DNA from: Acidobacteriota bacterium | GTDB lineage: Bacteria; Acidobacteriota; Vicinamibacteria; Vicinamibacterales; UBA2999 | Length of the DNA: 64,000 nt | Reading direction: 5' to 3' | Assembly (NCBI GenBank): GCA_046727855.1 | Contig: JBKPDL010000025.1 | Span: forward strand, 15,697-79,696 | Shown: piece after piece, positions 1-64,000 of the stretch | Layout: the number at the start of each line of letters is the position of its first letter | Numbering within the stretch: the first letter of the stretch is position 1 | The notes under the pieces: model-generated | What the model was told of the DNA's origin: nothing | What the model saw: the letters and a program-made list of their open reading frames with translations, nothing else | Databases searched by the model: none | Made by a program: the position numbers and the translations under genes

Positions 1-1662
1 GCTTGACCGCAACGAATACCCTCCCATCGCCAAATCGAGCTCGACGACCTCGACACGCGTCGCATCGAAGCCCCGGTTGACCGACGAGCCGTGTCGTAGC
101 GATTGAATGAAGATCCCGGCGCCCGCGAGCAGCATGATGCTCAGACCGACCTGCACGACGACGAACGTGTTGCGCAGCCGCAAACGGGCGGTGGCGCCGG
201 CAGCTGCATCTTTAAGGGCGGTGATCGGGTCGATCCGCGCCGCCTGCAGCGCCGGTGCGAGACCACACCCGATCGCCGCCAGCAGCGCAATCGTCGACGT
301 AAACAACAGCACGCGCCAGTCGATCGCCGGCACCAATTCGATCGGAAGGGGCAACACCGAGCCGGGCGCGCGCAGCCCTCGACCCGGAATGGGCAACACC
401 GGACCGAGCCCGACGACCATGCTCACAATGCTGCGGGCCACGATGACGCCGCCAACCGCGCCGACGGCAAACAGCAGAATCGTCTCTGTCAGCAGCTGTC
501 GAACGAGGTGTCCACGACCCGCGCCAATCGCGATGCGGACCGCGAGCTCACGCCGGCGGGCGCGTCCGCGCGCCAGCAGCACGCCGGCAAGGTTGGCGCA
601 GGCGATCGCCAGAACGAGCGACACGAACAGCATGATCAGCACGACGATGCCGCCGAACGGAAGCGCGAGGTTGCCGGGAAGGTACGAGGCCGAGGCCAGC
701 CGCAGCCCGTGCTGCTCGTTCGCATCGGGATACTCCTGCGCCAGCGCGCGGCCGATCGTCTCGACTTGCGCTGCCGCTTGTGCCGCCGACACGCCAGGCT
801 TCAAGCGCCCGCGCGCCAATGCCACGGGCAAGTCCCGTCGGCGCAGATACGACGAATCGGGCGGCGCGGGATCGAACGGAATCCACACATCGGTCGCGAC
901 CAGGCTGGTCCCACGAAAATCGGATGCCGCCACGCCGCCGATCGCGAACGGCTCGCCGTTGATCCGCACTGATCGTCCGATGATGGAAGGGTCCTGCTGA
1001 AAGCGGCGCGTCCAGAAAGCGTGACTGATCACGATGGTGTGATCGCGATCTCGATCGGTCCACACGCGGCCGGCGGCGGCCTGCAGGCGTAGCACGTCGA
1101 AGTAGTTCAACGTCGCCATGTGCGCGTAAACGCGCTCCGCGCCCTCAGCGCCAATCGCGAAGCCAACGGGCTTCGGTATCGGCTCGTAGGCGTACACGTC
1201 CATCAGCGTCGTCGTCCGTGTCCGCAGATCGACGTAATTGGGCATCGAGATCTCGTTGACACCAAAGGAGTCTTCACCGTCGAAATCCTCGCGGCTGATG
1301 TCGACGAGCTCTTCGGGATTGGCCACGCCCGCGGGCGTACGCGAGATCACGGCATTGGCGACCGTGAACACCGCGGTATCGGCGCCAATGCCGATCGCGA
1401 GCGACAACACGATCGCGGCAGTGGTGAGCGGACTCCGCACCAGCGACCGACACGCGTAGCGGGCATCGCGGGTGACGTGATCGATCCACATGATGCGTCG
1501 CGATTCGTAGAATCGTTCCCCGGCGGCGACCACGCCGCCAAACTTCTTCATCGCCAGGTCACGCGCCTCGCGCGCGCTCAGCCCGTCGGCGATCAATTGA
1601 TCGGTCTCGAGCGCGACGTGCGACTCGATTTCGGCTTTGAAATCCTCGTCGCTGCGCATCAT
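1..1662 (-). CDS. MacB/FtsX-type duplicated ABC permease (ADOP-like); 3' end lies beyond the left window edge
   Basis: Absent from the ORF track because it is open to position 1. My minus-strand translation from ATG 1660-1662 reads [43 protein letters not shown]... and later ...[33 protein letters not shown] (FtsX-like). ATGA overlap with the PadR stop. Confidence 0.8.
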
Positions 1663-2012
1663 GAGTGTTCCGGACCGAGAATCCCGCTGATCGCCGCCGC
1701 CAGCCGCCGCCACTTGCTCGCCCCGGTGACGAGCTCCTTGCGACCCTTCTTGGTGATCTTGTAATAGCGCGCCTTGCGATTGTTGTCCGAGGTGCCCCAT
1801 TCCGCGGCGATCGCGCCGCGCTCTTCGAGCCGCTGCAGCGCCGGATAGAGGGAGCCGTGATCGACGAGCAGCGTCTCGTCGGACTGTTGCTCGATCGCGC
1901 GCGCGATGCCCTGTCCGTGCTGCGGCCCGAACACCAGCGTGCGCAGGATCAACAGGTCGAGCGTTCCCTGCAGGAGCTGTACGCGCTCGTCCGTGGCCCT
2001 TCGAGTAGACAT
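1659..2012 (-). CDS. PadR family transcriptional regulator
   Basis: 117 aa. [13 protein letters not shown]...[21 protein letters not shown]...[16 protein letters not shown] is the PadR winged-helix signature. Confidence 0.9.
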
Positions 2013-2020
2013 ACGACACG

Positions 2021-2049
2021 AGTATCGAGCAACTTGGGTCGAATGTCAA
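2021..2049 (-). promoter_or_regulatory. Sigma70-type promoter of the PadR-permease operon, near-leaderless
   Basis: Minus strand reads TTGACA (2044-2049), 17 nt, GATACT (2021-2026). Only 8 nt separate the -10 from the PadR ATG (2010-2012). Confidence 0.55.
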
Positions 2050-2196
2050 CCTGAGTGGTCACGGTGACCCCTGAAGTGCTGCCGCGCGAGGACAACACCC
2101 GTTGTTCGTCACCGGTAGCGTGCGTTTCATCACAAAAGCCGATGGCATCAGGACTGCAGACGGGCGCGCGACAGGTACCCATTGGGAGAACCAATT

Positions 2197-2823
2197 ATGC
2201 GAGCTCATCGCTGCATTCTTTTCACGCTGCTCGTCATGGCATGGACGGCCGCGCCGGCGCAGGCGCAGTGGGTGGTCACGCCCTACCTGGGCATGAACTT
2301 CGCGGGCGACGCGGAATTCCGCAGAGGGGGGCCAGGCGGATCCGTCAGCTATTTCGGCGGCCGGCTGGGGTTCGAGTTTGATTTCGAGCGTTACAATCAT
2401 TTCTTCAAGGACAAGGATGTGGCCGGCCTCGTTGCAAACAATTGCGGCGTCGGCCCAGCCGGCGAGCCTTGCACCGACCTGAATACTGACGCCATGAGCT
2501 TCATGGGCAACGTGCTGGCACCGATTCGCTTGAAGGGCGCGAAGAACTGGCGTCCGTACGCGGCTGCGGGGCTAGGCGTGATTCGCGCATGGGTCACGGA
2601 TCCTTCGAACCAGGTGGTCGACACCGATCAGAACGACCTCGCATTCAACTTCGGCGCTGGGGTGATGTACTCGCTCAACAATCGCGTGGGGCTGCGAGGC
2701 GACGTGCGGTATTTCCGCGCGCTCGTCGACGAGGACAAGCGCGAGGGTTTTTACTTCACAGACTACGGCTTCTGGCGCACGACGGTCGGGGTCACATTGG
2801 GGTTCCCGCGGGTAATTGAATAG
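2197..2823 (+). CDS. Outer-membrane beta-barrel protein (OmpA-like barrel / porin family)
   Basis: Signal peptide MRAHRCILFTLLVMAWTAAPAQA. Alternating hydrophobic strands and C-terminal ...WRTTVGVTLGF. GGGAGAA lies upstream of the ATG at 2197. Confidence 0.8.
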   Translation: MRAHRCILFTLLVMAWTAAPAQAQWVVTPYLGMNFAGDAEFRRGGPGGSVSYFGGRLGFEFDFERYNHFFKDKDVAGLVANNCGVGPAGEPCTDLNTDAMSFMGNVLAPIRLKGAKNWRPYAAAGLGVIRAWVTDPSNQVVDTDQNDLAFNFGAGVMYSLNNRVGLRGDVRYFRALVDEDKREGFYFTDYGFWRTTVGVTLGFPRVIE

Positions 2824-2992
2824 CCTTATCGACTTTGCGATCGCAATCCTTCTATTGCCTCGCTTGATCACGCCCCCCAATAGTCGAACGTCCCCCGCGG
2901 GACGAAACAACAGAACGCCAACGAATGGCAGGGAGAGAAGGAGTCGGGTTGTTACGTTTGCATATAGAGTTGTCTTCTTGTCCACACCGGCC

Positions 2993-3480
2993 TCACGTCA
3001 AACGCCGCCGCTCGCATAAGCTAAGCACAAAGACCTGGGCTGTGGCATGGCCGCTCCGACGTGGCGAGCGGTGTTGCATTCGTCCAGCCCAATCAATTTC
3101 GATGCACCCGCGTTCGCGTGTCGCCAATCGCGCCGTGACCGTCCATCGCGCGTCTCCTGCGAGATCGACAAGTGCCCCTTCGACGCGCCACGGCATTCAC
3201 CAACAGCAAATTCACGCCCTGCGTGATTGAATAGTCTTCGATCACCGACGAATTCGACGCCTTGCGAGGCAGGGCCATCATCACGCCGCCCCGCGAGAGG
3301 CTTTCACGCGAAATGGGATCGACGACGAGGTCCGCGATGCGCAGCGTGTCATGCGAACGCGCTGGTCCGCGACGGAGGATGGTTCGAATGTGTGCCAGCA
3401 GCTCCGAGAATGCGAATGGTTTTGACTGGTATCGTCGGGCGGCGGGTGGACGCGTGTTCTCGGTCGTGAGTCACGTATAC
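2993..3480 (-). pseudogene. Degraded remnant of an OmpR-family response regulator (receiver C-end, linker and start of winged helix only)
   Basis: Minus frame 3422..3282 reads KPFAFSELLAHIRTILRRGPARSHDTLRIADLVVDPISRESLSRGG. The frame breaks on both sides, there is no receiver N-terminus, and only short broken ORFs remain. Confidence 0.5.
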
Positions 3481-3541
3481 GCGCGGTTGTGAGCTGCAGC
3501 GTGCGCTGAAGTCGCGCGAGTTCTTGCCGTAGTATCGACTG

Positions 3542-4939
3542 ATGAAAACCGTCGCGTTAACGGGGCTATTGTTAACGGCGTCTGTAACTGCAACGGCACA
3601 GTCGGCTTTAGAGTCGCCGTTGACATTGAGCGCGGCTGTGGATCTGGCACTCCGCAATCACCCAGTCATCCGCGAAGCGCGCGCCGGTTCGGCGGCAGCG
3701 TTGGCAGACATCGGTGTCGCACGCGCCGCGTATTTGCCGCGGCTCGACTTCTTGTGGCAGGTGAATCGTGCCACGCGAAACAACGTCTTCGGGCTACTTC
3801 TGCCACAGCCAGTGATTCCAGCCGTCTCCGGTCCCGTGCTCGCAACGGAGACGCTCGACGGCGTTTGGAGCAGCGCGGGTGGCCTGCTGCTCTCGTGGGA
3901 AGCCGTTGACTTTGGACGACGTGGCGCGGCCGTTGATCTGGCGCGTGCGGAGTCTGGATTCGCAGACGCACAGCGCATCGTGACGGAGCTGGACGTCGCG
4001 AGCGCTGCTGCAGACGCGTATCTCGAGGTACTGGCCGCAGACGCAGCGCTCGGCGCCGCCCGCGCGAACGTCGAGCGACTGGAAACCTTCGCTACCTCCG
4101 TGCGCGCACTCGTGCGAAGTCAACTTCGGGCCGGTGCGGAGCAGTCTCGCGCCGAGGCCGAACTTGCCGCCGCGCGAAACCGGCTGACCGAGGCCACCCG
4201 GAATGTGGAACTCGCCAGACTGGCGTTGGCGGAGACATTGGGAATGCCGGCGGCGCCGATTGCCTTGGCACCCGGCTCATTGTTGAAGGTTCCGGCACGT
4301 CCGCCGGAGCCTCTGTCATTCGAGCCCGCGTCGCATCCGCGCGCCGTCGCAGCTGGCGCGCAAGTCGATGCGGTCCGTGCCCGCGATCGCGTGCTCGATC
4401 GATCGTATTTCCCTCGAGTTGAATTGCAGACGGCTGTTTCCGGTCGGGCCGTCAGCCAAGAGATCGACGGAACCAGCGTCGGCAACGGACTTGGACTCGA
4501 CGTACCGAACTGGGCGGTTGGCCTTTCCGTGACATTCCCATCACTCGAGATCTTTCGCACTGAAGCACGGAGGCGAGTTGAGGCGGGCCGGCTGCAGGAG
4601 GCTACGGCTCGCTACGATCGCACACTGCAGACGCTGCAAACGCAGGAAGCGCGGGCGCGCGTGGTCACCGCCGCGGCCTATGAGATCGCCGTCAATACTC
4701 CGCAGCAGCTGCAGGCGGCGCGCGACAGCGATACGCAGGCCCGCGCGCGCTACGACGCCGGCCTGACGAATGTCATAGAGGTTGCCGAGGCCCAGCGTCT
4801 CCTGGCCGACGCCGAAGCGGAGAATGCGGTCGCAAGCCTCGCTGTCTGGCGGGCGCTGTTAGCAGAGGCCGTTCTCAAGGGCGACCTGCAGCCGTTCTTG
4901 AATCAAGTACGAATTCCTCAGTCCTCGTCCGCCCCATAG
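3542..4939 (+). CDS. TolC-family outer membrane efflux protein
   Basis: 465 aa with a signal peptide. Duplicated coiled-coil/barrel pattern typical of OEP (LSAAVDLALRNHP..., ...RARYDAGLTNVIEVAEAQRLL). Confidence 0.85.
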   Translation: MKTVALTGLLLTASVTATAQSALESPLTLSAAVDLALRNHPVIREARAGSAAALADIGVARAAYLPRLDFLWQVNRATRNNVFGLLLPQPVIPAVSGPVLATETLDGVWSSAGGLLLSWEAVDFGRRGAAVDLARAESGFADAQRIVTELDVASAAADAYLEVLAADAALGAARANVERLETFATSVRALVRSQLRAGAEQSRAEAELAAARNRLTEATRNVELARLALAETLGMPAAPIALAPGSLLKVPARPPEPLSFEPASHPRAVAAGAQVDAVRARDRVLDRSYFPRVELQTAVSGRAVSQEIDGTSVGNGLGLDVPNWAVGLSVTFPSLEIFRTEARRRVEAGRLQEATARYDRTLQTLQTQEARARVVTAAAYEIAVNTPQQLQAARDSDTQARARYDAGLTNVIEVAEAQRLLADAEAENAVASLAVWRALLAEAVLKGDLQPFLNQVRIPQSSSAP

Positions 4940-4956
4940 GATAGGAGCCGAAGACC

Positions 4957-7900
4957 ATGTGGCTTATTCGCGCCGCCCTACGCAGACCAATTACCCTCCT
5001 GATGCTCGTTCTCGGAGCGGCAACGACGTCAATACTCGCCTTGCAGCGTATGCGGGCCGACATCCTGCCCGAGCTCGGAACGCCGGTCCTGTATGTCGCA
5101 CAGGCCTACGGCGGCATGGATCCCGCACAGATGGAAGGGTACCTCGTAAATTATTACGAGTTTCACTTCCTGTACATCAACGGCATTGACCGAGTGGAGT
5201 CCAAGTCGATTCAGGATGTCGGGCTCGTCACGCTCTACTTTCATCCGGGAACGGACATGGCGCAGGCGCTGGCTGAAACGGTGGCGCAGGTCAATCGCGC
5301 TCGTGCGTTCATGCCGCCCGGTACGGTGCCTCCCGTCGTCTTGCGGCAGGACGCCGGCACCATGCCGGTGGGCTATGTAACGTTTTCGAGTGATACGCGC
5401 AGTCTCAACGAAATCCAGGATCTGGCGCTCTTTCGCGTCCGCCCGATGTTCGGCACGCTTCCGGGCGTCTCCGGACGACCGCCGTTCGGAGGCAATCAGC
5501 GAACGATTGTGATCAATGTCGATCCGAATCGGCTGCGCGCGTATGGACTGTCGGCCAACGAAGTGATTCAAGCGGTCGCCAAGAACAATGTGATTGTCCC
5601 ATCCGGCTACGTTCGCGTTGGAGACGAAGCGAAGGCCGCGCCTATCAACGCCGTCGTGCGCAACGTCGATGAACTGCTGGAGATTCCTCTTCGACTCGGT
5701 TCCGGCGCCACGGTCTTCCTGCGCGACATCGGGACGGTTCAGGACACGATGGACATCCTGGCCGGCTATGCCATTGTCGACGGGCATCGCAGCGTGTATT
5801 TGCCCGTCATCAAGCGCGCCGATGCGTCCACGCTCGATGTCGTGAACGAGGTGCGGAACGCGTTGCCGCAGATGCGGGCGCTCGTGCCCGAAGACATCAG
5901 GGTTGATTTTGAGTTTGATCAATCGACATACGTCATGAGCGCCATCCGTTCACTCACGACGGAGGGCATTCTTGGCGCATTTCTCACGGGCCTCGCCGTT
6001 CTGCTGTTCCTGCGCGACATCCGCGGTGCATTGATCGTGGTTGCCACTATTCCATTGGCGCTACTGGCCGCACTGGTGGGATTGTGGGTCACCGGCCAAA
6101 CGATCAACATCATGACGCTTGGTGGTCTGACGCTTGCGATTGGGATTCTCGTCGACGAATCGACGGTCACGATCGAGAACATGCATACCCACCTGGCGCG
6201 GCAGCGCAACAAAGGGCTGGCCGTTCTGAACGCAGGCGCGGAGGTCGCGATTCCGCAGTTTCTGGCCATGCTGTGCGTGGCTGCCGTCTTCACGCCGGCG
6301 CTGTTCATGGTCGGTCCGGGAAAGTCGTTGTTCGTCCCGCTCGCCTTGGCGGTGACGTTCGCGATGGCCGCATCGTACTTCCTGGCTCGCACGTTCGTTC
6401 CCGTGCTCGCGACATGGTTGTTGCGCCCATCGCAGAAAACCGAGTCCGAGAAGGCTGTCACGTTCGAGAGACTGAGAGACCAGTACGGTCGCGTGCTCAA
6501 CCGTCTCGTTGGCCTGCGCTGGGCAGTGGTTGGCATCTATCTCATCGTTGCTGCCGGCGTTGTGTACGGGCTCGGAACGACCATCGGCACCGAAATCTTT
6601 CCAAACGTCGACACCGGTCAGCTTCAGATGCGCATCAAGGCGCCACCAGGCACGCGCGTGGAACGGACCGAACTAATTGCCCAGCGCATTCTGCAGTTCC
6701 TTGACGAACAGGCGGGCCCTGGCAACGTGCAGGGCTCGATCGGGTATGTAGGTATTCAGCCGACCAGCTACCCGATTAACACCATCCTGCTGTGGACGAG
6801 CGGCCCGCACGAAGCGGTGTTGCGCGTGGCACTCAAACCGGACGCAGGCGTTCGCACTGACGTGCTCAAGGAACGTCTCCGTCAGCAACTCCCGAAACTT
6901 GCCCCCGGAACCGTGGTGGCGTTCGAACCAGCGGATGTCGTCAGTCAGGTGATGAATTTTGGCGCCTCGACGCCGATCGAGGTCACCGTGTCAGGCGCGG
7001 ACTTCCTAGCGAGCCGGAAATATGCCGAGCATCTACGCGAGAAGTTGGTGGAGATCCCAACGCTCAGGGATGTACAGTTCTCACAACTGCTCGCGTATCC
7101 GAGTCTGAATATTCAGGTCGACCGGGAACGCGCCGGCCAACTCGGTGTCACCGTAGAAGATGTTGGCCGCGCGTTGGTGGCCGCCACGTCCTCGACGCGT
7201 TTTATTCAGCCACTGTACTGGGCCGCGCCGAATGGCGTCTCGTATCAGGTCCAGATTGAGATCCCACAATCCCTGACGAATTCGATTGGAAGCGTCGAAA
7301 CGATTCCCGTCTCGCGCGGCGATTCGCTGTATCCGCTCGTTGGTGATGTGGCCACGATTACTGAGGGGACGAGCATTGGACAGTACGATCGCATCAACCA
7401 ACAGCGGATGCTGACGATCACTGCCGACGTCAACGAGGTCGATCTGGGCACGGCCGCTGGCGAGGTACGGTCGGCAATCGCCGCGGCGGGAAACCCGCCG
7501 CGAGGCGTTTCAGTCACCACGCGAGGTCAAGTCGCACCTATGCAACAGACATTGGCCGGGCTCGAGAAGGGTCTGCTGCTGGCGATTGGCGCCATTTTCA
7601 TTCTGCTCGGCGCCTACTTTCAGTCCCTGCGGATCGCGGTTGTCGTTATTGCGACTATTCCTGCGGTGATTGCAGGCGTCCTGATCGCGTTGCTGATTGC
7701 AGGCGATACCCTAAACGTTCAGTCGTTCATGGGCGCGATTGTTTCGCTTGGCGTCGCAGTCGCCAACGCGATTCTCCTGACGACGTTCGCCGAGAAGTCT
7801 CGTATGAGAGGTGCATCGGCAGTAGAGGCCGCAATTGACGGTGCGATGAGCCGCCTGCGCCCAATCCTGATGACGACATCCGCGATGGTGCTCGGCATGC

Positions 7901-8106
7901 TGCCGCTCGCGTTAGGAGCGGCGCAGACCGCACCGCTCGGGCGAGCGGTGATTGGAGGCCTTATCGGAGCGACGCTCGCGACCTTGTTCATCCTCCCGTC
8001 GTCTTTTGCGCTCGTGCAGTCGCGGGCAAGTCGCCATTCGTCTTCGCTCGACCCGCACGATTCCGCATCGTCATTCTATTCATCCGGAACGCGGGAGGCG
8101 CTGTGA
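4957..8106 (+). CDS. Efflux RND transporter permease (AcrB/CzcA superfamily)
   Basis: 1049 aa with 12-TM RND architecture. N-terminus [20 protein letters not shown]..., plus [22 protein letters not shown]. Confidence 0.95.
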
Positions 8107-8156
8107 GGCCGTATCGACAGACGCACCCAGTCGGATCCAGCCGATGGAGTAGAGCC

Positions 8157-9332
8157 ATGATCGCAAAGATTCGGGCATTGGTGCCCCTGTTGATCGTTGT
8201 CGCGACCTCGACTGCGCCCGGTTGCGGTTCCAGTACGGAGGCGACGTCTTCCAACGGAGCGGCCACCCAGGCGACGGCGGCACGGCCGGTGGAAGAACGG
8301 ACGGTGCCGGTGGTCCCTGTCGTCTCTCGGTCTTTCGAGCGAATACTCTCATTGCCGGGTGATCTGGTGGCATTTCAGGATGTGTCTGTCCACGCGAGAG
8401 TGCAAGGCTTTATCCAAACAATCACCGTGGATCGCGGGTCCGTGGTTCGGCGTGGCACAGTCTTGGCGCGCATCGACGCTCCCGAGTTGAAAGCGCAACT
8501 CAGCGAGGCCGAGGCTCGAGTGCAGACCGCCGAGGCACAGCTGGTCGAAGCGCAGGCTGCGCTCACGTCCGAGCGTTCCACATTCGACCGGCTGAAGCAG
8601 GCCTCTGCGACCCCGGGCGTGGTCGCGGGAAACGATGTTGAAGTCGCGCAACAGAAAGTGGAGGCCGCGAAGGCGCGTGTGGACGCCTCGACTAGGAACG
8701 TTGAGGCCATGCGACAGGCGGCGCGTTCGGTTCGAGACGTCGAAGCCTACCTTCAGGTAACGGCTCCCTTTGATGGCGTCGTCACGGAGCGCGCCGCGCA
8801 CATCGGTACCCTGGTGGGCCCGAGCTCCAGCCCGATTGTGCGGATGCAGCAAGTCTCGCGGCTCCGCTTGGTTGCAGCGATTCCAGAGGCCTACGTCGCG
8901 GGTGTCGGCCTCGGACAGCCAATCGAATTCACCGTGGCGACGTTTCCCGGACAGACCTTCATGGCCAAGCTCGCGCGGCTGGCCCGCGCGCTCGATCCGA
9001 AGACACGGACCATGGCTGTGGAACTCGACGTGAACAATGCCGCCGGTCGCCTGGCGCCAGGTATGTTCGCGGCGATTCTGTGGCCCGCGAGACGCGCGGG
9101 CGCTTCGCTGTTCGTACCAAGATCAGCGGTAGCGACGACGACAGAACGTACGTTTGTCGTCAGGGTGCGAGACGGTGTCGCCGAGTGGGTGGACGTCGAG
9201 CGCGGCGCAACGATGGACGATCTTGTCGAGGTGTTCGGAAACCTGACGGCTGGTGAGCAAGTTGCCGTCCGAGCCACCGACGAACTTCGAGCGGGCACAC
9301 GCGTTCGCGCCGCGCAGCCGGCCTCGAAGTAA
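8157..9332 (+). CDS. Efflux RND periplasmic adaptor (MFP/HlyD family)
   Basis: Signal peptide with Cys (MIAKIRALVPLLIVVATSTAPGC). Barrel-sandwich, coiled-coil and beta-barrel pattern. The ORF opens at 8103, overlapping the RND stop. Confidence 0.9.
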   Translation: MIAKIRALVPLLIVVATSTAPGCGSSTEATSSNGAATQATAARPVEERTVPVVPVVSRSFERILSLPGDLVAFQDVSVHARVQGFIQTITVDRGSVVRRGTVLARIDAPELKAQLSEAEARVQTAEAQLVEAQAALTSERSTFDRLKQASATPGVVAGNDVEVAQQKVEAAKARVDASTRNVEAMRQAARSVRDVEAYLQVTAPFDGVVTERAAHIGTLVGPSSSPIVRMQQVSRLRLVAAIPEAYVAGVGLGQPIEFTVATFPGQTFMAKLARLARALDPKTRTMAVELDVNNAAGRLAPGMFAAILWPARRAGASLFVPRSAVATTTERTFVVRVRDGVAEWVDVERGATMDDLVEVFGNLTAGEQVAVRATDELRAGTRVRAAQPASK

Positions 9333-9364
9333 ACACGGCAGGCCTCTTCGGAGGAACCGTGATC

Positions 9365-9427
9365 ATGTTTCGAATGACTGTCGCTATCGTCTCTCTTGCC
9401 GCGACAGGCGCGGGCACGACTGACTAG
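9365..9427 (+). other. 20-codon ORF (MFRMTVAIVSLAATGAGTTD) that duplicates the 5' UTR and signal-peptide start of the gene at 48934
   Basis: About 58 nt (9344-9402) match 48911-48969 with ~6 mismatches, including GAGGAACCGTGATCATGTTT. Ends in TAG after 20 codons. Confidence 0.3.
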
Positions 9428-9555
9428 ACTGGTTGAGACACCGTAAGCTACTGGCGTGTCGAACGTTGCGCGACACAGCCAGGGGACTCACGCTGCAATG
9501 AACGTGTGGAGATGATTCAGCGTGGGTGCCTCGAGCGAGGCAACGCATTTTTTCT

Positions 9556-11385
9556 ATGCCGCCAAACCGCTACGCGCCCATAGAAGACTACGGCATCATC
9601 GGCGACCTTCACACCGTCGCGCTCGTGGGCAAGAACGGGTCGATCGACTTCCTCTGCCTCCCGTCGTTCGACTCACCGTCCGTGTTTGCTGCTCTGCTCG
9701 ACGCCGACCGCGGCGGCCGCTTCCAGATCGTGCCGCAGCTCGGCGACGCGGTACACCGGCAACTTTACCTGCCCGACACCAACGTGCTGCTCACCAGGTT
9801 TCTGTCCGACAGCGGCGTCGCTGAGGTGTCTGACTTCATGCCGGTCGAGGACGCTGGCGTCGCACACAATCTGGTGCGTCGCGCAAAAACGGTCCGCGGC
9901 GAGATACGTTTTGCGATGCGGTGTGATCCACGCTTCGACTACGCCCGCCGAACGCACACGATCGAGCGGCGCAGCGACACGGAAATCCTGTTCCTTGGCA
10001 GCGCCGGCGCGCGCGAGCTGGTGCTGCGACTGCGTTCGTCGGTTCCGATGCAGCTCGAGGAGGGCGCCGCCGTCGCCCAGTTCACGCTCAGCGCCGACCA
10101 ATCGGCGTGGTTCGTCCTCGAGGTGGTGATCTCGCATGATCCGTCGCCGTGCGTGCGCGCCGATTACGCGCGCGACGCCTTCAAACAAACCGTGAACTTC
10201 TGGCGCGGCTGGATCGGCCGCAGCAGCTACAAGAGCCGCTGGCGCGAGATGGTGAACCGTTCCGCGCTCGTGCTGAAGCTTCTCACATCCCGAGAGCACG
10301 GGTCGATCGTGGCTTCACCGACGTTCGGATTGCCGGAGACTCCCGGCGGCGTGCGCAATTGGGACTACCGCTACTCGTGGATCCGTGATTCGTCGTTCAC
10401 CCTCTATGGATTGATGCGCCTCGGCTACACGGACGAGGCCGCGGCGTTCATGCGCTGGATGGTGGCGCGCTGCCAGGAGTTGGAGCCAGACGGCTCACTC
10501 CAGATCATGTACACGATCGACGGCCGTCCCGTGATGCACGAGGAGACGTTGGATCACTTCGAGGGCTACATGGGCTCGCGTCCGGTTCGCATCGGCAACG
10601 CCGCCCACACCCATCTCCAGCTCGATATCTACGGCGAGTTCATGGACTCCGTGTACCTGTATGACAAGTATGGCTCTCCCATCGGGTACGACGACTGGAT
10701 CAACGTCCGCCGCCTGATCGACTGGGTGTGCGAACACTGGCGGGAAAAGGACGAGAGCATCTGGGAGGTGCGCGGCGGGCGTCGAGAGTTCCTCTACTCG
10801 CGCGTGATGTGCTGGGTGGCGATCGACCGGGCCATCCGCCTCGCGAACAGACGCTCGTTCCCGGCTCCCCTCTCTCGCTGGTACGAGGCACGAGACACCA
10901 TTTACCGCGACATCTACGAGCGCTTCTGGAACCCGGCGCGCCGCGGCTTCGTGCAACACCCGGGCGCGGCCACGTTCGACGCCGCAGCGTTGCTCATGCC
11001 CTTGGTGCGCTTCGTGTCGCCGACCGACCCGCGGTGGGTCGACACCCTGCGCGGCATCGAGCAGGAGCTGGTAAGCGACTCGCTCGTCTATCGCTATCGT
11101 CTCGGAGAGTCTTTCTCCGATGGCCTCACTGGTCAGGAGGGTACGTTCTCGATGTGCTCCTTCTGGTACGTCGAGTGCCTCTCGCGCATGGGCGATCTTG
11201 CCAAGGCGCGGTTCTTCTTCGAGAAGATGCTTGGCTATGCGAATCACGTAGGACTGTACGGCGAGGAGCTGGGCCCCAGAGCCCAACATCTCGGCAACTT
11301 CCCGCAGGCTTTCACGCACTTGGCGCTGATCAGCGCCGCCTACGATCTGGACCGGCGCCTCTCGGCCGCTGGCCACGCGAGCTGA
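9556..11385 (+). CDS. Glycoside hydrolase family 15 (glucoamylase/trehalase-like)
   Basis: MPPNRYAPIEDYGIIGDLHTVALVGKNGSIDFLCLPSFDSPSVFAALLD and the WDYRYSWIRDSSFTLY motif are typical of bacterial GH15. Confidence 0.9.
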   Translation: MPPNRYAPIEDYGIIGDLHTVALVGKNGSIDFLCLPSFDSPSVFAALLDADRGGRFQIVPQLGDAVHRQLYLPDTNVLLTRFLSDSGVAEVSDFMPVEDAGVAHNLVRRAKTVRGEIRFAMRCDPRFDYARRTHTIERRSDTEILFLGSAGARELVLRLRSSVPMQLEEGAAVAQFTLSADQSAWFVLEVVISHDPSPCVRADYARDAFKQTVNFWRGWIGRSSYKSRWREMVNRSALVLKLLTSREHGSIVASPTFGLPETPGGVRNWDYRYSWIRDSSFTLYGLMRLGYTDEAAAFMRWMVARCQELEPDGSLQIMYTIDGRPVMHEETLDHFEGYMGSRPVRIGNAAHTHLQLDIYGEFMDSVYLYDKYGSPIGYDDWINVRRLIDWVCEHWREKDESIWEVRGGRREFLYSRVMCWVAIDRAIRLANRRSFPAPLSRWYEARDTIYRDIYERFWNPARRGFVQHPGAATFDAAALLMPLVRFVSPTDPRWVDTLRGIEQELVSDSLVYRYRLGESFSDGLTGQEGTFSMCSFWYVECLSRMGDLAKARFFFEKMLGYANHVGLYGEELGPRAQHLGNFPQAFTHLALISAAYDLDRRLSAAGHAS

Positions 11386-11534
11386 TAATCACGCCCCGGC
11401 AACTTTCAAATCGCTGAGATTCTCGCGAGCCACGTTCATCTCCTATGGTTGGCTCGGAACCGATGTCCTGCTTCACGCGCTCGAGGTCTGGAGTCGCGAT
11501 ACTCGTGAAGGGCAAACGTCGAGCTGAGGGCGAC

Positions 11535-11849
11535 ATGATCATCGAAATGCGCACGTACAAGACCAAGCCTGGCAAACGCGATCAGTTTCTGGAGATCTTT
11601 CGGTCCAAATCCGTCCCTGCGCACGAGGAAATCGGAATGAAGATCCTGGGTCCGTTTCTGTCGATCGAAGACCCGGACACGTTCTTCTTCATGCGTGGGT
11701 TTCCGGATCTCGCGTCGCGTGAGCCGATGAAAGCAAAGTTTTACGAGGGCGAGTTGTGGAAGCGCGAACTTGAAGCCGTTCTGATGCCGATGCTGGACAA
11801 GTACGACGTCGTTTTGGTGGAAGATGCCGAGGGTCAAGTTCGCTGGTGA
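11535..11849 (+). CDS. NIPSNAP family protein
   Basis: MIIEMRTYKTKPGKRDQFLEIF...FFFMRGFPDLASREPMKAKFY pattern. Start chosen at the internal ATG of ORF 11445..11849. Confidence 0.75.
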   Translation: MIIEMRTYKTKPGKRDQFLEIFRSKSVPAHEEIGMKILGPFLSIEDPDTFFFMRGFPDLASREPMKAKFYEGELWKRELEAVLMPMLDKYDVVLVEDAEGQVRW

Positions 11850-12285
11850 GACGTGTTCTTACCTCCTCTTTGATTTGGTGTTCATCGGGCCTCCAATTTC
11901 CATCCGCGGAGCCGTCCGGGCTGGCGAGAACGACGGTGTAGCCGTCGGGATCGCGCAGCCAGATTTCCCAGTGATTGGGCCCGCCGTTGCCGTCGGGAGG
12001 ATTGCGGTGGCGTGGCATGACGATCTCGGCCTTCAGGGCAGCGTCGAAGTCGTCAAGTTCAAACCACAGGACCACGCCGTTTCCGTACGGCCTGATGGTT
12101 GGATCGCCGATGCGACCATGGTGATGTTCCACGTCCCAAGCATGCAATTGAAGGATCAGCCGGCCATCCGCGACCAGTCGCTCATACTCCGGGCCGCCGT
12201 GCGCACTCTGACAGCCGAGGAGACGTTGATACCAGCGACTGCTCGCTTCGACGTCGCGCGCGCACACGAGAGGTTGTGGATGCAT
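11689..12285 (-). CDS. VOC/glyoxalase-family protein with an odd C-terminal tail
   Basis: The N-terminal ~135 aa look VOC-like (VEASSRWYQRLLG...ILQLHAWD...WEIWLRDPDGYTVVLASPDG). The last ~60 codons are low-complexity and overlap the convergent NIPSNAP gene. Confidence 0.65.
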   Translation of the reverse strand: MHPQPLVCARDVEASSRWYQRLLGCQSAHGGPEYERLVADGRLILQLHAWDVEHHHGRIGDPTIRPYGNGVVLWFELDDFDAALKAEIVMPRHRNPPDGNGGPNHWEIWLRDPDGYTVVLASPDGSADGNWRPDEHQIKEEVRTRLTSELDPRHLPPKRRRTCPASASERLQVRASTTRPRKTLLSSAHATRDPETHA

Positions 12286-12450
12286 AAAAACCTCGGGGCT
12301 ATCGTCATATTATGCTCCCGCCCTGGGCGCAGAAAGGCAGCCGAGCGATGATGATTCTCCGAACGTGGATCATCGCATCGTGATTGCGTTTCCCGGGTTG
12401 GCGGAACGCTCCTCCTGCAACCGTTGCGTCGCTCGCCTGCGGCTCGCGTG

Positions 12451-12530
12451 GATGGGCGGACCTAAAGGTCCGCGCTACATGTGATTCATGAACCCACGTA
12501 GCGCGGGGCTTTAGCCCCGCGTCCTACTGC
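12451..12530. repeat. Pair of inverted REP-like GC-rich hairpins
   Basis: GCGGACC-TAAA-GGTCCGC (12456-12473) and GCGGGGC-TTTA-GCCCCGC (12503-12520). Each is flanked by GCGCTAC / GTAGCGC in mirror orientation. Confidence 0.6.
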
Positions 12531-12563
12531 AAGCAGCCGTCTCGGCGCTGCTAGTATGAAGCT

Positions 12564-13172
12564 GTGAACTTGTACGTCGCGCTGCTGCGCGGCATCAACG
12601 TCGGCGGAAGCAATCTGATCAAGATGCCAGCCCTCAAGGCCAGCTTCGAAGCGCAAGGCCTTCGCGATGTGTCTACTTATATTCAGAGTGGAAACGTTCT
12701 GTTCGCGGCCGGCCGTTCGAATCAGCACGCGCTGACCGGCCAGATAGAGAAGGCGCTATCGAAGACGTTCGCGTATCAGTCGCGCGTCGTGGTGTGCTCG
12801 TTCGAGCAGATGAAAGCGATTGTGGAGGGAGCGCCGAGGGGTTTCGGCGGCCGCCCGAGCGCATATCGCTACGACGTGATTTTCCTGAAGCACCTGTTGA
12901 CGGTGGACGAGGCCATGCAGAGTGTAACCGCCAAACCAGGAGTAGACCGCGTCTTTGCCGGCGACGGCGTGCTGTACTTTTCCCGCCTGATCAGCAAAGC
13001 CACCCAGAGTCAGCTGAGTCGCATCGTCGGGACGCCGGCCTACCAGAACATGACCATCCGCAACTGGAACACGACCGGCAAGCTTCTCGAGCTGATGGAG
13101 CGCATGCGAATCGCTGCGCCGGATTCGGTCGACCAGTCGGCACGCGTCAGCGAAAGTCGACGCAAATCCTAG
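12564..13172 (+). CDS. DUF1697 domain protein
   Basis: MNLYVALLRGINVGGSNLIKMPALKASFEAQGLRDVSTYIQSGNVLF is the DUF1697 N-terminal signature. GTG start. Confidence 0.85.
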   Translation: MNLYVALLRGINVGGSNLIKMPALKASFEAQGLRDVSTYIQSGNVLFAAGRSNQHALTGQIEKALSKTFAYQSRVVVCSFEQMKAIVEGAPRGFGGRPSAYRYDVIFLKHLLTVDEAMQSVTAKPGVDRVFAGDGVLYFSRLISKATQSQLSRIVGTPAYQNMTIRNWNTTGKLLELMERMRIAAPDSVDQSARVSESRRKS

Positions 13173-13750
13173 GCTGCGAGCGCTCGCTCCGCCGCCTGGC
13201 GCACCCGCCAGGCCTGCCATAAGTGACGGCGCTCGTGCGCCGCAGTGACGTGCAAGCCCGTGGCCAGGCTGAAGCGCACGCCGCGGATGAAGGGATTTGC
13301 GAAGCGCACCGCGGCGAGATCAATGTCCACGTACTTCCGCAGGAATGTGCGCACTTCATTCTGTGATGCGAGGAACTGTTCGATCGCGTCGTGAAGCGTC
13401 GGCGAGAGGCGGGGGCGAATTTTCTGAGGCGCCTTCTGTCTGAAGCGAGGCTTCACGGGCGGTTCGAGCGTACGGATAAACCAACCGCCGATCAGTCCCG
13501 GTTGTGCAGGCCTACGCCGTAGACGTCCTTCCGCCACAGCCCGCTCGGCGGCAGGCTGCATCGCGCGCAGGTACACACGGTTGGCGATGGCCAGGTGATC
13601 AAGGCATTCGGCAACGCTCCACGAACCGGGTTCGGCGCGCCATGCGCCCAATTCCTCGCTCAAGCCGGTTACGAGCGCGCGGGCGTCGCGCTCCGCCGCA
13701 TTGAAGGATTCTTCCAGCGCCTCGATGTCCGCTCGATCGCTCGCTTGCAT
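13169..13750 (-). CDS. DinB-family (DinB_2) protein
   Basis: 193 aa; WSVAECLDHLAIANRVYL... and C-terminal HERRHLWQA fit the four-helix DinB pattern. Confidence 0.8.
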   Translation of the reverse strand: MQASDRADIEALEESFNAAERDARALVTGLSEELGAWRAEPGSWSVAECLDHLAIANRVYLRAMQPAAERAVAEGRLRRRPAQPGLIGGWFIRTLEPPVKPRFRQKAPQKIRPRLSPTLHDAIEQFLASQNEVRTFLRKYVDIDLAAVRFANPFIRGVRFSLATGLHVTAAHERRHLWQAWRVRQAAERALAA

Positions 13751-13818
13751 TTCTCCATACCCTAGAGTACGGAAGGTCAGGTTGTCAATACCCTCAGGTA
13801 TGGAGAGAATTCGATCCG

Positions 13819-14436
13819 ATGGCGCGTAAAGGGACAGGTGCGGCGCGACTGGGAAGCCCGACGTTAACCGCTTCGGATTGGGCTGAGGCCGCGCTGCAGC
13901 TCATCGCGGAAAAAGGGCTGCGTGCGCTCACGGTCAGCGCATTGGCGACGCGACTTGGGGTCACGAAAGGCAGCTTCTACTGGCACTTTCACGGACGGTC
14001 AGAACTGCTTCGCGTCGCACTTGCGCGTTGGGAGCAACGTGCTACGACGGAAGCGATAAAAGGGCTGGATGCCGTGACCGACGATCGACGTCGGCTCGAA
14101 CTGATGCTGGATGCCGCATCACAGCCGCCACGATCGCGTTCACTCTACGCGGCGCTGGCCGAAGCCGCGGAGGATCCGATCGTGCGCCAGGTGCTGAACC
14201 GTGTTGCGTCAACACGCATCGCGTACCTGGAGATCTGTTATCGCAATCTCGGCTTCGCCCCGGGCCTTGCGAAGTCATACGCCGTCTTCGCGTACGCGGC
14301 TTATCGTGGGCTATTGCAACTGGCACATGAAGCGCCTGGCGCTCTTCCCGCGGATTGGTCGTTCTACCCGGATGTCAGCCGGACAGCGCTCGTCCCCAAG
14401 TCGGGCTTCAGAAAGCGCGCTTCGCGGCGAAAGTAA
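13819..14436 (+). CDS. TetR/AcrR family transcriptional regulator
   Basis: N-terminal HTH: AALQLIAEKGLRALTVSALATRLGVTKGSFYWHFHGRSELL. Confidence 0.85.
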   Translation: MARKGTGAARLGSPTLTASDWAEAALQLIAEKGLRALTVSALATRLGVTKGSFYWHFHGRSELLRVALARWEQRATTEAIKGLDAVTDDRRRLELMLDAASQPPRSRSLYAALAEAAEDPIVRQVLNRVASTRIAYLEICYRNLGFAPGLAKSYAVFAYAAYRGLLQLAHEAPGALPADWSFYPDVSRTALVPKSGFRKRASRRK

Positions 14437-14469
14437 CGATGCGTTTCCGGTTCAAGACAACAGCGGGCG

Positions 14470-15087
14470 TCAGTCGTCGAGGGCGGTCAGATCCAGTTGG
14501 CGGAGGCGCGCGGGGTCCGCGAGGATGTCAATTGCGGCGATCTTTCCACGCGTGACCGTGAAGCCGATCACCGAAAACGGCCGTCCATCCGGAAGCCACG
14601 ACACGATTCCCGCGGCTCCGTTCACAAGCGCCGGTCGTGCACGTCCGATAAGCCGCGAGAACGTCAGCGCCTGCCCGGCAACCGCCCGCGCACCGCGGAC
14701 GACGGTCGCGCCCGCTCGCGCGCCGCCGCGATCGGCTCGAACCACGACGTCTGGGTCGAGCACCGCGAGCAATGTGTCGAAGTCGCCGTTGCGCGCGGCA
14801 GCAAGGAGGGCCTCCACAGCTTCCCGCTGGCGAGCGAGATCAGGATCGGGGACCGGTGCGACGCCCTGCACGCGACGCCGCGCGCGGCTCGCAAGCTGCC
14901 TGGTCGCGGTGGGCGAGCGCCCGACAATGGGAGCGATCTCGTCGAACGGCATGGCGAACATGTGGTGCAGCACAAACGCGAGCCGCTCGGCAGGAGCCAG
15001 CGTTTCGAATACGACGAGCAACGCGAGACCGACCGAGTCGGCGAGAAGCGCTTGATGCTCAGGGTCGACGGCATCTTCTCGGCTCAC
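14470..15087 (-). CDS. N-terminally truncated ECF sigma factor (sigma-4 plus SnoaL/NTF2-like C-terminal domain, no sigma-2)
   Basis: Starts (GTG) at ...LETLAPAERLAFVLHHMFAMPFDEIAPIVGRSPTATRQLASRARRRV (region 4), then a SigJ-like C-terminal domain. An in-frame stop lies upstream, and only 52 nt separate it from the next gene. Confidence 0.7.
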   Translation of the reverse strand: MSREDAVDPEHQALLADSVGLALLVVFETLAPAERLAFVLHHMFAMPFDEIAPIVGRSPTATRQLASRARRRVQGVAPVPDPDLARQREAVEALLAAARNGDFDTLLAVLDPDVVVRADRGGARAGATVVRGARAVAGQALTFSRLIGRARPALVNGAAGIVSWLPDGRPFSVIGFTVTRGKIAAIDILADPARLRQLDLTALDD

Positions 15088-15139
15088 GTCGCGAGTTCCA
15101 TTGACGGAGAGCGGATTACCTCGGGTTAACGTGGTGACT

Positions 15140-15520
15140 TCATTTCAGCTCAATTGGATAGGAATGGTGCTCGTGCGCAATGAGCCATTGCCCGTCATCT
15201 TTGCGCAACCCCATGGTTAGTCGCACGGTCGCGTCAAAGATCGTCACGAGTGCGTGACAATACGCGACCGTTTCGCTGGCGGTGATGTGCAACTCCGTCA
15301 GATCGAACGATCCCGGCCCTCCGGGGCTGCTGTCGAAGAACAGTTCCCACGTTCGTCGGTACTCTTCCATCCCCCTGGCCTGCAGCGGCGTCGGCACATC
15401 AAACATCACGATGTCCTCGGTATGGTGTGCAAGCACTCGATCCATGTGCTTCGCGCGGACTGCTTCCGCCCAGTTGTCTACGAGTGCGCGTATTTGGGTT
15501 TCCTCTGGATGTTGTGTCAT
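15140..15520 (-). CDS. SnoaL-like / NTF2-fold protein (DUF4440-like)
   Basis: 126 aa; IRALVDNWAEAVRAKHMDRVLAHHTEDIVMFDV...GQWLIAHEHHS. Confidence 0.8.
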   Translation of the reverse strand: MTQHPEETQIRALVDNWAEAVRAKHMDRVLAHHTEDIVMFDVPTPLQARGMEEYRRTWELFFDSSPGGPGSFDLTELHITASETVAYCHALVTIFDATVRLTMGLRKDDGQWLIAHEHHSYPIELK

Positions 15521-15574
15521 TGGTCCTCCGTCTTGCGCAGTCGCAGAAATCGCTGTCCGAGGCAGAGCATCCGT

Positions 15575-16009
15575 TCACGCCACAGTCAGGCGCAGAACAA
15601 AGAGCGCGAATGCGGCGCTGCTCATGATGGTCCTCGTCGCATGAAGACGTCCCCACCGGTTCAGAAGTTTTGTCGCTTCGTGGGAATGCGGGTCGAGAGC
15701 CGGGTCGAGCAGCTGGTGGTTGGTTGGCAGAATCACGACCAGCGTGAATGGGACCACGGCGCCGAGAAGAACAGCGCCCAAGGCCAGCCAGAGATCGTCC
15801 CGTGCCCACGCCGCCCACAGTCCGGTGACGCACCCGGCTAGCGCGAGGGGCGCCTGCATCACCGTCGCCCGCCGGTAGCTCGGTGCGAATTCGCGAAGGG
15901 CGACCTCCGTGCCACAAGACAGGCGCGCTGGATGCTCAACGGCCGTAATGTAGATCGCCGCACCCGCAAAGAGGCCCGAACACAACGTTGCAACGATCAA
16001 GCCCCACAT
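15575..16009 (-). CDS. DUF1772 (anthrone oxygenase-like) membrane protein
   Basis: 144 aa, 4 TM; LFAGAAIYITAVEHPARL...LPTNHQLL pattern. Confidence 0.75.
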   Translation of the reverse strand: MWGLIVATLCSGLFAGAAIYITAVEHPARLSCGTEVALREFAPSYRRATVMQAPLALAGCVTGLWAAWARDDLWLALGAVLLGAVVPFTLVVILPTNHQLLDPALDPHSHEATKLLNRWGRLHATRTIMSSAAFALFVLRLTVA

Positions 16010-16109
16010 GAGGAAGCATCTCCCGGTGCGCCCGCTGAATCGATTGTCGATTGGTCGTTTGCCGTCGGGCTATCAAGATCTTTCGTCGATCGATCTGCCT
16101 TCTTCCGAT

Positions 16110-17219
16110 TCACGGCTCGATCAGGAGGCGTTCAATGGTTCGGGCAACATCGGTCGCTGCCGGGGGATCGTAGTTCGCTAACACTGCCACAGCGTTTTTG
16201 GAATCCGGGTGAAAGCTCAGCGTGGCGTTGATTCCCGGCGCGCCACCTGAATTCTCGATGACCCGAACGCCGTTCACCCGACGCTCCAGGAATCCATACG
16301 CAACAACCGGCGGTCCCCCTGGCTCCATCGATTCCTTCCCCGTGATCATGAGCTCGAAGTACGCGGCGCTCATTAGCCTGCCACTCTGCAACGCTTGGGC
16401 GAACTGGATCAGGTCGCGCACGCTGGACTGTCCGCCGCCCGACGCTTGGGCGCCGTGAAGCGGTTCAACTCGCTGGCGCTCTCCCGATGGCGGCGCGCTG
16501 AGCAGGGTGTACCCGACGGCGATCTTCCGCCCGTCTCGCGTCGGCGAGTCGGTCTGATTCATGCCGGCAGGTTGGTAGATGTGGCGCCGGACGTACTCTG
16601 AGTATTCCTCACCCGAAACACTTTCGACGATGGCGCCGAGCACCACATATCCTGGATTGCTGTAGAGCGTCATCGTGCCAGGCGCGAAGGCGAGCGGTTC
16701 ATCAATGAAGAGCTGCAGGTAGTCTCTATTCAGCCGCAGTGAATCTTTCAGCGCCCAGAAGCGCGCATTGATGAACGATGCCGGCAGACCGGATCGATGG
16801 GTCAGCAGGTGATGAATAGTGATCGTGTCAGCCGCCGGCCGAGGATAGGAGGGCACGTGTTCACCGATCGTGTCTGTCAACGAGAGCTTTCCTTGCTCCG
16901 CCAACTGCATAATCGCCGCTGCCGTGAACGATTTGCCTATCGATCCCATGTTGAATCTTGTGTCCGGGCGGTTGACAGACCCCTGCTCGCGATCGGCCCA
17001 GCCCGTTGCGTATGAGAACAACGGCCGGTACCGTTCTGTCACGAGCACCGTTCCAGAGAACGCGTCCGCCTTCGCCCGGTTGTCCATATAGGCCACGAGT
17101 GCATTGGAGAAATTCGGGCTCACCATCAACAGCGCCGCCGGCGGCAGGGACCATGCTCGAGCGGTCGGTCCGAGGCAGAACGCAATGAGACACCCCAAAG
17201 CAGCAATCCTTGTACGCAT
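16110..17219 (-). CDS. Serine hydrolase, class C beta-lactamase / PBP-like family
   Basis: SxxK motif (GSIGKSF) and YxN (LYSNPGY). Signal peptide from MRTRIAALGCLIAFCLG. GAGGAAG lies upstream of the ATG at 17219. Confidence 0.85.
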   Translation of the reverse strand: MRTRIAALGCLIAFCLGPTARAWSLPPAALLMVSPNFSNALVAYMDNRAKADAFSGTVLVTERYRPLFSYATGWADREQGSVNRPDTRFNMGSIGKSFTAAAIMQLAEQGKLSLTDTIGEHVPSYPRPAADTITIHHLLTHRSGLPASFINARFWALKDSLRLNRDYLQLFIDEPLAFAPGTMTLYSNPGYVVLGAIVESVSGEEYSEYVRRHIYQPAGMNQTDSPTRDGRKIAVGYTLLSAPPSGERQRVEPLHGAQASGGGQSSVRDLIQFAQALQSGRLMSAAYFELMITGKESMEPGGPPVVAYGFLERRVNGVRVIENSGGAPGINATLSFHPDSKNAVAVLANYDPPAATDVARTIERLLIEP

Positions 17220-17257
17220 AACAACTTCCTCTCTGGCAGGCGCGCCTCTCTGCTCAG

Positions 17258-17290
17258 AGTGTGCGTAGAGGTATGAAGAAGTTATGAAGG
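17258..17290 (-). promoter_or_regulatory. Pho-box-like 11-bp direct repeat plus conserved GCACACT, upstream of the serine hydrolase gene
   Basis: Minus strand: CCTTCATAACTTCTTCATACCTCTACGCACACT. 27/33 identical to 19529-19561. It begins 4 nt downstream of the stop codon of the kinase gene. Confidence 0.45.
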
Positions 17291-17293
17291 GCT

Positions 17294-18733
17294 TCACGAC
17301 GCGCTGACGCCAGGCAGCGTCAGCGAAAACACCATCCCACCTTCCGGCCGGCTGGCTGCCGCAACAGTCCCACCCTGGAGTTCCACCAGCCTTTTGACGA
17401 TGGCGAGGCCAACGCCGGTTCCGCCGGAACGATTCCCTCGGTCGGTGACGCGATAGTAGCGATCGAAGACTCGCGGTAGATGCTCCGGAGGAACACCAGG
17501 TCCGTCATCAATCACACGAATCTCGACGCACTCGCCGGCGGCCACCGCTGAGACTGTGACGTGACCGGCGTGTGGGAGAGCCGCCACGGCATTGGCGATA
17601 AGATTGCGGACAACTTGGCGAAATCGCTTCGGATCGACGCGAGCCATGAGCGATGACGAAGCCTGGACAGCGATCGACGGTCCCTCAGGCCGTTCGCTCG
17701 CGCGGACGAGAGATCGCAACTCCACCGCGATGTCACACGGTTCGATGTGCAGACTGAGGCGACCGGCGTCAGCCAAGGCGAGGTCTTGCAAATCGTCGAT
17801 CACTCGCATGAGTGAAAGGATCTCAGCATTGAGCGAGCCGATCGTCTCCGACGTCGCAGGCAACAGACCGTCCTGTACCGCCTCGAGTTGACAGCGAACG
17901 TTGGTCAAAGGCGTGCGCAGCTCGTGGGCGATGTCGGTGAGCATCGTACGGCGAATCTGTTCCGCCTGCACCAGGCGATCCGCCATCTCGTTGAACGAGC
18001 GAGCGAGATGCCCGATCTCGTCTGGCGCGGCTTCTTGAGACCGCGCTGTCAGATCGCCCGCGCCAAACCGTGAGGCCAATGAGGTCAGTTCTTCGACCGG
18101 ACGAACGATGTGCCTCGCCAGAGCAGCGACGACGCCCATCGAGAGCGCTCCCGCCAGAAGGACAACGACGATCACGCCACCGGTCACGGACGTCGTGAAT
18201 TCGGCCTCGCGGCGCAGTCGCGCGTCAGGATCCTCCAACACATACACGTGAGCGATGGGCTGACCCGTTCGGCCTAGGACCACGGCGCCGCCGTCGCGCA
18301 CGTGGAGACGCCATTGGCCGCTTCGCGCGTCTGACGGTGCCGCGCCTTCCACATCGAATGCGCCGTCGGGAGCGCGCGGGCCGATGCGCACGTGCCGCGA
18401 TGGATAAGCGGCAATCAACGATCGGTCGACGCCGATGACGAGCGCCACGACACCTCGGCCCAGCGTGGCCGCCGAGCGGGCGAGCGCCGCCTCCGCCCGA
18501 ACGGTCGCACCCGCGTCGATGATGCCGTCGAGTGCCGGAGTTATCGTCTCGGCGAGCTCCGTCGCCTGCTGCTGCCGCCAGGCCACATCGGACGGCTCAA
18601 CGAGGACCAAGCGAGTGAACTCGCGCCGGCTCACCTCGGTTGCGAGATAGCCGACCAGCGCGAGCGCGGGACACACGAGCGCGCCTACCGTTACTAGAAT
18701 CCGGCGTTTCAGGCTACGACGCATCCAGCGCAT
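17294..18733 (-). CDS. Sensor histidine kinase (periplasmic sensor, HAMP, HisKA, HATPase_c)
   Basis: H-box MLTDIAHELRTPLT, N/G boxes (NLIANAV, DDGPGVP, GTGVGLAIVKRLVE) and two TM segments. Confidence 0.9.
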   Translation of the reverse strand: MRWMRRSLKRRILVTVGALVCPALALVGYLATEVSRREFTRLVLVEPSDVAWRQQQATELAETITPALDGIIDAGATVRAEAALARSAATLGRGVVALVIGVDRSLIAAYPSRHVRIGPRAPDGAFDVEGAAPSDARSGQWRLHVRDGGAVVLGRTGQPIAHVYVLEDPDARLRREAEFTTSVTGGVIVVVLLAGALSMGVVAALARHIVRPVEELTSLASRFGAGDLTARSQEAAPDEIGHLARSFNEMADRLVQAEQIRRTMLTDIAHELRTPLTNVRCQLEAVQDGLLPATSETIGSLNAEILSLMRVIDDLQDLALADAGRLSLHIEPCDIAVELRSLVRASERPEGPSIAVQASSSLMARVDPKRFRQVVRNLIANAVAALPHAGHVTVSAVAAGECVEIRVIDDGPGVPPEHLPRVFDRYYRVTDRGNRSGGTGVGLAIVKRLVELQGGTVAAASRPEGGMVFSLTLPGVSAS

Positions 18734-19400
18734 GAACGAACCGATACCCCACGCCGAAGACAGTGAGAATGAACCGAGGGCTCGCGCGATCGGACTCGAG
18801 CTTTCGCCGCAGATTCATGACGTGAGCGTCAATCGTCCGCTCGAGCGCATCGCCGTCCTCGTTCAACACGTGTTCCACAAGCTCCGATCGCGTGAATGCG
18901 CGGCCGGGGGCCATCATCAACGTGATCAGGAGGCGAAACTCCGTCGCTGTCAATGGCACCTCGCGTTCGTCGACGAACACGTGGCGCGTCTCGAGATCGA
19001 CGGACAATGGGCCACGGCGCAACACGTGAGACGCCGGCGAGTGGCCACGGCGAAGAACCGCGCGCACGCGCCGTACGAGCTCCCGAGGGCTGAACGGCTT
19101 CGTCACGTAATCGTCGGCGCCGACATCGAAGCCGCGCACGCGATCGTCCTCGGTCGTGCGCGCTGTCAGCATGATGATCGGCACCTGGTGGCCTGACTCG
19201 CGAAGTGCCCGGCAGATTTCGATGCCGTCGAGTGCCGGAAGGGCAAGATCGAGCACCACGAGATCGCAGCGGCGGGACGCAGCCTCGTTCAGGGCCGCCG
19301 CGCCATCCGAACACACCACCACGTCGTACCCGTCGTGTTCGAGATAGCGGCGAATCGTGTCCGCCGTTTTGCGCTCGTCTTCGACCACGAGAATCGTCAT
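18714..19400 (-). CDS. OmpR/PhoB-family response regulator
   Basis: MTILVVEDE...DLVVLDLALP...MLTART...DDYVTKPFSPRELV, then a winged helix (LTATEFRLL...GVGYRF). Start chosen at the internal ATG. Confidence 0.9.
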   Translation of the reverse strand: MTILVVEDERKTADTIRRYLEHDGYDVVVCSDGAAALNEAASRRCDLVVLDLALPALDGIEICRALRESGHQVPIIMLTARTTEDDRVRGFDVGADDYVTKPFSPRELVRRVRAVLRRGHSPASHVLRRGPLSVDLETRHVFVDEREVPLTATEFRLLITLMMAPGRAFTRSELVEHVLNEDGDALERTIDAHVMNLRRKLESDRASPRFILTVFGVGYRFVHALDAS

Positions 19401-19528
19401 GGCCGCAACAGCCTCACCAACGATCGTTACTGTCGGTGGGTCGGAGTCTGACAACACAACGATTGTATCTAGACCGCCGACCCGGAAGATGTGGCCCGCT
19501 CCAAGCGGCGCCCCGCCGCCTCGAGTCC

Positions 19529-19561
19529 AGTGTGCAAACGGTTATGAAGAAGTTGTGAAGG
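19529..19561 (-). promoter_or_regulatory. Pho-box-like 11-bp direct repeat plus GCACACT, upstream of the response regulator/kinase pair
   Basis: Minus strand: CCTTCACAACTTCTTCATAACCGTTTGCACACT. Same layout as 17258-17290. Confidence 0.45.
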
Positions 19562-19583
19562 AGATCAGATCCAAGTGACCGCG

Positions 19584-20861
19584 TCACCCAGCCTTCGGCA
19601 ATGTCACCACAAATGACGCTCCACGCCGATCGTTGTTTGCGACGGCAATCGTGCCGCCGTGCGCCTCGACAATGCGTTTCGAGATGCTGAGACCCAGACC
19701 ATACCCGCCTGTCTTCTTGGAGCGCGAACGATCTACACGAAAGAACGGTTCGAAGAGGCTCGGGATGTCGCGATCAGGAATGCCCGGGCCATCATCCGTG
19801 ATGCGAATGATGACGCGGTCGCCATTCTGAGTAGCCGACACCTCGACGGCGCGGCTGTCAGCCAGAGAGTACTTGACGGCGTTTTCCACGAGATTGCGCA
19901 AAACCCTGCGTAGCTTCTCTGCGTCAATATCGACCGGAATCTCTTGCGACGTCGAGGCGACACGGACGCCAGGCGGTCTATTGTAAAAACTCTCCCCGAT
20001 GTCGCGCAGAATCGGCACGAGATCCTGACGTGCGGGGTTGACGCCGCGACCGCCGCGAAGCCGTTCCAATTCGAGCAGCTCCGCGATCATTCGTTCCATC
20101 TCCGAGACATCCGCGGCCATACCGATTCGTTGCTCGCTCTCTGGCAGCAGTTCGAGTGCGACTTTCATGCGCGTCAGGGGCGACCGAAGCTCGTGACTGA
20201 CATCCAGCAGAAGTTGATCCCGGGCGGCGATCATCTCCCGCACGCGACCGACCATCTGGTTGAACGCGCCGGTCAGTCGGCCGAACTCGTCGCGCCTCTC
20301 GTTGGGGAGGACGACATCCAGCTCGCCGCCGCCCAGCCGGGCCACGCCTTCGTTGAGCACTCGCAACGGCTGCAGCAGGCCCCGCAACACCGAGTGGGCC
20401 ACAAGGATCACCGCAGCCATGAGTACGAAGAGCAGAATCAGGACCGTGAGATGAGCCTCATACATCCGGCCGCCAAGATTCCAGGCGAATAGGTATGTGC
20501 CTCCATTTGGTGCGGCTACCACGTAGTAGGTCGGGCGCAGGAGCACACGACTCGCTTGCGGCACTCGCCGCTGCCGTACATCGTCGACGTTCGGCAGATC
20601 GCCAACCGTCGACCAGCTGCCCTCCGGTCCCTCGTAGCGCACCTGGAGATTCAGCTCGTTGGTCAGCCGGTTCGCGGTTGCCAGATCGGGCGACGCAGCC
20701 GCAATCGTGCGCGTGTATTTCTCGAGGACACGATCGATTGCCGAATGGATGCTCGGACTCACGGAGAAGAAAAAGAAGGCGCCTACCAGGAGCAGCAAAC
20801 TGGCCGCCATGGCCACCATGATGGCCACGAGCTTGGCGAACACCGATTCACGGTCAATCAT
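19584..20861 (-). CDS. Sensor histidine kinase (HAMP, HisKA, HATPase_c)
   Basis: H-box LLLDVSHELRSPLT and the G-box GGYGLGLSISKRIVEAHGG. Start at MIDRES (20861), overlapping the upstream RR stop by 8 nt. Confidence 0.9.
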   Translation of the reverse strand: MIDRESVFAKLVAIMVAMAASLLLLVGAFFFFSVSPSIHSAIDRVLEKYTRTIAAASPDLATANRLTNELNLQVRYEGPEGSWSTVGDLPNVDDVRQRRVPQASRVLLRPTYYVVAAPNGGTYLFAWNLGGRMYEAHLTVLILLFVLMAAVILVAHSVLRGLLQPLRVLNEGVARLGGGELDVVLPNERRDEFGRLTGAFNQMVGRVREMIAARDQLLLDVSHELRSPLTRMKVALELLPESEQRIGMAADVSEMERMIAELLELERLRGGRGVNPARQDLVPILRDIGESFYNRPPGVRVASTSQEIPVDIDAEKLRRVLRNLVENAVKYSLADSRAVEVSATQNGDRVIIRITDDGPGIPDRDIPSLFEPFFRVDRSRSKKTGGYGLGLSISKRIVEAHGGTIAVANNDRRGASFVVTLPKAG

Positions 20862-21615
20862 GGCCGCCTCCCGTGAAGCTGTAGCCAACCCCGCGCACGG
20901 TCCGGATGAATGTCGAATGTTTGGCGTCGTCGCCGATCTTCTGGCGCACACGACTGATGAGCACATCGATGGAGCGGTCGTATGCTTCCGCGTCGGTGCC
21001 GCGCAGGGCTTCCATGATGCGGTCTCGACTGAGGACACGTCCGCGGTTTCGCAGGAGGAATCCGAGAACCTCGAACTCGGCAGTGGTCAACGCGAGTGTT
21101 CGCCCGTTCAATGAGGCCGACCGGCTTGTCCAGTTCACCTCCAGTGGGCCCATCCGCACGATTTCCTCGCTCTCGTGTGCGCCCCGGCGCAGTACGGCCT
21201 GCATTCGCGCGACGAGCTCACGCGGCTCAAACGGCTTCGGCAGATAGTCATCTGCGCCCAGCTCGAGCCCGACGATGCGGTCGGCGACATCGCCACGCGC
21301 GGTGAGCATGATGATCGGAATGCGACTCTGTTCGCGAACCTTGCGGCAGACGGTAAGCCCGTCGGTGCCGGGAAGCATGATGTCGAGCACCAGAATGTCG
21401 GGCGGATCGGCCTTCAGTGCGCGCATCCCGTCCTGAGGATCCGGCACGGCGCGCACGGAGTAGCCAAAGCGACCGAGATATTCGGTCAAGAGCGCGCTCA
21501 GCCGTTCGTCATCGTCGATGATTAGCACACGCGCACCTGTGGATGGACGGTTTATCGCCGTGTCTTCCGCGTTGCTGCTCTTGTCGTCGCCGGCGTTGAC
21601 CTTTCCTTTTCTCAT
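20854..21615 (-). CDS. OmpR/PhoB-family response regulator
   Basis: RVLIIDDDE...DILVLDIMLPG...MLTARG...DDYLPKPFEPRELV, then a winged helix (LTTAEFEVL...GVGYSF). Confidence 0.9.
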   Translation of the reverse strand: MRKGKVNAGDDKSSNAEDTAINRPSTGARVLIIDDDERLSALLTEYLGRFGYSVRAVPDPQDGMRALKADPPDILVLDIMLPGTDGLTVCRKVREQSRIPIIMLTARGDVADRIVGLELGADDYLPKPFEPRELVARMQAVLRRGAHESEEIVRMGPLEVNWTSRSASLNGRTLALTTAEFEVLGFLLRNRGRVLSRDRIMEALRGTDAEAYDRSIDVLISRVRQKIGDDAKHSTFIRTVRGVGYSFTGGGHD

Positions 21616-21809
21616 AGGTACGTGAGCGCTTCGTGTCCCTGGTCAGGATACGTGCAAGTGATGCTGATCTGCTGTCCAGGCGGGACGATGCTCGCTTGGA
21701 TGATGCTCCATGTTTCCACGTGCATCAGGGCTATAAACGGTTCCGTCTGACAACCGAGTGTCAGGGACAAACGTTGCTCGATTGTTGCTGGAACGTAAGG
21801 AAATGAAAT

Positions 21810-23045
21810 TCACTCGGTCCGCAGCGCCTGAATCGGAGGAATCAGCGACGCCCTTCGCGCGGGAAGCGCCCCGAAGCCAAGGCCGATCGTCAGCGCCATG
21901 CCAAGCGAGACGAAGAGCGCCTCCCACGGAACGCCGATCTTCCAGCTCGTGCTGAGTGCCACAACCGTTGCCCCAGTGCCCCCCAGCACGAGTCCGACCG
22001 TCCAACCACCGAGCGCCAACAGCGTCGCCTCGAACAGGAATTGGACCAGGATGTCGCGCGGCTGGGCGCCGACGGCCATGCGGAGACCAATCTCACCCGT
22101 GCGTTCTCTGACCGACATCAGCATGAGCGCGAGGATGCCCATCCCGCCCACGATTAGGGCGACCGCGGCCACGCCAGTGGTCAATCGGCGTAGCGTCTCT
22201 GCGGTGTCCTGTTGAAGAGCCAGGAAGGTGGTCGCGTTTTGGACTTCGAAGTCCGCTTGTTCTTCCGGCCCGACGCGATGGCGTTCCCGGAGCAGAGTGC
22301 TGATTTGCCGCTCGGCATCCGCCATCCCGCGCGAGTCGTTGACACTCACGAAAATCGTGTTCAGCCACGTCGCATTGAAGAGGCGACGAAGGGCGGTGCG
22401 GATCGGGACCACGACTTGATTGTCCTCGTCGCCGCCCGCCACAGCGCCTTTCGGCGCAAGCACGCCGATGACGTCGAACGGAATCCCGCCGATGCGAATC
22501 GGCTGGCCAACCGGATTCTCTTCAAAGAGTGCGTCGGCGACCCGCGCGCCAAGCACCGCGACACGACGCGCCAGGCGATTGTCATCGGCGTCGAAAAATC
22601 GACCGCTGTCGATCTGGAACCGGCGCACATCGGGAAACTCCGGAGCCGTGCCGAGCACCTTCGTGGTCATCGCCGATGCGCCAGCTTTCACCTTGACAGG
22701 TGCTTCGATGCCCGGGACGGCCTCGGCGACCGGGCCCAGCGCGGCAATCGCGTCAAAGTCGTCCAATCGAAGTGTGGTGACGGTTCCCTTCACGCCCTTT
22801 CGCGCAACGAACCGCTTGACTTGCGCGGGTCTCACTACCAGTAGGTTCGCGCCGATGTTCTCGATCTGGCGGCGGATTTCGGCCTCCGCGCCTGTGCCGA
22901 TCGCACTCGTGAGCACAATAGCGGCGACACCCGCCGTCACGCTCGAGACCGCGAGGGCTGCCCGGACGCGATGTGCCAGAAAGGCCTTGAGCCCCGGGCG
23001 GACACTGCGGCCCGCCCTGAGCGTCGTCGAAGGGCGGAGCCTCAT
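21810..23045 (-). CDS. ABC transporter permease, MacB/FtsX family (second permease)
   Basis: N-terminal TM, large periplasmic domain and C-terminal FtsX 3-TM bundle (...GIGVPWEALFVSLGMALTIGLGFGALPARRASLIPPIQALR). ATGA overlap with the upstream gene. Confidence 0.85.
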   Translation of the reverse strand: MRLRPSTTLRAGRSVRPGLKAFLAHRVRAALAVSSVTAGVAAIVLTSAIGTGAEAEIRRQIENIGANLLVVRPAQVKRFVARKGVKGTVTTLRLDDFDAIAALGPVAEAVPGIEAPVKVKAGASAMTTKVLGTAPEFPDVRRFQIDSGRFFDADDNRLARRVAVLGARVADALFEENPVGQPIRIGGIPFDVIGVLAPKGAVAGGDEDNQVVVPIRTALRRLFNATWLNTIFVSVNDSRGMADAERQISTLLRERHRVGPEEQADFEVQNATTFLALQQDTAETLRRLTTGVAAVALIVGGMGILALMLMSVRERTGEIGLRMAVGAQPRDILVQFLFEATLLALGGWTVGLVLGGTGATVVALSTSWKIGVPWEALFVSLGMALTIGLGFGALPARRASLIPPIQALRTE

Positions 23046-24250
23046 CGGAGCGCGACAGCAGGATGCAACTGCGCTGCGCGGCGCGCCGGGAGGACGCCAG
23101 CCAGAACTCCGGTGGCTGCCGCGGCGAGCATCCCAACGAGCACCGCCTCCCACGAGAATGGATCGCCCAATTGCATCCTTTCAGCGACAAGCCGCGCACC
23201 CGCGTATCCGAGCAGCAGGCCGCCGAGGCCGCCGATCAAAATCATGGCTGCAGTTTCGGTCGCAAACTGCAGCCGAATGTCTTCAGGCCGGGCACCGATG
23301 GCACGACGCAAGCCGATTTCTGTGATGCGCTGATTGACGGACGAGAGCATCAGCGTGGCCGCGACGATGCCGGCGACAAGCAGGACGACGGCGGCCACCA
23401 TCGGCACCAACAGAAATAGTACGCGCCGAATCCACGCCATCATCTTTCGCACCTCGACGGTCGTCACGATCCTGAAATCGTCGGGTTCGTCCGACATCAG
23501 CGCATGACGGTCGCGCAAGATGCGCCCGACTTCGCCTGCGATCGCTTCTTCCTGATCCGGATTCTTCACCAGCAGCTTGGCCGCCGCGATCGTGTCGACG
23601 TTTGTGAGCCGGCGCATCAGTGTCGAAATCGGGACGACGATTTCATTGTCGCGATCCATCCCATGCATGTCAGTCCCAAACGGCTCGAGCACACCAATCA
23701 CCTGAAAGGAAACGGCACCGATCCGGATCTCGGCATTCAGCGGGTCCTCTTGTCCAAACAACGTCCGCGCAATGGTGTCGCCGATGACCGCCACTCGGGC
23801 GGCGGCGGTGACGGCCGCAGCGTCAAAGTACTCCCCACGTTGCACCGCCCGCGCCCACACGCGCTCGCCTCGCTCGGACTGCCCCAGGACGCGCACGGTG
23901 GCCGTGATGTCCCGATACCGCACGACGCTCGAGAGGTCCTGCTGGGGATCCCACGCCTCGATGCCGTCGAGCCCGGCTGCGACCGCGCTCAAGTCGTCGA
24001 TCGTCAGCCGTGAGGCGCCGGCTCGCGGGCTCCCCATGATGCGACTCCCGCCCGAGATCACGAGAATGGATGAATCACCCAAGATCTGCCGAAGGGTCTT
24101 CAACATCTTGGCCTGCACGCCCTGGCCGAGCGATACGACGAGTGTCAGAGCGGCCACTCCCATCAAACTCCCGAGCATCACGAACGCGCTCCGCAGCGGA
24201 TATCGGGCCATCGCGCGCATGCTGTGTGTCACGAGACGCATCGTCCTCAT
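23042..24250 (-). CDS. ABC transporter permease, MacB/FtsX family (first permease)
   Basis: 402 aa with the same architecture, ending ...GVLAGVLPARRAAQLHPAVALR. Confidence 0.85.
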   Translation of the reverse strand: MRTMRLVTHSMRAMARYPLRSAFVMLGSLMGVAALTLVVSLGQGVQAKMLKTLRQILGDSSILVISGGSRIMGSPRAGASRLTIDDLSAVAAGLDGIEAWDPQQDLSSVVRYRDITATVRVLGQSERGERVWARAVQRGEYFDAAAVTAAARVAVIGDTIARTLFGQEDPLNAEIRIGAVSFQVIGVLEPFGTDMHGMDRDNEIVVPISTLMRRLTNVDTIAAAKLLVKNPDQEEAIAGEVGRILRDRHALMSDEPDDFRIVTTVEVRKMMAWIRRVLFLLVPMVAAVVLLVAGIVAATLMLSSVNQRITEIGLRRAIGARPEDIRLQFATETAAMILIGGLGGLLLGYAGARLVAERMQLGDPFSWEAVLVGMLAAAATGVLAGVLPARRAAQLHPAVALR

Positions 24251-24984
24251 CGCACTTCCGTGCCCTGAGCGACGTCGAAGGGCTCCAGCATCGTCGTGAG
24301 TGGCGCTTGCTGAGCATCTGCAATCACACGGCCCCGCTCGAGTCGCACGACACGCCGGGCGTGCGTCGCCATGGCGGGATCGTGCGTGACCAGGACAATC
24401 GTGCGGCCGGACTGGCTCAGCGTCTGAAAGATCCGCATGATTTCGCCGGCCGACTGCGGATCCAGGTTTCCGGTGGGTTCGTCAGCCAACAAGAGATCCG
24501 GGTTGTTGACGAGCGCCCGCGCGATGGCGACGCGCTGCTGCTCGCCACCAGACAGTTCGGACGGTGTGTGATGCACGCGCTCGGCGAGGCCGACCGCCTC
24601 GAGCGCCTTGCGGCCAAGACCGTTCGTCGACGTGCGATCGGAATACAGCAGCGGCAGCTCGACGTTCTCGAGCGCGCTCGTCCTCGGCAGGAGATGAAAC
24701 GCCTGGAACACGAACCCGACATTCTTGTTCCGGAAGCGGGCCTGCTGGGCGACGCTCAGGTCCGAGACATCGCGCCCATCGAACAAGTACCGTCCAGTGG
24801 TCGGCGCGTCGAGGAGCCCGAGGATGTTCATCAGGGTGGACTTGCCCGATCCTGAGGCGCCGACGACGGCCGCGAATTCACCGCGGTCGATCCGCAGCGA
24901 GACATCGGACAACGCCTGGACGGTCTCGCCGGTCGGTCGCGTATACGTTTTACCGATCGCGTGCAGCTCGATCATCGATGACAT
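24247..24984 (-). CDS. ABC transporter ATP-binding protein (MacB/LolD-type)
   Basis: Walker [10 protein letters not shown], signature [15 protein letters not shown] and Walker [13 protein letters not shown]. Confidence 0.95.
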
Positions 24985-26047
24985 CCTCTTTGTTCACATC
25001 GCCGATTAACACCTCGTCGCCTTCGCGCAAACCGTCGACGATTTCCCAGTACGACTCGTCCCGGCCGCCGGTGGTCACCAGCCGCCGTTCGATGGCGTCG
25101 CCGCGCCGGGACAAGACGAATGCTCCGTCACCATCCCGACGCACCGCACGAATGGGCAGCGCCAGCACGTTCTCGCGCGTGTCAAGCGCGATGCGAACGG
25201 TTGTTGTCATTTCAGGACGGAGCGTTCGATCGCGCGGCGGCTCGAATCGCACCACCGTGACGTAATTCACGACGTTGTCCCGAATCTCCGCTTTCGGATA
25301 CACGGCAGTGACCTGCCCCTCGAACTCGTGGTCGCCGTAGGTGTCCACGGTAAATTTGGCACCGCGTCCGATACGAATCCGTCCAATGTCGGTTTCATCC
25401 ACGTAAGCCCAGACTTCGAGGCGCGAGAGGTCGATCAGCGTCACGAACGTCGGCGCTGCAAAGCTGGCCGCGACCGTCTCACCTTCCTGTGTCGAGACTG
25501 ACGCGACGACGCCAGCGATTGGTGCGATGATCTGGGCGTAGGCGAGCTGCGTCGTCGCGTACTCGAGGCTTGCTTGTGCGGCGCTGACCTGCTGTTCGGC
25601 CACGGCTGCGGCGCGCTCCGCCAGATCGAGGTCGATCCGTGCCACTGCGCCCGCCTCGTTGAGCTGACGCTTACGCTGAAGATCGGTCCGCGCGTAGCTC
25701 AGATTCACATCCGCTTGTTGCAACGCGGCGGCGGCCTCGTTGCGGCGAGCGATGAGGTCACGGTCGTCGAGTTCTGCGAGCAGCTGTCCTTTGTTAATGC
25801 GGTCTCCGATCCGGACGTACAGGCGTTTCACGACCCCGGAAATCCGGGAACCGACACGAACTTCGGCGCCCACGCGCGGCTTGATAATCCCCGTGGCTTT
25901 GACAACGGACCCGACGTCTCGCCGGACCACGCGCACCACACCCGCCGCCGCGTTATCCTCCGATTGGGTCCACACCGCGCGGCCCCACAGGAACGCCGCG
26001 ACAGCGATCGCTGCCAGTGCGACGGCCGCAAACGTCAACTTTCTCAA
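24950..26047 (-). CDS. HlyD/MacA-type periplasmic adaptor subunit
   Basis: Signal anchor, lipoyl-like motif (RIGDRINKGQLLAELD), coiled coil and beta-barrel pattern. Confidence 0.85.
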   Translation of the reverse strand: MRKLTFAAVALAAIAVAAFLWGRAVWTQSEDNAAAGVVRVVRRDVGSVVKATGIIKPRVGAEVRVGSRISGVVKRLYVRIGDRINKGQLLAELDDRDLIARRNEAAAALQQADVNLSYARTDLQRKRQLNEAGAVARIDLDLAERAAAVAEQQVSAAQASLEYATTQLAYAQIIAPIAGVVASVSTQEGETVAASFAAPTFVTLIDLSRLEVWAYVDETDIGRIRIGRGAKFTVDTYGDHEFEGQVTAVYPKAEIRDNVVNYVTVVRFEPPRDRTLRPEMTTTVRIALDTRENVLALPIRAVRRDGDGAFVLSRRGDAIERRLVTTGGRDESYWEIVDGLREGDEVLIGDVNKEDVIDDRAARDR

Positions 26048-26142
26048 TCGCCCTCTACCGCTTCCAGTGTCAGAGCGAGATGTTTCTCAATTGTTTCTGC
26101 GATGTAACTGATTGAAACAGCAGGATCGGCCGATCGAGAAAA

Positions 26143-26886
26143 TCAAGGCGGGCTCACCACAGTCGACTCGGACTCGGTCCAGCTAGCGAGCGCTTCCACG
26201 TCGATGATCTGAAGCCGCCCGCGAGCCATCTGAATCAGCCCCGCGTGTTCGAGCGTCTTGAGCGCTCGCTGGACCACCTCGCGTACTGACCCGACCATCG
26301 CGGCAATCTCGTCTTGTGTGTATTCGGGACTCGAGCTGGCCGGCGCCTCGACGAGTGTCTGGCTCCCACGTGCGCGGTCGACGAGCAGTCGGGCGACGCG
26401 TGCCACAACTGTCCGCAGCGAGAAGTCTTCAACCATTTGCTTATATGCGCGAAGGCGCGAAGCAAAGAGGCGGATGACCTCGATAGCGACGTCGGGATGG
26501 CGTCTCAGAAGATCGAACAGGTCGGCTTGTGGAATGACAACGACTGTGGTGTCCGAGACCGCGATCGCTTCCGCTGGCTGCGGCTCATCGTCGAACACTG
26601 CGATGTCCGCGAACGTGCGTGCCGGTCCGAACACTTTCAAAACCTGTTCACGGCCCTCCTCGGATCTGATCACGGTTCGCACGCCGCCGCTGAGGACGAT
26701 GCACAGTCCTTCGGACTGGTCGCCCCTCTGGAAGATCACGTCGCCCGCTTGATAGTGGCGTTCGCGCAGGCCGGTTGCAAGCGCGTTGAGCTCGGCTGCA
26801 GGCAGTGCGCCAAAGTACGGGATCTGTCTGAGCAATTCGAGCTTGGCCGCGAGATCCATACCAGCTGTCGTTGTACGGTTCGACAT
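26143..26886 (-). CDS. Crp/Fnr family transcriptional regulator
   Basis: cNMP-binding domain (YQAGDVIFQRGDQSEGLCIVLSGGV) and a C-terminal HTH (TQDEIAAMVGSVREVVQRALKTLE). Start chosen at the internal ATG. Confidence 0.85.
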   Translation of the reverse strand: MSNRTTTAGMDLAAKLELLRQIPYFGALPAAELNALATGLRERHYQAGDVIFQRGDQSEGLCIVLSGGVRTVIRSEEGREQVLKVFGPARTFADIAVFDDEPQPAEAIAVSDTTVVVIPQADLFDLLRRHPDVAIEVIRLFASRLRAYKQMVEDFSLRTVVARVARLLVDRARGSQTLVEAPASSSPEYTQDEIAAMVGSVREVVQRALKTLEHAGLIQMARGRLQIIDVEALASWTESESTVVSPP

Positions 26887-27210
26887 ATAGCACACGTCGT
26901 GAACCCGCAGTTCCGGTTCGGTGATGGGAATCTTCAATGAGGTGCTCACCGGCCTGCCAGCCGCGGTCGACGCCTGGCAGTTCGGAGGCATTGGCCGATC
27001 GCAAGCGGCACATTCGATCACTTCATCATCGGCGGAAGTCCCATCGTTGGTTATCACACGGGCGGCAAACAGTAAGGCGACGTGTCAGATTCCGGTTGCA
27101 TAACGACGGCCGGGCTGACCGGAAGACGCACGAGCCGAGCCCAAGGATGCGGGCTGAGCCCAGGCGTCGACACCGAATCCTTCATCGTGTTCCAGACGTC
27201 TTTCACCATA

Positions 27211-27365
27211 GAACTAGCCAAGGGCCCTGCCCTTGATATCCGGCTAACTCCGCGGCCCTTGGCTAGTTCTTGTTGTTGGCTTGGCGCACATCCGCGCGCC
27301 GTAGACCGTTATGCGAGTCCACAACGCGTACAAAATTCACGTCTGTGGCCGCATAACGGTCTAAA
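27211..27365 (+). repeat. Copy A of a ~155-nt three-hairpin repeat family
   Basis: 15-bp stem AACTAGCCAAGGGCC/GGCCCTTGGCTAGTT, a GC hairpin GGCGC...GCGCC and a long stem TAGACCGTTATGCG.../...CGCATAACGGTCTA. Nearly identical to 45835-45986 (reverse). Confidence 0.8.
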
Positions 27366-27387
27366 CCCCAGCGAGGGCCCCATCGTC

Positions 27388-27696
27388 ATGAAGCAGACAT
27401 TGATACGCTACCAAACCAAGTCGAATCAATCAGAAGAGAACCAGCGGCTTATCGAGCGCGTGTTCGAAGAATTGCGCGCGAAGGCGCCAGCGGGCGTCCG
27501 CTACCTGACCCTGCGGCTCGACGATCAGTCGTTCGTGCATTTTGTGGAGGTGGACACTCCGGATGGCAGCAACCCCCTCCCCGAACTGGAAGCGTTTCGG
27601 GCGTTCCAGCGCGGTATTCGAGACAGGTGCGTCGAGCCGCCCCACTCAAGTAAGGCCACCATCTTGGGCAACTATCGGATGCTCAGAGAGGGGTGA
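27388..27696 (+). CDS. Small ABM/Dabb-like (ferredoxin-fold) protein
   Basis: 102 aa; MKQTLIRYQTK...RYLTLRLDDQSFVHFVEVD...LEAFRAFQ. The upstream part of ORF 27082.. is only translated repeat. Confidence 0.6.
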   Translation: MKQTLIRYQTKSNQSEENQRLIERVFEELRAKAPAGVRYLTLRLDDQSFVHFVEVDTPDGSNPLPELEAFRAFQRGIRDRCVEPPHSSKATILGNYRMLREG

Positions 27697-28628
27697 GATC
27701 TGCGGGAAACCACGAGGGGACTCTGATCATGAGTGAGGGAACTCCAGGCGGCGAGGACGCCAGAGAATCGTTTCATCGCCTTCTGGTTGAATTGCGTCCT
27801 CGGCTGCATCGTTACTCCGCCCGCGTGACGGGCTCGGTGATCGACGGCGAGGACGTTGTCCAGGAAGCGCTCGTGAAGGCGATCGAGGCCTTCGAGGGGG
27901 CTCGCCCGATCGCCAACCCCGAGGCTTGGCTCTTTCGAATCGCGCACAACACCGCGCTCGACTTTCTGCGGCGCCGCACGCGCCACGCGGCATCGAACTC
28001 CAGCCAGGATGTGGAAACGATGGCAGACACGGTGAATACCAACCGCGATCCGCAGATCACCGCCACGAGTCTCGGGACCTTCATGCGGCTGCCCGTCGCC
28101 CAGCGGAGCAGTGTCATCTTGATGGATGTGCTCGGGTACTCCCTTCGGGAGATCAGCAGCATCATGGACATGACCATCCCAGCCGTGAAGGCGGCCCTGC
28201 ATCGCGGTCGCGCGCGTTTGCGCCAATTTGGGGACCAGCCGGTGGAGCGTCCATTCCCCGTGTTGTCAACCCGACACCGCTCGTTGCTGGCCGCCTATGT
28301 GGACCGTTTCAACGAGCGAGACTTCGACGCGATACGTGAGATGCTCGCGGATGAAGTGCGGCTGGACCTCGTGGCCCGCACCCGAATGAACGGACGGACA
28401 GAGGTGGGGACCTATCTGCACAACTACGCGCAGACGGATGATTGGAAATTTGCCCTCGGCGCGGTCGAGGGCAGGCCGGCGGTCCTCGTGCACGATCCGC
28501 GGAACGGGTCGCCAGTGCCAGCGTACTTTGTGGTCTTGGAGTGGGATGGTGACAAGCTGCTCAGCATTCGCGATTTTCGCTACGCCCGCTATGTGATCGA
28601 CGGCGCAGAATTCACCACGCTGGTCTAG
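27693..28628 (+). CDS. ECF sigma factor with C-terminal SnoaL/NTF2-like extension (ECF41/SigJ-like)
   Basis: Sigma-2 (DGEDVVQEALVKAIE...WLFRIAHNTALDFLRRR), sigma-4 (YSLREISSIMDMTIPAVKAALHRGRARL) and a ~110 aa extension. GTG start overlaps the ABM stop (GTGA); the alternative ATG is at 27729. Confidence 0.85.
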   Translation: MRSAGNHEGTLIMSEGTPGGEDARESFHRLLVELRPRLHRYSARVTGSVIDGEDVVQEALVKAIEAFEGARPIANPEAWLFRIAHNTALDFLRRRTRHAASNSSQDVETMADTVNTNRDPQITATSLGTFMRLPVAQRSSVILMDVLGYSLREISSIMDMTIPAVKAALHRGRARLRQFGDQPVERPFPVLSTRHRSLLAAYVDRFNERDFDAIREMLADEVRLDLVARTRMNGRTEVGTYLHNYAQTDDWKFALGAVEGRPAVLVHDPRNGSPVPAYFVVLEWDGDKLLSIRDFRYARYVIDGAEFTTLV

Positions 28629-28717
28629 GGGCAGCTGACGAAGAGCGCATCCTTTCGCGCAGATGGTTCGTCTTCCAGGCAGGCCGCAAGAATGGTGGCA
28701 GTCAAGGAGAACGAACG

Positions 28718-29509
28718 ATGTTGCTCAAGGGCAAGAACGCCGTGATTTACGGAGCCGGGGGCGCCGTCGGCAGCGCGGTGGCACGGGCCTTCGCGCGCGA
28801 GGGCGCGAGAGTCTTCTTGACCGGCCGCAGTCTCGGTCCCGTCGAAGTCGTGGCAGCCGCGATCGCGGCGGAAGATGGCGTCGCCGAGGTCGCGCAGGTC
28901 GACGCCCTCGACGAGCAGGCCGTGGAAAAGCATGCCAGCGAGACGGCAGACAAGGCCGGCGGGATCGACGTTTCGTTCAACGCCATCGGCATCCCGCAGC
29001 AGGGGATTCAAGGCATCCCGCTCTCTGATCTGTCACTCGAGAGCTTCGCTCTGCCGATCACCACCTACACGCGAGCGCATTTTTTGACCGCGCGCGCTGC
29101 GGCCCGGCGCATGGTCGAGAAGGGCTCCGGCGTGATCCTCATGCACACGCCTGAGCCGGCCCGTTTGGGGGCACCCCTCGTCGGCGGCATGGGGCCGGCG
29201 TGGGCCGCGATGGAAGGCCTGTCCCGCAGCCTGTCCGCGGAATTCGCATCTCGCGGCGTTCGCGCGGTTTGCCTGCGCTCGACCGGAATTCCCGAGACAC
29301 ACACCATCGACGTCGTCTTCGGCCTCCACGGCAAGGCTATGGGCATGCCTCGGGAGCAATTCCAGGCGCTCATGGAAAGCATGAGTCACACACGACGATC
29401 GACCACGCTTGCGGAACTCGCCAATGTGGCAGTCCTCATCGCATCTGATTTGGCAAGTGGCATGACCGGCACTGTCGCCAACATTACGGGAGGAAAGATT
29501 GTCGACTGA
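28718..29509 (+). CDS. SDR family oxidoreductase
   Basis: GAGGAVGSAVARAF Rossmann motif; 263 aa. Confidence 0.9.
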   Translation: MLLKGKNAVIYGAGGAVGSAVARAFAREGARVFLTGRSLGPVEVVAAAIAAEDGVAEVAQVDALDEQAVEKHASETADKAGGIDVSFNAIGIPQQGIQGIPLSDLSLESFALPITTYTRAHFLTARAAARRMVEKGSGVILMHTPEPARLGAPLVGGMGPAWAAMEGLSRSLSAEFASRGVRAVCLRSTGIPETHTIDVVFGLHGKAMGMPREQFQALMESMSHTRRSTTLAELANVAVLIASDLASGMTGTVANITGGKIVD

Positions 29510-29692
29510 TACAGCGCCGAACACACGCGACATCCAGTGGGACCGCCCGCGACACGCGCGCCCTAGATGGCGAGCTCGTGGCGATCGACGAGCATGAGCT
29601 GTCATCATTTCAGACACTACATCAGGATCGCGTCGCCGAGCAGCCTCATCCCATGACGATTCCAGCGGCGTGAATGGTTTTGGCTGACCTCA

Positions 29693-31348
29693 TCACCGTT
29701 TTGCTAGAAACGCCTTTGCCACTTTCAGCGCCGGGCGATCGGGGTCGGCATGCGCCGTCTGCGCCACGAGCCGCGTGAAAAAGGTCTTTGCCTTTGCCGA
29801 ATCTCCTGCACGGTCGGCCGCTCGTGCTGCTCCGAACAGCGTCCAGAAGCGGCTCGGTTCGATTTTCAGCGCGGCCTCGAACGCCTGCAGCGCCTGGGCG
29901 GGCTCATTCATCTCCATCAGCAGGTCCCCCAGGAGCTCACGCGCGGAGATAAGATGCCCCGGCATTACGGGATCGTTCTCTGTAGAGTCCTCGCGATCGG
30001 CAGCGGCACGCAGCATTTGCAGCGCTTCCTGGCGGCGACCTTGTGTATACGAGATCCACGCCGTTACCATCTGGTGATGGTTCTGGATCTGGGATACCCA
30101 ATACTCTTGCCAAGTACCCTCGCTATTAGCTTTGATCAGGTTGGCGCGCAGTTCCTGTAAGCGATCGAGATCCTTCCTTGCGGCATGGATGCTATCGCTT
30201 CTCGCCGCGCCTAGGGCGCGGGCAAACACCAGAGTTGCTTCGGCGTGCGGGAAAAGGCTCCACGCAGATTCGCTCTGCGGTAGGGTGAGCGACGCCGCCT
30301 CGCTCCACCGCCGGCGTTCTATCGCGTAACGCGCAGGCATCGCGGCCATCGCGTAGGCATCGAGAATGTGTGGGACGATTGTGATTGTCGCGGCTTCATC
30401 AACGATGCGCTTGGCCGCTGCGTCTTGCCCGATTTGCAAGTAACTGTACACAAGAAAGTCCATGGCGTGCGGTTTGAAAAACAGATCCTCGACGGCCGCG
30501 CCAGCGCGGTTGGTGTCGATCGATTCCTGCCACAGGCCCATTCGAACGTAGATGTGAGCCGGAAATTGAAGCGCATGCGGCGACGAAGGTGCGACCGCGG
30601 CCAAACGACGGGCGGCCGCTAGGCCACGCGAAGCGTGCGGGGTGTTGTCGTAAGCGTGGAGCAGGTAGTGGATCACCCCGGGATGATTGGGGAGCTCCAC
30701 CAGCAGCTTTTCAAGGATAGCGGCGCCCTTGAGCTGGTAGGCAAAGGTCTGGTCGGTCGGCGACCCTAGAGCCGACAGAGCATAGGCATAAAATATCTCG
30801 GCCTCGCGATCATCGGGATACGTGCGATGGAGTTGCTCCAGAGCGTTCGCGTAGGCACGCATACGCGTAGCGTAGTCGATCGTGCCTGCACCCCTGTAGA
30901 ACACTTCGATAGCGGCAATGTAATCGCGCTCGCGCGAGGTCTTCCCGCCCATGGCTTTGGCTTTTTCGACTGCGATTTCCCCCTCTAACGCCATGGGGCC
31001 CGGCCGTCCGCCGTACAGGCTTCCTATCGCGGTCGCAGCAAGACCCCAATACGCCATGGCGCAGTCGGGGTCTTCCCGGGAAACGGCCGCAAAAGTCTTG
31101 GCGGCCGCAGGAAACGAGAAGGTATGCAGCATCGCAAGCGCCAGGTCGAACTTCTTCTGGACGCCGGCGTCGCAGGTGACCGGAAAATGCACCTCTCCGA
31201 ATTGCTCCTCGGCGTTCGCCCACGGCCCCCTGAGTGCGGTCAGGGCGACGCACAGGCAGATCATCAGCGCGCCGCGCCGCAGTCGCCGCACGGGTTTCAA
31301 CACCCATAAAGAAAAGACGACCGGCAATAAGCGATCAAAAATGCGCAT
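29693..31348 (-). CDS. Secreted TPR-repeat protein
   Basis: 551 aa, N-terminal hydrophobic signal, repeated A/Y/L-rich 34-aa helical hairpins (...ALQAFEAALKIEPSRFWTLFGAARAADRAGDSAKAKTFF). Confidence 0.7.
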   Translation of the reverse strand: MRIFDRLLPVVFSLWVLKPVRRLRRGALMICLCVALTALRGPWANAEEQFGEVHFPVTCDAGVQKKFDLALAMLHTFSFPAAAKTFAAVSREDPDCAMAYWGLAATAIGSLYGGRPGPMALEGEIAVEKAKAMGGKTSRERDYIAAIEVFYRGAGTIDYATRMRAYANALEQLHRTYPDDREAEIFYAYALSALGSPTDQTFAYQLKGAAILEKLLVELPNHPGVIHYLLHAYDNTPHASRGLAAARRLAAVAPSSPHALQFPAHIYVRMGLWQESIDTNRAGAAVEDLFFKPHAMDFLVYSYLQIGQDAAAKRIVDEAATITIVPHILDAYAMAAMPARYAIERRRWSEAASLTLPQSESAWSLFPHAEATLVFARALGAARSDSIHAARKDLDRLQELRANLIKANSEGTWQEYWVSQIQNHHQMVTAWISYTQGRRQEALQMLRAAADREDSTENDPVMPGHLISARELLGDLLMEMNEPAQALQAFEAALKIEPSRFWTLFGAARAADRAGDSAKAKTFFTRLVAQTAHADPDRPALKVAKAFLAKR

Positions 31349-31533
31349 GGTTAGTCCTCCAAGTTCTCCTTTGCGAATGCGGAGGGATAGGCTGCTTCCG
31401 GTGGCGAGCGGATCTCATGGTCCAACGATAGTGCCCACCGCCGTACGGTTCCGCGACTTAAGTCGCACAGTTCGTCGATTGACTGGCAGCTCCGGTCGTT
31501 GAGCCGACCCTAATTGCGAACGAAGGGGGATTG

Positions 31534-31842
31534 ATGATTGCGAGAGTCTGGCACGGCTATACGAAGGCCGAGGATGCGGATGCCTACGAGGCGATGCTGA
31601 AGCCCGAGTTACTGCCTGGTCTGAGCAAAGTCAGGGGATTCCGCGGGAGTTATCTGTTGCGGCGTCCACATGGCGGCGAGGTCGAGTTCATCACCATTAT
31701 CCTCTGGGACTCCCTTGATGATGTGCGTGCCGTCACCGGTGCAGACTACGAGACCGCGGTGATTCCCGAGGAGCGTAGGCAATATCTCGTGCGCCACGAT
31801 GCGAAGGCGGCGCATTACGAAGTGGTCGCCAAGCAGACATGA
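31534..31842 (+). CDS. Antibiotic biosynthesis monooxygenase (ABM)-like protein
   Basis: MIARVWHGYTKAEDADAYEAML...EFITIILWDSLDDVRAVTG. Paralogue of 62582..62902. Confidence 0.75.
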   Translation: MIARVWHGYTKAEDADAYEAMLKPELLPGLSKVRGFRGSYLLRRPHGGEVEFITIILWDSLDDVRAVTGADYETAVIPEERRQYLVRHDAKAAHYEVVAKQT

Positions 31843-31872
31843 TCCCCGCCGGGAGCGCAGCCTTGAAACGGT

Positions 31873-32559
31873 TCACGGTTGACGGTTGATGCGCGCAACG
31901 ACGCACGCGAGCGACGGCGGCATGACGAGGTCGAGGGCGTCAGATGATTTCTTAATCAAATGCTCGATCGGGTGAGTCGCACGCATCAGACCGAACGGCG
32001 CATGATCGGCCGACTCGAACAGGAAATGCCCCAGTTCGTGTGCCACGGCCCGCCCGAGCGCGCGTCCCATCAGCCGGTCGCGCAGGGCCGCCGGGCGATC
32101 GGACAGCGCCTTGTCGCTCACACGCACGCCTTCCAGAAGACGCAGTACCTCGACTAGATAGACGTTGACCAATGGTATTGGCTTGCCGTCGACAAATAGA
32201 ATCGACGCCATTCGGCGCTCCCGCGACGACGCGAACGCGGCCTCGTCATGGACCGTATCGCGCGTGACAATGACACGAACCTGAACGCGTTGCGGCGTTG
32301 GCGCGCTGCTCGCCCACTCCACGTTCGCACCTACTGCACGCCACGGATGAACGGCTTCGTGCATCATTTCCTCGCGTGCCTGTCGTGTGAGGCCGCCGTG
32401 GTCCACCAGGTGCAACGTGACTGGCGTTATCGCGGTGCGCACGCTGTCGGCGCACTCTTCACGCGCTGTACCACGCGCCGACGAAGATGCCGCTGCCGCC
32501 GCGATGTCCACCAGCGTCAGTACGACCGCCGCGATCGCCGCTGACTGACTCGTATTCAT
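31873..32559 (-). CDS. Putative secreted HExxH zinc metallopeptidase-like protein
   Basis: Signal-like N-terminus MNTSQSAAIAAVVLTLVDIAAAAA. The single motif GRAVAHELGHFLFESADH is the only recognisable feature. Confidence 0.55.
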   Translation of the reverse strand: MNTSQSAAIAAVVLTLVDIAAAAASSSARGTAREECADSVRTAITPVTLHLVDHGGLTRQAREEMMHEAVHPWRAVGANVEWASSAPTPQRVQVRVIVTRDTVHDEAAFASSRERRMASILFVDGKPIPLVNVYLVEVLRLLEGVRVSDKALSDRPAALRDRLMGRALGRAVAHELGHFLFESADHAPFGLMRATHPIEHLIKKSSDALDLVMPPSLACVVARINRQP

Positions 32560-32562
32560 GAG

Positions 32563-32718
32563 TCAGCCCTTCCTCGGCACCGTCGCCGAAGCATGAGCTT
32601 CCTTCAGCTTCTGTGCGCAGTCATCGCAGCAAACCTCGACAGTCTTTCCGCCGATCGTGACCTTGATCGAATTCGCATCCAGCTCGCAGTCGCAGGCCGC
32701 GCAAGGGTTCTCACTCAT
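32563..32718 (-). CDS. 51-aa TRASH/YHS-like Cys-rich metal-binding protein
   Basis: Below the 60-aa track cutoff. My translation is MSENPCAACDCELDANSIKVTIGGKTVEVCCDDCAQKLKEAHASATVPRKG, giving C-x2-C-x20-C-x3-C. GGAGGA lies 5 nt before the ATG, and the stop is 3 nt before the next gene's start. Confidence 0.55.
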   Translation of the reverse strand: MSENPCAACDCELDANSIKVTIGGKTVEVCCDDCAQKLKEAHASATVPRKG

Positions 32719-33155
32719 GACGTCCTCCACTGAACGGGCGAACGCTCGAACGGCAGTAGAGCACGCAGAAAGTGGCGGCCGCTTCCAAGATCTTTAGAGC
32801 CTGTAATAGCAGTCGTCGCCCAATCTGCCCCGCCTCATTCACCGCGAAGCGATCGACCGGCTCGGGCGGACGAAGCGCAGCTGTGCGAACTGCGGAACCC
32901 TCGCTGGACGTGCGGCCGCTCAACGGGCGCCGTGACGCGTAGGAAGGCCGCAGGAAGATGAGCTGGTTTGGGCGACTTCTAGTAAAGGAGTCGCCGCCCC
33001 CACCCCCGTGGCCGTCCTGGGGGAATCGGCAAGAACGTTCGACAAGATCCCATCTGGAAGCAGCGCGGCGCCTATACCCCGTTCACGCTACTTCGCCGAC
33101 AAGGATCAAGTTCCGGAGGTTTTGTTACGCGCTCTTAGCTTGCGAGACAGAGTGC

Positions 33156-33257
33156 TTAGCGCCGGAGAGCCGCCTGCCTGAACTCCGAACGAGAGCGGCC
33201 GTACGCCTGGCGGAATGCCGTGCTGAAGTGGCTATGGCTGTAGAAGCCACAGCTGCT
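33156..33257 (-). pseudogene. C-terminal stump (~34 codons) of an AraC-family regulator
   Basis: Minus frame reads LSSCGFYSHSHFSTAFRQAYGRSRSEFRQAALRR*, the end of the second AraC HTH. There is no upstream AraC sequence; it abuts the stop of gene 33256..33828. Confidence 0.55.
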
Positions 33258-33828
33258 AAGGCGCGACCCTGACGTCGTACGTTTTGCTGAACGTCGTGTC
33301 GTCGTTGTCCTTGAACGCCAGCGTCACGGGCACAAGGGCTTCCCGGCGCAGACTTGGCAGGTCGTACCACACCTCGAACGCGATCGTGATCGTCTGATTG
33401 ACGGTGCCATAGCGATTTGCGCTTGCCGCCGTGACATAGGTGTAATACTCGAGTTCCCCGCCTGTCGGCGGCGTGACGATGCCGCCCGAGGCCTGCTTGA
33501 CTTGCAACGTCACGCTTGTGATGTCGACAGGGAACTCCAATGCATCCTTGTCGTCGGCCTTGCCGTTGAGCGTAACCGCGAGCGAAAAACCTGTCTTCCA
33601 GTCGTAGGTAAGAATGTCATCCGGCTGATTGTTCCCACGAACCACGCGGTACGTCTTTCCGTCGGTCGACTCGTGTGCGATCGCGGGATTCGGCGTCACG
33701 GATATTTCCAGAAAATCATCGACATCCAATGTATCGTCTGGGTCCGTGGGGGACTGGCACGCGCCGGCAAAGAAAACACACCCGACTGCAACGACTATCA
33801 ACACGCCATGTCTCGCTCGCTTCATCAT
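33256..33828 (-). CDS. Small secreted protein / possible lipoprotein, unknown family
   Basis: MMKRARHGVLIVVAVGCVFFAGAC signal with a non-canonical lipobox, then a beta-rich ~165 aa. Immediately downstream of BamA. Confidence 0.65.
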   Translation of the reverse strand: MMKRARHGVLIVVAVGCVFFAGACQSPTDPDDTLDVDDFLEISVTPNPAIAHESTDGKTYRVVRGNNQPDDILTYDWKTGFSLAVTLNGKADDKDALEFPVDITSVTLQVKQASGGIVTPPTGGELEYYTYVTAASANRYGTVNQTITIAFEVWYDLPSLRREALVPVTLAFKDNDDTTFSKTYDVRVAP

Positions 33829-33838
33829 CGTCTCCTGA

Positions 33839-36262
33839 TCAGAAGGTCGTGCCGACGGCAAACCGGAACCCGCGCGGCGGCTGGAACGAGTCGCGGTAGA
33901 TGTTCCACGCGTAAATCAGCCGGAACGGAACATTGATCATCGGCAGCGTGACCCGCAGCTCGACACCGGTCGATGTCCGTAACTGTCGAAGATCGATTGG
34001 CTGGTTCTCGCTGTACGCCTGACCGGCATCATGGAAGGCAAGGGCGCGAACCTGCGGGAAGATGTCGTAGTAATACTCGGCGTTGAAGAGCACGAACTTG
34101 GTGCCGCCGGTGGCGACGCCGTTGGCGTTGGTCGGACCGACGGTTCGCACGTCGACGCCGCGAATTTGCGTTTCGCCGCCGAGAAAATAGCGCTGGTAGT
34201 AGGGGAGCTCGCCGCCGCCGTAGTTCCAGATGCGTCCCGCATTGGCGCGCAAGCCGAGCGCGGTCCGGCGCGAGACAGGAAAGTACATCACCGCTTCGAG
34301 CTCTGGTTTGATGAAACGATTCGTGCCGCCCAGCCATCCACCGGCGTATTGATACTTCGCGGTCAACCGCTTGCCGCTGCGCGGCGCAAATGGGTTGTCG
34401 ATCGTGTTGTGCACGATCGACGGCGTGATGCTGCTCTCGGTGAAACGGCCTTCATCGAGCAGGAACGCGTTGCTGTTCGAGCCCGTTTGCAGCGCTTTCT
34501 GCAGGTCGTCAGTCATTGCCGTTTCGATGACTTCGTAGCCATAGGTTGCGAAGATGCGCGTGAACCGTCGAATCGGAAAGCCCGAAGTGAGATTGAAGCC
34601 GCTGCGGACCTCGCTGTAATCCGTGGTGTTGCTGTTCACCGCGTACTCGAGCTTGCGCGAGTACACGCTCGACCCGGCTGTGATCGCGCGCCCGAACAGA
34701 AATGGTTCGGTGAACGCCAGCTGATAGGTTCGCGAACGCGTCCCGGTCTGGACTGCAACCGTCAGGCTTTCGCCTTTGCCGAGAAAATTGGCCGTGGTGT
34801 ACGAGAAATTGATGAACAACCCTTCGTACTGCGACGCCCCAGCCCCGAAGTTGAGCTGATTCCTGTTCTGCTCCTCCACCTTGATGCCGACGTCGACTTT
34901 GGCGTCAGTGCCATCGGCGTGCTTGACGTCGAGCGCGCGCTCGTCGAGCGGCTTGAAGTAGCCAAGCTGGTTGATCCGGCGCAAGCTGTATTTCAACGCT
35001 TCGGTGTTGAACACCCCGCCTTCGACCAGCGCGAGCTCGCGCCGAATGACCTGGTCGCGCGTGTGCGTGTTACCGGTAAAGTGAATGCGGTTGACGAAAT
35101 ACTGTTTCCCTTCGCTGATCTTCAGCACGATATCGACGACCGTGGAGCCGTCGTTACGAGGACGCAGATCAGGAAACGCGGTGAACTCGAAATAGCCGCC
35201 GGCTCCGTAGAGCTCCCGCGCGCGCTCGAGACCTTTGCGGATCCGCTCCTGGATGTACGTCTCACCAGGCTTGAGTTGAAAGAGCGGCTGCAGCGCTTCG
35301 CCTTTGAGCACCGTATTGCCTTCGAACGTGAAGTCGCCGACGGTGTAGCGGGAACCCTCGGCGACCTCGACCCGCAATTGCACCCATCGCGTTTTGCCGT
35401 CGCGGGAGTCATCCAGCGGCCTCAGCTGCGGCTGGCCGACCCGTGCGGTGATGTAGCCGTGGTCGTGGTAATGATCGATGACGTTCTGCGCGTCATCGCC
35501 AAACTTCTGCGCGTTGTACGCCCCCCGACGAGTCACGAGCGACAGAATGTTTTCTGGCTTGTTGCTTTTCAGGACCTTGGTCAGCTCGGCGTCGCTGAAA
35601 ACGCGGTTGCCGACGAATTCCACGTCGCGAATTGCGATCTTCGGTCCTTCAGATATCGTGAACGTGACGTGTGCCAGCTTCGACCCGCCCGGCAGCTCGC
35701 GTACTGAAGGCTTCACCTCCGCGTCCGGAAAGCCTTTTTCCGCGTAGAGCTCACGCACGATTCCGGCCACGCGGCGCAGCACACTGAAATCGAGGAACGA
35801 ATCGAGACGCAAGTCGATGCCCTTGTCTTTCAGTCGATCGGCAATGTCGGAGCGGGAGACCTTCGTTGCACCGTCGTAGTCGACGATCTTGATGCGCTGC
35901 CGTTCTTCCAGATGAAAGACGATGATCTTGCCGAGCGTGCCATTGCTGAACGGGTAGTCGTGTACTTCGATGGAAAGATCGTCGAGAAAGTTGGTCGCCC
36001 ACAGCCGGCGGAAGTCGGACACCACCAGGCGTTCCGTTTCGTCCGTGTAGAAGACCCACTGGTCACGCGACGGTTCGCTCGGTTTCAATTGGATGTAATA
36101 GAGATATGTTTGCGGCTCGATCGCCGAGGTGCCGCCTTGCTTGTCGAAGCAGAGCAGCATCGCCAGTACGACCGGTTTTGAGCCCGGTAGCGGCTCCTTT
36201 GCCGGAGCGGGTACGGTCATCCCACAAATCGTGGCGGCGGTCAGCAAGGTGGCGGCGAACAT
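33839..36262 (-). CDS. bamA: BamA/Omp85-family outer membrane protein assembly factor (POTRA repeats plus Omp85 barrel)
   Basis: 807 aa. POTRA-like repeats (IAIRDVEFVGNRVFSDAELTKVL, VNRIHFTGNTHTRDQVIRRELAL), barrel motifs (YFLGGETQIRG, FHDAGQAY) and C-terminal ...RFAVGTTF. Confidence 0.9.
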   Translation of the reverse strand: MFAATLLTAATICGMTVPAPAKEPLPGSKPVVLAMLLCFDKQGGTSAIEPQTYLYYIQLKPSEPSRDQWVFYTDETERLVVSDFRRLWATNFLDDLSIEVHDYPFSNGTLGKIIVFHLEERQRIKIVDYDGATKVSRSDIADRLKDKGIDLRLDSFLDFSVLRRVAGIVRELYAEKGFPDAEVKPSVRELPGGSKLAHVTFTISEGPKIAIRDVEFVGNRVFSDAELTKVLKSNKPENILSLVTRRGAYNAQKFGDDAQNVIDHYHDHGYITARVGQPQLRPLDDSRDGKTRWVQLRVEVAEGSRYTVGDFTFEGNTVLKGEALQPLFQLKPGETYIQERIRKGLERARELYGAGGYFEFTAFPDLRPRNDGSTVVDIVLKISEGKQYFVNRIHFTGNTHTRDQVIRRELALVEGGVFNTEALKYSLRRINQLGYFKPLDERALDVKHADGTDAKVDVGIKVEEQNRNQLNFGAGASQYEGLFINFSYTTANFLGKGESLTVAVQTGTRSRTYQLAFTEPFLFGRAITAGSSVYSRKLEYAVNSNTTDYSEVRSGFNLTSGFPIRRFTRIFATYGYEVIETAMTDDLQKALQTGSNSNAFLLDEGRFTESSITPSIVHNTIDNPFAPRSGKRLTAKYQYAGGWLGGTNRFIKPELEAVMYFPVSRRTALGLRANAGRIWNYGGGELPYYQRYFLGGETQIRGVDVRTVGPTNANGVATGGTKFVLFNAEYYYDIFPQVRALAFHDAGQAYSENQPIDLRQLRTSTGVELRVTLPMINVPFRLIYAWNIYRDSFQPPRGFRFAVGTTF

Positions 36263-37182
36263 CAGAACTTGATCCGGACGCCGAGCTCGCCCACAAGTCG
36301 CGTTTGCTGCTCATCATCCGCGCCGCGAGTCAGCCGCCACCCATAGCCGCCTTCGACAAAGACGCCGACACGCGAAGAGATCGCCGCCTGCAGCCCGCCC
36401 TTCCCGAGCACAGTTCCTGCATCGCGCTCGGCACGGTCAGTCAGTTGCGCGCGATACTCGCCGCCGGCGTAAATGCTCGCCATCGCGTGCGGTGTGAAGT
36501 AGTACGCAAGCCCTCCGTGCGCCTGCAACGAGGGCGCACCGGGTCCGGTTGCGGACGTGTCATCGTCTTGGTCATCGCCAAAGCTCGATGAGCCGATGAG
36601 ACCGCCTCTGATGGCAAACCTGTCGCTCACGAAGTGCGTGATGTCGACATGTAGCGTCACTTGCCAGGGGAACACGTCCTGGCTCGAAGTGAACTTGTCG
36701 ATCGAGCCAGACAGCCCAATCGACGTGACACCAGTCCCGCCGACGGCGCGCGGCTCGATGTCCTCTGTTTGGCCGTTCAAAAAGGGGTCTGACCCCTTTT
36801 CCGACCCCTTTTCCGACTGCACACCTTGCTCGGCGAGCGCCGGGGTCGCGGTGATAGCGAATGCCATCAGGACGAGGCGCAACAGATAGCCGATGTTTCG
36901 CACCGTCACGATGAGCGCGCGATGGCACCCCAGCTTTTTGCGAAGATGGCTGACGTGGACGTCGACCACGCGGTCGAGCGGGTGGAACGCGCGACCGAAT
37001 ACGGCGGTCATCAAGGTCTCGCGCGACACGACGCGCCCCGCGTGCTGCAGCAGGCACGCCAGGATTTCGTACTCCGTCGTGGTGAGATCGAGCGCGCGCT
37101 GGTTGACCGACAAACGTCTTGCCGCTGGCTCCAATACGATCGAGCAGCTTGAGCAATCGAGCTCGCGTTCCACAGGGGACAC
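36262..37182 (-). CDS. Orphan OmpR/PhoB-type winged-helix DNA-binding domain fused in frame to a TM/signal segment and an OM beta-barrel-like domain
   Basis: N-terminal ~100 aa are Trans_reg_C-like (LTTTEYEILACLLQHAGRVVSRETL...VDVHVSHLRKKL...VRNIGYLLR). Then LVLMAFAITATPALA and ~200 aa of amphipathic strands ending GELGVRIKF. The stop overlaps the bamA ATG (TGATG). Confidence 0.6.
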   Translation of the reverse strand: MSPVERELDCSSCSIVLEPAARRLSVNQRALDLTTTEYEILACLLQHAGRVVSRETLMTAVFGRAFHPLDRVVDVHVSHLRKKLGCHRALIVTVRNIGYLLRLVLMAFAITATPALAEQGVQSEKGSEKGSDPFLNGQTEDIEPRAVGGTGVTSIGLSGSIDKFTSSQDVFPWQVTLHVDITHFVSDRFAIRGGLIGSSSFGDDQDDDTSATGPGAPSLQAHGGLAYYFTPHAMASIYAGGEYRAQLTDRAERDAGTVLGKGGLQAAISSRVGVFVEGGYGWRLTRGADDEQQTRLVGELGVRIKF

Positions 37183-37242
37183 GCCTCCGTGCCGGTGAGC
37201 GTCGATGAGACGCCACCGGGGCTTTCAGGCGGGCCGGCATTG

Positions 37243-37286
37243 GTGATTGACGACGGATCGCCGCGCGTTTGTTAAGAATTGTTAAG
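37243..37286 (-). promoter_or_regulatory. Conserved upstream block (direct repeat CTTAACAA x2, then CGAT..CAATCAC) before the wHTH-barrel/bamA unit
   Basis: Minus strand: CTTAACAATTCTTAACAAACGCGCGGCGATCCGTCGTCAATCAC. Related to the blocks at 39316-39368 and 41239-41290. Confidence 0.35.
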
Positions 37287-38160
37287 CGCCGTCTGGACGC
37301 ACGCGCATCATCGCGCCGGGACGCATGTCTTCGATGCGGAAGTCGGCGGGAATCTTGAAGAGATCGGGCGACGGTTCGGTTCGCTGAATGTTGGTGAGGC
37401 GGTAAATGGTTTCACCAAATCTCGGGTCGAAGCGCCGCGTCATCACCACCACTTGCAGCTCCGGCGAATACCATCGCTCGATCACAATCTCAATTGCTTG
37501 CACGTTGCCGATGGCACCGGCCGGAATCGTCGTCGTCCGGCGCGTGCCTTCGACTTTCACACCCTCGAGAATTTTCGGCTCCAGTGTTTCCTCGACGGCC
37601 GATCCTGCGGGCATCACCGATGCCATCGACTGTGCTGCGATCACACTCGGCATGCCGCCACCGCTGACCGTCCCAGCCATCGGCGGCGGCGGAATGGACA
37701 CCTCGAAGGTTGGTTCCGTCGGTTCGGCGATCTTGTACTCGAGCATCGGAGCCTTGAACGGCTTCGCGCGGAACGCGACCTTGAGGTCGTAGTTCAGCGT
37801 GATGTGAACACCGCTTTCGGGATCGGTGATGGTCACGATGGGCTGTTGGTTTTTTGCGACGAACGTGCCCACCGCGATGCCCTGCTGTTCGCGGCGCGTG
37901 CGGCCCTGACTGTCGCGCGCCACGGTTGCCGACGTGCGCTGCTCGATCCGATTGCCGTCGGCGAGCACCTGCGTCATTTCGGTAACGGCGTCGGCTGTAT
38001 ACGGCGCATCCCGAACGACGCGTCCGACGTTGATCGGGTCCAGCGCGACGATGCCGATTTCCGGGGGGACTGGCGCGACCTGCGGCAGCACGTCCTGTGC
38101 CTCAGCCGATGTCACAGTCCAACCCAAAAGAATAGATGCCACTACGATGCGTTCGATCAT
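37282..38160 (-). CDS. Secreted protein of unknown family (third gene of the ECF sigma unit)
   Basis: Start at MIERIVVASILLGWTVTSAEA (signal peptide) with AGGAG upstream. The 175 Arg-rich codons upstream in the ORF track overlap the previous gene and are rejected. Confidence 0.6.
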   Translation of the reverse strand: MIERIVVASILLGWTVTSAEAQDVLPQVAPVPPEIGIVALDPINVGRVVRDAPYTADAVTEMTQVLADGNRIEQRTSATVARDSQGRTRREQQGIAVGTFVAKNQQPIVTITDPESGVHITLNYDLKVAFRAKPFKAPMLEYKIAEPTEPTFEVSIPPPPMAGTVSGGGMPSVIAAQSMASVMPAGSAVEETLEPKILEGVKVEGTRRTTTIPAGAIGNVQAIEIVIERWYSPELQVVVMTRRFDPRFGETIYRLTNIQRTEPSPDLFKIPADFRIEDMRPGAMMRVRPDGA

Positions 38161-38165
38161 GATCG

Positions 38166-38702
38166 CTACTCCTGTCCGGCTCGCACGTGAGAAAGATCGC
38201 GCGGCAGGCCGTCTTCGCCCACGAGCACATCCACGTCCACAACCCCTTCGGCGTCGGGCTCGAGCAGCACGAGGCCAAGCGTTTCGAGCGCTGCGCGTGG
38301 AATGCGAATGCGGACAACCTGCAATGCTTCGGGAAACTCCAGCGTGATGGTGGCAATCGTCGTGTCGCGGCTCCGCGACGAGGAATGCGGACGAACTGCG
38401 GCGATGACCGGTCTGTCCTGTCCGACGGCGAGCTTGAACGCGGCGGGTAGCGAGTGACTCGCCAGAGGGCGCGACGGCAACTTTGCCGATGGCGGCGCAT
38501 CGCCCGGCCGCCATGCCAAAAAGGCGAACACGAGCGTGGCCGCGGCTGCTACTAAACCTAGCTTGACTAGTACTATCTGCCGCTGTGACTTCGCGGCACG
38601 CGGTGTGCCTAGCGCGTGCAGTACGCGCGCTTCGAGCACCGCAGGTGCCTTGATCCGGATATCGTCCTGCTCGAACGCGCGCCACGCTGCGTCAAAGTTC
38701 AT
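38166..38702 (-). CDS. Single-pass membrane protein, putative anti-sigma factor
   Basis: MNFDAAWRAFEQDD..., one TM (IVLVKLGLVAAAATLVFAFLAW) and a ~100-aa extracytoplasmic part. The start overlaps the sigma gene stop by 11 nt. No zinc anti-sigma motif. Confidence 0.5.
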   Translation of the reverse strand: MNFDAAWRAFEQDDIRIKAPAVLEARVLHALGTPRAAKSQRQIVLVKLGLVAAAATLVFAFLAWRPGDAPPSAKLPSRPLASHSLPAAFKLAVGQDRPVIAAVRPHSSSRSRDTTIATITLEFPEALQVVRIRIPRAALETLGLVLLEPDAEGVVDVDVLVGEDGLPRDLSHVRAGQE

Positions 38703-39309
38703 ACAGCGCCCCCTTCTCGACGGTTGGGCGACGGAGCTCCGGTCGTGCGACACGCGCGAGGCGCTGCCGAAGCAACTGGCGCGCGCGATGAAGACGCGAT
38801 CGCACTGTCGAAATCGAAATGCGGGTTACCACTGCGGCGTCGGCATAGCTGAATCCATGCAGGTCGCACAGAAGAATGAGCTCGCGATAGCGAGGTGGAA
38901 GTTTCTGAAGCGCGCGTCGGACCTGGGATGCGAGCTCGATACCTGCGAGCGCGTCGGACGGATCATCGACGTAAGTAGTGTGCGCGCTGAAGGGGCTGAT
39001 GACGTCGAGTGAAAAGAATCGGCGCTCCTTGCGGAGCCGTTCGCGGCTCAGGTTGCGGACGATGCCATAGAGGTAGGTCGTGAACGTCGCGCGATCGGGA
39101 TCGTATTTCGCCAGATCGCGGAAGACGGCGACAAACACTTCCTGTGAAATGTCCTCGGCCGCCGCCGGACAGCCCATCATGGCCCGAGCAAATCGGTACA
39201 CGACGTGCTGATAGCGACGGAACACTTCCGTGAAGGCGTCGAGATCGCCGGATGCAGCGAGTTGCACCAGCTCGCCGTCGGAATCGAGCACTTCTACTTC
39301 GGACGCCAT
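38692..39309 (-). CDS. ECF (group IV) RNA polymerase sigma factor
   Basis: Sigma-2 (FTEVFRRYQHVVYRFARAMMG...AEDISQEVFVAVFRDL...TYLYGIVRNLSRERL) and sigma-4 (PPRYRELILLCDLHGFSYADAAVVTRISISTVRSRLHRAR). Confidence 0.9.
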   Translation of the reverse strand: MASEVEVLDSDGELVQLAASGDLDAFTEVFRRYQHVVYRFARAMMGCPAAAEDISQEVFVAVFRDLAKYDPDRATFTTYLYGIVRNLSRERLRKERRFFSLDVISPFSAHTTYVDDPSDALAGIELASQVRRALQKLPPRYRELILLCDLHGFSYADAAVVTRISISTVRSRLHRARQLLRQRLARVARPELRRPTVEKGALYEL

Positions 39310-39315
39310 TCAACG

Positions 39316-39368
39316 GTGATTGGCCGGAGCATCGAAATCGTTCCGGCGAGTTTGTAAAGGTTGTTAAA
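39316..39368 (-). promoter_or_regulatory. Conserved promoter-like block upstream of the ECF sigma gene
   Basis: Minus strand: TTTAACAACCTTTACAAACTCGCCGGAACGATTTCG-N10-CAATCAC. The 30-nt core is 26/30 identical to 41256-41285, with the same N10 spacing to CAATCAC. Confidence 0.45.
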
Positions 39369-39371
39369 TCT

Positions 39372-41210
39372 TCAGGGCCGATCCACGCTGGACTCGACGG
39401 GTTCAGCAAGCCGGGTCTCCGCTTTCATCCGCGAGTCGGTCGCGGCGGACAGAAACTGATCCCACGCCACGCGAATGCGATCCAGCTTCTCGATCGCGCT
39501 CCGCTCCCCCGTCCGACCATTGGAAACGACGTAGACAAACGCCTGCCGGTACACCCGCGGGCTGTCGGCAGCCGACGGCACGCGTGGGCCAACGACGGCA
39601 ATCACATCTTCGATGCGCACGTCACGCCGGATTCCACTGAAGGTCACGCCGACTTCGGGCTCGGATGCCGCAGTGCGAGGCTCCCTCAGATTCGTCGGAC
39701 TCTGCACGTAGAAAAAGGGTGGGACCTGCGTCTGATCGACGAGTCCCATCGCGTACTGATCGAGCAGGCTGTAGTGTTGCACGGCGGCTACCGTGCGAAA
39801 CGATCCGCTGCCCAGGTCTTCGATGTCGTTGCCTTCGAGCACGGATGCGTCGGAATCGAAAAAGAAGCTCCAGTGCGCGGCATCGCGGCCGAGGAGCGCT
39901 CGCGACACGCGTCCCATGTGATCGCGAAAATACAGGAACGCCAGCCATCGGTGCCCGATCTCCTGTCCCATCACGCTGAGCGTCGAATTCTCACCGAGGA
40001 ACACCTCGCGCGGCTCATCGGGATACTTCGACAGCGCATCCATGTTGCACAAACTTTGCAGCGGCCCGGCGCTGCCGTATTCCGCCGAATAATCGAATAC
40101 CGGCAAGTTGAGACCTTGAATCTGATTGGCGACCGAAATTTCATACGCAAACGCATTAGTGAGCAACTTTTGGTCGGTGAAAATGACGATGTTGTCGAAC
40201 GCGTCGCGATGTGTAGCAAGGAAGCGGCGTGCGACAGCGACGGTGTCGAGATCGGACTGCGAGGTGAAGCGTTCGCCGAGCGCTGAGGAGCCTGCCGCAA
40301 TCGATTCCTGGGCAGTGAAGTCCACCGGCAGAAATTGCGTCGTATTTCCAGGAGAAACGCCTACCACCGCTTCGCGAATCGTCGTCCGATTCGAGAATTG
40401 AATATCGATCGGGCCGGTCTGGTGGAGTGTCACTTGAACCGTCGCGGTCTCGCGCGTGCCGTATTCCCGAACGTTGCACCACGTCACAGTCAGTGCGCGG
40501 TCATCGGCAAACGACCAGATCTGTCCGCCGGCCGACGGATTCAGATCGGCGAAGAGCGGCGCCACGCGTGGCGCACCTGTCAAGAGCCGCGAAACGGATC
40601 GAGCCGAGGTCGCGACATCACCCTCGCCGAACGTCAAGTTGCCGTCGGAGTTCACAAACACGTGGTCGTGCGGCTGACCAAAAAACGAAAACGTAAATGG
40701 CAACGCAACGCGGCGAACATCGTCGTCGTCCATCGTGAGACCTGTGCCGAGCGTACGCCTGAATTCGTACGCGATCCGTGACACGTCATAGCCGCCGCTG
40801 TCGTTGGGCGTCAGCCGCAGACCAACATTGCGCAAGTCGAACGGATTCGGCGCCATGACGAGATCGCCGCGATCCTGCAGAACGGCGATCTCACCGACAT
40901 CCTCCGTCAAACGGGTGTCGGCAGTCTTCATCGACAGCCGACCCTGTGCAACGGCTGCTCGGTGGTTCCACACGCTATCGAGGTGGCTCCATCGGTCATC
41001 GTGGTCGAGGGGAGAGGTCTTCGCCGGGTTTTCTGGCGCGCGCTGAGAAGTGCCGCGTGCGCTCGGATCCACGGCACTTGACGCTGTTGCGCATGGGTCG
41101 GTCGATTGCGCACGCACGGGCGTATGAAGGTCAGTCCGAAAAACAATTGCCGCGACCGCGCTCAGCATGGCCGCTCGGATATAAATCGGTGGTGTCATCG
41201 TCAACAGCAT
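39372..41210 (-). CDS. Large secreted protein of unknown function (degenerate QEIGH metalloprotease-like motif)
   Basis: About 612 aa from MLLTMTPPIYIRAAMLSAVAAIVF (signal). Contains FSFFGQPHDHVFVNSDGNLTFG and MGQEIGHRW. I recognise no family with confidence. Confidence 0.65.
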   Translation of the reverse strand: MLLTMTPPIYIRAAMLSAVAAIVFRTDLHTPVRAQSTDPCATASSAVDPSARGTSQRAPENPAKTSPLDHDDRWSHLDSVWNHRAAVAQGRLSMKTADTRLTEDVGEIAVLQDRGDLVMAPNPFDLRNVGLRLTPNDSGGYDVSRIAYEFRRTLGTGLTMDDDDVRRVALPFTFSFFGQPHDHVFVNSDGNLTFGEGDVATSARSVSRLLTGAPRVAPLFADLNPSAGGQIWSFADDRALTVTWCNVREYGTRETATVQVTLHQTGPIDIQFSNRTTIREAVVGVSPGNTTQFLPVDFTAQESIAAGSSALGERFTSQSDLDTVAVARRFLATHRDAFDNIVIFTDQKLLTNAFAYEISVANQIQGLNLPVFDYSAEYGSAGPLQSLCNMDALSKYPDEPREVFLGENSTLSVMGQEIGHRWLAFLYFRDHMGRVSRALLGRDAAHWSFFFDSDASVLEGNDIEDLGSGSFRTVAAVQHYSLLDQYAMGLVDQTQVPPFFYVQSPTNLREPRTAASEPEVGVTFSGIRRDVRIEDVIAVVGPRVPSAADSPRVYRQAFVYVVSNGRTGERSAIEKLDRIRVAWDQFLSAATDSRMKAETRLAEPVESSVDRP

Positions 41211-41238
41211 TGGCAGGCGCTGACGACGCGGTGCAATC

Positions 41239-41290
41239 GTGATTGATGCGAATGGCGAAATCGTTGCGGAAAGATTGTAAAGGTTCCTTC
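41239..41290 (-). promoter_or_regulatory. Conserved promoter-like block upstream of the large secreted protein gene
   Basis: Minus strand: GAAGGAACCTTTACAATCTTTCCGCAACGATTTCG-N10-CAATCAC. Confidence 0.45.
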
Positions 41291-41369
41291 GAACATTGAC
41301 AGGCCGCATCGCCGTCCCACGCGACCGCACTGCTAGGCCGGCGCACGCAACTCTGCACGCGGCGCAACC

Positions 41370-41600
41370 ACGTACGTTCCTCACGTGGGTTCCTTACGCA
41401 GGTTCCTTACGTAGGTTCACGAGGGTTCCGAACGTGGGTTCTTCGCGGAGTTCACGTGGCGTTCGAACTTCCGGAAGGAACTTCCGCAAGGACTCCCGTA
41501 ACGAATCCCGTGAACGTCCGTAAGGAACGTCCGTCAGGAACCCCGTGAACCTACGTAAGGAACCCATTTGAGGAACCTACGTTAGGAACACCCCGTGGGT
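41370..41600. repeat. Palindromic array of about 19 thirteen-nt GGAAC-core units (about 9 in one orientation, 10 in the other)
   Basis: GTTCC/GTTCA units start at 41376, 41389, 41402, 41415, 41425, 41438, 41450, 41461. The centre is GTTCGAAC + TTCCGGAA (41461-41476). GGAAC/TGAAC units start at 41477, 41490, 41502, 41511, 41524, 41537, 41546, 41559, 41572, 41585. Perfect 21-bp IR at 41401-41421 / 41544-41564. Confidence 0.9.
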
Positions 41601-41642
41601 GCGCGGCCGAACTCCGCCGCAAAGCGTTTCGTATCAAGCAAT

Positions 41643-42299
41643 ATGGCGCGGGCGCGCTCAAGGTGGACGATCGTGGGCGTGGTCTTGGTGATTGCCGCGA
41701 TCGGCGGCTGGTTTATCGTCGCGCGCATCAGTGCTGCCAGTGCGCGAAGCGAGTCGGCTCGGCTTGCCACCGTGCTCGGGCTTCGCGAGGGCAGTCGCGT
41801 TGCGGACGTCGGGGCGGGGAAGGGGGAGTACGCGCTGCAGCTGGCGCGGCTCGTCGGGCCGACCGGTCATGTTTTCGCCACCGAGATCGACAACAAGCGT
41901 CGCCGTCAAATTCAATCCGCGGCCGCGAGCGCTGGACTTCAACACCTGTCCGTGGTCGAAGCGCGTGAGGTCGATACCGGCCTCGAGCGCGATTGCTGCG
42001 ACGCGATTCTGATGCGAGGCGTCTATCACCATTTCACGCGGCCTGTTGAAACCAACGCGAGCCTTCGTGGCGCACTGCGGCCCGGTGGTCGCCTGGCCGT
42101 CGTGGACTTCCCGCCGGGATGGTTCCTGTCGACATTCTTCCGAGTAAAGGGCGTGCCCGCGAACCGTGGAGGACATGGCGTGCGCGCCGAGGTGGTCATC
42201 GAGGAGCTCGAGGCGGCGGGTTTCAGTCTCGAGCGCCGTCTTGATAAATGGGACGGACGAATGTATTGCCTCGTGTTCCAGAAGAAGGCCGGCTCGTAG
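41643..42299 (+). CDS. Class I SAM-dependent methyltransferase with N-terminal membrane anchor
   Basis: TM segment WTIVGVVLVIAAIGGWFIV, SAM motif I VADVGAGKGEY, and later DAILMRGVYHHF. Confidence 0.8.
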   Translation: MARARSRWTIVGVVLVIAAIGGWFIVARISAASARSESARLATVLGLREGSRVADVGAGKGEYALQLARLVGPTGHVFATEIDNKRRRQIQSAAASAGLQHLSVVEAREVDTGLERDCCDAILMRGVYHHFTRPVETNASLRGALRPGGRLAVVDFPPGWFLSTFFRVKGVPANRGGHGVRAEVVIEELEAAGFSLERRLDKWDGRMYCLVFQKKAGS

Positions 42300-42340
42300 T
42301 AACGAGAATGCCGACGCACTCAGAGCCCATCGATTCAAAT

Positions 42341-43279
42341 CTACGCATTAGTGCGCATTCCGGCTGCTTCGCGGAATTGCGACGGTGTGCAGGCAAATGC
42401 GCGCCGGAATGCCGCGGTGAAATGACTGTGGCTCGAGAACCCGAGACTAAGCGCCAATGTCGTGATGTCGCGTGCGTGCGGAAGCTCTGCGAGAGCTCGA
42501 GCCAGTCGCAGCTGCGTAAGATACCGGTGGAGAGGCACGCCTTCGGCGCGGCTGAACACATGCGTGAGATACGCGGGTGACGCCCCGACCGCGCGCGCAA
42601 CGTCGGCGAGTCGTATGGGATCGGCGAAGTTGGCTTCCAGGAATTCTTTCGCCCTCGCGATCAGACGTCGTGTCGATCGGCTTGCGTTCCAGCCGTTGGT
42701 GTCAGTCTCGAGCGCCGAACGGAGGATGGCTATCACCAACTCCTCCGCCGCCAAGCTGTCCAACTCTCCGTGCGCCATCGTCTGGAGAAATCGCGCCTGC
42801 AGTACCTGCAGGCCGGTGTCCGACCGTCGGCTTCTTCGGCGGAACGATGGATGCAGCGAGATGCCGGCCTCGTTGGCGCTTGCGAGTTCGGCGAGGATGT
42901 CCAGATCGGGTGTGATAACCATCTCGGCATACTCGCTGCAGCGGGGTTGGCTCAAACGGAAGCTTTCTCCCCGCGAAACGAACAACACCTGGTTCGGGTC
43001 CCCAACCACTTCGTCGTCACCGACGTGCCAAACGAAGAGTCCGCGGTAGGGCAGGCAGACCTGGAAGCTCGACGAAAAGTCCTCCGGCGTCGTCTTTGCG
43101 CTGACACCGGAAGAACAGACGTCCTCGACCAGTCCAATTCTCGATTCGAGTAGCCGAGTGCGTGTATTCGCGCTGGCTATTCGAGTGTGGGGAGAGGCCT
43201 CGCGTCGTGCCGATGCGTCAGTCCCTACGTAGGTTTCCGCCAGTTGACCCATGTGTTGCCTCGCACGATGAGAACGCAT
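42341..43279 (-). CDS. AraC family transcriptional regulator
   Basis: C-terminal double HTH (IRLADVARAVGASPAYLTHVFSRAEG...LSLGFSSHSHFTAAFRRAF). Confidence 0.85.
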   Translation of the reverse strand: MRSHRARQHMGQLAETYVGTDASARREASPHTRIASANTRTRLLESRIGLVEDVCSSGVSAKTTPEDFSSSFQVCLPYRGLFVWHVGDDEVVGDPNQVLFVSRGESFRLSQPRCSEYAEMVITPDLDILAELASANEAGISLHPSFRRRSRRSDTGLQVLQARFLQTMAHGELDSLAAEELVIAILRSALETDTNGWNASRSTRRLIARAKEFLEANFADPIRLADVARAVGASPAYLTHVFSRAEGVPLHRYLTQLRLARALAELPHARDITTLALSLGFSSHSHFTAAFRRAFACTPSQFREAAGMRTNA

Positions 43280-43306
43280 TCAGGTTACTTGGACGGCCGG
43301 ACAGAC

Positions 43307-43338
43307 GCGTGAAAGTTCTGTTGAATCTCTGTTGGGAT
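43307..43338. repeat. 32-nt repeat GCGTGAAAGTTCTGTTGAATCTCTGTTGGGAT (copy 1)
   Basis: 31/32 identical to 56727-56758. Contains TCTGTTG twice, 11 nt apart. Lies 28-59 nt upstream of the AraC ATG (43279) on the opposite strand. Confidence 0.6.
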
Positions 43339-43380
43339 CGGGTTGAATCGAATGATGAGTCGCGCGAGCGATGTCGAGAT

Positions 43381-43785
43381 CTAGCGCCGGAATGGCACGA
43401 GCTCGCGCAGCCGCGGCTCGCGCAGATATAGTGCTCCCCATACTGCAAACGCCACGTAGATCGGGAACAGTGTGTGGGTCAACAGCGGGCTGCCCGCACG
43501 CACCTGGGTGGCAATCGCCCCGCCTAGGTACCCAGTAAGCAGCAGCGCGCCCAGAACCGACGTGCGCGGCACCACATAGAGTGCAAGGCAAACGAGCTCG
43601 ATCAGGCCGATCCAGAACACTGTGTTGACCTGGTAACCGAGCGCGGTCGATGCCTGAACGGCCGGCGCAAGCATCAGCAGCTTGACAATGGTGTCGAAGG
43701 TCATGAACAGCGCGACAGATGCAGTGAGGACATAGCTGGCCACGAGGCTCGTCCTCTCGACCGGTAGCGTGTGAGCGGACGTCAT
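43381..43785 (-). CDS. DoxX-family membrane protein
   Basis: 134 aa, 4 TM; ...LLLTGYLGGAIATQVRAG... pattern. Confidence 0.75.
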   Translation of the reverse strand: MTSAHTLPVERTSLVASYVLTASVALFMTFDTIVKLLMLAPAVQASTALGYQVNTVFWIGLIELVCLALYVVPRTSVLGALLLTGYLGGAIATQVRAGSPLLTHTLFPIYVAFAVWGALYLREPRLRELVPFRR

Positions 43786-43833
43786 ATATGTTGCCTTTCT
43801 CGTGATGTGATTCGCGGCGGCTCCTGACCGCAG

Positions 43834-44841
43834 CTACGACACAACCCGTTTCCTCCGGAAGCGTGAGGCCAGCTCTCCGGTCTCGCGCCTGAATGCGCGG
43901 TCCATCGTATCGACCGAGCCAAAGCCGCAGCTCCACGCAATTTCCTGAAGGCTCCTATCGCTCTCCTCCAGCAGTCGAAGAGCCGTTTCCACTCTGAGCC
44001 GTTTGATGAACTGCGCCGGCGGTACCCTGAATTCCTTCACGAACGTCCGGGAGAAGTTGCGCGGGCTCATTGCGACCTTCGCGGCCAGGATCTCCACACC
44101 GAGGTCGAGGTGAAGGTGCTCCAGAATCCAGATCGGCAGCTCTCGAATGGGCAGCTTCGACGACTCCTGAAACGCCAGTGCCGTGCTGAACTGGCTTTGT
44201 CCGCCGGATCGCCGGATGAAGAGCACGAGCGCACGCGCCACGCGAAGCGCGATGTCAGTGCCCAGGTCTTCTTCGACAAGCCACAGCGCCAGGTCCAGGC
44301 CCGAGGCGACGCCGGCAGCGGTCACGATGTTGCCGTCGCGGATGAACAACGGCTCGGGATCGACGTTCAGGGCCGGATAATCCTCCTGAAGCTTTTGGCT
44401 GAAGTACCAGTGCGTGGTGACCCTCTTTCCGGACAGCAACCCCGCCTCCGCGAGGACGAACGCCCCCGTGCAGACCGACACCGTCCTGCGGGCACGTTGC
44501 GAGGTCGACCGCACCCATTCGAGCAAAGCTGGGTTGTCAGCGCCTGTCCACACCTCCATGCCACCGGAGATGATCAACGTGTCCACCTCGCCCTGCACGG
44601 CAGACCATGAACAATCGGCATTGATCGTCAGACCAGACGTGAAACTGCGGATCGCGAGCACGTCGGTACACGACGCGAGCGTCACTTCGTAGGGCCGACT
44701 GCGCGCACGGCCCGCTTCGCGTAACTTCATGACCGCGGTCGCAAACACCTCGATGGGACCGGCGACCTCGAGAGACTGAGCAGTCGGCGTGGCCAGGACG
44801 ACCACGCGCCTGGACGGGACACCTGTTTGTGATTCGTCCAT
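43834..44841 (-). CDS. GlxA-family regulator (DJ-1/PfpI domain plus AraC HTH)
   Basis: N-terminal amidotransferase-like domain (VVVLATPTAQSLEVAGPIEVF...VSVCTGAFVLAEAGLL) and a C-terminal AraC HTH. Confidence 0.85.
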   Translation of the reverse strand: MDESQTGVPSRRVVVLATPTAQSLEVAGPIEVFATAVMKLREAGRARSRPYEVTLASCTDVLAIRSFTSGLTINADCSWSAVQGEVDTLIISGGMEVWTGADNPALLEWVRSTSQRARRTVSVCTGAFVLAEAGLLSGKRVTTHWYFSQKLQEDYPALNVDPEPLFIRDGNIVTAAGVASGLDLALWLVEEDLGTDIALRVARALVLFIRRSGGQSQFSTALAFQESSKLPIRELPIWILEHLHLDLGVEILAAKVAMSPRNFSRTFVKEFRVPPAQFIKRLRVETALRLLEESDRSLQEIAWSCGFGSVDTMDRAFRRETGELASRFRRKRVVS

Positions 44842-44919
44842 GGGCTCCGCCTCGGCGGCGCTTGCTGTCTTAATCTTCCAATCCGTCGCTGGCGCCGCAC
44901 GCGGACCGGCTAGCGATGA

Positions 44920-45690
44920 TTAGCCTCCGAGCGCGTTAATCACCTCCCGTGCGGTGACTTCGCCGGAGAAATTCTGCTGACCCGTGATGAGGTTACCATC
45001 GCGAATTGCGAACGCCCGCCACAGCCCGGCCTGTACGTAGTTCGCGCCGAGGCGCTTCATCTCGTCCTCGATGCGCCATGGCATCACGTGCCGGTCCCGC
45101 GGAAGCAGGTTCAAGTCCCACACGGCGTTGTCCGCGTAGTCTTCCTCGACGTTGGCAAAGCCCGTCACGGTCTTGCCTCTGACCAGCGGCTCGCCATTCG
45201 ACAGCACAGCGTACCTTAGGATCGCAACGCCGTGGCACAGCGCCACCGTCACTTTGCCCTGCTCGTAAAACTCCACGAACGTGCGATGGAGATCGGCGGC
45301 CGGCTCGAAGGTAAACATTGGCGACTGGCCACCCGCGACCATGATCGCGTCGAATCGATCGACGTCGATCTCAGCGACCTTGCGTGTCTTCTCAATCAGT
45401 GCGACGAGCTGAGGCGTGTGAATGAAGCCCATTGTGATCAGATCGCTCGACGAGTAGCCGCTCGGATCCCGCGGATCGCTCATCGCGTCCGCTTCGCATC
45501 GGCCACCGTCCGGACTGAAGAGCTCGATCTCGTATCCCTTCTCGCTCAACACGAAATATGAGTGCGTCAACTCGCTCCACCAGAAGCCGACCGGCCAGCC
45601 GGTCGTCGTCGATGTCGCCGGGTTGGCGATGACGATGGCGACGCGCTTTCGATTGCGCGGGTCCACGATATTCGGATCTTGTAGGCTCAT
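44920..45690 (-). CDS. Type 1 glutamine amidotransferase-like / DJ-1-PfpI family protein
   Basis: RVAIVIANP...FDAIMVAGGQSPMF...VTVALCHGVAIL (nucleophile elbow Cys-His). Start chosen at MSLQDPN. Confidence 0.8.
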   Translation of the reverse strand: MSLQDPNIVDPRNRKRVAIVIANPATSTTTGWPVGFWWSELTHSYFVLSEKGYEIELFSPDGGRCEADAMSDPRDPSGYSSSDLITMGFIHTPQLVALIEKTRKVAEIDVDRFDAIMVAGGQSPMFTFEPAADLHRTFVEFYEQGKVTVALCHGVAILRYAVLSNGEPLVRGKTVTGFANVEEDYADNAVWDLNLLPRDRHVMPWRIEDEMKRLGANYVQAGLWRAFAIRDGNLITGQQNFSGEVTAREVINALGG

Positions 45691-45834
45691 ATCACCTCTG
45701 GGACTACATCCTGAGTGTGGCAAGTGGCGCTCGTTCGCATGATGCCAGCAAAGAAGCATGCAAGCGGCCCGGACGCGCCATCAAGGACAAAAGCGCCGCA
45801 TTTTTGGCCAGAAGCGGTTCTTCAAAGCCGAGCA

Positions 45835-45986
45835 TTTAGACCGTTATGCGGCCACAGACGTGAATTTTGCACGCGTTGTGGACCCGCATAACGGTCTACG
45901 GCGCGCGGAGCGCGCCAAGCCAACAACAAGAACTAGCCAAGGGCCGCGGAGTTAGCCGGATATCAAGGGCAGGGCCCTTGGCTAGT
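45835..45986 (-). repeat. Copy B of the ~155-nt three-hairpin repeat (reverse orientation)
   Basis: Its reverse complement matches 27211-27365 apart from a handful of substitutions. Confidence 0.8.
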
Positions 45987-46171
45987 GAGTATCTCCCGAT
46001 ATCGATCTTCTTTTCTGCGATCAGCGAGTCGCAAGCGTGAAACTCAGCGGCTCGCTCCGTTCGGCAGATCCCTTCGACGAGCGGCCAGACGTGTCTGCCA
46101 CGCGATTGGCCGAATGCGCGGCGTCTTTGTCCTTGAGACAACTGCATCGCGGTGTGCATGCTGACGGAGTA

Positions 46172-46326
46172 GACCAACCAAGGGCTCGCCCTTGATATCC
46201 CGATGCCTGGGGAGCATCGCCCTTGGCTGGTTGGCAGTATTTGCTTGGCGCGCTCCGCGCGCCTAGGACCGCTATGCGGACCAGCAACGAGTACAAAATT
46301 CACGTTCGGGGCCGCATAGCGGTCCA
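46172..46326 (+). repeat. Copy C of the three-hairpin repeat (diverged, with compensatory stem changes)
   Basis: GACCGCTATGCGG...CCGCATAGCGGTC versus GACCGTTATGCG...CGCATAACGGTC in copy A. The loop CAAAATTCACG is conserved. Confidence 0.7.
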
Positions 46327-46425
46327 GCGCGACGTCAACACGGACACATCACGAAGTGAGCGGCGCCTCCACAAAGTGCGCACATTCACACCACGTGAGT
46401 CTCTGCTAGTGGTTGGGGAGCTGCC

Positions 46426-47055
46426 ATGAACATCGGCATCCTGGGTGCCGGCAAGATGACGCAGGCGCTTGGGCGACATTTCATCAAGACGGGACATGAG
46501 CTCCTCGTGAGTTATTCGCGCAACCGCGACAAGCTCGAGAAGGCGGCTGAGGATCTTGGCGGCGGAACGCAGGTCGGTTCGCCCGTTGACGCGGCCCGCT
46601 TCGGCGACGTCGTCCTCCTCGCCACCGGCTGGGGTGGCGCGGCGCTGGCTCTCAAGGCGGGCGGAGCGCTTGACGGAAAGGTGCTCTGGAGCATCGTGAC
46701 ACCGCTGAAGCCCGACTACTCCGGGCTCGCGCTCGGCACAACGACATCAGGCAGCGAGGAGCTCGCCAAGCTCGTTCCGCGCGCCGCCTTCATCGCGGGG
46801 TGGCCTCCGTTTGCCGAGGTCCTGACGTCGGCGTCAACACGTTTTGGCACCGAGCAACAGACGCTGTTCTATTGCGGCGACGATCCGAACGCCAAGCGGA
46901 TCGTCGCTCCGCTGTTCGAGTCGCTGGACGTGGACGCGGTCGACGCGGGCCCGCTTTATGCCGCGAGGTTTATCGAGCCCGCGATGTGCCTGCTCGTGCA
47001 TCTCGCGTACGGTCAGAAGATGGGTCGGGTCGGAGTCCGTCTGCTCCGTCGTTGA
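46426..47055 (+). CDS. NAD(P)-binding oxidoreductase, F420-dependent NADP reductase / P5CR-like
   Basis: MNIGILGAGKMTQALGRHF Rossmann N-terminus; 209 aa. Confidence 0.75.
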   Translation: MNIGILGAGKMTQALGRHFIKTGHELLVSYSRNRDKLEKAAEDLGGGTQVGSPVDAARFGDVVLLATGWGGAALALKAGGALDGKVLWSIVTPLKPDYSGLALGTTTSGSEELAKLVPRAAFIAGWPPFAEVLTSASTRFGTEQQTLFYCGDDPNAKRIVAPLFESLDVDAVDAGPLYAARFIEPAMCLLVHLAYGQKMGRVGVRLLRR

Positions 47056-47090
47056 TGAATCAGTTCCGCAATCAAGAGGAGTTCGTTGAC

Positions 47091-48638
47091 ATGGCCGCAC
47101 AGACGAAGAGCCCATCGCCTTCGGTGACAGATCCTGCTGAACCTGGTGCGGGTGGCGCGGGTACCGGCAAGAAGCGGGCGCGCATGGCGATCGCGCGCGG
47201 CCAACTCTTGATCAACGGCAGGTGGCGCGACTCGGAAAGCGGCGAGACGATGCCGAACTTCGACCCAACGACTGAAGCCGAAACGACACAGATTGCGAAG
47301 GGCACACCCGGGGATGCCGACGCCGCGGTGCAAGCGGCTCTGCACGCGTTCGAGGAAGGACCGTGGGGGCGAATGCACCACGAGGAGCGCGCAAAGCTGA
47401 TGTTCCGGATCGCCGACCTTCTCGACGCCCGCGCCGAGGAGTTTGGAATGCGCGAGGCGATGGACATGGGGATGCCCATGCATGACTTCGTCACGATCAT
47501 CATGCCGCACTGCTCCGGACTGTTCCGGTTCTTCGGTGGACTCGCGATGCACATGAACGGGGGCTACCGCCAATCGTACGAACAGGACATCAGGATCCTC
47601 ACACGACGGGAACCCTTGGGCGTTGTCGCGGCGATTACGCCATTCAACTTCCCGCTCGCGCTGAGTGCTTCCAAGATTGCTCCGGCGCTCGCCGCGGGGA
47701 ACACGGTGGTACACAAGCCGGCGTCGGATACCCCGCTCTCAGCGCTCGCATTCGCGCAAGTGATCCTCGATGCAGGCATTCCCGAGGGCGTCTACAACCT
47801 TGTCACGGGCCCGGGGGGTTCGCTCGGCGACGCTCTCGTCAAGCACCCGCTTGTGGACAAGGTCGCGTTCACAGGGTCCACGGCCGTCGGGCAACAGATC
47901 GTGCGAAATGGCGCCGCGACCATGAAGCACACGACGATGGAGCTTGGCGGGAAGTCACCGAACATTATCTTCGCGGACGCGAATCTCGATTACGCCGTCG
48001 AAGCTGCGTTCTGGGGCATCTTCTGGAACAAGGGAGAGGTGTGCGTGGCCGGGTCGCGCCTGCTGGTCGAAAAGACCATCTACGATGCCTTCCTCCATCG
48101 CTTTGTCGCGCGCGCGAAAGCTGCGATCCTCGGCGATCCTCTGGACGAAGTGACGCAGGTCGGTCCGATCGCTAACAAGGCGGAGTTCGACAAGGTGGTC
48201 GGGTACATCAAGAGCGGTACGGACGAAGGGGCAAGAATCGTCGCGGGCGGCGGAACGACGAAGATCAACGGCAAAGGGCTTTTCATCGAGCCGACCGTGT
48301 TTGCGGACGCGACGAATGACATGCGAATCTCACGCGAAGAAATCTTCGGGCCGGTCGTCCCTGTGATCCCGTTCGACAGTGAAGAAGATGCAATCCGACT
48401 TGCGAACGACACGAGCTACGGTCTCGCATCAGGCATCCAGACCGGCGACATGCGTCGCGCGTTGCGGCTGGCTGACAGAATCAAAGCGGGCACGGTGTGG
48501 CTCAACACGTGGCACAAGTATCATCCGAACGCGCCGTTCGGCGGATTCAAGATGAGCGGCTTCGGCCGGGAACAGGGGGCCGAAGCGCTGGAGAGCTACA
48601 CCCAATACAAGACGATATGGGCAAACCTCGCCGGGTAG
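47091..48638 (+). CDS. NAD(P)-dependent aldehyde dehydrogenase
   Basis: FTGSTAVGQ, catalytic ELGGKSP and EVCVAGSR motifs, PFGGFKMSGFGRE. Start at ATG 47091 after the upstream gene's stop. Confidence 0.95.
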   Translation: MAAQTKSPSPSVTDPAEPGAGGAGTGKKRARMAIARGQLLINGRWRDSESGETMPNFDPTTEAETTQIAKGTPGDADAAVQAALHAFEEGPWGRMHHEERAKLMFRIADLLDARAEEFGMREAMDMGMPMHDFVTIIMPHCSGLFRFFGGLAMHMNGGYRQSYEQDIRILTRREPLGVVAAITPFNFPLALSASKIAPALAAGNTVVHKPASDTPLSALAFAQVILDAGIPEGVYNLVTGPGGSLGDALVKHPLVDKVAFTGSTAVGQQIVRNGAATMKHTTMELGGKSPNIIFADANLDYAVEAAFWGIFWNKGEVCVAGSRLLVEKTIYDAFLHRFVARAKAAILGDPLDEVTQVGPIANKAEFDKVVGYIKSGTDEGARIVAGGGTTKINGKGLFIEPTVFADATNDMRISREEIFGPVVPVIPFDSEEDAIRLANDTSYGLASGIQTGDMRRALRLADRIKAGTVWLNTWHKYHPNAPFGGFKMSGFGREQGAEALESYTQYKTIWANLAG

Positions 48639-48933
48639 CCCGCGGTGAGGAGCCGGCAACCGGCAGCGAGTTCTTCATCAAGGACGAATCCGTGCGGGGT
48701 CAAATTCTCGCGACCGGGCGGCGAACGCATGCATGGACATCGACCGTCCGCAAAGGAGATTGATGCTCAAGAGGATTGAGTGTCGCTTTGATGCCGCAGC
48801 ATAGAGAACGTTTCGCGATCCAGCACGCCGATTGTGAGCGGCTCCGGAAGAAACAGTCATCAGTTCCCGCTCGTCTCAATAAGTAGGAGGCCTCGTGGAC
48901 GCCACGACAGGTGTCTTCCGAGGAACCGTGATC

Positions 48934-49521
48934 ATGTTTAGAACGATTGTCGCTATCTTCTCTCTTGTCGCGTTGCCGGCTGTGGCGGCAGCACAGGTTC
49001 GTGTCGACGTTGATCGTCACAAGGATTTCAGCAAGTACCAGACCTTTGATGTCGAAGTGGGCCCCCTCGTTCGCGCCGACGGGACACTCGACGAAGAGAA
49101 CACACTGGCGGAGGATCGCCTGCGCCGTGCCGCTATCGACGAATTGCAGGCGCGCGGGCTCGAGGCGACAGAAGGCGGCGCGGATCTCGTGATTCGCATC
49201 TCAGGCCGCGAAACCGAACGCACGGATATCGTGGGCTCGGGCCTTGACAGCTACCCGTATTACTGGGGTGGGTTTCGATACCGGCGCTGGGGATACTGGG
49301 CCCCTTACGGCTATTGGGGACGCCCTTACTTCAACGACGTGTGGACGCGCCGATATCTCGAAGGGTCGCTGATGGTTGACATCATCGAGCGCGGCACGGG
49401 CAGCTTGGTGTACCGTGCGCAGGTGAGCGACGAAATCGGGAAGGACCTCGACAAGCACGTAACGAAGATGGTGGACCGCGCGTTCAAGAAGTTCCCGGTC
49501 AAAGAGCTGCGCGCGAACTGA
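48934..49521 (+). CDS. DUF4136-like secreted protein
   Basis: Signal MFRTIVAIFSLVALPAVAAAQ, Tyr/Trp/Gly-rich insert (YPYYWGGFRYRRWGYWAPYGYWGRPY) and ...GSLMVDIIERGTGSLVYRAQ. Confidence 0.7.
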   Translation: MFRTIVAIFSLVALPAVAAAQVRVDVDRHKDFSKYQTFDVEVGPLVRADGTLDEENTLAEDRLRRAAIDELQARGLEATEGGADLVIRISGRETERTDIVGSGLDSYPYYWGGFRYRRWGYWAPYGYWGRPYFNDVWTRRYLEGSLMVDIIERGTGSLVYRAQVSDEIGKDLDKHVTKMVDRAFKKFPVKELRAN

Positions 49522-49547
49522 TCTCCGCCTCGCTGCCAGCACCGGGG

Positions 49548-50210
49548 ATGGTGACCATGACGAGCCAGACCGCGCCTCCCGCGTCCGAGAACATTGGCCG
49601 CGGACGCGTGGAGGCGTTGAGCGACGGTGTCTTCGCCATCGTCGTCACGCTCCTCGTGCTGGAGATTAAAGTGCCCCACGTGGCCGAGCACTCCTCGGAG
49701 GCCGAACTCGGACGCGCCCTGTGGACGCTGGCGCCCAAATTCATAAGCTGGGTGATCAGTTTCGTCACCGTCTGCGTGATCTGGCTGAACCACCACCGAT
49801 TGTTCGCAGCCATGAGCCGCATCGACAACGGCCTCTTTTGGCTGAACGCGAACCTCTTGCTGTGGACGTCGTTCATCCCGTTCCCGACGGCGCTGATGGG
49901 GGACTACCCGACGAGTAGCCTCGCGGTCTCGTTCTACGGCCTTGTCATGTTCCTGATGGCGCTCGGGTTTGTGCTCATGCGTTGGCACATGCTCCGCCAC
50001 CTCGACCTCGTTCATGAGCACGTCGACCGCGCGGCATTTCAGAAAGGCACCCGTTCCTCGATCGTCATGGGCCCGATCGCGTACGCCCTCGGCGCTGGCC
50101 TCGCGTGGCTAAGCCAGATCGGCGCCTTCGTTTGCTACGGCGCCATCGCGCTCTACTTCGTGTTCCCGCACGGTCATTCTTCCGCAGTCAAAAGCGATAG
50201 GTCGAGCTGA
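49548..50210 (+). CDS. TMEM175/DUF1211 family putative potassium channel
   Basis: RVEALSDGVFAIVVTLLVLEI signature; 6 TM. The last 9 codons and the stop fall inside a 46-nt repeat shared with 53303-53348. Confidence 0.8.
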   Translation: MVTMTSQTAPPASENIGRGRVEALSDGVFAIVVTLLVLEIKVPHVAEHSSEAELGRALWTLAPKFISWVISFVTVCVIWLNHHRLFAAMSRIDNGLFWLNANLLLWTSFIPFPTALMGDYPTSSLAVSFYGLVMFLMALGFVLMRWHMLRHLDLVHEHVDRAAFQKGTRSSIVMGPIAYALGAGLAWLSQIGAFVCYGAIALYFVFPHGHSSAVKSDRSS

Positions 50211-50440
50211 CCGCGAGATAGGCAACGTCGGGCGCGCACTCCGCAGGTCGACCAACACTCCGATGCGACGCCTGCGCGAACGTCTCCGTCGCATGCAGCG
50301 CCGCTGACGCTGCCTCAAGGACAAAGACGCGGCAGATTCGGCCATTCGGGGCCGTGGCGGCGACAGGCCACCAGAAATTGAACGAGAGCTGAACGGAATA
50401 TTCACAGCGCGTACCCGCGGACCACGGTCAAATGGTTTCG

Positions 50441-50560
50441 ACGAGTTTCGTGATCCCGGACCGCTTTCTCGCGCCGGGGGTGGAGTACAAGATCGAGATG
50501 AAGTCCGTCGCAGCAGGAGGCAACAAGACATCTGCGTCCTGCGGGTTCTGCACGCGGTGA
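50441..50560 (+). pseudogene. 3' fragment (about 39 codons) duplicated from the gene at 56879..57351
   Basis: STSFVIPDRFLAPGVEYKIEMKSVAAGGNKTSASCGFCTR* versus ...STSFVIPDGFLAQGLEYEIEMKSVAAGGNKTSASCGFSTR*. About 90% nt identity over ~115 nt. No upstream ORF. Confidence 0.6.
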
Positions 50561-50594
50561 CGGTCGGCCTGCCGATCGTCGCTTGGAGATCCAC

Positions 50595-52010
50595 ATGACT
50601 GCTATCGCCTCGTCCGTAAGGACACATTGCCTGGCACCAGGACGAGACCGCTCGCCGGTCGATTGTGCAATCGGTCCCGCAAGATACGCGCGAATGTTTC
50701 CCGAACTTCCAGCGCTCGAAGCCGACGAGACGTTTCTTCGCGCGATTGGTCGCGCAGGTGGACCATGCGACTGCGGCGATGTCGTCGACACGCCGGCCTC
50801 ACTTGGTGAAGAGGCAGCCGGCTGGCCAATCTTCGGCCAGTTCGTCGCTCACGACATCACTGCGGATCGGTCGGCACTCCAGAGCCACGTCAACCCGGAG
50901 GCTCTTCGCAACGCGCGTACGCCGCGGTTGGACCTGGAATGTCTCTACGGCGATGGCCCTGTGGGGCATCCGTTTCTTTTTCAACGTGACGATCCCGCCA
51001 AGTTTCTGCTCGGTGCAGATAACTCTGACGTGCCGAGGAACGCCGAGGGCATCGCGATCATCAGCGATCCGCGGAACGACTCGCACATGCTGATGTCGCA
51101 GATGCACCTGGCCATGCTCAAGGCGCACAACGCGTTCGTGGATGACGCGCGCGCTCGCGGCGTGCCGGAACAGGACGTGTTCACCACCGCGGCACGCGAG
51201 ATGCGGTGGCATTACCAGTGGATTCTCACGGATGAGTTCTTGCCCGCGCTCGTCGGCGGTGATCTGGTAGCCGAGATTATGACGAATGGGCCGCGGTGGT
51301 TTCGTCCGGCCGACAACGTCTTCATCCCGCTCGAATTCGCCGACGCGGCCTACAGATATGGTCATTGTCAGATTCGTCAGAGCTACCAGCTCAATCGCGA
51401 CACGGATCCCGTTCCCGTCTTCCCTGACCTTCTTGGCTTTCGACCGGTTCCGTGTGAGCGAAGCGTGGACTGGACGCTGCTGTTCGATGTAGCCGGCGCA
51501 AGAACGGCCCAGCGCGGCAAGAAGATCGACGGTCGTCTGCCCCGGTCGCTCATTCAGTTGCCGGTGGCGATTACCGGCGAGTGCGAGATCGACGAATACC
51601 ACTCACTCGCCGTGCGAGATCTTCAGCGCGGACAGGGCGTCGGACTGCCCTCCGGTGAAGCGGTGGCGCAGCATCTCGGCGTGAGACCGCTCTCCACAGA
51701 GGAAGTTGGACTTGCCGCGACGGGCTGGTCCGGGCCGACGCCGCTTTGGTATTACATCCTCCGTGAGTCCGCGGTCACCATGTCCGGCAATCGCCTCGGT
51801 CCCATTGGCGGGCGCATTGTGGCGGAAGTAATGATGACGCTGCTCGATCGCGATCCTGGTTCCGTCCGTTCCGCGGGTCCGGAATGGACACCGCGCTGTT
51901 CGCTGATCGACCTGCTCACATCGCGGGTGCGGCACTCGACCGAGCATCGGTCGTCATTCGGGGAAGTGCACGAAGGGGGCATCGGGGCCGCACGCACATC
52001 GGCGGTGTGA
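50595..52010 (+). CDS. Animal-type haem peroxidase family protein
   Basis: FGQFVAHDIT (distal His region), RNDSHMLMSQMHLAMLKAHN and AAYRYGHCQIR (proximal His region). Confidence 0.8.
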   Translation: MTAIASSVRTHCLAPGRDRSPVDCAIGPARYARMFPELPALEADETFLRAIGRAGGPCDCGDVVDTPASLGEEAAGWPIFGQFVAHDITADRSALQSHVNPEALRNARTPRLDLECLYGDGPVGHPFLFQRDDPAKFLLGADNSDVPRNAEGIAIISDPRNDSHMLMSQMHLAMLKAHNAFVDDARARGVPEQDVFTTAAREMRWHYQWILTDEFLPALVGGDLVAEIMTNGPRWFRPADNVFIPLEFADAAYRYGHCQIRQSYQLNRDTDPVPVFPDLLGFRPVPCERSVDWTLLFDVAGARTAQRGKKIDGRLPRSLIQLPVAITGECEIDEYHSLAVRDLQRGQGVGLPSGEAVAQHLGVRPLSTEEVGLAATGWSGPTPLWYYILRESAVTMSGNRLGPIGGRIVAEVMMTLLDRDPGSVRSAGPEWTPRCSLIDLLTSRVRHSTEHRSSFGEVHEGGIGAARTSAV

Positions 52011-52140
52011 TAGCCGCGAAAGTGTCAGGAGCAAGTCTTGGTGCGGTCGGACCTGATCCAGTCACGCCAGGACGACGGTGCGAGGCGGCATCTGCCCGTT
52101 GGCAGAATTCGAGGGATTTTTGGCATTTCAGCGAGGCGCC

Positions 52141-52998
52141 ATGAGTGCAGAACGCCAGACAGCGGTCCATCGGTTCGAGGCGAACCTCTTTCCCGTCAAC
52201 GCCTATCTCGTTGAGACGAACGAGGGCATCGTCGTCGTTGATGCCACGCTCGGCGTCTCCGACGGCCGGGCGCTCCGCTCGCGAGTGGAGGCGCTGCGGA
52301 AACCACTTGCCGCGGTGATCATCACCCACAGTCATCCCGACCATTACGGAGGTGTCACGTCGCTCCTTGACGGGGCTGATGTGCCTGTATTCGCAGTGGC
52401 TGGCGTCGATCAAGTGATTCGCCGGGACGACGCAGCGAAAGAGCAGATTCTTCGGCCGCTGTTTGGGAGCGAATGGGCAACCACTCGAACGTTTCCCAAT
52501 CGCATCGTCCACAACGAGCGCGTCACCATCGGTGATGCGGTCTTCGCTGTGACCGATCTGGGGCCGGGCGAATCGCCTCACGACAGCCTGTGGCGACTCG
52601 AATCGAGTGGCCAACCCAAGATCTTCGTGGGAGACCTGGTGTACAGCCACATGCATCCGTTCCTCGGTGACGGGTTCTACGATCGTTGGTTGGCCAATCT
52701 TGCACGGGCGAGACGCGAGTTGCCGACCGATGCAACGCTGTTCATGGGACATGGACAGCCTGTCACGGGCCACGAGATCCTCGACTGGCAGACGAACTAC
52801 ATCCAGCAATTCGTGGAAATTCTCCGATCGGCCGTCGAACGCGAAGGTCTTGAAGGTGATGCGCTGGCGGACGCAGTGACGGCGCGTATGAAAGCGTTTC
52901 TGCCCAGCGACGATCTGCTGTTTCTGCTGCGATTGAGCGTCGAGCCAATGCGCAACCGGCTCGCGTTGGCAACGCGAGACAAGGAGGCACGATTGTGA
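52141..52998 (+). CDS. MBL-fold metallo-hydrolase
   Basis: ITHSHPDHYGG (HxHxDH) motif. Start at MSAERQ. Confidence 0.85.
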   Translation: MSAERQTAVHRFEANLFPVNAYLVETNEGIVVVDATLGVSDGRALRSRVEALRKPLAAVIITHSHPDHYGGVTSLLDGADVPVFAVAGVDQVIRRDDAAKEQILRPLFGSEWATTRTFPNRIVHNERVTIGDAVFAVTDLGPGESPHDSLWRLESSGQPKIFVGDLVYSHMHPFLGDGFYDRWLANLARARRELPTDATLFMGHGQPVTGHEILDWQTNYIQQFVEILRSAVEREGLEGDALADAVTARMKAFLPSDDLLFLLRLSVEPMRNRLALATRDKEARL

Positions 52999-53306
52999 CA
53001 ATCGGCTCGGGGCAGCTGCATGAAATACGGCGTCCCGGGGACCGGCGGCATACCCTGGCATGCGCGCGCCGACATGGATTCTCTGGATGTCCTAGACGCG
53101 TGGATGAAGCTCGTACCTGGTCGCGAAGCAGAAGTCTTCCCGCGCTTAGGACGCGCTCTGGACGAAGCCGCAGGCCGCGCCGGCGAGTTGCGGCTGACGA
53201 TCCCAATGGCTTACGTCGAAGCGGTCGCTGTTTAATCGGGCCGCGACAATTGCAAAAGTCCGTGTCTCTGTCACACGCGGCTCCACAGTCGTCATCCCCT
53301 GTGCAG

Positions 53307-54731
53307 TCAAAAGCGATAGGTCGAGCTGACAGCGAGATATGCCACGTCTTCGCCGCGCGGGGTCTCACGCAGGAATCGTCCAGCGATAAACGCGGTTGAC
53401 GTAATCGCGAGCGTCAGGTGCTCATCGACGCGGAAGTCGGTCTGCACCGTGAGTTGACGTCCGACGTCGCGCGCGCGACTGGCGCCCGCGGGACGAATCA
53501 GGTTCACGCTGATCCCGTAGACACCATCGTCTATGCTCTGCCGCAAAAACCACGCGTGGTCAATCGTCATCGTCACTCGCCTGGATACGCTCACACGCAC
53601 GGCAGGCGTTATGTCGATCGAGTTCGCCGGTCCAATGAGACCCACGCGACCTGAGTAGGCGGTTCCCGGAAACAACGGGTTGAACGTTTCGAGAGCCGGA
53701 TCGTCACGGCGTCGGTCACCAGTCGTGAGATCGGCACGAAGGCCAACGCGGGTGGGCCATCGCAGCAAGTTGAAGCTATATCCGGTGTCCGTCGCCACCG
53801 CCCACGCGCGAATCGGCGCGTCAGCGAACGAGCCCCACTGGAGGATCAATTCGTAGTTGTAATCTGCGTCTGCCCAGCGACCCCACGTCCGCGAGCCTAG
53901 CGTCTGACGAACCTCATGCCCTCTCCCCTGATTGAACTGCGCGCCGTGGCGGTCAAGCATCAAGTAGTAGCCAGATGTGCCTGTTTCCTGACGCGGGCCG
54001 CGCGTTCGAATAAAGCCGACACCACCAAACGTTTGCCGAGGCTCCTGGCTATCGTCGAACATGCCGGGCTCGACGGCGACGAGCTTCGCCACCAGCCCGT
54101 TCCACGTCCACGATCCCAGTCGAACGATGGGTCGTACCGCATCGAAACTTCGTCGCACATTTCGTCCCTCGCTTGGCGAAATCAGCCGTCCTGATCCAAA
54201 CGCGACTTCCTGGCGCCCGACTCGCAGCGTGAACGAGCGCGGCGACGGCCCCGTACTCAGCTCAACGAACGCCTCATGAAACTCGAGACGATCTTCGTCA
54301 GTCGGGCGCGGGCCGCCCGTGCGACCCGACTCGAGTCCGCTCTGAAGTTCGGTGAAAACGCGTAGATGCGGACCCGCATGGAAGTCAGCATGGGCCAGGT
54401 AGCGCTGGAGAACATACCCATTGCCATCCTGCGGTCCTGCACCAAAGGCGGCGTTCCGAAAAGCCTCATAGCGGACTCGGCCCTCGCCACCCAAGGACGC
54501 GTACCATCCGTCGGCGTTCGCCTGGATGAACTTGAGTCGATCCCAGACATCGGTGCGGCGCGACGGATCGCGAAGCATGCTCCAATCCTCGTCGTACCTG
54601 AGTGGCTGGTACTGCGGCCGTGGCGCGGGCTGTTCGCCCTCGGTCGTCGACTGCGCGGCTGCCGGCGAAAACGCTCCGATGCAAAGCGCGATCAACCCGG
54701 TGAGCGCGATGGTGCCGAACCGCGGCATCAT
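53307..54731 (-). CDS. Alginate-export (AlgE-like) family outer membrane beta-barrel
   Basis: Signal MMPRFGTIALTGLIALCIGAFSPAAA. YQPLRYDEDWS...LKF...GGEGRVRYEAF... pattern and C-terminal ...LAVSSTYRF. Confidence 0.75.
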   Translation of the reverse strand: MMPRFGTIALTGLIALCIGAFSPAAAQSTTEGEQPAPRPQYQPLRYDEDWSMLRDPSRRTDVWDRLKFIQANADGWYASLGGEGRVRYEAFRNAAFGAGPQDGNGYVLQRYLAHADFHAGPHLRVFTELQSGLESGRTGGPRPTDEDRLEFHEAFVELSTGPSPRSFTLRVGRQEVAFGSGRLISPSEGRNVRRSFDAVRPIVRLGSWTWNGLVAKLVAVEPGMFDDSQEPRQTFGGVGFIRTRGPRQETGTSGYYLMLDRHGAQFNQGRGHEVRQTLGSRTWGRWADADYNYELILQWGSFADAPIRAWAVATDTGYSFNLLRWPTRVGLRADLTTGDRRRDDPALETFNPLFPGTAYSGRVGLIGPANSIDITPAVRVSVSRRVTMTIDHAWFLRQSIDDGVYGISVNLIRPAGASRARDVGRQLTVQTDFRVDEHLTLAITSTAFIAGRFLRETPRGEDVAYLAVSSTYRF

Positions 54732-54750
54732 TCGCCGAGCCCACGGGCTG

Positions 54751-55374
54751 CTAGTGTCTGACCAGCGCAAGCGATCGAAGTTTGCGCGCACGGCGCTCTT
54801 CGCTGCAGATGTTTTCTCCCGGCGCCGGTCGCTCGCCGAGAAACAAACGGTTCCCGTCGCGCTTCACGAGATCGAATTCCTGGGGGCAGGCCGACACCGG
54901 TGTGATCCAGAGGCAACCCGTTTTGGTCACGTCCTGCGGCTCGCCGCGTTTCCAAGCGCGTCCCCCGCATGAGTTGTTGGCTTGGGCCAGCAGCGACTCG
55001 TCGTAAATGGTGACCGCCTTGTACGAAAAGCCGAACGTCGCGTCGTGCGCAGCCGCGACAATTGGTGACGGTTGCGTGATCTCGTACTCCCCGGCGAAGA
55101 ATGCCCTCATTGTGGGACGCGCGCATTGGTCATCGCCGAACTGCACGAACTCGAGGCCCCATTGGCGACCCAGAAAGACGAAGGCACTCTTCGAACTCGT
55201 GCGAGTGCCGTCTCGCTCCTGGACGACACATGCTTCGCTTTCCCAGAAACCCATGAGTTCCACCCCATCGCGCACAACCGGCGCGGCGAGGACGTCGGCG
55301 ATGGTTGTGGTCAGTGCCGTGAGACCAGAGACGATCGCGCCGATCAGCAGCGCCAGCACCGTGAAAATGGACAT
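54751..55374 (-). CDS. Membrane-anchored/secreted Cys-containing protein, possibly APCDD1-like domain
   Basis: N-terminal TM. WESEAC...DDQCARP...GEYEI...NNSCGG..W..GEPQDVTKTGC...CPQEFDLV spacing resembles the APCDD1 domain. This is from memory only. Confidence 0.45.
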   Translation of the reverse strand: MSIFTVLALLIGAIVSGLTALTTTIADVLAAPVVRDGVELMGFWESEACVVQERDGTRTSSKSAFVFLGRQWGLEFVQFGDDQCARPTMRAFFAGEYEITQPSPIVAAAHDATFGFSYKAVTIYDESLLAQANNSCGGRAWKRGEPQDVTKTGCLWITPVSACPQEFDLVKRDGNRLFLGERPAPGENICSEERRARKLRSLALVRH

Positions 55375-55383
55375 CGCGGCCTC

Positions 55384-56217
55384 CTACCACACTGCAATCA
55401 GCCGCACCGGTCCGCCCGTTGCGCCCTTGACCTTGGTCGCTCCCACGAACACCGTCGCGCCCGAAGGAGGCACTTCCGACAAGTTGGCGACCAGCTCTAC
55501 GCCCCACTTCCCCGTCGCGAGCCATGTTTTGTGAGCGGCGTACTTGGTGTCGAGTCCGGGGTCGAGGGAGAGCGTGTCCACTCCGATGCCCGCCACGTCG
55601 CGTGAGCGGGCAAGGAATGTCGCGGCCTCCGCCGAGAATCCCGGAAAGTGCATGGCGCCTGAGGCATCTGGGTTGACGAACGCCTTGGCGTTCGCAATTC
55701 GCGCGGCCCATCCAGATGTCATGAACACGCCAGCCTGCTTGGGGATGCGGCCATGGCGCTGCTCCCATGCTTCGATATCTGCTACCGTCAGCGACGTGTC
55801 CGCATTCGAAGCGGCACGCGTGGACACATCAATGACCACCAGTGGCACCACCAGGTTCGTCACGGGCAGTTGCTCGAGCGAGAGGGCGCCATCGAAAAAA
55901 TGGTTGGGCGCATCGATCTGCGTGCCGAGGTGTTCGTGGATCTCCCAGCGATACGCGGCAACACCGTTCTTGGAAACCGTCGCGATTAGTGTCTTCTTGA
56001 ACGGGAATGTAATGCCTGGCACGGGGATGTACGGCGTCTCTTCGCTCAACGTGTGTGTCAGATCAACGACATGCTCGAAGCGACGAGCATCTATGTCGGT
56101 TAGTGCGCGCGCAGACGGTGCTTGCATGCACGCGACTGCTGATGAAAGGGCCAACAGCAGAAGCGCGAGTTTTGCCGTCGTTGGGGTGCTGTAACGTATG
56201 TGCTGACTCATCATCAT
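55384..56217 (-). CDS. Cyclase-family protein (kynurenine formamidase-like), secreted
   Basis: VVDLTHTL...HLGTQIDAPNHF...GVDTLSLD motifs and a signal peptide. Start at MMMSQH. Confidence 0.8.
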   Translation of the reverse strand: MMMSQHIRYSTPTTAKLALLLLALSSAVACMQAPSARALTDIDARRFEHVVDLTHTLSEETPYIPVPGITFPFKKTLIATVSKNGVAAYRWEIHEHLGTQIDAPNHFFDGALSLEQLPVTNLVVPLVVIDVSTRAASNADTSLTVADIEAWEQRHGRIPKQAGVFMTSGWAARIANAKAFVNPDASGAMHFPGFSAEAATFLARSRDVAGIGVDTLSLDPGLDTKYAAHKTWLATGKWGVELVANLSEVPPSGATVFVGATKVKGATGGPVRLIAVW

Positions 56218-56313
56218 GACGTTAACCTCATCTCGCTTGGTATCGTAGGCGCCTGAGAGCGATGCTTTCAACGCACGCAAAGGTGCGTTGGTTACCGAAA
56301 GGAGCGCGCAGCA

Positions 56314-56664
56314 ATGCCGCGCCGTCGCGACAACCAGTACTCGTGTCCGGTTGAACTGACGCTCGATGTCGTGGGCGGTAAGTGGAAACCGATGATTCTG
56401 TGGCTGCTCGGTCGGAAGAAGCGACGCTTCAACGATCTGCAAGCGGCCATGCCCGGCATCACACATAAGGTCCTCACTCACCAACTCCGCGAGCTGCAGC
56501 GGGATGGCATCGTGATACGCATCGTCGCGGGTGAGCCCCGCTTGCGAGTCGATTACGCGCTCACCGACTTCGGCGCGACGCTGAGGCCTGTCCTCGATGG
56601 GATGGCGACCTGGGCAAAGCGTCACCATCGGCGGTTTGGCGTGACGATTCTTCCAACGCCATGA
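56314..56664 (+). CDS. HxlR-family winged-helix transcriptional regulator
   Basis: CPVELTLDVVGGKWKPMILWLL...RFNDLQAAMPGITHKVLTHQLRELQRDGIV. Confidence 0.85.
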   Translation: MPRRRDNQYSCPVELTLDVVGGKWKPMILWLLGRKKRRFNDLQAAMPGITHKVLTHQLRELQRDGIVIRIVAGEPRLRVDYALTDFGATLRPVLDGMATWAKRHHRRFGVTILPTP

Positions 56665-56726
56665 CGATTGCAGGCTGGGCTCCGACAATCAGGCCCATGT
56701 CAGATTACGAGGAGGCCACACAGAAG

Positions 56727-56758
56727 GCGTGAAAGTTCTGTTGAATCTCCGTTGGGAT
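56727..56758. repeat. 32-nt repeat GCGTGAAAGTTCTGTTGAATCTCCGTTGGGAT (copy 2)
   Basis: 31/32 identical to 43307-43338. Here it lies between convergent gene ends. Confidence 0.6.
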
Positions 56759-56878
56759 GCACGTGAACGCGGTTGATGGCGTGCGCGTAATGGCGAGCGG
56801 ACACCGTTGAGGTGCGCAGACCCTAGCCGCACGCGACGCTGACTCTGTGAGTGACGATCATTGCAGCGGGGGCGCTCA

Positions 56879-57351
56879 CTATCTGGTGCTGAACCCGCAG
56901 GACGCGGATGTCTTGTTGCCTCCTGCCGCGACGGACTTCATCTCGATCTCGTACTCCAGCCCCTGCGCGAGAAAGCCATCCGGGATCACGAAACTCGTGG
57001 AGTCCGGGTTGCGGGTGATCCTGAGATTGGCTCCCGTGTCGTCTTGCTCGATGATGATCTCGTACCCTCCGTCGGCGCCGGCAACCGTGTGCCACGCTAT
57101 TGTGACGGGAGCGTTGGGATCGACCGCTTCGTTACATGGGCTGAAGTTGAAGAAGTCGGGCGCGGCCACCACGTCGTGTGTGAGCCTGACCCTGCCGACC
57201 AATGGCGCGCCGTTCACGTCCAGGCCCGAGAACAGGTAGCGTCCCTTGGGGTACGCGCGCCGGACCTCCTCCACGGAGGGTTCGTCGCTCTCGCGCTGCC
57301 TGACTTCCAAATAAACGGAATGGCCGAATCTGCGGCCTCTTTTGTCAGTCG
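56879..57351 (-). CDS. Hypothetical beta-rich protein with no convincing start codon (possible 5'-truncated gene)
   Basis: The ORF is open upstream into the MocR gene. Downstream of the MocR stop there is no ATG, only weak TTG/GTG candidates, and no signal peptide. The C-terminal 39 aa are duplicated at 50441-50560. Confidence 0.35.
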
Positions 57352-58827
57352 TCAGGCTTCGATGCGGACCGCAGCTGTCGCGAGTCGCCTCGCCGCCTCG
57401 CGCAGCTCGTGATCGTTCAGGCAGGCAAACCCGAGCCGTGCATTTGACACGGCAGTCGCGTTCATCGTGAAGGCAGCGCCGGCATCGAACGCCACGCCAG
57501 CCCCTCGCGCCGCCTGCATCCAGCGCGTCATCGTACGTGCATCGCGCGTCCGCACCCAGAGGGCTGTGCCGCCGGACGGCTGCCGGAACGTCAAGAAGTG
57601 GTCCAGCTGCGTGCGGAGCGCGGCGGCCAACGTCTCCAGACGGGCGCGATAGATTCGCCGCATCTTGCGGACGTGTCGCTGAATCAGCCCATCCTCGAAC
57701 AGTTCGGCGACGGCGCATTCGAGCACCGGATCGCCCTGCAAATCGGCGAACGAGCGATACGCGACCAGCCGCTCGATCAAGTCACCGGGTGCCACGATAA
57801 ACCCAAGCCGCAGCCCCGGAGCAAGGACCTTCGACAACGTCCCGATGTAGATGACGAGGCCGGCAGCATCGGCGCTCGCCAGCGGCAATACCGGGCGACC
57901 GCTGTAATGAAACTCGTGATCGTAGTCGTCTTCGATGATCGCGAAGCGTTCCTGTGCCGCTAACTGCAGAAGCGCGAGCCGACGCGGCGCTGTCAGCGTC
58001 ACCGTAGTCGGATACTGATGATGCGGGGTGACGTACACCGCTCGGATCGGCCGCCGCGCGATCGCCCGTTGGAGCGCCAATACGTCCAACCCGTGTTCAT
58101 CCACTCGCACCGGGACGATCTCGGCTCCCGCGATCCTGAACGCCTCCCACGCGGGCCGATATCCGGGATGCTCGACCGCGATTGCATCAGCCGGACGAAT
58201 CAGCGCTCGCGCCACTAGCGCGAGCGCCATCTGACTACCGCGCGTGACGAGGACGGAGCTCGGATCGACGGCGAGACCGCGCGTCGCGGAGAGCATCGCT
58301 GCCAGCGCTTCACGAAGCCGTGGGACACCGGCTGGATCACTGTAGGAGACCAATGCCGGTCCGAACCTGTGGAGCACGCGGCGATATGCGCGTCCGATCA
58401 GATCAGCAGGCACGAGCCGCACATCCGGTCGTGTGCCTGACATCAGAATCGTTCCCGTGGGAACCACTCGCGGCAGCTCGGGAGGCGGCGAGGGGCCGAT
58501 CGCAAGCGCAAATTGAGAGGCGGGACGGCGACGAATTCGCGCAGCTCGCGCCGACCGCCTTAGCGGCTGCTCAGGCAGGTGGGCGACAAATACGCCAGAC
58601 GCGCGCCTGCTGATCAGCCAACCCTCGGCCACCAGCTCGTCGATGGCGGCGACCACTGTCTGGCGATGGACCCGCAGCGTGCGCGCGAGCGTTCGCGAGC
58701 CCGGAAGCCGGTCGCCGGGATGCAGCCGCCCTCGCTGGATCTCGACGGTGAGCGCCCGCGCGATCTGCCGCACGAACGACATGCCGTGCGAGCGATCGAC
58801 CTCGAATGCGAACTCCCAGCGCGCCAT
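57352..58827 (-). CDS. MocR/GntR-type regulator (wHTH fused to PLP-dependent aminotransferase fold)
   Basis: MARWEF...FVRQIARALTVEIQRGRLHPGDRLPGSRTLARTLRVHRQTVVAAIDELVAEGWL, then an aminotransferase class I/II-like domain (...IYIGTLSKVLAPGLRLGF). Confidence 0.9.
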   Translation of the reverse strand: MARWEFAFEVDRSHGMSFVRQIARALTVEIQRGRLHPGDRLPGSRTLARTLRVHRQTVVAAIDELVAEGWLISRRASGVFVAHLPEQPLRRSARAARIRRRPASQFALAIGPSPPPELPRVVPTGTILMSGTRPDVRLVPADLIGRAYRRVLHRFGPALVSYSDPAGVPRLREALAAMLSATRGLAVDPSSVLVTRGSQMALALVARALIRPADAIAVEHPGYRPAWEAFRIAGAEIVPVRVDEHGLDVLALQRAIARRPIRAVYVTPHHQYPTTVTLTAPRRLALLQLAAQERFAIIEDDYDHEFHYSGRPVLPLASADAAGLVIYIGTLSKVLAPGLRLGFIVAPGDLIERLVAYRSFADLQGDPVLECAVAELFEDGLIQRHVRKMRRIYRARLETLAAALRTQLDHFLTFRQPSGGTALWVRTRDARTMTRWMQAARGAGVAFDAGAAFTMNATAVSNARLGFACLNDHELREAARRLATAAVRIEA

Positions 58828-58954
58828 GCGCGTTCCCTCAGTGGCTTGAAACTGGTCCAGCAAGAATATCCGATTCCGCTCACTTGGATAGGCCATCTGG
58901 CCCATCGGACTTTTCGGAACTGGCCCATGACTCCTTACATCGTTCTCACCTACG

Positions 58955-60205
58955 GTGGAAGCCATGCGATGGATGCTCCTTTTGCTCGCGTGTCTGACGG
59001 GAATGACGATGAGTCCAATCGGTCCACCAGAAGCGGCCTGCTGTCCGGTGCTCGAACTGCGGCAGTACACCCTCAAACCGGATCAGCGCGAAGTCCTGAT
59101 CGACCTCTTCGAGCGCCATTTCATCGAGTCGCAGGAAGCAGTGGGCATGACGCTCGTCGGGCAGTTTCGCGATCGGCGTCGCGCGGATCGCTTCGTGTGG
59201 TTGCGCGGCTTCTCGAACATGGAAAGCCGCCATAAGGCACTCGAGGCGTTCTATGGCGGTCCGGTCTGGGCGGCTCACAAAACCGAGGCGAACAACACGA
59301 TGGAGGATTCCAGTGACGTGTTGCTCCTCAGGCCTGCTCGGCCAGAGCTCGCGTTTCGCATTGCTGCGCCCTCGGGAACATCGTCGCACGACCGTGGGCC
59401 TTCAACCGTGCTAGCGGGAATCTATCAAACGCTCCGACCGGCCGACGCCGAGCTCATCACGCGATTCGAGCAGCAGATCGCGCCGATTCTGCAAGCGAAT
59501 CGTGTGAAGGTCGAAGGAGTGTTCGTGACCGAATCCGCGCGCAACACCTTCACGAGACTGCCTGTGCGCGAGGGTGAGCACGTGCTGGTGTGGTTTGGAG
59601 TGGTGCAAGACCCTGGAAGTTCGCCGGAATGGATCGACCGGCTTGCCAGTATGACGGCTCTGGACAATCGGCCCGTATCGTTGCTGCGGTTGGAGCCTAC
59701 GCCACGTTCGAGCCTGGGCGATGGTTCCAAAGCCGCACGCGCGACGAAGCATGACTTCGATTTCCTGTTTGGGTCGTGGAATATCCAGAACCGGTATCTC
59801 AAGGGTCGGTTGCGTCAGTCGAGCGAGTGGACGGAGTTCGCCGCCCAGTCGCAGGTCGAGCCGCTGCTGGACGGTTTTGGCCATCTCGATCGTTATAGCG
59901 CCGTCCGCGACGGCTCGCCGTTCGAGGGCATCACGCTGCGGCTGTTCGATCCCACGACAGGTGAGTGGTCGATCCACTGGGCCGATACCGGGCGCGCGCG
60001 AACCCTACTGCCGCCGATGGTGGGGAGATTCATCGGTGGGGTGGGCGAGTTTTTTGGCGACGAAACAGTGGACGGCAAAAAGGTGCGCTGCCGGTTCCTC
60101 TGGACGCGACCCACGGCCAACTCCGCTCAGTGGGAGCAGGCTTTCTCGGAGGATGGCGGGAAGACGTGGGAAACGAACTGGATCATGACGTTCACGCGAC
60201 CATGA
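58955..60205 (+). CDS. NIPSNAP-domain protein (two NIPSNAP-like repeats plus C-terminal beta domain)
   Basis: VLELRQYTLKPDQREVLIDLFERHF...RFVWLRGFSNMESRHKALEAFY. Second repeat VLAGIYQTLRP.... N-terminal signal-like segment. Confidence 0.7.
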   Translation: MEAMRWMLLLLACLTGMTMSPIGPPEAACCPVLELRQYTLKPDQREVLIDLFERHFIESQEAVGMTLVGQFRDRRRADRFVWLRGFSNMESRHKALEAFYGGPVWAAHKTEANNTMEDSSDVLLLRPARPELAFRIAAPSGTSSHDRGPSTVLAGIYQTLRPADAELITRFEQQIAPILQANRVKVEGVFVTESARNTFTRLPVREGEHVLVWFGVVQDPGSSPEWIDRLASMTALDNRPVSLLRLEPTPRSSLGDGSKAARATKHDFDFLFGSWNIQNRYLKGRLRQSSEWTEFAAQSQVEPLLDGFGHLDRYSAVRDGSPFEGITLRLFDPTTGEWSIHWADTGRARTLLPPMVGRFIGGVGEFFGDETVDGKKVRCRFLWTRPTANSAQWEQAFSEDGGKTWETNWIMTFTRP

Positions 60206-60284
60206 TGGTGCGCCGGTCTATCGATCGCAGCGCGCGCAGCACTTGCTTCGCGCCGAACCTTCTTGGCAAAAACCCAAAGTTTGT

Positions 60285-60728
60285 TTAAGAACTTTTGCGC
60301 GGACTCTCTCGATCGAGCAGCTCGCGAAGCAGTTGCAAGCCCTTCGCGATTGCGCGGCGCTGTTCCGGCGTGGCCGCTGCTAACGCTGTAGCCAGGCGAG
60401 CGGCGGGTCCCGCCTCGAGCTCTCTTACATACCGCGTCACCTTGTCGGTGACCACAATGCGCGTGCGGCGCTTGTCGGTGGCGTCAGGGTTGCGCTGGAG
60501 CAGGCCCCGCGCCGCAAGCCTGTCGACGATTCCGGACGCGGTGCTATGGCTCATGCCCAGCGTCCGACTGAGCTCGGTCAACATCATCGGTCCCCGACTG
60601 ACGAGGGAGGCCATCAACGTGACCTGAGGTCCGGTGAGGCCGCTTTCCTCGGCTTCTGCGAACGGGTTGCGGAAGAGATCGCGCCAGAGAGCCCTGATGT
60701 GCGCAAGCGTGCCCTCCGTCTCGCGCAT
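60285..60728 (-). CDS. MarR family transcriptional regulator
   Basis: LTGPQVTLMASLVSRGPMMLTELSRTLGMSHSTASGIVDRLAARGLLQRNPDATDKRRTRIVVT. Start at MRETEG. Confidence 0.85.
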   Translation of the reverse strand: MRETEGTLAHIRALWRDLFRNPFAEAEESGLTGPQVTLMASLVSRGPMMLTELSRTLGMSHSTASGIVDRLAARGLLQRNPDATDKRRTRIVVTDKVTRYVRELEAGPAARLATALAAATPEQRRAIAKGLQLLRELLDRESPRKSS

Positions 60729-60784
60729 CAACGCCGGATCGCGACGTGCGAGCGACGCGCGTTTCTGTCGTCGTTTAGGTGCGG

Positions 60785-60841
60785 TTGACACTCTCGAGCA
60801 CGAAGCGTAACATGCGTCGTGTACGACGCGTCGTACACGAC
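60785..60841 (+). promoter_or_regulatory. Sigma70-type promoter followed by a perfect 12-2-12 palindromic operator (candidate MarR site)
   Basis: TTGACA (60785-60790), 17 nt, TAACAT (60808-60813). Then GTCGTGTACGAC-GC-GTCGTACACGAC (60816-60841). Lies between divergent MarR and 60894 genes. Confidence 0.6.
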
Positions 60842-60893
60842 ATAATGCTCGCGGGCGACGCAATGTCTCTTCGTTCAGGGAAGGAGAGCCGAA

Positions 60894-61562
60894 ATGAAGC
60901 GCCTGATCATGATGCTGATAATCGTTCCAGGCCTGACCTGGAGCGCAGCGGCGGACAGTCAATCAAGTCAAGCCAGTGGGTCTCACGCTGACCACTCGCA
61001 GCAGCCCAACACGCCGATGGCCTCGAGAGATTCTCATGCGCACGGCCCAGTGGTGCCCGCGATCAGCTATGCCGAGCTGCAGCACACCGCCGAACAGCTG
61101 GCTGTTGCCCGCAAGGCGACCGCGAAATATCAGGACGTTCGCGCGGCTGAGGCGGACGGATACCATGCCATTGGTCCCAACGAGCCCGGCATGGGCATTC
61201 ACTACGTGCGGCAGGGCGCCTCGAGGCCGTTTTCCATCGAGGAGCCGCCCATTCTCCTCTATGAAAGAGATCCGGCGACCGCGAGCCTGCGACTCGTTGG
61301 GGTGAGCTATCTCGTGGTGGCGCCGAGCGGGGCGGATGGACAGCCGGCGACGTCGCCGTTTCCGAAGGCGTTGGTAAGCTGGCACAAACACAACAACATC
61401 TGTGTGCTGCCGGACAATAGTGCGTCTGTCGAGCTGACGAACGCGCAGTGCACGGAGCGTGGCGGTCGCTTCACGGCGGAAACCAGCTGGATGGTGCACG
61501 CGTGGATTTGGAAGGACAGCCCCACGGGCATCTTCAGTCCGACAAACGCCTCTGTGAAGTAG
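60894..61562 (+). CDS. Secreted protein of unknown function with His-rich N-terminal region
   Basis: Signal MKRLIMMLIIVPGLTWSAAA, then SGSHADHSQQPNTPMASRDSHAHG. AGGAG lies 8 nt upstream of the ATG. Confidence 0.6.
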   Translation: MKRLIMMLIIVPGLTWSAAADSQSSQASGSHADHSQQPNTPMASRDSHAHGPVVPAISYAELQHTAEQLAVARKATAKYQDVRAAEADGYHAIGPNEPGMGIHYVRQGASRPFSIEEPPILLYERDPATASLRLVGVSYLVVAPSGADGQPATSPFPKALVSWHKHNNICVLPDNSASVELTNAQCTERGGRFTAETSWMVHAWIWKDSPTGIFSPTNASVK

Positions 61563-61657
61563 CGTCGGAGCACCCAAGCGGAGAGCACGTCAGGAATACG
61601 ATGCCATTCGGGTTCGTCTGACGCGCTGTTTGCACGAGATGTGAGACTGGCGGTCCA

Positions 61658-62578
61658 TCAATCGGAGGATCCGGCCCCGGCCATCACAGTTTCGAGCAGC
61701 TTGACAAGCCGCGCGCCACACGAGCGATCGGGATCGAGTCCGGGGTCGTAAATCGTGAGCTCCAGTCCGAGCGCCTGCGGGTGATGGACCAGCGGCGCGA
61801 GAAGATCGACGATCTCATTCGCGGTGGGACCACCCGGCTCAGGCGAGTCGACAGCCGGCATGTCAATTGGGTTGAGCGCATCCGCATCCAGATGAATCCA
61901 GAATCCTCGCAGCGTCGGCGACGCAAGCCGCGCGAGAACGTCGGCTGCTGCGCCGGCAAAACCGCGTGAGACAAAAACCGAATCAGGAAGATCCAGGATC
62001 TGTGATGCCGCGAGAGCCGCGTGCCCGTACCAGGGCTCCGCCGCATCACGGCGGCCAATCAGCGTCACATCCGCGTCGTTGACGAGTGCGGTGTCGCCGG
62101 CGAGCCGAGCCAGGGGCGTATCTCCACGTCCTACGGCGAGACCCAGGCACATACTCGCCACCGAACCCGTTCGCGATTCTTCCGGCGTTGCAAAGTCGGC
62201 GTGGGCATCGACGTACGCCAGACCCACTGCGCCTCCCGTCGCCCGTCGCGCACCGAGAAGGCCCGCGAGGACGATGCTGCAGTCGCCTCCGAGAAGCAGC
62301 ACGAAGCGACCGCCTTCTGCGGCCGATGCGACGCGCTCGCCGAGCGATGCGCAGTAGGCGGCAAGCTCGCGTTCGTTCCGTGCACGACCTGGTGGACGAA
62401 CATAGTCCCGATAGGCAGGTGGGGTGACATCACCGAGATCGACCGCGCCCAAACGCTCGCTCAACCCGAGCTCGCGGAGGACGGCGGGGGCGCGGTCCAA
62501 ATGTCGCATTTCACCGCTGTTGTAGGGACGGATCCCGATGCTGGATGGTGCTCCAACGATCGCAATCGGGCGGTTCAT
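61658..62578 (-). CDS. Arginase/agmatinase/formimidoylglutamase-family hydrolase
   Basis: GGDCS, VDAHADF and HLDADALNP metal-ligand motifs. Confidence 0.85.
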   Translation of the reverse strand: MNRPIAIVGAPSSIGIRPYNSGEMRHLDRAPAVLRELGLSERLGAVDLGDVTPPAYRDYVRPPGRARNERELAAYCASLGERVASAAEGGRFVLLLGGDCSIVLAGLLGARRATGGAVGLAYVDAHADFATPEESRTGSVASMCLGLAVGRGDTPLARLAGDTALVNDADVTLIGRRDAAEPWYGHAALAASQILDLPDSVFVSRGFAGAAADVLARLASPTLRGFWIHLDADALNPIDMPAVDSPEPGGPTANEIVDLLAPLVHHPQALGLELTIYDPGLDPDRSCGARLVKLLETVMAGAGSSD

Positions 62579-62581
62579 ATA

Positions 62582-62902
62582 TCAGTCCCTTTCCAAACCC
62601 GAGGAGAACACCACCTCGAGATGCTCGACGCGTTCGCCTCGCTCGATCAGGAATCGATCGTCTTCCGGGTAGAACACGGCACGGTCCGGATCGGGACCGG
62701 CGAACGATGCGAGCGCCTCATTCGATTCCCACAGCGTGAGCAGCAGAAACTCGGCGCGGCCGTTGACGCGGCGGCGGAATGCGAAGGCCGCACGGTTGCC
62801 GGGTGTGGCGCGATAGGCGGCGAGGCCGGTGCCCTGCAGGTAGGCCAGGTAGGCGTCCGCATTCTCCGCCGTCGTGACGCCTTTCCAGATCCGGGCAATC
62901 AC
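62582..62902 (-). CDS. Antibiotic biosynthesis monooxygenase (ABM)-like protein
   Basis: MIARIWKGVTTAENADAYLAYL...EFLLLTLWESNEALASFAG. Paralogue of 31534..31842. Confidence 0.75.
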   Translation of the reverse strand: MIARIWKGVTTAENADAYLAYLQGTGLAAYRATPGNRAAFAFRRRVNGRAEFLLLTLWESNEALASFAGPDPDRAVFYPEDDRFLIERGERVEHLEVVFSSGLERD

Positions 62903-63028
62903 AGTGTGCTCCTTGTTCCGCTGCGCCTGCGGCCGTCAGCCGGGAGGCGGTGCACCGGTATAACGGCTTTTACAGGTGCATCGTAGCGCGCGCCACCCTG
63001 CACCTGTCAAGGCTTGAATACCGGTGCT

Positions 63029-63691
63029 ATGCTGACCTGGATGCCGAGGTCGCCGCGATCGCTGTCATTCGCGCCGGAGTTGCCGCTGAAGTTCGTCGGC
63101 GGCGATCCCAGCCTCGATCTCGTGAACACCGTCGACTGGACCGCAGCAGGCCTCGCGAACGACCGGCTCGTGGACTTTGCGCGGCTGGTGGAATGGGCGG
63201 TCGGCTCGGGCGTCATCGGTCGAGCTGGGCGGGCACGACTGCTGGCGATGGCGCGAGATCGTCCGCGTACCGCCCGATCCGCCTACGAGCACGCGCGATG
63301 GGCGCGCTGGGTGCTGCGAGGGTTTTTTGCGTCGATCGCGACCAGAAATGCATCGGCGGCCGCGTTAAAGAACGTCAACCGTCTTCTTCGCGACGCCGGG
63401 CAACATCTGCGGCTCGCCTATGTGGGACGGGGCCCTGTCGGGGTCGAGTGGCGACCCGATCGTGCCGATGATCTGCACGTCGTCCTTTGGGCGGTTGCTC
63501 GATCGGCTGCGAAACTGCTCGAGTCAGATGTGCTGCGGCTTCGCATGTGTGCCGGTCCGGATTGCGGCTGGATGTACGTCGACCGGAGCAGAAATGGGCT
63601 TCGCCGCTGGTGTGAGATGCAGACGTGCGGCACGTTGGCGAAGTCGCGGCGGCGGGCGGCGCGGGTTGCCGCGTCGCGAAAAGGAACGTGA
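63029..63691 (+). CDS. CGNR zinc-finger (ABATE-domain) putative regulator
   Basis: C-terminal CAGPDCGWMYVDRSRNGLRRWCEMQTCGTLAKSRR is the zf-CGNR signature. Confidence 0.85.
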   Translation: MLTWMPRSPRSLSFAPELPLKFVGGDPSLDLVNTVDWTAAGLANDRLVDFARLVEWAVGSGVIGRAGRARLLAMARDRPRTARSAYEHARWARWVLRGFFASIATRNASAAALKNVNRLLRDAGQHLRLAYVGRGPVGVEWRPDRADDLHVVLWAVARSAAKLLESDVLRLRMCAGPDCGWMYVDRSRNGLRRWCEMQTCGTLAKSRRRAARVAASRKGT

Positions 63692-63882
63692 ACTATTTTC
63701 GCCCCTCACTTTGCTGGGCATTCGCCTCGCAGCTCAGCTCGATTGTTACGACCTGTCGATTTCGCCGTACCGCGTTCGACCAATTGATAGGGGCTGGCTT
63801 TTCAAACCGGCCAAGAATCGAACATTTGAGGAGACACGCTCGGCGACGGAAGATTTTGGACGTCAGCGCGCGATCTCAAGGT

Positions 63883-64000
63883 GAACTAGCCAAGGGGTCC
63901 GGCGTGCCGCCCGCCGGATGTGGCGCACCTGCTCGCGCGCTGCCCTTGATATCCTGCTAACTCCGCGGCCCTTGGCTAGTTCTTGTTGTTGGCTTGGCGC
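63883..64000 (+). repeat. Copy D of the three-hairpin repeat, cut by the window end, with a ~43-nt insertion in hairpin 1
   Basis: GAACTAGCCAAGGGG[insert]CTGCCCTTGATATCCTGCTAACTCCGCGGCCCTTGGCTAGTTCTTGTTGTTGGCTTGGCGC. The insert resembles the element's own GC hairpin. Confidence 0.75.

Follow-up and report, generated by a model that had tools for sequence, protein, structure and literature searches.

The closest described relatives of the repeat reported here are the REP/BIME sequences with their RAYT (TnpA-REP) enzymes and the insertion sequences of the IS200/IS605 family. Both TnpA-REP and the IS200/IS605 enzymes recognize a single-stranded hairpin, with a tetranucleotide at the foot of the hairpin acting as a guide (PMC8266576; background in PMC3333891). 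TnpA-REP cleaves CT or CA on either side of hairpins tagged with GTAG, and a change of GTAG to GTGG shifts the cleavage to CC (PMC8266576). The cleavage and target sites of IS608 are set by guide tetranucleotides (PMC8266576, citing its refs 19 and 26). REP ends of the GTAG type often provide TAG stop codons, and Y1 genes lying between long inverted repeats have been described in Acidobacteria (PMC3733652).

The window analyzed here is a 64,000 nt stretch, i.e. positions 15697–79696 of contig C25 of a Vicinamibacterales metagenome-assembled genome (termed G000; 5.22 Mb, 207 contigs, 62.9% G+C). It contains four copies of a three-hairpin repeat, termed A to D (Table 1). Vicinamibacterales is a major but uncultured soil lineage, and to our knowledge hairpin-guided mobility has so far been known chiefly from the REPs of Proteobacteria and from IS200/IS605. 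The repeat is an undescribed family within the familiar class of mobile hairpin repeats. That it is mobile, target-specific and dependent on its hairpins can be said with high confidence. It is probably, though by no means certainly, a non-autonomous DNA element of Vicinamibacterales that is moved as folded single-stranded DNA by an enzyme acting in trans, and the chance that this enzyme is of the Y1 type is put at slightly better than even. On this reading, target-specific DNA mobility guided by hairpins is extended to Vicinamibacterales.

Table 1. Coordinates of the repeat and of related features. Positions without a contig name are those of the window; ^ marks a junction of element and host DNA; G001 is a sister species.
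Feature	Position	Strand	Sequence or evidence
Copy A, main subfamily	27211–27364	+	sequence read directly
Copy B, main subfamily	45836–45986	-	nhmmer 177 bits; sequence read directly
Copy C, second subfamily (AACC^A ... GGTCC^A, internal TGGTT, foot TAGG)	46171–46327	+	about 75% identity to copy A
Copy D	63884–64000 (cut by window end; continues to position 64076 on the contig)	+	insertion of about 40 nt in hairpin 1 loop
Host target of copy A (GAACT; next A ambiguous)	27211–27215	+	pairs with internal AGTTC at 27265–27269
Inserted DNA of copy A, about 146–147 nt	27216–27362	+	occupied and empty sites compared; sequence read
Hairpin 1 (module P)	27212–27268	+	arms AACTAGCCAAGGGCC and GGCCCTTGGCTAGTT; fold; covariation in helices 1 and 2
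Hairpin 2 (GC hairpin, consensus GGCGCGC-TCC-GCGCGCC)	27283–27300	+	99% of cells paired
Hairpin 3 with 5′ foot GTAG	27301–27363	+	arms TAGACCGTTATGCG and CGCATAACGGTCTA; fold; six pairs with double changes
Insertion site	C182		occupied GAGCTA^GCC..GGTCTAA; empty in G001 GAGTTAA
Insertion site	C34		occupied TAACTA^..CTAA; empty in G001 TAACTAA
Insertion site	C81		occupied TAACTC^..CTAA; empty in G001 TGACTAG
Insertion site	C203		occupied AAACTA^..CTAA; empty in G001 AAACTAA
Insertion site (fifth)	C119		occupied TAACTA^..GGGCTA^AGCAGC; G001 TAACGAAGCAGC
RAYT-like gene	C92:10170–10900		flanked by AAGGGGTCWGACCCCTT palindromes, 67 copies genome-wide (separate REP family)
RAYT-like gene	C204:2525–3245		flanked by private inverted pair GGGGCAGGCCCC; gene and pair conserved in G001

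The preliminary description of this DNA had listed four copies, all intergenic, with a fold of three hairpins. All four are present close to the positions then given, and gene calls from codon usage place each of them between genes. The family extends far beyond the window. Collection of copies with nhmmer gives 151 matches in the assembly, 99 of them above 100 bits, and 18 of these 99 touch contig ends, which indicates that the repeat breaks the assembly. The element thus accounts for about 100 intergenic repeats in this genome and for many of its contig breaks. Copies of the main subfamily (n = 61) differ on average by 2.7% from their consensus. G000 also holds a second subfamily (the copy C type), a third with a GGGCTA end, and truncated and single-module copies. 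A plasmid database searched with the element gave no match.

Among 41 relatives, 14 carry the element, and two other genera of the family display more than 100 candidates each at 72%–79% identity. With a covariance model of the element built in this analysis, termed R1, 24 carriers were detected among 201 genomes of the order (22 of 96 genera, about ten families), with one to many copies per genome. This patchy, burst-like distribution is as expected of mobile DNA. A scan of the genome collection for the GC-hairpin pattern gave mostly chance matches in GC-rich genomes; all of the true copies that it found are in Vicinamibacterales or in other Acidobacteria metagenome-assembled genomes, two of these being mislabelled TPA bins. 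R1 offers annotators of soil Acidobacteria a model for masking the element. The spurious open reading frames that cross the repeat, which had been pointed out earlier, are accounted for by the element as well, e.g. the LAKGP... peptides.

Copy A folds into the three hairpins with a free energy of -77.4 kcal/mol (z = -8.3 against shuffled sequences). The reverse complement gives -84.5 kcal/mol (z = -9.2), thus both strands fold equally well, and copy C has the same fold as copy A. The loop of hairpin 1 contains a conserved GCCCTTGATATCC and that of hairpin 3 a conserved ACAACGNGTACAAAATTC; hairpin 2 is nearly invariant in all subfamilies over an alignment of 60 sequences. The 3′ end of the element reads ..GGTCT^A. 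The ends GCCAAGG.. and ..ACGGTCT do not form terminal inverted repeats.

Hairpin 1 behaves as a module. Solo copies of it exist, typically at GAACTA..TAGTTC centres of palindromic arrays, and it is exactly missing from two copies, C4:5355 and C31:26869 (AACTA^GTTC). Both situations would be explained by the CT found on each side of hairpin 1, which may provide alternative break points such that the hairpin is gained or lost alone. Hairpin 1 was also considered as a mini-MITE that duplicates TA, a candidate that is ruled out by the second subfamily, where it stands between CA and TG. The hairpin 1 loop is a hot spot for small insertions: it is here that copy D has its GC-rich insertion of about 40 nt (63897–63941) and that several other copies, 163 nt long, show a 10-nt duplication, GGCCCTGCCN. 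Two copies contain, nested at their internal CTAG, an unrelated repeat of about 176 nt (GAGCCTTGACGG...GGCCTCGTTAG; C182:10337–10501 and C4:34207–34378). This nested repeat has at least five more copies, in C149, C62, C70, C153 and C130, and seems to land at TAG or CTAG.

The boundaries of the element can be read from sites that lack it. The joined flanks of 22 copies from G000 were compared with four genomes of the same genus, and the sister species G001 displays five clean empty sites (Table 1). Together with the sites described below there are eight, seven in sister species and one within-genome paralogue, all with a precise insertion of about 146 nt. In the main subfamily the occupied form is NNNCT^AGCC..GGTCT^AA; four of the five empty sites read NNNCTAA and the fifth TAACGAA. 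The insertion is beside a host C-T-A and the element itself ends in C-T-A. Since CTA is thereby repeated at both junctions, the boundary of copy A slides by 1–2 nt. None of the tested G001 sites contains the same element, thus the G000 insertions postdate the separation of the two species. The empty sites also bear on the 15-bp first stem of the preliminary description: the pairing is confirmed, but the outer 4–6 nt (GAACTA), which had been counted as part of the repeat, are host target DNA.

Other subfamilies have other junctions. In G023, which belongs to another genus, a site is occupied as ..tatcCT^AACCAGTC..ACGGGCT^AAtactg and its empty paralogue is ..catcCT^AAtactg. In this subfamily (tcCT^AACCAG..GGGCT^AA versus tcCT^AA) ACCA is part of the element and the junction, again after CT, is displaced outward by four bases relative to the main subfamily; the left and right sequences differ at homologous positions. 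This paralogous site refutes another scheme that was tried, in which the junction follows CTA or CCA at homologous positions in every subfamily. A second-subfamily copy in G096, again from another genus than G000, reads ..GAACGAAACC^AGTCAAGG..GGTCC^AAGG.., and the orthologous empty sites in its sister species G072 and G192 read ..GACAAACC^GTTG.. and ..GACAAACC^GGAG... The comparison is thus of AAACC^AGTC..GGTCC^AA with AAACC^G, where AAACC is host DNA and TA is entirely absent. No usable orthologues were found for copy C and two further G000 copies of this subfamily; a contig bearing an identical neighbouring protein comes from the same strain, has the same insertion and is uninformative with respect to empty sites.

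All eight empty sites are compatible with a junction after CT or CC, and from the sequence of these sites we infer where cleavage occurs. The 3′ end of the element bears the same dinucleotide as the host junction, i.e. CT or CC. At the level of sequence, the comparison of occupied with empty sites demonstrates a precise insertion of about 146 nt that has no terminal inverted repeats and is directly 3′ of a host C-T, or C-C in the sister subfamily; in the main subfamily the junction repeat (CT, CTA or TA) is formally indistinguishable from a target duplication of 2–3 nt.

The junctions follow a rule of pairing that holds for all subfamilies. The host bases directly 5′ of the element can pair with the 5–6 nt located after the 3′ arm of hairpin 1, namely GAACTA with TAGTTC, AACC(A) with (T)GGTT, and (t)CTA with TAG(a). 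A second complementarity links the terminal bases of the element with the tetranucleotide that precedes hairpin 3, i.e. GTAG with ..CT, TAGG with ..CC and CTAG with ..CT. Junction and hairpin-foot positions covary between subfamilies. At the left junction, the host base and the internal base are G-C in 48 of 60 aligned copies, A-T in 6 and other combinations in 6 (54 of 60 Watson-Crick); the hairpin 3 foot and the terminal base are G-C in 35, A-T in 10 and discordant in 4 of the rows having both bases (45 of 49 Watson-Crick). Two G000 copies show matched double changes of flank and guide, C182 (GAGCTA/TAGCTC) and C92:28762 (GAATTA/TAATTC), and the host G of C182 is ancestral as it is also present in the empty site of the sister species. 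Two of 13 changed flank-guide pairs are compensated, as compared with 1 of 82 changed pairs in other parts of the stems (p = 0.048).

In these respects the repeat resembles REP, BIME and REPIN sequences, which the preliminary description had named as one possibility. They are the closest known kind. Both are high-copy intergenic hairpins found in mosaics of differing modules. Both have an xTAG tetranucleotide at the foot, here GTAG in the main subfamily (elsewhere TAGG or CTAG) before hairpin 3 and CTAG (or CCAG) before hairpin 1, and CT (or CC) junctions on either side of a hairpin that covary with bases of the foot. In addition, the ends give TAG or TAA stop codons, the subfamilies differ by complementary stem changes, and RAYT-like genes are present in the genome. 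The differences are also clear. The element consists of three unrelated hairpins in a fixed order, whereas REPs are of one type in alternating orientation. A unit of about 146 nt moves as a whole and it flanks no RAYT-like gene. The target preference extends over 6–7 nt (GAACTAA) and is complementary to an internal segment, and the host belongs to the Acidobacteriota, where only Y1 genes flanked by terminal inverted repeats had been described.

With the IS200/IS605 family and its gene-less derivatives (PATEs) the repeat shares the absence of terminal inverted repeats and of a true target duplication (with the main subfamily's 2–3 nt reservation given above), and it has subterminal hairpins at both ends. 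Like IS200/IS605, it inserts 3′ of a short target that resembles its own putative 3′ cleavage site and is complementary to a candidate internal guide. However, IS608 and REPINs have the same hairpin at both ends, and hairpins 1 and 3 of the element are unrelated in sequence. The guide of IS608 is 5′ of the hairpin, whereas the left guide of the element is 3′ of it and extends the stem by Watson-Crick pairs. A relative encoding TnpA with the same ends, as would be expected for IS200/IS605, was not found in G000, at truncated copies elsewhere or in the IS200 of G015. A bias for the lagging-strand template is typical of IS200/IS605. None is seen for the element, with 42 versus 55 copies by local GC skew and 55 versus 43 by regional gene strand, in a fragmented assembly with a GC skew of only about 0.011.

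By analogy with these systems, the element may move as folded single-stranded DNA by “peel and paste”. A trans-acting HUH enzyme of the Y1 group, either RAYT (TnpA-REP) or of IS200/IS605 type, would bind the hairpins and would select its sites of cleavage and of integration through base pairs with the foot sequences; hairpin 2, which is invariant, and the conserved motifs of the loops would serve as contacts for the protein. The anatomy agrees with the rules established for TnpA-REP and IS200/IS605, and the repeat is therefore described as working like these elements. It is not filed as a proven member of either, because it flanks no RAYT gene, a TnpA-bearing relative was not found and the cleavage is deduced. 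The subfamilies constitute a natural experiment: the CT, CC and CT-shifted types differ in the cleavage dinucleotide and in the bases that pair with it, which is the same rule as that of TnpA-REP in vitro.

A search for a RAYT or IS200-like transposase in the genome, which had been proposed as a check, was successful in part. G000 has two matches to the Pfam Y1_Tnp family, both RAYT-like genes at 50–55 bits (loci in Table 1; the proteins are encoded at C204:2613–3197 and about C92:10240–10871), but neither is flanked by the element. Eight RAYT-like loci from six genomes (two in G000 and six in G001, G008, G015, G018 and G024) are without element motifs. G023 has more than 100 copies of the element yet shows no Y1 match in an assembly that is 85% complete, and the presence of Y1 genes does not track that of the element (11 of 13 genomes with it, 18 of 27 without; p = 0.29). 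No autonomous copy, i.e. a left end and a right end spaced by an open reading frame, was detected in G000, and the DNA downstream of truncated copies in other genomes is unrelated and reveals no autonomous relative. A canonical IS200 in G015 has ends unrelated to the element.

Other enzymes must be weighed against this background. Site-specific recombination through the shared CT/CC core, e.g. by an IS110-type recombinase with a transcript of the element as a bridge-like guide, would account for the core dinucleotide at both junctions and for invariant structured parts alternating with variable, guide-like parts. Two internal segments are each the reverse complement of the core and its left flank, and genes of the IS110 family are present in all 13 element-positive relatives tested as compared with 15 of 27 negatives (p = 0.0035). 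Such genes are common anyway, however (28 of 41 genomes), and the two IS110 loci in G000 have no sequence in common with the element. The supposed guides are not internal loops but the usual arms of stems, and guides for a right flank are not evident. This reading is therefore considered very improbable, as is its specific form in which the guide pairs with the left flank of the target (TAGTTC) and that of the donor (TAGACC). There is a small chance that the element is self-addressing in a more general sense: an internal segment of 5–6 nt, with another for the element's own end, would determine by base pairing where a trans-acting enzyme cuts and integrates, perhaps not a Y1 transposase but an IS110-type recombinase guided by the element's transcript in a bridge-like manner. 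If so, this would be a gene-less, self-guiding element with a target that can be rewritten by a few base changes. A classical MITE mobilized by a DDE transposase of IS630/Tc1-like or IS5-like type that duplicates TA or CTA at CTAA or CTAG targets would look similar in several ways. The size, intergenic location, nesting in other repeats and burst-like copy number are those of TA-target MITEs such as Correia/NEMIS, RUP and IS630-derived elements. The main and G023 subfamilies have TA (CTA) at either junction and a single one in their empty sites, hairpin 1 alone resembles a 46-nt palindrome flanked by TA, and CTAG is also the landing site of a second MITE-like family of this genome. It had been suggested that copies bounded by target-site duplications would make the repeat an ordinary MITE, and CT or CC(A) is indeed repeated at the junctions; but in one subfamily the two sides differ, and the two ends have no common terminal inverted repeat. 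The CC(A) junctions of the second subfamily are without TA, its host flank AAACC being backed by two empty sites, and the CA and TG that flank its hairpin 1 are stem pairs, not a duplication. Covariation between junction and internal bases is not predicted where a protein specifies a TA target. A DDE-type MITE with TA duplication is rejected on account of the CC subfamily and because terminal inverted repeats are missing, and it is given very little probability.

The other main question is whether the hairpins are selected as RNA, i.e. whether the copies are structured small RNAs or elements of untranslated regions, such as stabilisers or attenuators. In favor of this are the strong fold (z about -8), the conserved unpaired motifs, an excess of copies on the sense strand (24 of 34) between co-directional genes, and covariation in the stems. 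The double changes reported earlier for copy C are correct and recur over the 60-sequence alignment, which was drawn from many genomes. With the structure specified by the analyst, 91.4% of the cells of this alignment pair; 13 pairs show double changes, in 84 cells, the observed covariation score is reached in none of 500 shuffles, and pairing drops to 33%–40% when partners are slid. The alternative fold that had been proposed, CAAGGGC/GCCCTTG, pairs in 93% of cells with zero covariation, which argues neither for nor against it. Within G000, however, the stems are unprotected: substitutions are at 1.75% of paired and 2.16% of unpaired sites (p = 0.19), and there are 22 G-T and 20 A-C mismatches, without strand asymmetry, and a single compensated change. 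Neither strand is favored after insertion. Selection on structure, as earlier proposed, is therefore seen between subfamilies, on copies still able to move, but not on resident copies, which decay neutrally. Covariation across lineages together with neutral decay within G000 indicates that the hairpins matter for making new copies and not for keeping the residents. Other evidence also opposes the small RNA or leader family of the preliminary description. The fold of the reverse strand is the better one, copies occupy spacers of all three types (divergent, convergent and tandem) in both orientations, and the insertions postdate the species split. Promoter and terminator scans gave no signals. 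A search of the whole window against Rfam gave no match at gathering score, and one with the element at E ≤ 10 gave only two chance snoRNA matches. The sense-strand excess is attributable to the TAA or TAG stop codon in the target. Resident function as RNA is thus very improbable, and the hairpins are kept since the element needs them to move, not for a useful RNA made by each copy. The preliminary description had also argued against the decay of a mobile element, but precise presence and absence, a strict target, patchy distribution and about 100 slightly diverged copies mark the element as mobile. Covariation among subfamilies of a repeat is, as a caution, no evidence for an RNA gene.

The relationship of the element to genes was analyzed with a codon-usage caller of our own (4475 genes, 88% coding). 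Of 67 full copies away from contig ends, none is within a gene; 20 are in convergent, 13 in divergent and 34 in co-directional spacers, and the 10 co-directional copies not on the sense strand are antisense. The genome has 100 unoccupied perfect GAACTAA targets, and 29 of them are inside genes. Given these free targets, the absence of genic copies (p about 1e-10) indicates selection against insertion into genes. About 20 copies overlap a stop codon by 2–7 nt. On the reading of the repeat as mobile DNA, copies would be tolerated only between genes, where they often donate or abut a stop codon, with no demonstrated function for the resident copy.

The preferred target is GAACT^AA, with a variable position 1 and AAC at positions 2–4 in 94%–97% of 70 copies. 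Runs of GAAC-type units are found to the right of 18 of these 70 copies, without exception in one orientation, whereas only 3% of random spacers have such a run. The location of about one quarter of the copies in such runs is due to the strong target preference, as the arrays contain GAACTAA. Units of this type are at 27180–27215 and 41370–41600 of the window and at many other G000 loci, e.g. C78:26220–26252 and C39:32248–32280, and GAACGAAGAAC is present 105 times in the genome. Several repeat families seem to have insertion hot spots in these arrays. The sister species lacks both array and element at the site corresponding to C110:36505. A locus of G001 (C138:16900–17500), orthologous to C142:47922 of G000, contains a different insert of about 165 nt that starts GAACTAG^CCCCTTAATTCAC; thus one GAAC-array target has been colonised independently by two families.

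In G000, an IS110-family element at C173:9480–11305 is beside a palindromic GGTTCC/GGAACC array and has about 340 nt of non-coding sequence upstream of its gene; this contig ends in a 139-nt overlap with C159. One copy of the repeat in G096 (C325:34857–35508) is directly after the 3′ CCA of a tRNA gene (..CTCCCTCCGCCA^GAACCAGCC..). In G023, copies at three loci (L016, L019 and L020) are flanked by other short tandem arrays, CACGAATCAAGAAT.. and GCAGTAGGCAGTAA.., thus the link between element and arrays is not limited to GAAC units.

What the first reader, a model, noticed from the sequence alone, without database searches (positions are those of the whole stretch)
33256..41290. ECF sigma / membrane protein / secreted protein module physically linked to a BamA gene, a wHTH-barrel fusion and unknown secreted proteins
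Seven co-oriented minus-strand genes form this block. They are a ~612-aa secreted protein (39372..41210), an ECF sigma (38692..39309) and a single-TM protein whose start overlaps the sigma stop by 11 nt (38166..38702). A signal-peptide protein follows 5 nt downstream (37282..38160). Then come the wHTH-barrel ORF (36262..37182), BamA (33839..36262, its ATG overlapping the previous stop as TGATG) and a small secreted protein (33256..33828). The sigma / single-pass protein / periplasmic protein order mirrors rpoE-rseA-rseB, and in E. coli sigmaE drives bamA expression. Here a sensor-like module and an Omp85 gene sit together with four proteins I cannot place in any family. The bamA neighbours known from proteobacteria (rseP, skp, lpxD) are absent. 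This could be a dedicated outer-membrane biogenesis or envelope-stress island built around a specialised Omp85.
Basis: partly seen in the sequence, partly recalled or inferred. Interest (0 to 1): 0.7.

Follow-up and report, generated by a model that had tools for sequence, protein, structure and literature searches.

The report
Stress sigma module wired to BamA operon
A soil acidobacterium carries an alternative sigma factor, its membrane partner and a LolA-like periplasmic protein directly upstream of a BamA outer-membrane assembly operon that has the sigma gene's own promoter motif, and in this lineage the operon's DNA-binding regulator is fused in frame to the signal peptide of an outer-membrane barrel protein.

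Summary
In detail: seven co-oriented minus-strand genes lie at the stated coordinates.

The block is a composite of two modules that are each conserved on their own.

- **Module A** is the ECF sigma, a single-pass protein and a periplasmic protein. It is present in nearly all 80 Acidobacteriota loci examined. The periplasmic protein models as a LolA-superfamily fold, as does the N-domain of RseB. Longer relatives of the single-pass protein carry an HxxxCxxC zinc anti-sigma motif.
- **Module B** is a receiver-less OmpR-type wHTH, an 8-stranded barrel, BamA and a conserved lipoprotein. It occurs both with and without module A.

The two modules share a promoter motif, AAC-N17-CAATCA. It occurs 4 times in the window against 0.28 expected. 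Three of the four sites lie upstream of the 612-aa gene, the sigma gene and the wHTH gene. Relatives carry it before the sigma, wHTH and barrel genes. This predicts sigma-driven bamA expression, analogous to sigmaE.

BamA looks canonical rather than specialised: it passes the TIGR03303 cut-off and is not TamB-linked. Whether the genome has a second copy could not be tested.

The oddest feature is real. The wHTH is fused in frame to the barrel's signal peptide in seven protein clusters, and the fusion arose at least twice.

Verdict: new variant of a known kind, moderately interesting.

The parts
41240..41265 (-). P1: sigma-type promoter motif AAC-N17-CAATCA upstream of the 612-aa gene
   Evidence: 4 matches in the window against 0.28 expected. 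The same motif lies before the g7 homologue in L002, and before the divergently oriented g7 in L003.
39372..41210 (-). g7: secreted 612-aa protein with a NIDO-like segment and a conserved (Q/H)ExxH...H zincin-like motif. The window copy reads QEIGH.
   Evidence: The family has 7472 cluster representatives at E<=1e-3. Relatives hit NIDO, TIG and FlgD_ig. E417, H420 and H446 are invariant. No PDB relative by sequence.
39317..39342 (-). P2: the sigma gene's own promoter motif. The ATG at 39309 lies 7 nt after CAATCA, so the mRNA is predicted to be leaderless.
   Evidence: The motif sits at the equivalent position upstream of the sigma gene in 19 Vicinamibacterales-like loci.
38692..39309 (-). ECF (group 4) sigma factor, 205 aa
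   Evidence: Pfam Sigma70_r2 and Sigma70_r4_2; TIGR02937 scores 101.5 bits against a cut-off of 42.9.
38166..38702 (-). g5: single-pass membrane protein, the inferred anti-sigma factor. It has a short cytoplasmic N-terminus lacking the ZAS motif and a conserved periplasmic C-terminal domain of about 50 aa.
   Evidence: It lies next to the sigma and g4 genes in 46 related loci. 22 of the 47 aligned members have HxxxCxxC. All share the C-terminal block ...VRV.LPR.AL..G...ADVLVGEDG.... No Pfam hit.
37282..38160 (-). g4: periplasmic LolA-superfamily-fold protein, 292 aa, with a signal peptide and a disordered central insert
   Evidence: AF2 ordered segments have pLDDT 84-94. Foldseek against PDB: LolA 2.7e-8, RseB 2v42 1.2e-4. 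More than 7500 homologues and no Pfam or NCBIfam family.
37244..37285 (-). P3: sigma-type motif (37244-37269) overlapped by the direct repeat TTAACAA-N3-TTAACAA (37267-37285), a candidate wHTH binding site
   Evidence: 1 match against 0.06 expected. The same composite element lies before the wHTH gene and before the separate barrel gene in relatives.
36880..37173 (-). g3 residues 1-98: OmpR/PhoB-type winged-helix DNA-binding domain with no receiver domain
   Evidence: Trans_reg_C 84 bits. The model matches the PhoB, RstA, GlnR and CpxR DNA-binding domains at TM 0.7-0.8.
36832..36879 (-). g3 residues 99-114: internal signal-peptide-like segment RLVLMAFAITATPALA ending in an AxA site
   Evidence: It aligns with the N-terminal signal peptides of the unfused barrel proteins. 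It is modelled as a helix.
36262..36831 (-). g3 residues 115-303: 8-stranded outer-membrane beta-barrel ending ...GVRIKF
   Evidence: Eight strands in the AF2 model. Foldseek matches OmpA, Ail, OmpW, NspA and OprF-N. 19 stand-alone homologue clusters exist.
33839..36262 (-). BamA, 807 aa, with POTRA domains and an Omp85 barrel
   Evidence: TIGR03303 483 bits against a cut-off of 297. TamA 104 against 625 and TamL 105 against 400. The best 120 homologues are all at least 59% identical.
33256..33828 (-). g1: conserved lipoprotein, 190 aa, always immediately downstream of this BamA
   Evidence: Lipobox with invariant CQSP. 53-74% identical in 6 loci, both with and without the sigma module. No Pfam or PDB relative.

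Best explanation
The block is a cis-linked envelope-surveillance circuit made of two modules.

**Module A** is an ECF sigma factor held by a single-pass anti-sigma factor (g5). The conserved periplasmic tail of g5 is probably bound by a LolA-fold periplasmic protein (g4). By analogy with RseA/RseB, a hydrophobic envelope signal such as mislocalised lipoprotein, lipid or unfolded OMP would displace g4. That would allow the anti-sigma factor to be removed and free the sigma.

The free sigma then reads promoters of the form AAC-N17-CAATCA. These lie in front of its own leaderless operon, the secreted zincin-like g7 gene, and **module B**. Module B encodes a receiver-less OmpR-type wHTH regulator, a small 8-stranded OMP, BamA and a BamA-associated lipoprotein. 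The wHTH probably binds the TTAACAA direct repeats that overlap the -35 region of the module-B promoters.

**Shown here:** gene content, folds, conservation of each module, and the position and conservation of the shared motif.

**Inferred:** sigma/anti-sigma binding, g4-g5 binding, the nature of the signal, use of the motif by this sigma, and wHTH binding to the repeats.
For: - The trio is conserved in nearly all 80 genome loci.
- g4 has a LolA-like fold, with the RseB N-domain among the matches.
- The g5 family carries a ZAS motif in 22 of 47 members and a universally conserved periplasmic C-terminal block.
- The motif occurs 4 times in the window against 0.28 expected. Three of the four are intergenic and correctly oriented, before g7, the sigma gene and the wHTH gene.
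- The motif lies directly upstream of the sigma gene in 19 related loci, with the ATG 7-9 nt after it.
- More distant relatives keep GGAAC-N-AAT(A/T) at the same place.
- The same motif lies before the wHTH gene and again before the separate barrel gene in L006, L007 and L088, and before the barrel gene in L010.
- No terminator-like site lies between g4 and g3.
- barrel-BamA-lipoprotein is a fixed cassette.
- TTAACAA repeats with a 10-bp period occur only at the wHTH and barrel promoters. TAAC-type repeats persist upstream of module B even where the sigma module is absent.
- It is established that sigmaE controls the bam genes in E. coli. An envelope-stress system controlling a bamA paralogue is reported in PMC13059784.
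Against: - There are no expression or binding data.
- The window-type g5 has lost the ZAS-bearing half of the anti-sigma domain. How it would hold the sigma is unclear.
- Pfam zf-HC2 does not reach significance even in the long homologues.
- g4 and g5 have no sequence similarity to RseB or RseA.
- Module B exists without the sigma module and without the strict motif in L084-L086.
- The closest relative, L002, keeps the sigma module and the wHTH but has no barrel-BamA-lipoprotein cassette at that locus. The coupling is therefore lineage-specific and dispensable in cis.
Confidence: 0.6

Rival explanations
1. The BamA is a specialised paralogue. Together with its small barrel and its lipoprotein, it forms a dedicated assembly system that is switched on only under stress. 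A separate housekeeping bamA lies elsewhere.
For: - The closest relative, L002, lacks the cassette at this locus.
- The cassette has its own invariable partners, the barrel and the lipoprotein.
- Acidobacteria are reported to carry a second BamA (PMC4494059).
- Stress-induced BamK is a precedent.
- The loop-6 motif reads IRGV rather than the usual VRGF/Y (the usual form is from my own knowledge).
Against: - The protein scores 483 bits on the BamA equivalog model against a cut-off of 297, and falls far below the TamA and TamL cut-offs.
- The duplicated acidobacterial BamA described in PMC4494059 is TamB-linked and has extra POTRA domains. This one is neither.
- The 120 best homologues are all at least 59% identical, a level I would expect of an order-wide orthologue.
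- No second Omp85 was seen in the 64-kb window.
Confidence: 0.3
2. The two modules are merely adjacent. The shared sequence is not the sigma's promoter but the site of another regulator, such as the wHTH itself, or a conserved 5' element.
For: - The modules occur separately.
- TTAACAA or TAAC repeats accompany module B regardless of whether the sigma module is present.
- The motif was defined by eye before it was counted.
Against: - The AAC-N17-CAATCA part, without TTAACAA repeats, lies before sigma genes in loci where no wHTH was found near the sigma trio, such as L013-L016 and L020.
- It has the AAC -35 and 17-nt spacing typical of ECF promoters.
- It sits at a fixed 7-9 nt from the sigma ATG.
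- The adjacency recurs in at least six diverged lineages.
Confidence: 0.12
3. The wHTH-barrel fusion is a decaying gene or an assembly or annotation artefact. Only the barrel, made from an internal start, is functional.
For: - The window has an in-frame TTG just before the hydrophobic segment.
- L087 keeps the barrel's original ATG in frame.
- The wHTH exists as a separate gene in many relatives.
Against: - The fusion is present in seven protein clusters from independent assemblies at 55-99% identity.
- The wHTH halves remain 41-74% identical, with a strong Pfam score.
- L003 has no in-frame ATG, GTG or TTG near the junction.
- No Shine-Dalgarno-like sequence precedes the window's TTG.
- The fusion arose at least twice.
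Confidence: 0.1

Closest known systems
RpoE-RseA-RseB (E. coli) / AlgU-MucA-MucB (Pseudomonas) envelope stress system
   Same: - Same gene order: ECF sigma, single-pass membrane protein, periplasmic protein.
- The periplasmic protein has the LolA-like fold found in the RseB N-domain.
- The sigma gene has an autoregulatory-type promoter.
- The predicted regulon includes bamA, as the sigmaE regulon does (established knowledge).
   Different: - No sequence-level relationship to RseA or RseB.
- g4 is a single LolA-like domain with a roughly 50-residue disordered insert. It lacks the RseB C-terminal domain.
- The anti-sigma family is ZAS-type in its long form and N-terminally truncated here.
- There is no rseC.
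- bamA is wired in cis, downstream of the sensor genes.
ToxR/CadC-type membrane-bound OmpR-family wHTH regulators
   Same: g3 has the same order of parts: an N-terminal cytoplasmic OmpR-type wHTH with no receiver, one hydrophobic segment, and an extracytoplasmic C-terminal part.
   Different: - The hydrophobic segment is a former cleavable signal peptide with a conserved AxA site.
- The C-terminal part is a complete 8-stranded OMP with a C-terminal Phe, not a periplasmic sensor domain.
- In most fused versions the linker is only about 10 residues, too short to span the periplasm.
BaeSR-controlled bamK, the BamA paralogue of Klebsiella pneumoniae (PMC13059784)
   Same: An envelope-stress signalling system involving an OmpR-family DNA-binding protein controls an Omp85 foldase gene.
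   Different: - Here the main regulator is predicted to be an ECF sigma, and the OmpR-type protein has no receiver domain.
- The Omp85 looks canonical rather than a paralogue.
- Nothing has been tested experimentally.
Pho-box type class II activation by PhoB (OmpR family)
   Same: Two 7-bp direct repeats at roughly a helical turn's spacing overlap the -35 region of the promoter (TTAACAA-N3-TTAACAA). The pho-box comparison comes from established knowledge.
   Different: - The period is 10 bp rather than 11 bp.
- The partner sigma would be an ECF sigma.
- Binding is purely inferred.

Membership tests
ECF (group 4) sigma-70 family | Regions 2 and 4 only; score above the family cut-off | tested here: met
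   Sigma70_r2 72.6 bits and Sigma70_r4_2 69.7 bits. TIGR02937 scores 101.5 against a cut-off of 42.9.
RpoE equivalog (TIGR02939) | Score above the curated cut-off | tested here: not met
   83.5 bits against a cut-off of 236.
BamA (TIGR03303 OM_YaeT) | Full-length match above the equivalog cut-off; POTRA repeats plus an Omp85 barrel | tested here: met
   483.4 bits against a cut-off of 297. Omp85 covers 1-325 of 325 model positions. Four POTRA stretches pass on their own.
TamA / TamL | Score above the curated cut-off; TamB neighbour | tested here: not met
   TamA 104 against 625 and TamL 105 against 400. The immediate neighbours of BamA in the window and in relatives are the small barrel and the lipoprotein, not a TamB-sized gene.
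Housekeeping (sole canonical) BamA of the genome | No other five-POTRA BamA in the same genome | not testable with these tools
RseB/MucB family | Sequence match to MucB_RseB N- and C-terminal domains | tested here: not met
   No Pfam or NCBIfam hit at E<=0.1. The profile found no RseB in PDB sequences. Similarity is at fold level only, to 2v42 at E 1.2e-4.
LolA superfamily (fold) | Unclosed beta-barrel fold | tested here: met
   The top 30 or so Foldseek hits are LolA or ependymin-related proteins, with E down to 2.7e-8, probability 1.0 and target-normalised TM 0.44-0.54. Model confidence is good only in the two ordered halves.
RseA family anti-sigma | Sequence match to RseA_N or RseA_C | tested here: not met
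   No Pfam or NCBIfam hit for g5.
Zinc-binding anti-sigma (ZAS, zf-HC2) | HxxxCxxC motif in an N-terminal anti-sigma domain | tested here: not met
   The window g5 lacks the motif and the first 45 or so residues of the domain. 22 of 47 family members have the motif, but Pfam zf-HC2 is not significant even for them.
Anti-sigma factor (functional class) | Binds and inhibits the cognate sigma | not testable with these tools
   Only co-occurrence with overlapping genes in 46 loci and the ZAS motif in relatives.
OmpR/PhoB-type wHTH DNA-binding domain | Trans_reg_C above cut-off; wHTH fold | tested here: met
   84.1 bits against a cut-off of 26.2. Matches the PhoB, RstA, GlnR and CpxR DNA-binding domains at rmsd 1.2-2.9 A.
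Two-component response regulator | Receiver domain (Response_reg) | tested here: not met
   There is no receiver domain. The NCBIfam alignments begin at about position 135 of the response-regulator models. The stand-alone orthologues are 83-128 aa.
ToxR-like membrane-bound transcription factor | wHTH, then a stable transmembrane helix, then a periplasmic sensor domain | tested here: inconclusive
   The domain order fits. However, the hydrophobic segment is about 15 residues, ends in a conserved AxA site and is homologous to cleavable signal peptides. Whether it is cleaved is untested.
8-stranded OMP barrel (OmpA-TM / OmpX-Ail / OmpW / NspA class) | Eight antiparallel strands, a signal peptide and a C-terminal aromatic beta-signal | tested here: met
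   Eight strands in the model. Foldseek matches OmpA, Ail, OmpW, NspA and OprF-N. The C-terminus ...R(I/V)(K/R)F is invariant. Pfam OMP_b-brl reaches only E 0.016, below its cut-off.

The most novel reading that the evidence does not exclude
The wHTH-signal peptide-OMP fusion is a working device that couples export of an outer-membrane protein to activation of a transcription factor. In this reading:

1. The internal signal sequence targets the nascent fusion to Sec.
2. Signal peptidase cuts at the conserved AxA site and releases the barrel for BamA-dependent assembly.
3. The wHTH is left tethered to the inner membrane by the signal-peptide remnant.
4. The wHTH acts there, or is released by a signal-peptide or site-2 protease, to bind the TTAACAA repeats of its own operon.

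One regulator molecule would be produced for each exported OMP substrate of the adjacent BamA. I know of no described precedent. One full-text literature search with the terms 'winged helix', 'signal peptide', 'beta-barrel', 'fusion' and 'membrane-bound transcription' found none.
Probability: 0.2. Interest if true: 0.85.

Novelty: new variant of a known kind. Interest (0 to 1): 0.6.

Why it matters
If the prediction holds, this is an independently evolved counterpart of the sigmaE pathway. It is non-homologous at sequence level, and in it the sensor genes and the BAM genes are physically wired together, in a phylum where envelope biology is almost unstudied.

It assigns a working role to four things:
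- a very large unannotated protein family, the LolA-fold partner of an ECF sigma (more than 7500 homologues, no Pfam entry);
- an anti-sigma family with a naturally truncated form;
- a candidate new BAM lipoprotein;
- a conserved small OMP that always precedes bamA.

The recurrent in-frame fusion of a cytoplasmic DNA-binding domain to a cleavable signal peptide is topologically unusual. It could reveal a new way of coupling protein export to gene regulation.

Tried and rejected
- An exact-sequence look-up of the window's BamA in the contig index found nothing. The cluster-member look-up gave no accessions or organism names.
- Sequence searches against PDB were uninformative: the g4 profile (only spurious uS11 hits), the g1 profile (none) and g7 (none).
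- Pfam and NCBIfam gave nothing for g1, g4 or g5.
- I expected Pfam zf-HC2 to hit the long g5 homologues. It did not, so the ZAS assignment rests on the motif count alone.
- The strict promoter motif was not found upstream of module B in the sigma-less loci L084-L086. A conserved sigma-to-bamA link in trans therefore could not be shown.
- The generic sigma-70 promoter and terminator scan found fewer sites than the shuffled controls and was not informative.
- The ECF classification paper (PMC7826278) does not mention LolA or BamA in its main text, and none of its passages on Acidobacteria or outer-membrane proteins describes this gene context. A search for wHTH / signal-peptide / barrel fusions found nothing relevant.
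- I considered that g3 might be a response-regulator pseudogene with a receiver domain lost by frameshift. I rejected this. There is no room upstream (100 nt to g4), and the orthologues are intact stand-alone wHTH genes of 83-128 aa.
- I considered g1 as a Skp equivalent because of its position after bamA. I rejected this. It is a lipoprotein, its sequence did not look like a coiled-coil chaperone on inspection, and Pfam gave no Skp/OmpH hit.
Full report
**1. What is in the sequence**

- The sigma stop and the g5 start overlap by 11 nt.
- g4 follows g5 after 5 nt.
- The g3 stop and the BamA start share one base.
- g1 follows BamA after 10 nt.
- Downstream of g1 there is about 520 nt without a convincing gene.

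Pfam and NCBIfam give three firm assignments:
- an ECF sigma (TIGR02937, 101.5 bits against a cut-off of 42.9);
- a BamA (TIGR03303, 483 against 297; far below the TamA and TamL cut-offs);
- an OmpR-type Trans_reg_C domain at the N-terminus of g3.

g7, g5, g4 and g1 have no significant family. None of the ten flanking ORFs scanned hits a Skp, LpxD or RseP family. They include a TPR protein, a methyltransferase, AraC- and DJ-1-type proteins and a second ECF sigma with a SnoaL domain.

The start of g3 is more likely the GTG at 37173. It has GGAGG 10 nt upstream, gives 303 aa, and is the start JGI called for the identical metagenome gene.

**2. The block is two modules**

g4 has more than 7500 homologues. 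I fetched 80 genome loci encoding relatives. All but three are labelled Acidobacteriota or one of its subgroups; those three are labelled Gammaproteobacteria MAGs. I then searched their ORFs with the seven window proteins.

Module A, sigma-g5-g4, is present in that order in essentially every locus long enough to show it.

The downstream genes are found next to module A in only a subset: L003/L005, L006, L007, L010 and, from a later look-up, L088.

The closest relative is L002, with g4 78% identical. It has g7-sigma-g5-g4 and a 102-aa stand-alone wHTH, but no barrel, BamA or g1 at that place.

Conversely, look-ups of BamA homologues at about 62% identity found module B without any sigma module:
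- wHTH(83-98 aa)-barrel(186)-BamA(822)-lipoprotein(184) in L084 and L085;
- barrel(206)-BamA(806)-lipoprotein(188) in L086.

So barrel-BamA-lipoprotein is a fixed cassette, usually preceded by a receiver-less wHTH. In one clade it sits directly behind the sigma trio. In the top-120 lists for g4 and BamA, at least 18 entries share the same longest-contig length, so the linked arrangement appears common in metagenomes.

**3. Module A looks like a sigma / anti-sigma / RseB-like sensor**

The AlphaFold model of g4, built from a 23-sequence alignment, has two well-predicted beta-rich halves (block means of pLDDT 84-94). They are separated by a disordered insert of about 50 residues.

Foldseek against the PDB gives LolA from several species as the best matches (E 2.7e-8). 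Next come ependymin-related proteins, LprG and VioE. RseB (2v42) ranks 48th at E 1.2e-4. This places g4 in the LolA superfamily, whose members typically bind lipids and other hydrophobic ligands (my own knowledge), and to which the RseB N-domain belongs. There is no sequence-level relationship.

I extracted 46 g5 homologues that lie between a sigma gene and a g4 gene and aligned them with the window's g5, 47 sequences in all.
- 22 have an N-terminal HxxxCxxC motif about 30 residues after a Cys at position 3-7, and roughly 90 cytoplasmic residues. This is the pattern of zinc-binding anti-sigma domains.
- The other 25, including the window's, lack that first half. They keep only a helix-like segment (...AWRAF..DD....AP..LE.RVL...) before the membrane span.
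- All 47 share a C-terminal periplasmic block of about 50 residues (...VRV.LPR.AL..G.....ADVLVGEDG..R.IR...).

Pfam zf-HC2 does not reach significance for the long forms. The anti-sigma assignment is therefore an inference from the motif, the position and the overlapping reading frames.

**4. A shared promoter motif links the modules**

The intergenic regions upstream of g7, the sigma gene and g3 share the pattern AAC-N17-CAATCA.
- In the 64-kb window it occurs four times against 0.28 expected. No shuffle out of 100 reached four. Three of the four sites are those intergenic sites, on the coding strand.
- In 19 Vicinamibacterales-like loci the motif lies immediately upstream of the sigma gene. 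In the loci tabulated the ATG follows 7-9 nt after CAATCA, which predicts a leaderless sigma mRNA.
- More distant loci keep GGAAC(T/C)TT...N...(C/G/T)AAT(A/T) at the same place. That is what an autoregulated ECF promoter drifting with its sigma should look like.

The same motif lies before the wHTH gene in L002, L003, L006, L007, L087 and L088. Where wHTH and barrel are separate genes it appears a second time immediately before the barrel gene (L006, L007, L088) and before the barrel in L010. There the barrel ATG again follows 7-8 nt after the motif.

This is the strongest in-silico evidence available that the sigma drives g3-bamA-g1. It is not proof.

In the sigma-less module-B loci the strict motif is absent.

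**5. A second element marks the module-B promoters**

The promoters before the wHTH and barrel genes carry a direct repeat that the other sigma-type promoters mostly lack. In the window it reads TTAACAA-TTC-TTAACAA. The consensus is CTTAACAAnnnTTnACrAAC, with a 10-bp period, and the downstream copy overlaps the -35 AAC.
- A pattern derived from the window's own copy and its relatives has one match in the window at up to two mismatches, against 0.06 expected.
- A looser copy (TTAACAA-CCT-TTACAAA) sits 10 bp further upstream at the sigma promoters of the window and L002. A single TTTACAA sits at the g7 promoter. Both were read off by eye.
- TAAC-type repeats are still present upstream of module B in L084 and L086.

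Direct repeats spaced about one helical turn apart and overlapping a -35 region are how OmpR/PhoB-family domains typically bind (established knowledge). The receiver-less wHTH is the obvious candidate. This is an inference.

The nearest full-length relatives of the wHTH in the protein database are annotated as CpxR by JGI.

**6. The wHTH-barrel fusion is real and recurrent**

The AlphaFold model of g3, built from a 26-sequence alignment (mean pLDDT 79.5), shows three parts:
- a confident wHTH in residues 1-90;
- a helix over the hydrophobic segment, residues 94-115;
- a low-confidence linker followed by eight beta strands, residues 150-302.

Foldseek matches the N-terminal part to the PhoB, RstA, GlnR and CpxR DNA-binding domains. 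It matches the C-terminal part to the OmpA transmembrane domain, Ail, OmpW, NspA and OprF-N.

A database search found seven clusters with the fused architecture (257-303 aa, 55-99% identical to the window's) and 19 clusters of the barrel alone (179-216 aa).

In the alignment, the last strand of the wHTH (...VTVRNIGYL) runs straight into a segment that aligns with the hydrophobic core and AxA site of the stand-alone barrels' signal peptides. The mature part begins Q(T)EDIEPR and ends with an invariant ...R(I/V)(K/R)F, a C-terminal aromatic residue typical of OMPs.

Where the genes are separate, the intergenic space between them holds the barrel's own sigma-type promoter and start codon. The fusion corresponds to loss of that space.

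Two lines of evidence indicate that both halves are maintained:
- the wHTH halves are 41-74% identical among the fused proteins;
- the barrel halves are 64-86% identical.

P0247/L087 has a different junction (...GVGHMLRTSGPVVLALL...). Its barrel is closer to unfused barrels (71-72%) than to the other fused ones (64-69%). The fusion therefore arose at least twice.

L003 has no in-frame ATG, GTG or TTG near the junction. In that lineage the barrel must be made from the fused ORF and exported through an internal signal sequence. The window has an in-frame TTG but no Shine-Dalgarno-like sequence before it.

The most economical reading has four steps:
1. the wHTH stays cytoplasmic;
2. the hydrophobic segment engages Sec;
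3. signal peptidase cuts at AxA;
4. the barrel goes to BamA.

Cleavage is untested. In most fused versions only about 10 residues separate the AxA site from the first strand. An uncleaved protein could not reach the outer membrane.

**7. The other genes**

- **g1** is a lipoprotein with an invariant CQSP after the lipobox. It is 53-74% identical across six loci and always lies directly after this BamA. It has no Pfam or PDB relative. It is a candidate lineage-specific BAM lipoprotein.
- **g7** belongs to a very large family: 7472 cluster representatives at E<=1e-3. Longer members add TIG, FlgD_ig or CHU_C domains and hit the NIDO domain. The conserved core has an invariant E and two invariant H in a (Q/H)ExxH...HW pattern. 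It is therefore probably a secreted zincin-like protein. The window's copy has Q in place of the first His. It carries the sigma-type promoter and is linked to the sigma gene only in the closest relatives, L002 and L003.

**8. Canonical or specialised BamA?**

In favour of a canonical BamA:
- it passes the equivalog cut-off and has the length and POTRA content of a five-POTRA BamA;
- there is no TamB neighbour, whereas the duplicated acidobacterial BamA described by Heinz et al. is TamB-linked and has extra POTRA domains (PMC4494059);
- the 120 best homologues are all at least 59% identical.

In favour of a paralogue:
- the cassette is absent at this locus in the closest relative;
- it has its own dedicated partners;
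- there is the precedent of stress-induced BamK (PMC13059784).

I put the canonical reading at roughly 0.6-0.65.

**9. Comparison and verdict**

Functionally this resembles the sigmaE/RseA/RseB system and its control of the bam genes. It is built from proteins that are non-homologous at sequence level and is wired in cis. That makes it a new variant of a known kind, not a new kind.

Its interpretation is partly supported: the RseB-like idea and the sigma-to-bamA link hold up, while the 'single island around a specialised Omp85' does not.

The element that might be truly new is the recurrent fusion of a cytoplasmic DNA-binding domain to a cleavable signal peptide and an OMP. If it is processed as its sequence suggests, it would couple OMP export stoichiometrically to production of a membrane-tethered or released regulator.

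Noticed in passing
window 41369-41589: Two opposed arrays of a 13-nt tandem unit, GGAACC(Y)NCGTAAG. About 5 copies read on the minus strand towards g7 (41369-41441). About 9 copies read on the plus strand towards the methyltransferase gene at 41595 (41465-41589). Because of the 13-nt period, each GGAAC is followed 16 nt later by CGTAA, a generic ECF-like -35/-10 spacing. The arrays are absent from the seven related loci checked.
   Followed up: partly
window 39309-39342, and the equivalent position in L002-L016, L020, L069, L083, L088: The sigma gene's ATG lies 7-9 nt after the CAATCA element in most of these loci. The sigma mRNA is therefore predicted to be leaderless. The separate barrel genes of L006, L007 and L088 show the same geometry.
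   Followed up: partly
window 37205-37243 (5' leader of g3); same position in L002, L003, L008, L011, L087, L088: Just downstream of the P3 motif there is a conserved leader segment, roughly GCC(G/T)GCC(C)GCCTGA. It was seen by eye in the promoter table and was not analysed.
   Followed up: no
window 27693-28628 (+): A second ECF sigma factor with a C-terminal SnoaL_2 extension, the architecture the ECF classification paper lists for sigmas with a SnoaL-like C-terminal extension (ECF294). It lies about 5 kb from the block and has no adjacent anti-sigma candidate.
   Followed up: no
window 32596-32718 (-), read: A small Cys-rich ORF, MSENPCAACDCELDANSIKVTIGGKTVEVCCDDCAQKLKEAHASATVPRKG, which looks like a zinc ribbon. 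It lies just upstream of the unassigned 228-aa gene at 31873-32559.
   Followed up: no
L011:8847-9480, L012:7090-11338, L008:3602-7423, L065 and L075: The sigma trio is duplicated or rearranged in several relatives. L012 has two tandem trios. L008 has an extra inverted g4 copy with its own motif. L011 has a second sigma gene very close to the window's (8e-84), followed directly by a P3-type promoter and then unrelated glyoxalase-like genes, which looks like the scar of a deletion.
   Followed up: partly
L010:14835-15575, L084:16327-18017, L086:15021-17092: An OmpR-family two-component pair or response regulator lies just downstream of the barrel-BamA-lipoprotein cassette in several loci. L086 also has an HtrA-type protease there. 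The L010 regulator's DNA-binding domain is 42% identical to the window's wHTH, which hints that the receiver-less wHTH derives from such a regulator.
   Followed up: partly
window 39372-41210 (g7), residues 416-420: About half of the aligned g7 relatives have HExxH where the window copy has QEIGH. The Glu and the second and third His are invariant. The window protein may be a catalytically altered member of an uncharacterised secreted zincin-like family.
   Followed up: partly
window 33839-36262 (BamA), sequence ...GGETQIRGVDVRTVGP...: The conserved loop-6 (V/I)RG(F/Y) motif of BamA reads IRGV here. The comparison is with the E. coli motif from memory, and I did not check it across the homologues.
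   Followed up: no

Follow-up and report, generated by a model that had tools for sequence, protein, structure and literature searches.

A receiver-less winged-helix domain joined through a signal-peptide-like segment to a predicted outer-membrane barrel upstream of bamA in a soil acidobacterium

Regulators of the ToxR, CadC and TcpP type possess an N-terminal, receiver-less winged-helix (wHTH) domain of the OmpR family, one hydrophobic segment and a C-terminal part outside the cytoplasm, and are linked to envelope and porin biology. Proteins of the OmpR family typically have 10-bp direct repeats as their sites, and the CpxR box is GTAAA-N5-GTAAA. One gene can also give rise to two proteins, as in the Bradyrhizobium FbcH cytochrome b-c1 precursor, which is split by signal peptidase, and some eukaryotic and viral proteins have long functional signal peptides. 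The N-terminal product in such cases is a membrane protein or a eukaryotic factor; we are aware of no bacterial case where a transcription-factor domain is the N-terminal product of a signal-peptidase split. RsiP, an N-in regulatory protein, is cleaved by SPase and then by S2P (PMC8844934), and RseP, which clears signal peptides, also cleaves FecR (PMC8144685). We describe a gene of a soil acidobacterium, located directly upstream of bamA, in which a wHTH, a signal peptide-like segment and a barrel are fused. As in FbcH-type precursors and long signal peptides, cutting at an internal signal would yield a cytoplasmic-side N-terminal product and an exported C-terminal product.

The window (the whole stretch of 64,000 nucleotides that was analysed) holds all of the sequence features named in a first-pass annotation, and all of them lie on the minus strand, to which the coordinates below refer. 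The fusion gene occupies an open reading frame of 306 aa (36262-37182), encoding in this order a receiver-less OmpR/CpxR-type wHTH, a 16-residue segment resembling a Sec signal and an 8-stranded barrel that ends in Phe. A Shine-Dalgarno sequence, GGAGG (37184-37188), and a GTG codon (37173-37171) are found within 37171-37188, and this GTG is the likely start, the Shine-Dalgarno sequence and the start position being the same in L022 and in an independent gene call (P0001/L028); an alternative GTG at 37182 is just 1 nt away from the Shine-Dalgarno sequence. At the other end, the proposed coupling to bamA is borne out, as the final A of the fusion gene's TGA is also the first letter of the ATG that opens the gene for an 807-aa Omp85/POTRA protein (33839-36262), a bamA paralogue that passes the BamA equivalog cut-off (483 vs 297 bits). 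This 1-nt overlap is kept across the fused loci, and a second bamA with 50% identity is present elsewhere in the same genome. Upstream lies a module (37282-39309) whose order is identical in relatives and which consists of an ECF sigma gene (38692-39309), an anti-sigma-like protein with a single TM (38166-38702) and a conserved secreted protein (37282-38160); the sigma gene itself adjoins the 5' end of the fusion gene in L024 and L025.

The N-terminal part is, as annotated, a complete Trans_reg_C-like domain (36880-37140) that lacks a receiver. Pfam PF00486 aligns to residues 29-101 over profile positions 2-77 of 77, i.e. the full domain (E = 7e-24; 84.1 bits vs a cut-off of 26.2), and the recognition helix VDVHVSHLRKKL is intact. 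Neither the ORF nor the +1 frame upstream of it gave a Pfam match to Response_reg (PF00072), and the response-regulator models of NCBIfam were matched solely over their C-terminal ~90 positions, far under their cut-offs. The effector domains of CpxR, PhoB and GlnR (PF00486) are the best matches in sequence (E = 1e-15 to 1e-12) and in fold; the AlphaFold model shows the sheet and helices at pLDDT >90, and Foldseek retrieves the DNA-binding domains of CpxR, PhoB, RstA and GlnR with TM 0.68-0.81 on the targets. Unlike these effector domains, the domain described here has no receiver and no phosphorylation control, and it stands alone as a protein of ~100 aa in relatives and is fused to a signal peptide in the window. 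In the model the second strand of the wing appears as the beginning of the hydrophobic helix, residues 95-109 forming a single helix at pLDDT ~67. As the wing adjoins the hydrophobic core without a linker, DNA binding by a membrane-bound form may be hindered.

The frame runs on without a stop into the hydrophobic stretch, as had been noted, and LVLMAFAITATPALA comes immediately after GYLLR. This segment, R-LVLMAFAITAT-PALA (36832-36879), has Arg ahead of its hydrophobic run. Unfused homologues carry cleavable signal peptides, with whose h- and c-regions the segment aligns. Its core of 11-16 residues begins 3 residues past the wing and has Pro-x-AxA after it, the uncharged run of the fused forms measures 15-25 residues (median 17, vs 18 in free signal peptides), and P..AxA is kept in all eight fused forms. 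The predicted SPase I site falls after ALA, between 36832 and 36831, and genes for SPase I and an S2P protease are both found in the same genome. A lineage-specific insert of 22 residues, EQGVQSEKGSEKGSDPFLNGQT (36766-36831), contains a tandem SEKG repeat, is predicted to be disordered (pLDDT ~50) and, among the fused and unfused homologues aligned, is confined to the window and P0001.

The C-terminal part (36265-36765), from a conserved EDIEPR motif to the beta-signal GVRIKF, is confidently predicted to be an outer-membrane barrel, in keeping with the annotation of a barrel-like part with a terminal Phe. Its last 165 residues are modelled by AlphaFold as eight antiparallel strands, mostly at pLDDT 87-97 as a block, and Foldseek matches, at probability 1.0, the OmpA transmembrane domain (1qjp, 1bxw), OmpW (2f1v, 8qxp), OprF-N (4rlc) and a designed 8-strand barrel (6x9z). 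The predicted fold and C-terminal Phe are thus those of small 8-stranded outer membrane proteins (OMPs) such as the OmpA transmembrane domain, OmpW, OmpX and OprF-N, and the free homologues of the barrel likewise begin with classical Sec signal peptides. The terminal F is conserved in the family (rarely W or L). In contrast to those OMPs, the barrel stays below the threshold of Pfam PF13505, OMP_b-brl (15.8 bits vs 28.7; E = 0.016), and belongs to a tiny family, with 76 representatives among 1.84 billion proteins, that is confined to Vicinamibacterales and adjoins a bamA paralogue in nearly every locus examined.

The arrangement in Vicinamibacterales is a receiver-less, CpxR/PhoB-like wHTH gene followed by an 8-stranded OMP gene and a bamA paralogue. 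In unfused relatives the wHTH and OMP genes are separate, ~100-150 nt apart; among the unfused relatives nearest to the fused forms, they abut in the same frame (TAG-ATG) in L031 and overlap by 10 nt in L029/L030, and in several lineages the wHTH is lost completely, so that earlier stages are visible and the function of the wHTH is dispensable. Because stand-alone receiver-less wHTH genes of ~100 aa occupy the same position in relatives, the receiver-less state is ancestral. A search for orthologues with the same fusion found eight protein clusters (53-99% identity) in independent assemblies (JGI, ENA, Logan, NCBI). The first-pass annotation held that the fusion would be an annotation artefact if orthologues showed two genes separated by a stop; such orthologues do exist, and they mark the fusion instead as a derived and recurrent evolutionary state. 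In the barrel tree the fused forms fall into two separate supported clades, the AU test rejects a single fused clade (p = 0.001), and the junctions differ, GYL(L/F)R preceding the h-region in one group and GHMLRTSG in the other; on this comparison there are at least two independent fusions in related lineages. Read against the unfused loci, a deletion in the window lineage took the variable C-terminal tail and stop of the wHTH gene, the spacer, and the Met and n-region of the OMP signal peptide, as a result of which the wing (..GYLLR) runs directly into the hydrophobic core; in the second lineage a comparable in-frame deletion gave the same architecture independently.

Substitution rates bear on both halves of the gene. 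For the wHTH, dN/dS amounts to 0.12-0.39 within fused group 1 and to 0.08-0.10 within group 2; the barrel gives 0.09-0.23 and separate wHTH genes 0.08-0.38. All of these values are rough, since dS is near saturation (0.7-1.9). The ratios place the wHTH of the fused lineages under purifying selection. The same merger on at least two occasions, together with selection on both halves, makes it probable that a regulator and an exported barrel both come from a single chain. Judged by these comparisons, the gene fusion is genuine and selected, and neither an artefact nor a recent accident.

The ~100 nt between the upstream gene and the start codon are non-coding and conserved as a leader in all relatives, with a box, a CAATCAC element, a hairpin and the Shine-Dalgarno sequence. 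Both the CTTAACAA direct repeats (37267-37286) and CAATCAC (37243-37249) reported by the annotation exist. The box, CTTAACAA-TT-CTTAACAA-AC with a 10-bp period, is a candidate operator of the wHTH, and the stop codon of the upstream gene falls within it; on the other strand it reads GTTAA-N5-GTTAA, a direct repeat reminiscent of the CpxR box. It is present in most wHTH-carrying loci with readable upstream sequence; L006/L015/L018 and L010 have variants of it, L012 has a half-site, and it is absent or half-degenerate where the wHTH was lost (L033). We link the box to the wHTH because it is kept in all fused loci whose upstream sequence can be read, degenerates by half in the wHTH-deleted L033 and is the single match with <=1 mismatch in the 5.2-Mb genome. 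It could nevertheless be promoter sequence and not an operator, since it overlaps an ECF-type -35 (AAC-N17-CAATCAC), its 3' AAC lying 17 nt before CAATCAC. CAATCAC, conserved in all related loci, is probably a -10-like promoter element; the arrangement TTAACAA-N-CAATCAC occurs once in the window vs 0 expected, and the ECF sigma gene has the same AAC-N17-CAATCAC 6-8 nt 5' of its ATG. Between a conserved GCCnGCCTGA motif and the Shine-Dalgarno sequence, a hairpin CCGGTGGCGTC-tcat-GACGCTCACCGG (37192-37219) has counterparts of 9-13 bp with differing stem sequences in every related locus; it has no T-run and gave no match in an Rfam search.

We favour, somewhat above even chances, a selected fusion in which one precursor is cut by SPase I, the barrel is exported and the wHTH acts on the upstream box. 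In this proposed mechanism a single precursor would be translated from GTG 37173, and the hydrophobic segment would still act as a Sec signal despite a cytoplasmic N-terminal extension of ~100 residues. The barrel part would be translocated, cut by SPase I after ALA and assembled in the outer membrane, and the wHTH, still attached to what is left of the signal peptide, would remain on the cytoplasmic side of the inner membrane. It could there be degraded or, purely hypothetically, set free by a protease that clears signal peptides (S2P/RseP-type or SppA), and the wHTH would act on the unique CTTAACAA-N2-CTTAACAA repeat. This repeat overlaps the promoter of the wHTH-OMP-bamA operon itself, a promoter similar to that of the neighbouring ECF sigma gene. 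The operon would thereby make regulator output 1:1 with the OMP and tie it to OMP export. The anti-sigma factors RsiV and RsiP (PMC8844934), which are N-in and combine a regulatory domain in the cytoplasm with a single hydrophobic segment and an outer-face signal-peptidase site, offer a model by analogy for such a two-step release. They differ in that the cytoplasmic domain of the fusion is a DNA-binding wHTH and not an anti-sigma domain, that its cleavage would be expected to be constitutive, as in an ordinary signal peptide, and not ligand-gated, and that its released extracytoplasmic part is itself predicted to be a functional OMP.

A rather unlikely alternative is that the gene encodes an OMP with an oversized signal peptide, the wHTH being a neutral passenger that is non-regulatory in the fused lineages and slowly decays. 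The dispensability of the wHTH in many lineages agrees with this, as do the fused form P0005/L024, which is missing the N-terminal beta-sheet of the wHTH, and some group-1 pairs in which wHTH dN/dS reaches 0.30-0.39 vs 0.11-0.19 for the barrel; moreover, abutting genes are one deletion from fusion, and recurrence could reflect mutational opportunity. However, dN/dS is well under 1 at dS ~1 in both fused groups, and lowest in group 2, the eight fused clusters contain no stops or frameshifts, their recognition helix is invariant, and the box is intact in every fused locus whose upstream sequence is readable, yet degenerate where the wHTH is deleted.

The ToxR/CadC-like topology suggested in the annotation holds as far as the unusual order in a single ORF is concerned, but the hydrophobic segment is more likely to be a cleavable signal peptide than a permanent anchor. 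That the protein is a bitopic regulator which binds DNA at the membrane, with the barrel-like part as an unreleased periplasmic sensor, we consider improbable. The order of wHTH, hydrophobic segment and extracytoplasmic domain is that of ToxR-type regulators, and ToxR itself tethers DNA to the membrane (PMC10629549). On the other hand, the short core followed by Pro and AxA corresponds to the cleaved signal peptides of unfused homologues and not to a stable anchor of ~20 residues, and no juxtamembrane linker separates it from the wing. Free OMPs are orthologues of the C-terminal part, which is not a soluble sensor domain, has kept its aromatic beta-signal and evolves at an equal rate; an 8-stranded membrane barrel with a hydrophobic exterior is unfit as a soluble periplasmic domain. 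Beyond the wHTH superfamily, there is no sequence kinship between the fusion and ToxR, CadC or TcpP.

Internal initiation would make two products, the barrel being started from the TTG at L101 or a similar codon and the long ORF being read-through of a separate or vestigial wHTH; we hold this to be very unlikely. In the window, TTG-CGC (Met-Arg) immediately precedes the hydrophobic core and could yield MR-LVLMAF.., P0007 and P0008 have an ATG at GHM-LR, and L022 has a TTG two codons ahead of Arg. Against this, the fused form L005 has no in-frame ATG, GTG or TTG from the wing to the cleavage site, and the sole candidate starts in the fused L025 and L023 are GTG codons within the hydrophobic core, so that these three have no usable internal start codon by their sequences and the chain appears to be translated as one piece. 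No Shine-Dalgarno sequence is visible at the TTG of the window and none is conserved upstream of the junction, and since no stop is met from the upstream GTG, the full-length chain would be made anyway. The earlier suggestion of an internal start with a relic wHTH is therefore not upheld, given L005 and L025 and the purifying selection on the wHTH, and the evidence supports the wHTH-hydrophobic-barrel frame as one real polypeptide-coding ORF of unusual topology.

Errors of assembly or sequencing, and likewise a frameshift that recently turned a full response regulator into a pseudogene, are refuted as far as sequence comparison allows: the +1 frame from ATG 37240 does read ...GTRARLLKLLDR, its end (...RARLLKLLDR) superficially resembling that of a receiver alpha-5 helix, but this ATG is ATA or TAG in relatives, the frame is empty in Pfam and traverses the conserved non-coding leader, receiver-less wHTH genes are ancestral, the independent near-identical contig L028 is identical through leader and junction, and seven further clusters carry the fusion.

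Returning to the selected fusion, we tentatively extend it, at a clearly lower level of confidence, to the idea that the N-terminal part of ~115 residues is an oversized functional signal peptide carrying a transcription factor. Every OMP precursor exported would leave behind, in the inner membrane, one remnant made of wHTH and signal peptide, from which S2P or SppA would free the wHTH into the cytoplasm. If true, the wHTH-OMP-bamA operon would sense the flux of OMP export and feed back onto bamA expression; in bacteria this would correspond to the post-targeting functions that signal peptides of eukaryotes and viruses are known to have, evolved twice via fusion of neighbouring genes.

The fusion gene (ORF 36262..37182, minus strand, 306 aa) joins a winged-helix DNA-binding domain (wHTH) to an outer membrane protein (OMP), and the observation made in the first-pass annotation is correct in every sequence detail. 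The wHTH is complete and has no receiver: residues 29-101 match the Pfam family Trans_reg_C (E = 7e-24, 84 bits vs a cut-off of 26.2), no receiver domain was matched in the ORF by Pfam, and the matches to NCBIfam response-regulator models are confined to the C-terminal ~90 positions of those models. The best solved relatives of the wHTH, found by PDB sequence search and Foldseek, are the DNA-binding domains of GlnR, CpxR, PhoB and RstA. By family, the N-terminal part belongs with the OmpR/PhoB effector domains; lacking a receiver, it is no response regulator. The wing motif TVRNIGYLLR continues, without a stop codon or a linker, into the hydrophobic segment LVLMAFAITATPALA, which is followed by a 22-residue insert specific to the window’s lineage, EQGVQSEKGSEKGSDPFLNGQT, and by a barrel part of 167 residues running from EDIEPR through GVRIKF. 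In the AlphaFold2 model (alignment of 46 rows, mean pLDDT 83) the wHTH is modelled confidently, residues 95-109 form a helix with a pLDDT of about 67, succeeded by a disordered linker, and the C-terminal part folds into eight antiparallel strands (block pLDDT mostly 87-97). Foldseek matched the barrel part to the OmpA transmembrane domain, OmpW, OprF-N and a designed 8-strand barrel; the PDB sequence search matched the wHTH alone. The barrel has the fold and the sorting signals of small OMPs and scores below the Pfam threshold. The insert (36766-36831, minus strand) carries a tandem SEKG-SEKG repeat (tcggaaaagggg x2) right behind the predicted signal-peptidase site, is predicted to be disordered and was found only in the window and in the 99% relative P0001. 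At the 3' end, the TGA stop of the fusion ORF overlaps by 1 nt with the start codon (ATG) of a gene whose product, 807 aa long, scores above the BamA equivalog threshold, in line with the coupling to bamA noticed at the outset.

In alignment, the hydrophobic segment of the fused forms coincides with the h- and c-regions of free OMP signal peptides. An Arg, a core of 11-16 residues, a Pro and AxA directly before the conserved mature N-terminus are present in 8/8 fused forms, and the uncharged run spans 15-25 residues (median 17, vs a median of 18 in free signal peptides). Such a segment is short for a stable transmembrane anchor, whereas cleavable signals typically have this form. The ToxR/CadC-like topology that had been considered is the less likely one, as the features that define those regulators (stable anchor, linker and soluble sensor domain) are absent from the window protein. 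In the fused forms the barrel still ends in an aromatic residue and its evolution resembles that of free OMPs. Genes for signal peptidase I and for an S2P protease of the RseP type are present in the window’s genome.

The relatives, all from uncultured MAGs or metagenome contigs, belong to a host lineage that record titles place in the order Vicinamibacterales of the Acidobacteriota. In a protein search the wHTH-barrel architecture was recovered in eight clusters (53-99% identity, 257-303 aa), alongside about 36 barrel-only clusters (180-220 aa), the latter with classical signal peptides ending in AxA before Q(T/E)EDIEPR; a locus scan with the closer alignment set A2 returned 6 and 8 loci. The two parts are found as separate genes (state a: L006/L009, L010, L012, L015-L018), namely a receiver-less wHTH of ~100 aa and an OMP gene with its own ATG; as abutting genes (state b: TAG-ATG in the same frame in L031, TGA-G-ATG in L032); as overlapping genes (state c: L029/L030, 10-nt overlap); and as fused genes (state d: the window, L005/L008 from the same genus, and L022-L028). 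In L033 the wHTH is deleted (state e), the leader is joined directly to an OMP gene with a TTG start, and the second half of the leader’s direct repeat is degenerate; L007, L011, L013 and L019-L021 have the barrel and bamA with no wHTH (state f). The separate wHTH genes end in GH(M/L)(V/L)R followed by a tail that is short and variable, and the spacer of 100-150 nt that comes next holds a second box, CTTAACAAATCTTCACGAAC, within which the wHTH stop codon lies. At five of these loci (L006, L015-L018) the spacer also contains (A/C)CAAC-N16-CGTC(T/C)TA, an ECF-promoter-like motif about 12 nt 5' of the OMP ATG (e.g. L006:6845-6990); there the OMP is thus served by a promoter of its own, one that fusion removes. 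The near-identical contigs L031 (440-470) and L032 (446-476) differ by an indel of 1 nt placed precisely where wHTH and OMP meet, which shows that the junction is labile; in L031 one stop codon alone divides the two frames. At L033:2820-2990, the locus of P0010, the wHTH coding sequence is cleanly gone, CAATCA, hairpin and Shine-Dalgarno sequence (SD) are kept, and the repeat is decayed in its second half (TTTAACAATTCTCGCGAAAC).

In the barrel tree the fused forms occupy two separate supported clades, one next to the overlapping form P0009 and the other a sister group of P0021, the abutting form. A single fused clade, and with it a single origin of the fusion, is rejected by an AU test (delta lnL 58.5, p = 0.001). 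The junctions differ between the groups, being GYL(L/F)R followed by the h-region in group 1, which includes the window, and GHMLRTSG followed by the h-region in group 2, where the junction corresponds to a 14-codon in-frame deletion relative to an L031-like state. It had been anticipated that two-gene orthologues would expose the fusion as an annotation artefact. Genes separated by an intervening stop do exist, but the two-gene, abutting and overlapping relatives together with the two fused clades indicate that the fusion is a derived and recurrent state rather than such an artefact. Five long members of the barrel family, considered as further fusions (P0126, P0128, P0132, P0174, P0189), are long N-terminal gene calls with no wHTH.

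A second reading of the ORF was that an internal start produces a separate OMP. In L005 there is no in-frame ATG, GTG or TTG from the wing to the cleavage motif, in L025 and L023 the sole candidates are GTG codons within the hydrophobic core, and inspection of the junction codons of all fused loci found no conserved SD. Lacking a usable internal start, these three loci can therefore make the barrel only as part of the long chain, which rejects internal initiation as the general mechanism; in the window it could still contribute as a minor route. The internal start was accompanied in the earlier reading by the suggestion that the wHTH is a relic, which is contradicted by its substitution pattern. 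For the wHTH core (75 codons), pairwise Nei-Gojobori dN/dS is 0.12-0.39 among the members of group 1 and 0.08-0.10 when group 2 is taken together with its sister, compared with 0.09-0.23 for the barrel and 0.08-0.38 for wHTH genes at unfused loci, all of them rough values as dS is close to saturation. On these estimates the fused wHTH clearly departs from neutral evolution, and the recognition helix VDVH(V/I)S(H/R)LR(K/R)KLG is conserved throughout. In some group 1 pairs omega is higher for the wHTH than for the barrel. P0005 (L024:3001-3774) begins at VRLKLTPIEDGLL.. and is devoid of the wHTH’s N-terminal four-stranded beta-sheet, which may mean that the regulator half has partly decayed there.

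All related loci show nucleotide-level conservation across the ~100 nt that run from the stop codon of the upstream gene (TAA 37282-37284) to the ORF. This leader consists of the direct repeat CTTAACAA-nn-CTT(A/T)ACAAAC, CAATCAC 17 nt after it (37243-37249), a GCCnGCCTGA motif, a 9-13 bp hairpin with a stem sequence that varies by lineage, and a SD with GTG. The direct repeat, with its 10-bp period (37267-37286, minus strand), is the likely DNA target of the wHTH. It is the sole match at <=1 mismatch in the 5.2-Mb genome, is kept in every fused locus whose upstream sequence is readable, is duplicated before the OMP gene at unfused loci and is half-lost where the wHTH is deleted (L033). On the opposite strand it reads GTTAA-N5-GTTAA, a pattern reminiscent of the CpxR box. 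The repeat also overlaps AAC-N17-CAATCAC, and could be promoter sequence only. The same arrangement lies 5' of the neighbouring ECF sigma gene, which argues that the wHTH-OMP-bamA operon is probably ECF-sigma dependent; as it precedes both, it suggests that sigma gene and operon belong to one ECF regulon. Before the sigma gene (39316-39368, minus strand) it takes the form (G)AAC-N17/18-CAATCAC, seen also upstream of sigma in L005, L006, L012, L015, L018, L024 and L033. CAATCAC is there 6-8 nt from the ATG, so that the sigma mRNA would be essentially leaderless if this is the -10 element.

The window’s SD, GGAGG (37184-37188), is 10 nt ahead of GTG 37173 and only 1 nt ahead of GTG 37182. Because of this spacing, and because the counterpart of GTG 37173 is the called start in L022 and P0001/L028, GTG 37173 is the likely start, with a product of 303 aa. 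The hairpin (37192-37219, minus strand) lies just 5' of the SD and recurs at the same position in L006, L016, L017, L022, L025-L027, L030, L031 and L033; its position and stability are conserved and its stems lineage-specific (e.g. CCGGTGGACG/CGTCCACCGG, CCAGCCATC/GATGGCTGG, GTCCGGTCGCC/GGCGACCGGAC). It has no T-run, an Rfam search of the leader gave no match, and its role may be to regulate or stabilise the RNA. The earlier suspicion that the frame opening at ATG 37240 is left from a response regulator, by truncation or frameshift, is rejected: the leader is non-coding, the frame has no Pfam match, the ATG reads ATA/TAG in L022, L024 and L025, and the independent contig L028, whose protein is 99% identical (3 substitutions), has the same leader sequence as the window. 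An assembly artefact is rejected by L028 and seven other fused clusters.

The barrel family is very small, with 76 representatives among 1.84 billion proteins, and occurs in 13/401 genomes sampled across the class, all of the same order; among species representatives, only the window’s genome (G000) and G004 have the fused form. Adjacent bamA sequence was detected at 11/13 barrel-family loci. In one genus (L007:7035-7751, G012) the small OMP gene is divergent from bamA and still adjacent, and the OMP-bamA neighbourhood is conserved even without a conserved operon structure. G000 has a second bamA elsewhere (50% identity; C60:32847-35090, L048:5737-8406), downstream of a ClpA/ClpC-type ATPase gene, a genomic context that gives no indication of which copy is housekeeping. 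Directly after bamA, related loci have a conserved gene of ~190 aa with a lipoprotein-type signal (..FFAGAC / ..ILAGC) and no match in Pfam or NCBIfam (window 33256-33861, minus strand; L005:11148-11717; L006:9889-10548; L007:10195-10845). The window’s bamA may be an accessory paralogue acting with the small OMP and this downstream gene, whose product may be its accessory lipoprotein.

At the level of sequence, the comparisons establish that a regulator domain has been joined in frame to the neighbouring OMP’s signal peptide, that this fusion is under selection, and that the fusion gene is translationally coupled to bamA. We infer translation, export, cleavage, release and DNA binding from sequence comparison, as follows. 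A single precursor would be translated, its hydrophobic segment would insert as a loop with the wHTH remaining cytoplasmic, and signal peptidase I would free the barrel for assembly in the outer membrane, leaving the wHTH and the signal-peptide remnant at the inner membrane until degraded or released. We speculate that DNA binding is more plausible after release than while tethered, as the wing abuts the membrane segment. For the proposed splitting of the precursor, we take FbcH of Bradyrhizobium to be a precedent. We know of no bacterial transcription factor described as an N-terminal fusion to the cleavable Sec signal peptide of an OMP, and a full-text search brought up no account of this architecture, just ToxR-type anchors and anti-sigma factors cleaved by signal peptidase. 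Among the latter, RsiP is an N-in regulatory membrane protein cut by signal peptidase and then by S2P (PMC8844934), and known substrates of RseP include signal peptides, which it clears, and FecR, which it cleaves (PMC8144685). The proposed processing would resemble the site-1 cleavage of RsiV/RsiP by signal peptidase; in contrast to these, the cargo would be a DNA-binding domain and the leaving group a functional OMP. We regard the fusion as a variation on membrane-linked wHTH regulators and signal-peptidase-processed regulators. That it embodies a genuinely new regulatory principle, with a transcription factor delivered as a signal peptide, we consider rather unlikely.

Annotation pipelines now name such genes ‘DNA-binding wHTH protein’, which should serve them as a warning. 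The locus offers a directly comparable natural series, in which the two genes are separate, abutting, overlapping, fused (twice) and lost, and it indicates that a folded cytoplasmic domain of ~100 residues can precede a signal peptide over long evolutionary times with both parts selected. If the released wHTH is active, gene regulation would here be linked in a new manner with protein export and outer membrane biogenesis, beside bamA and under an ECF-type promoter. If the wHTH is inactive, the family would still be a clean natural test of the N-terminal cargo tolerated by Sec signal peptides.
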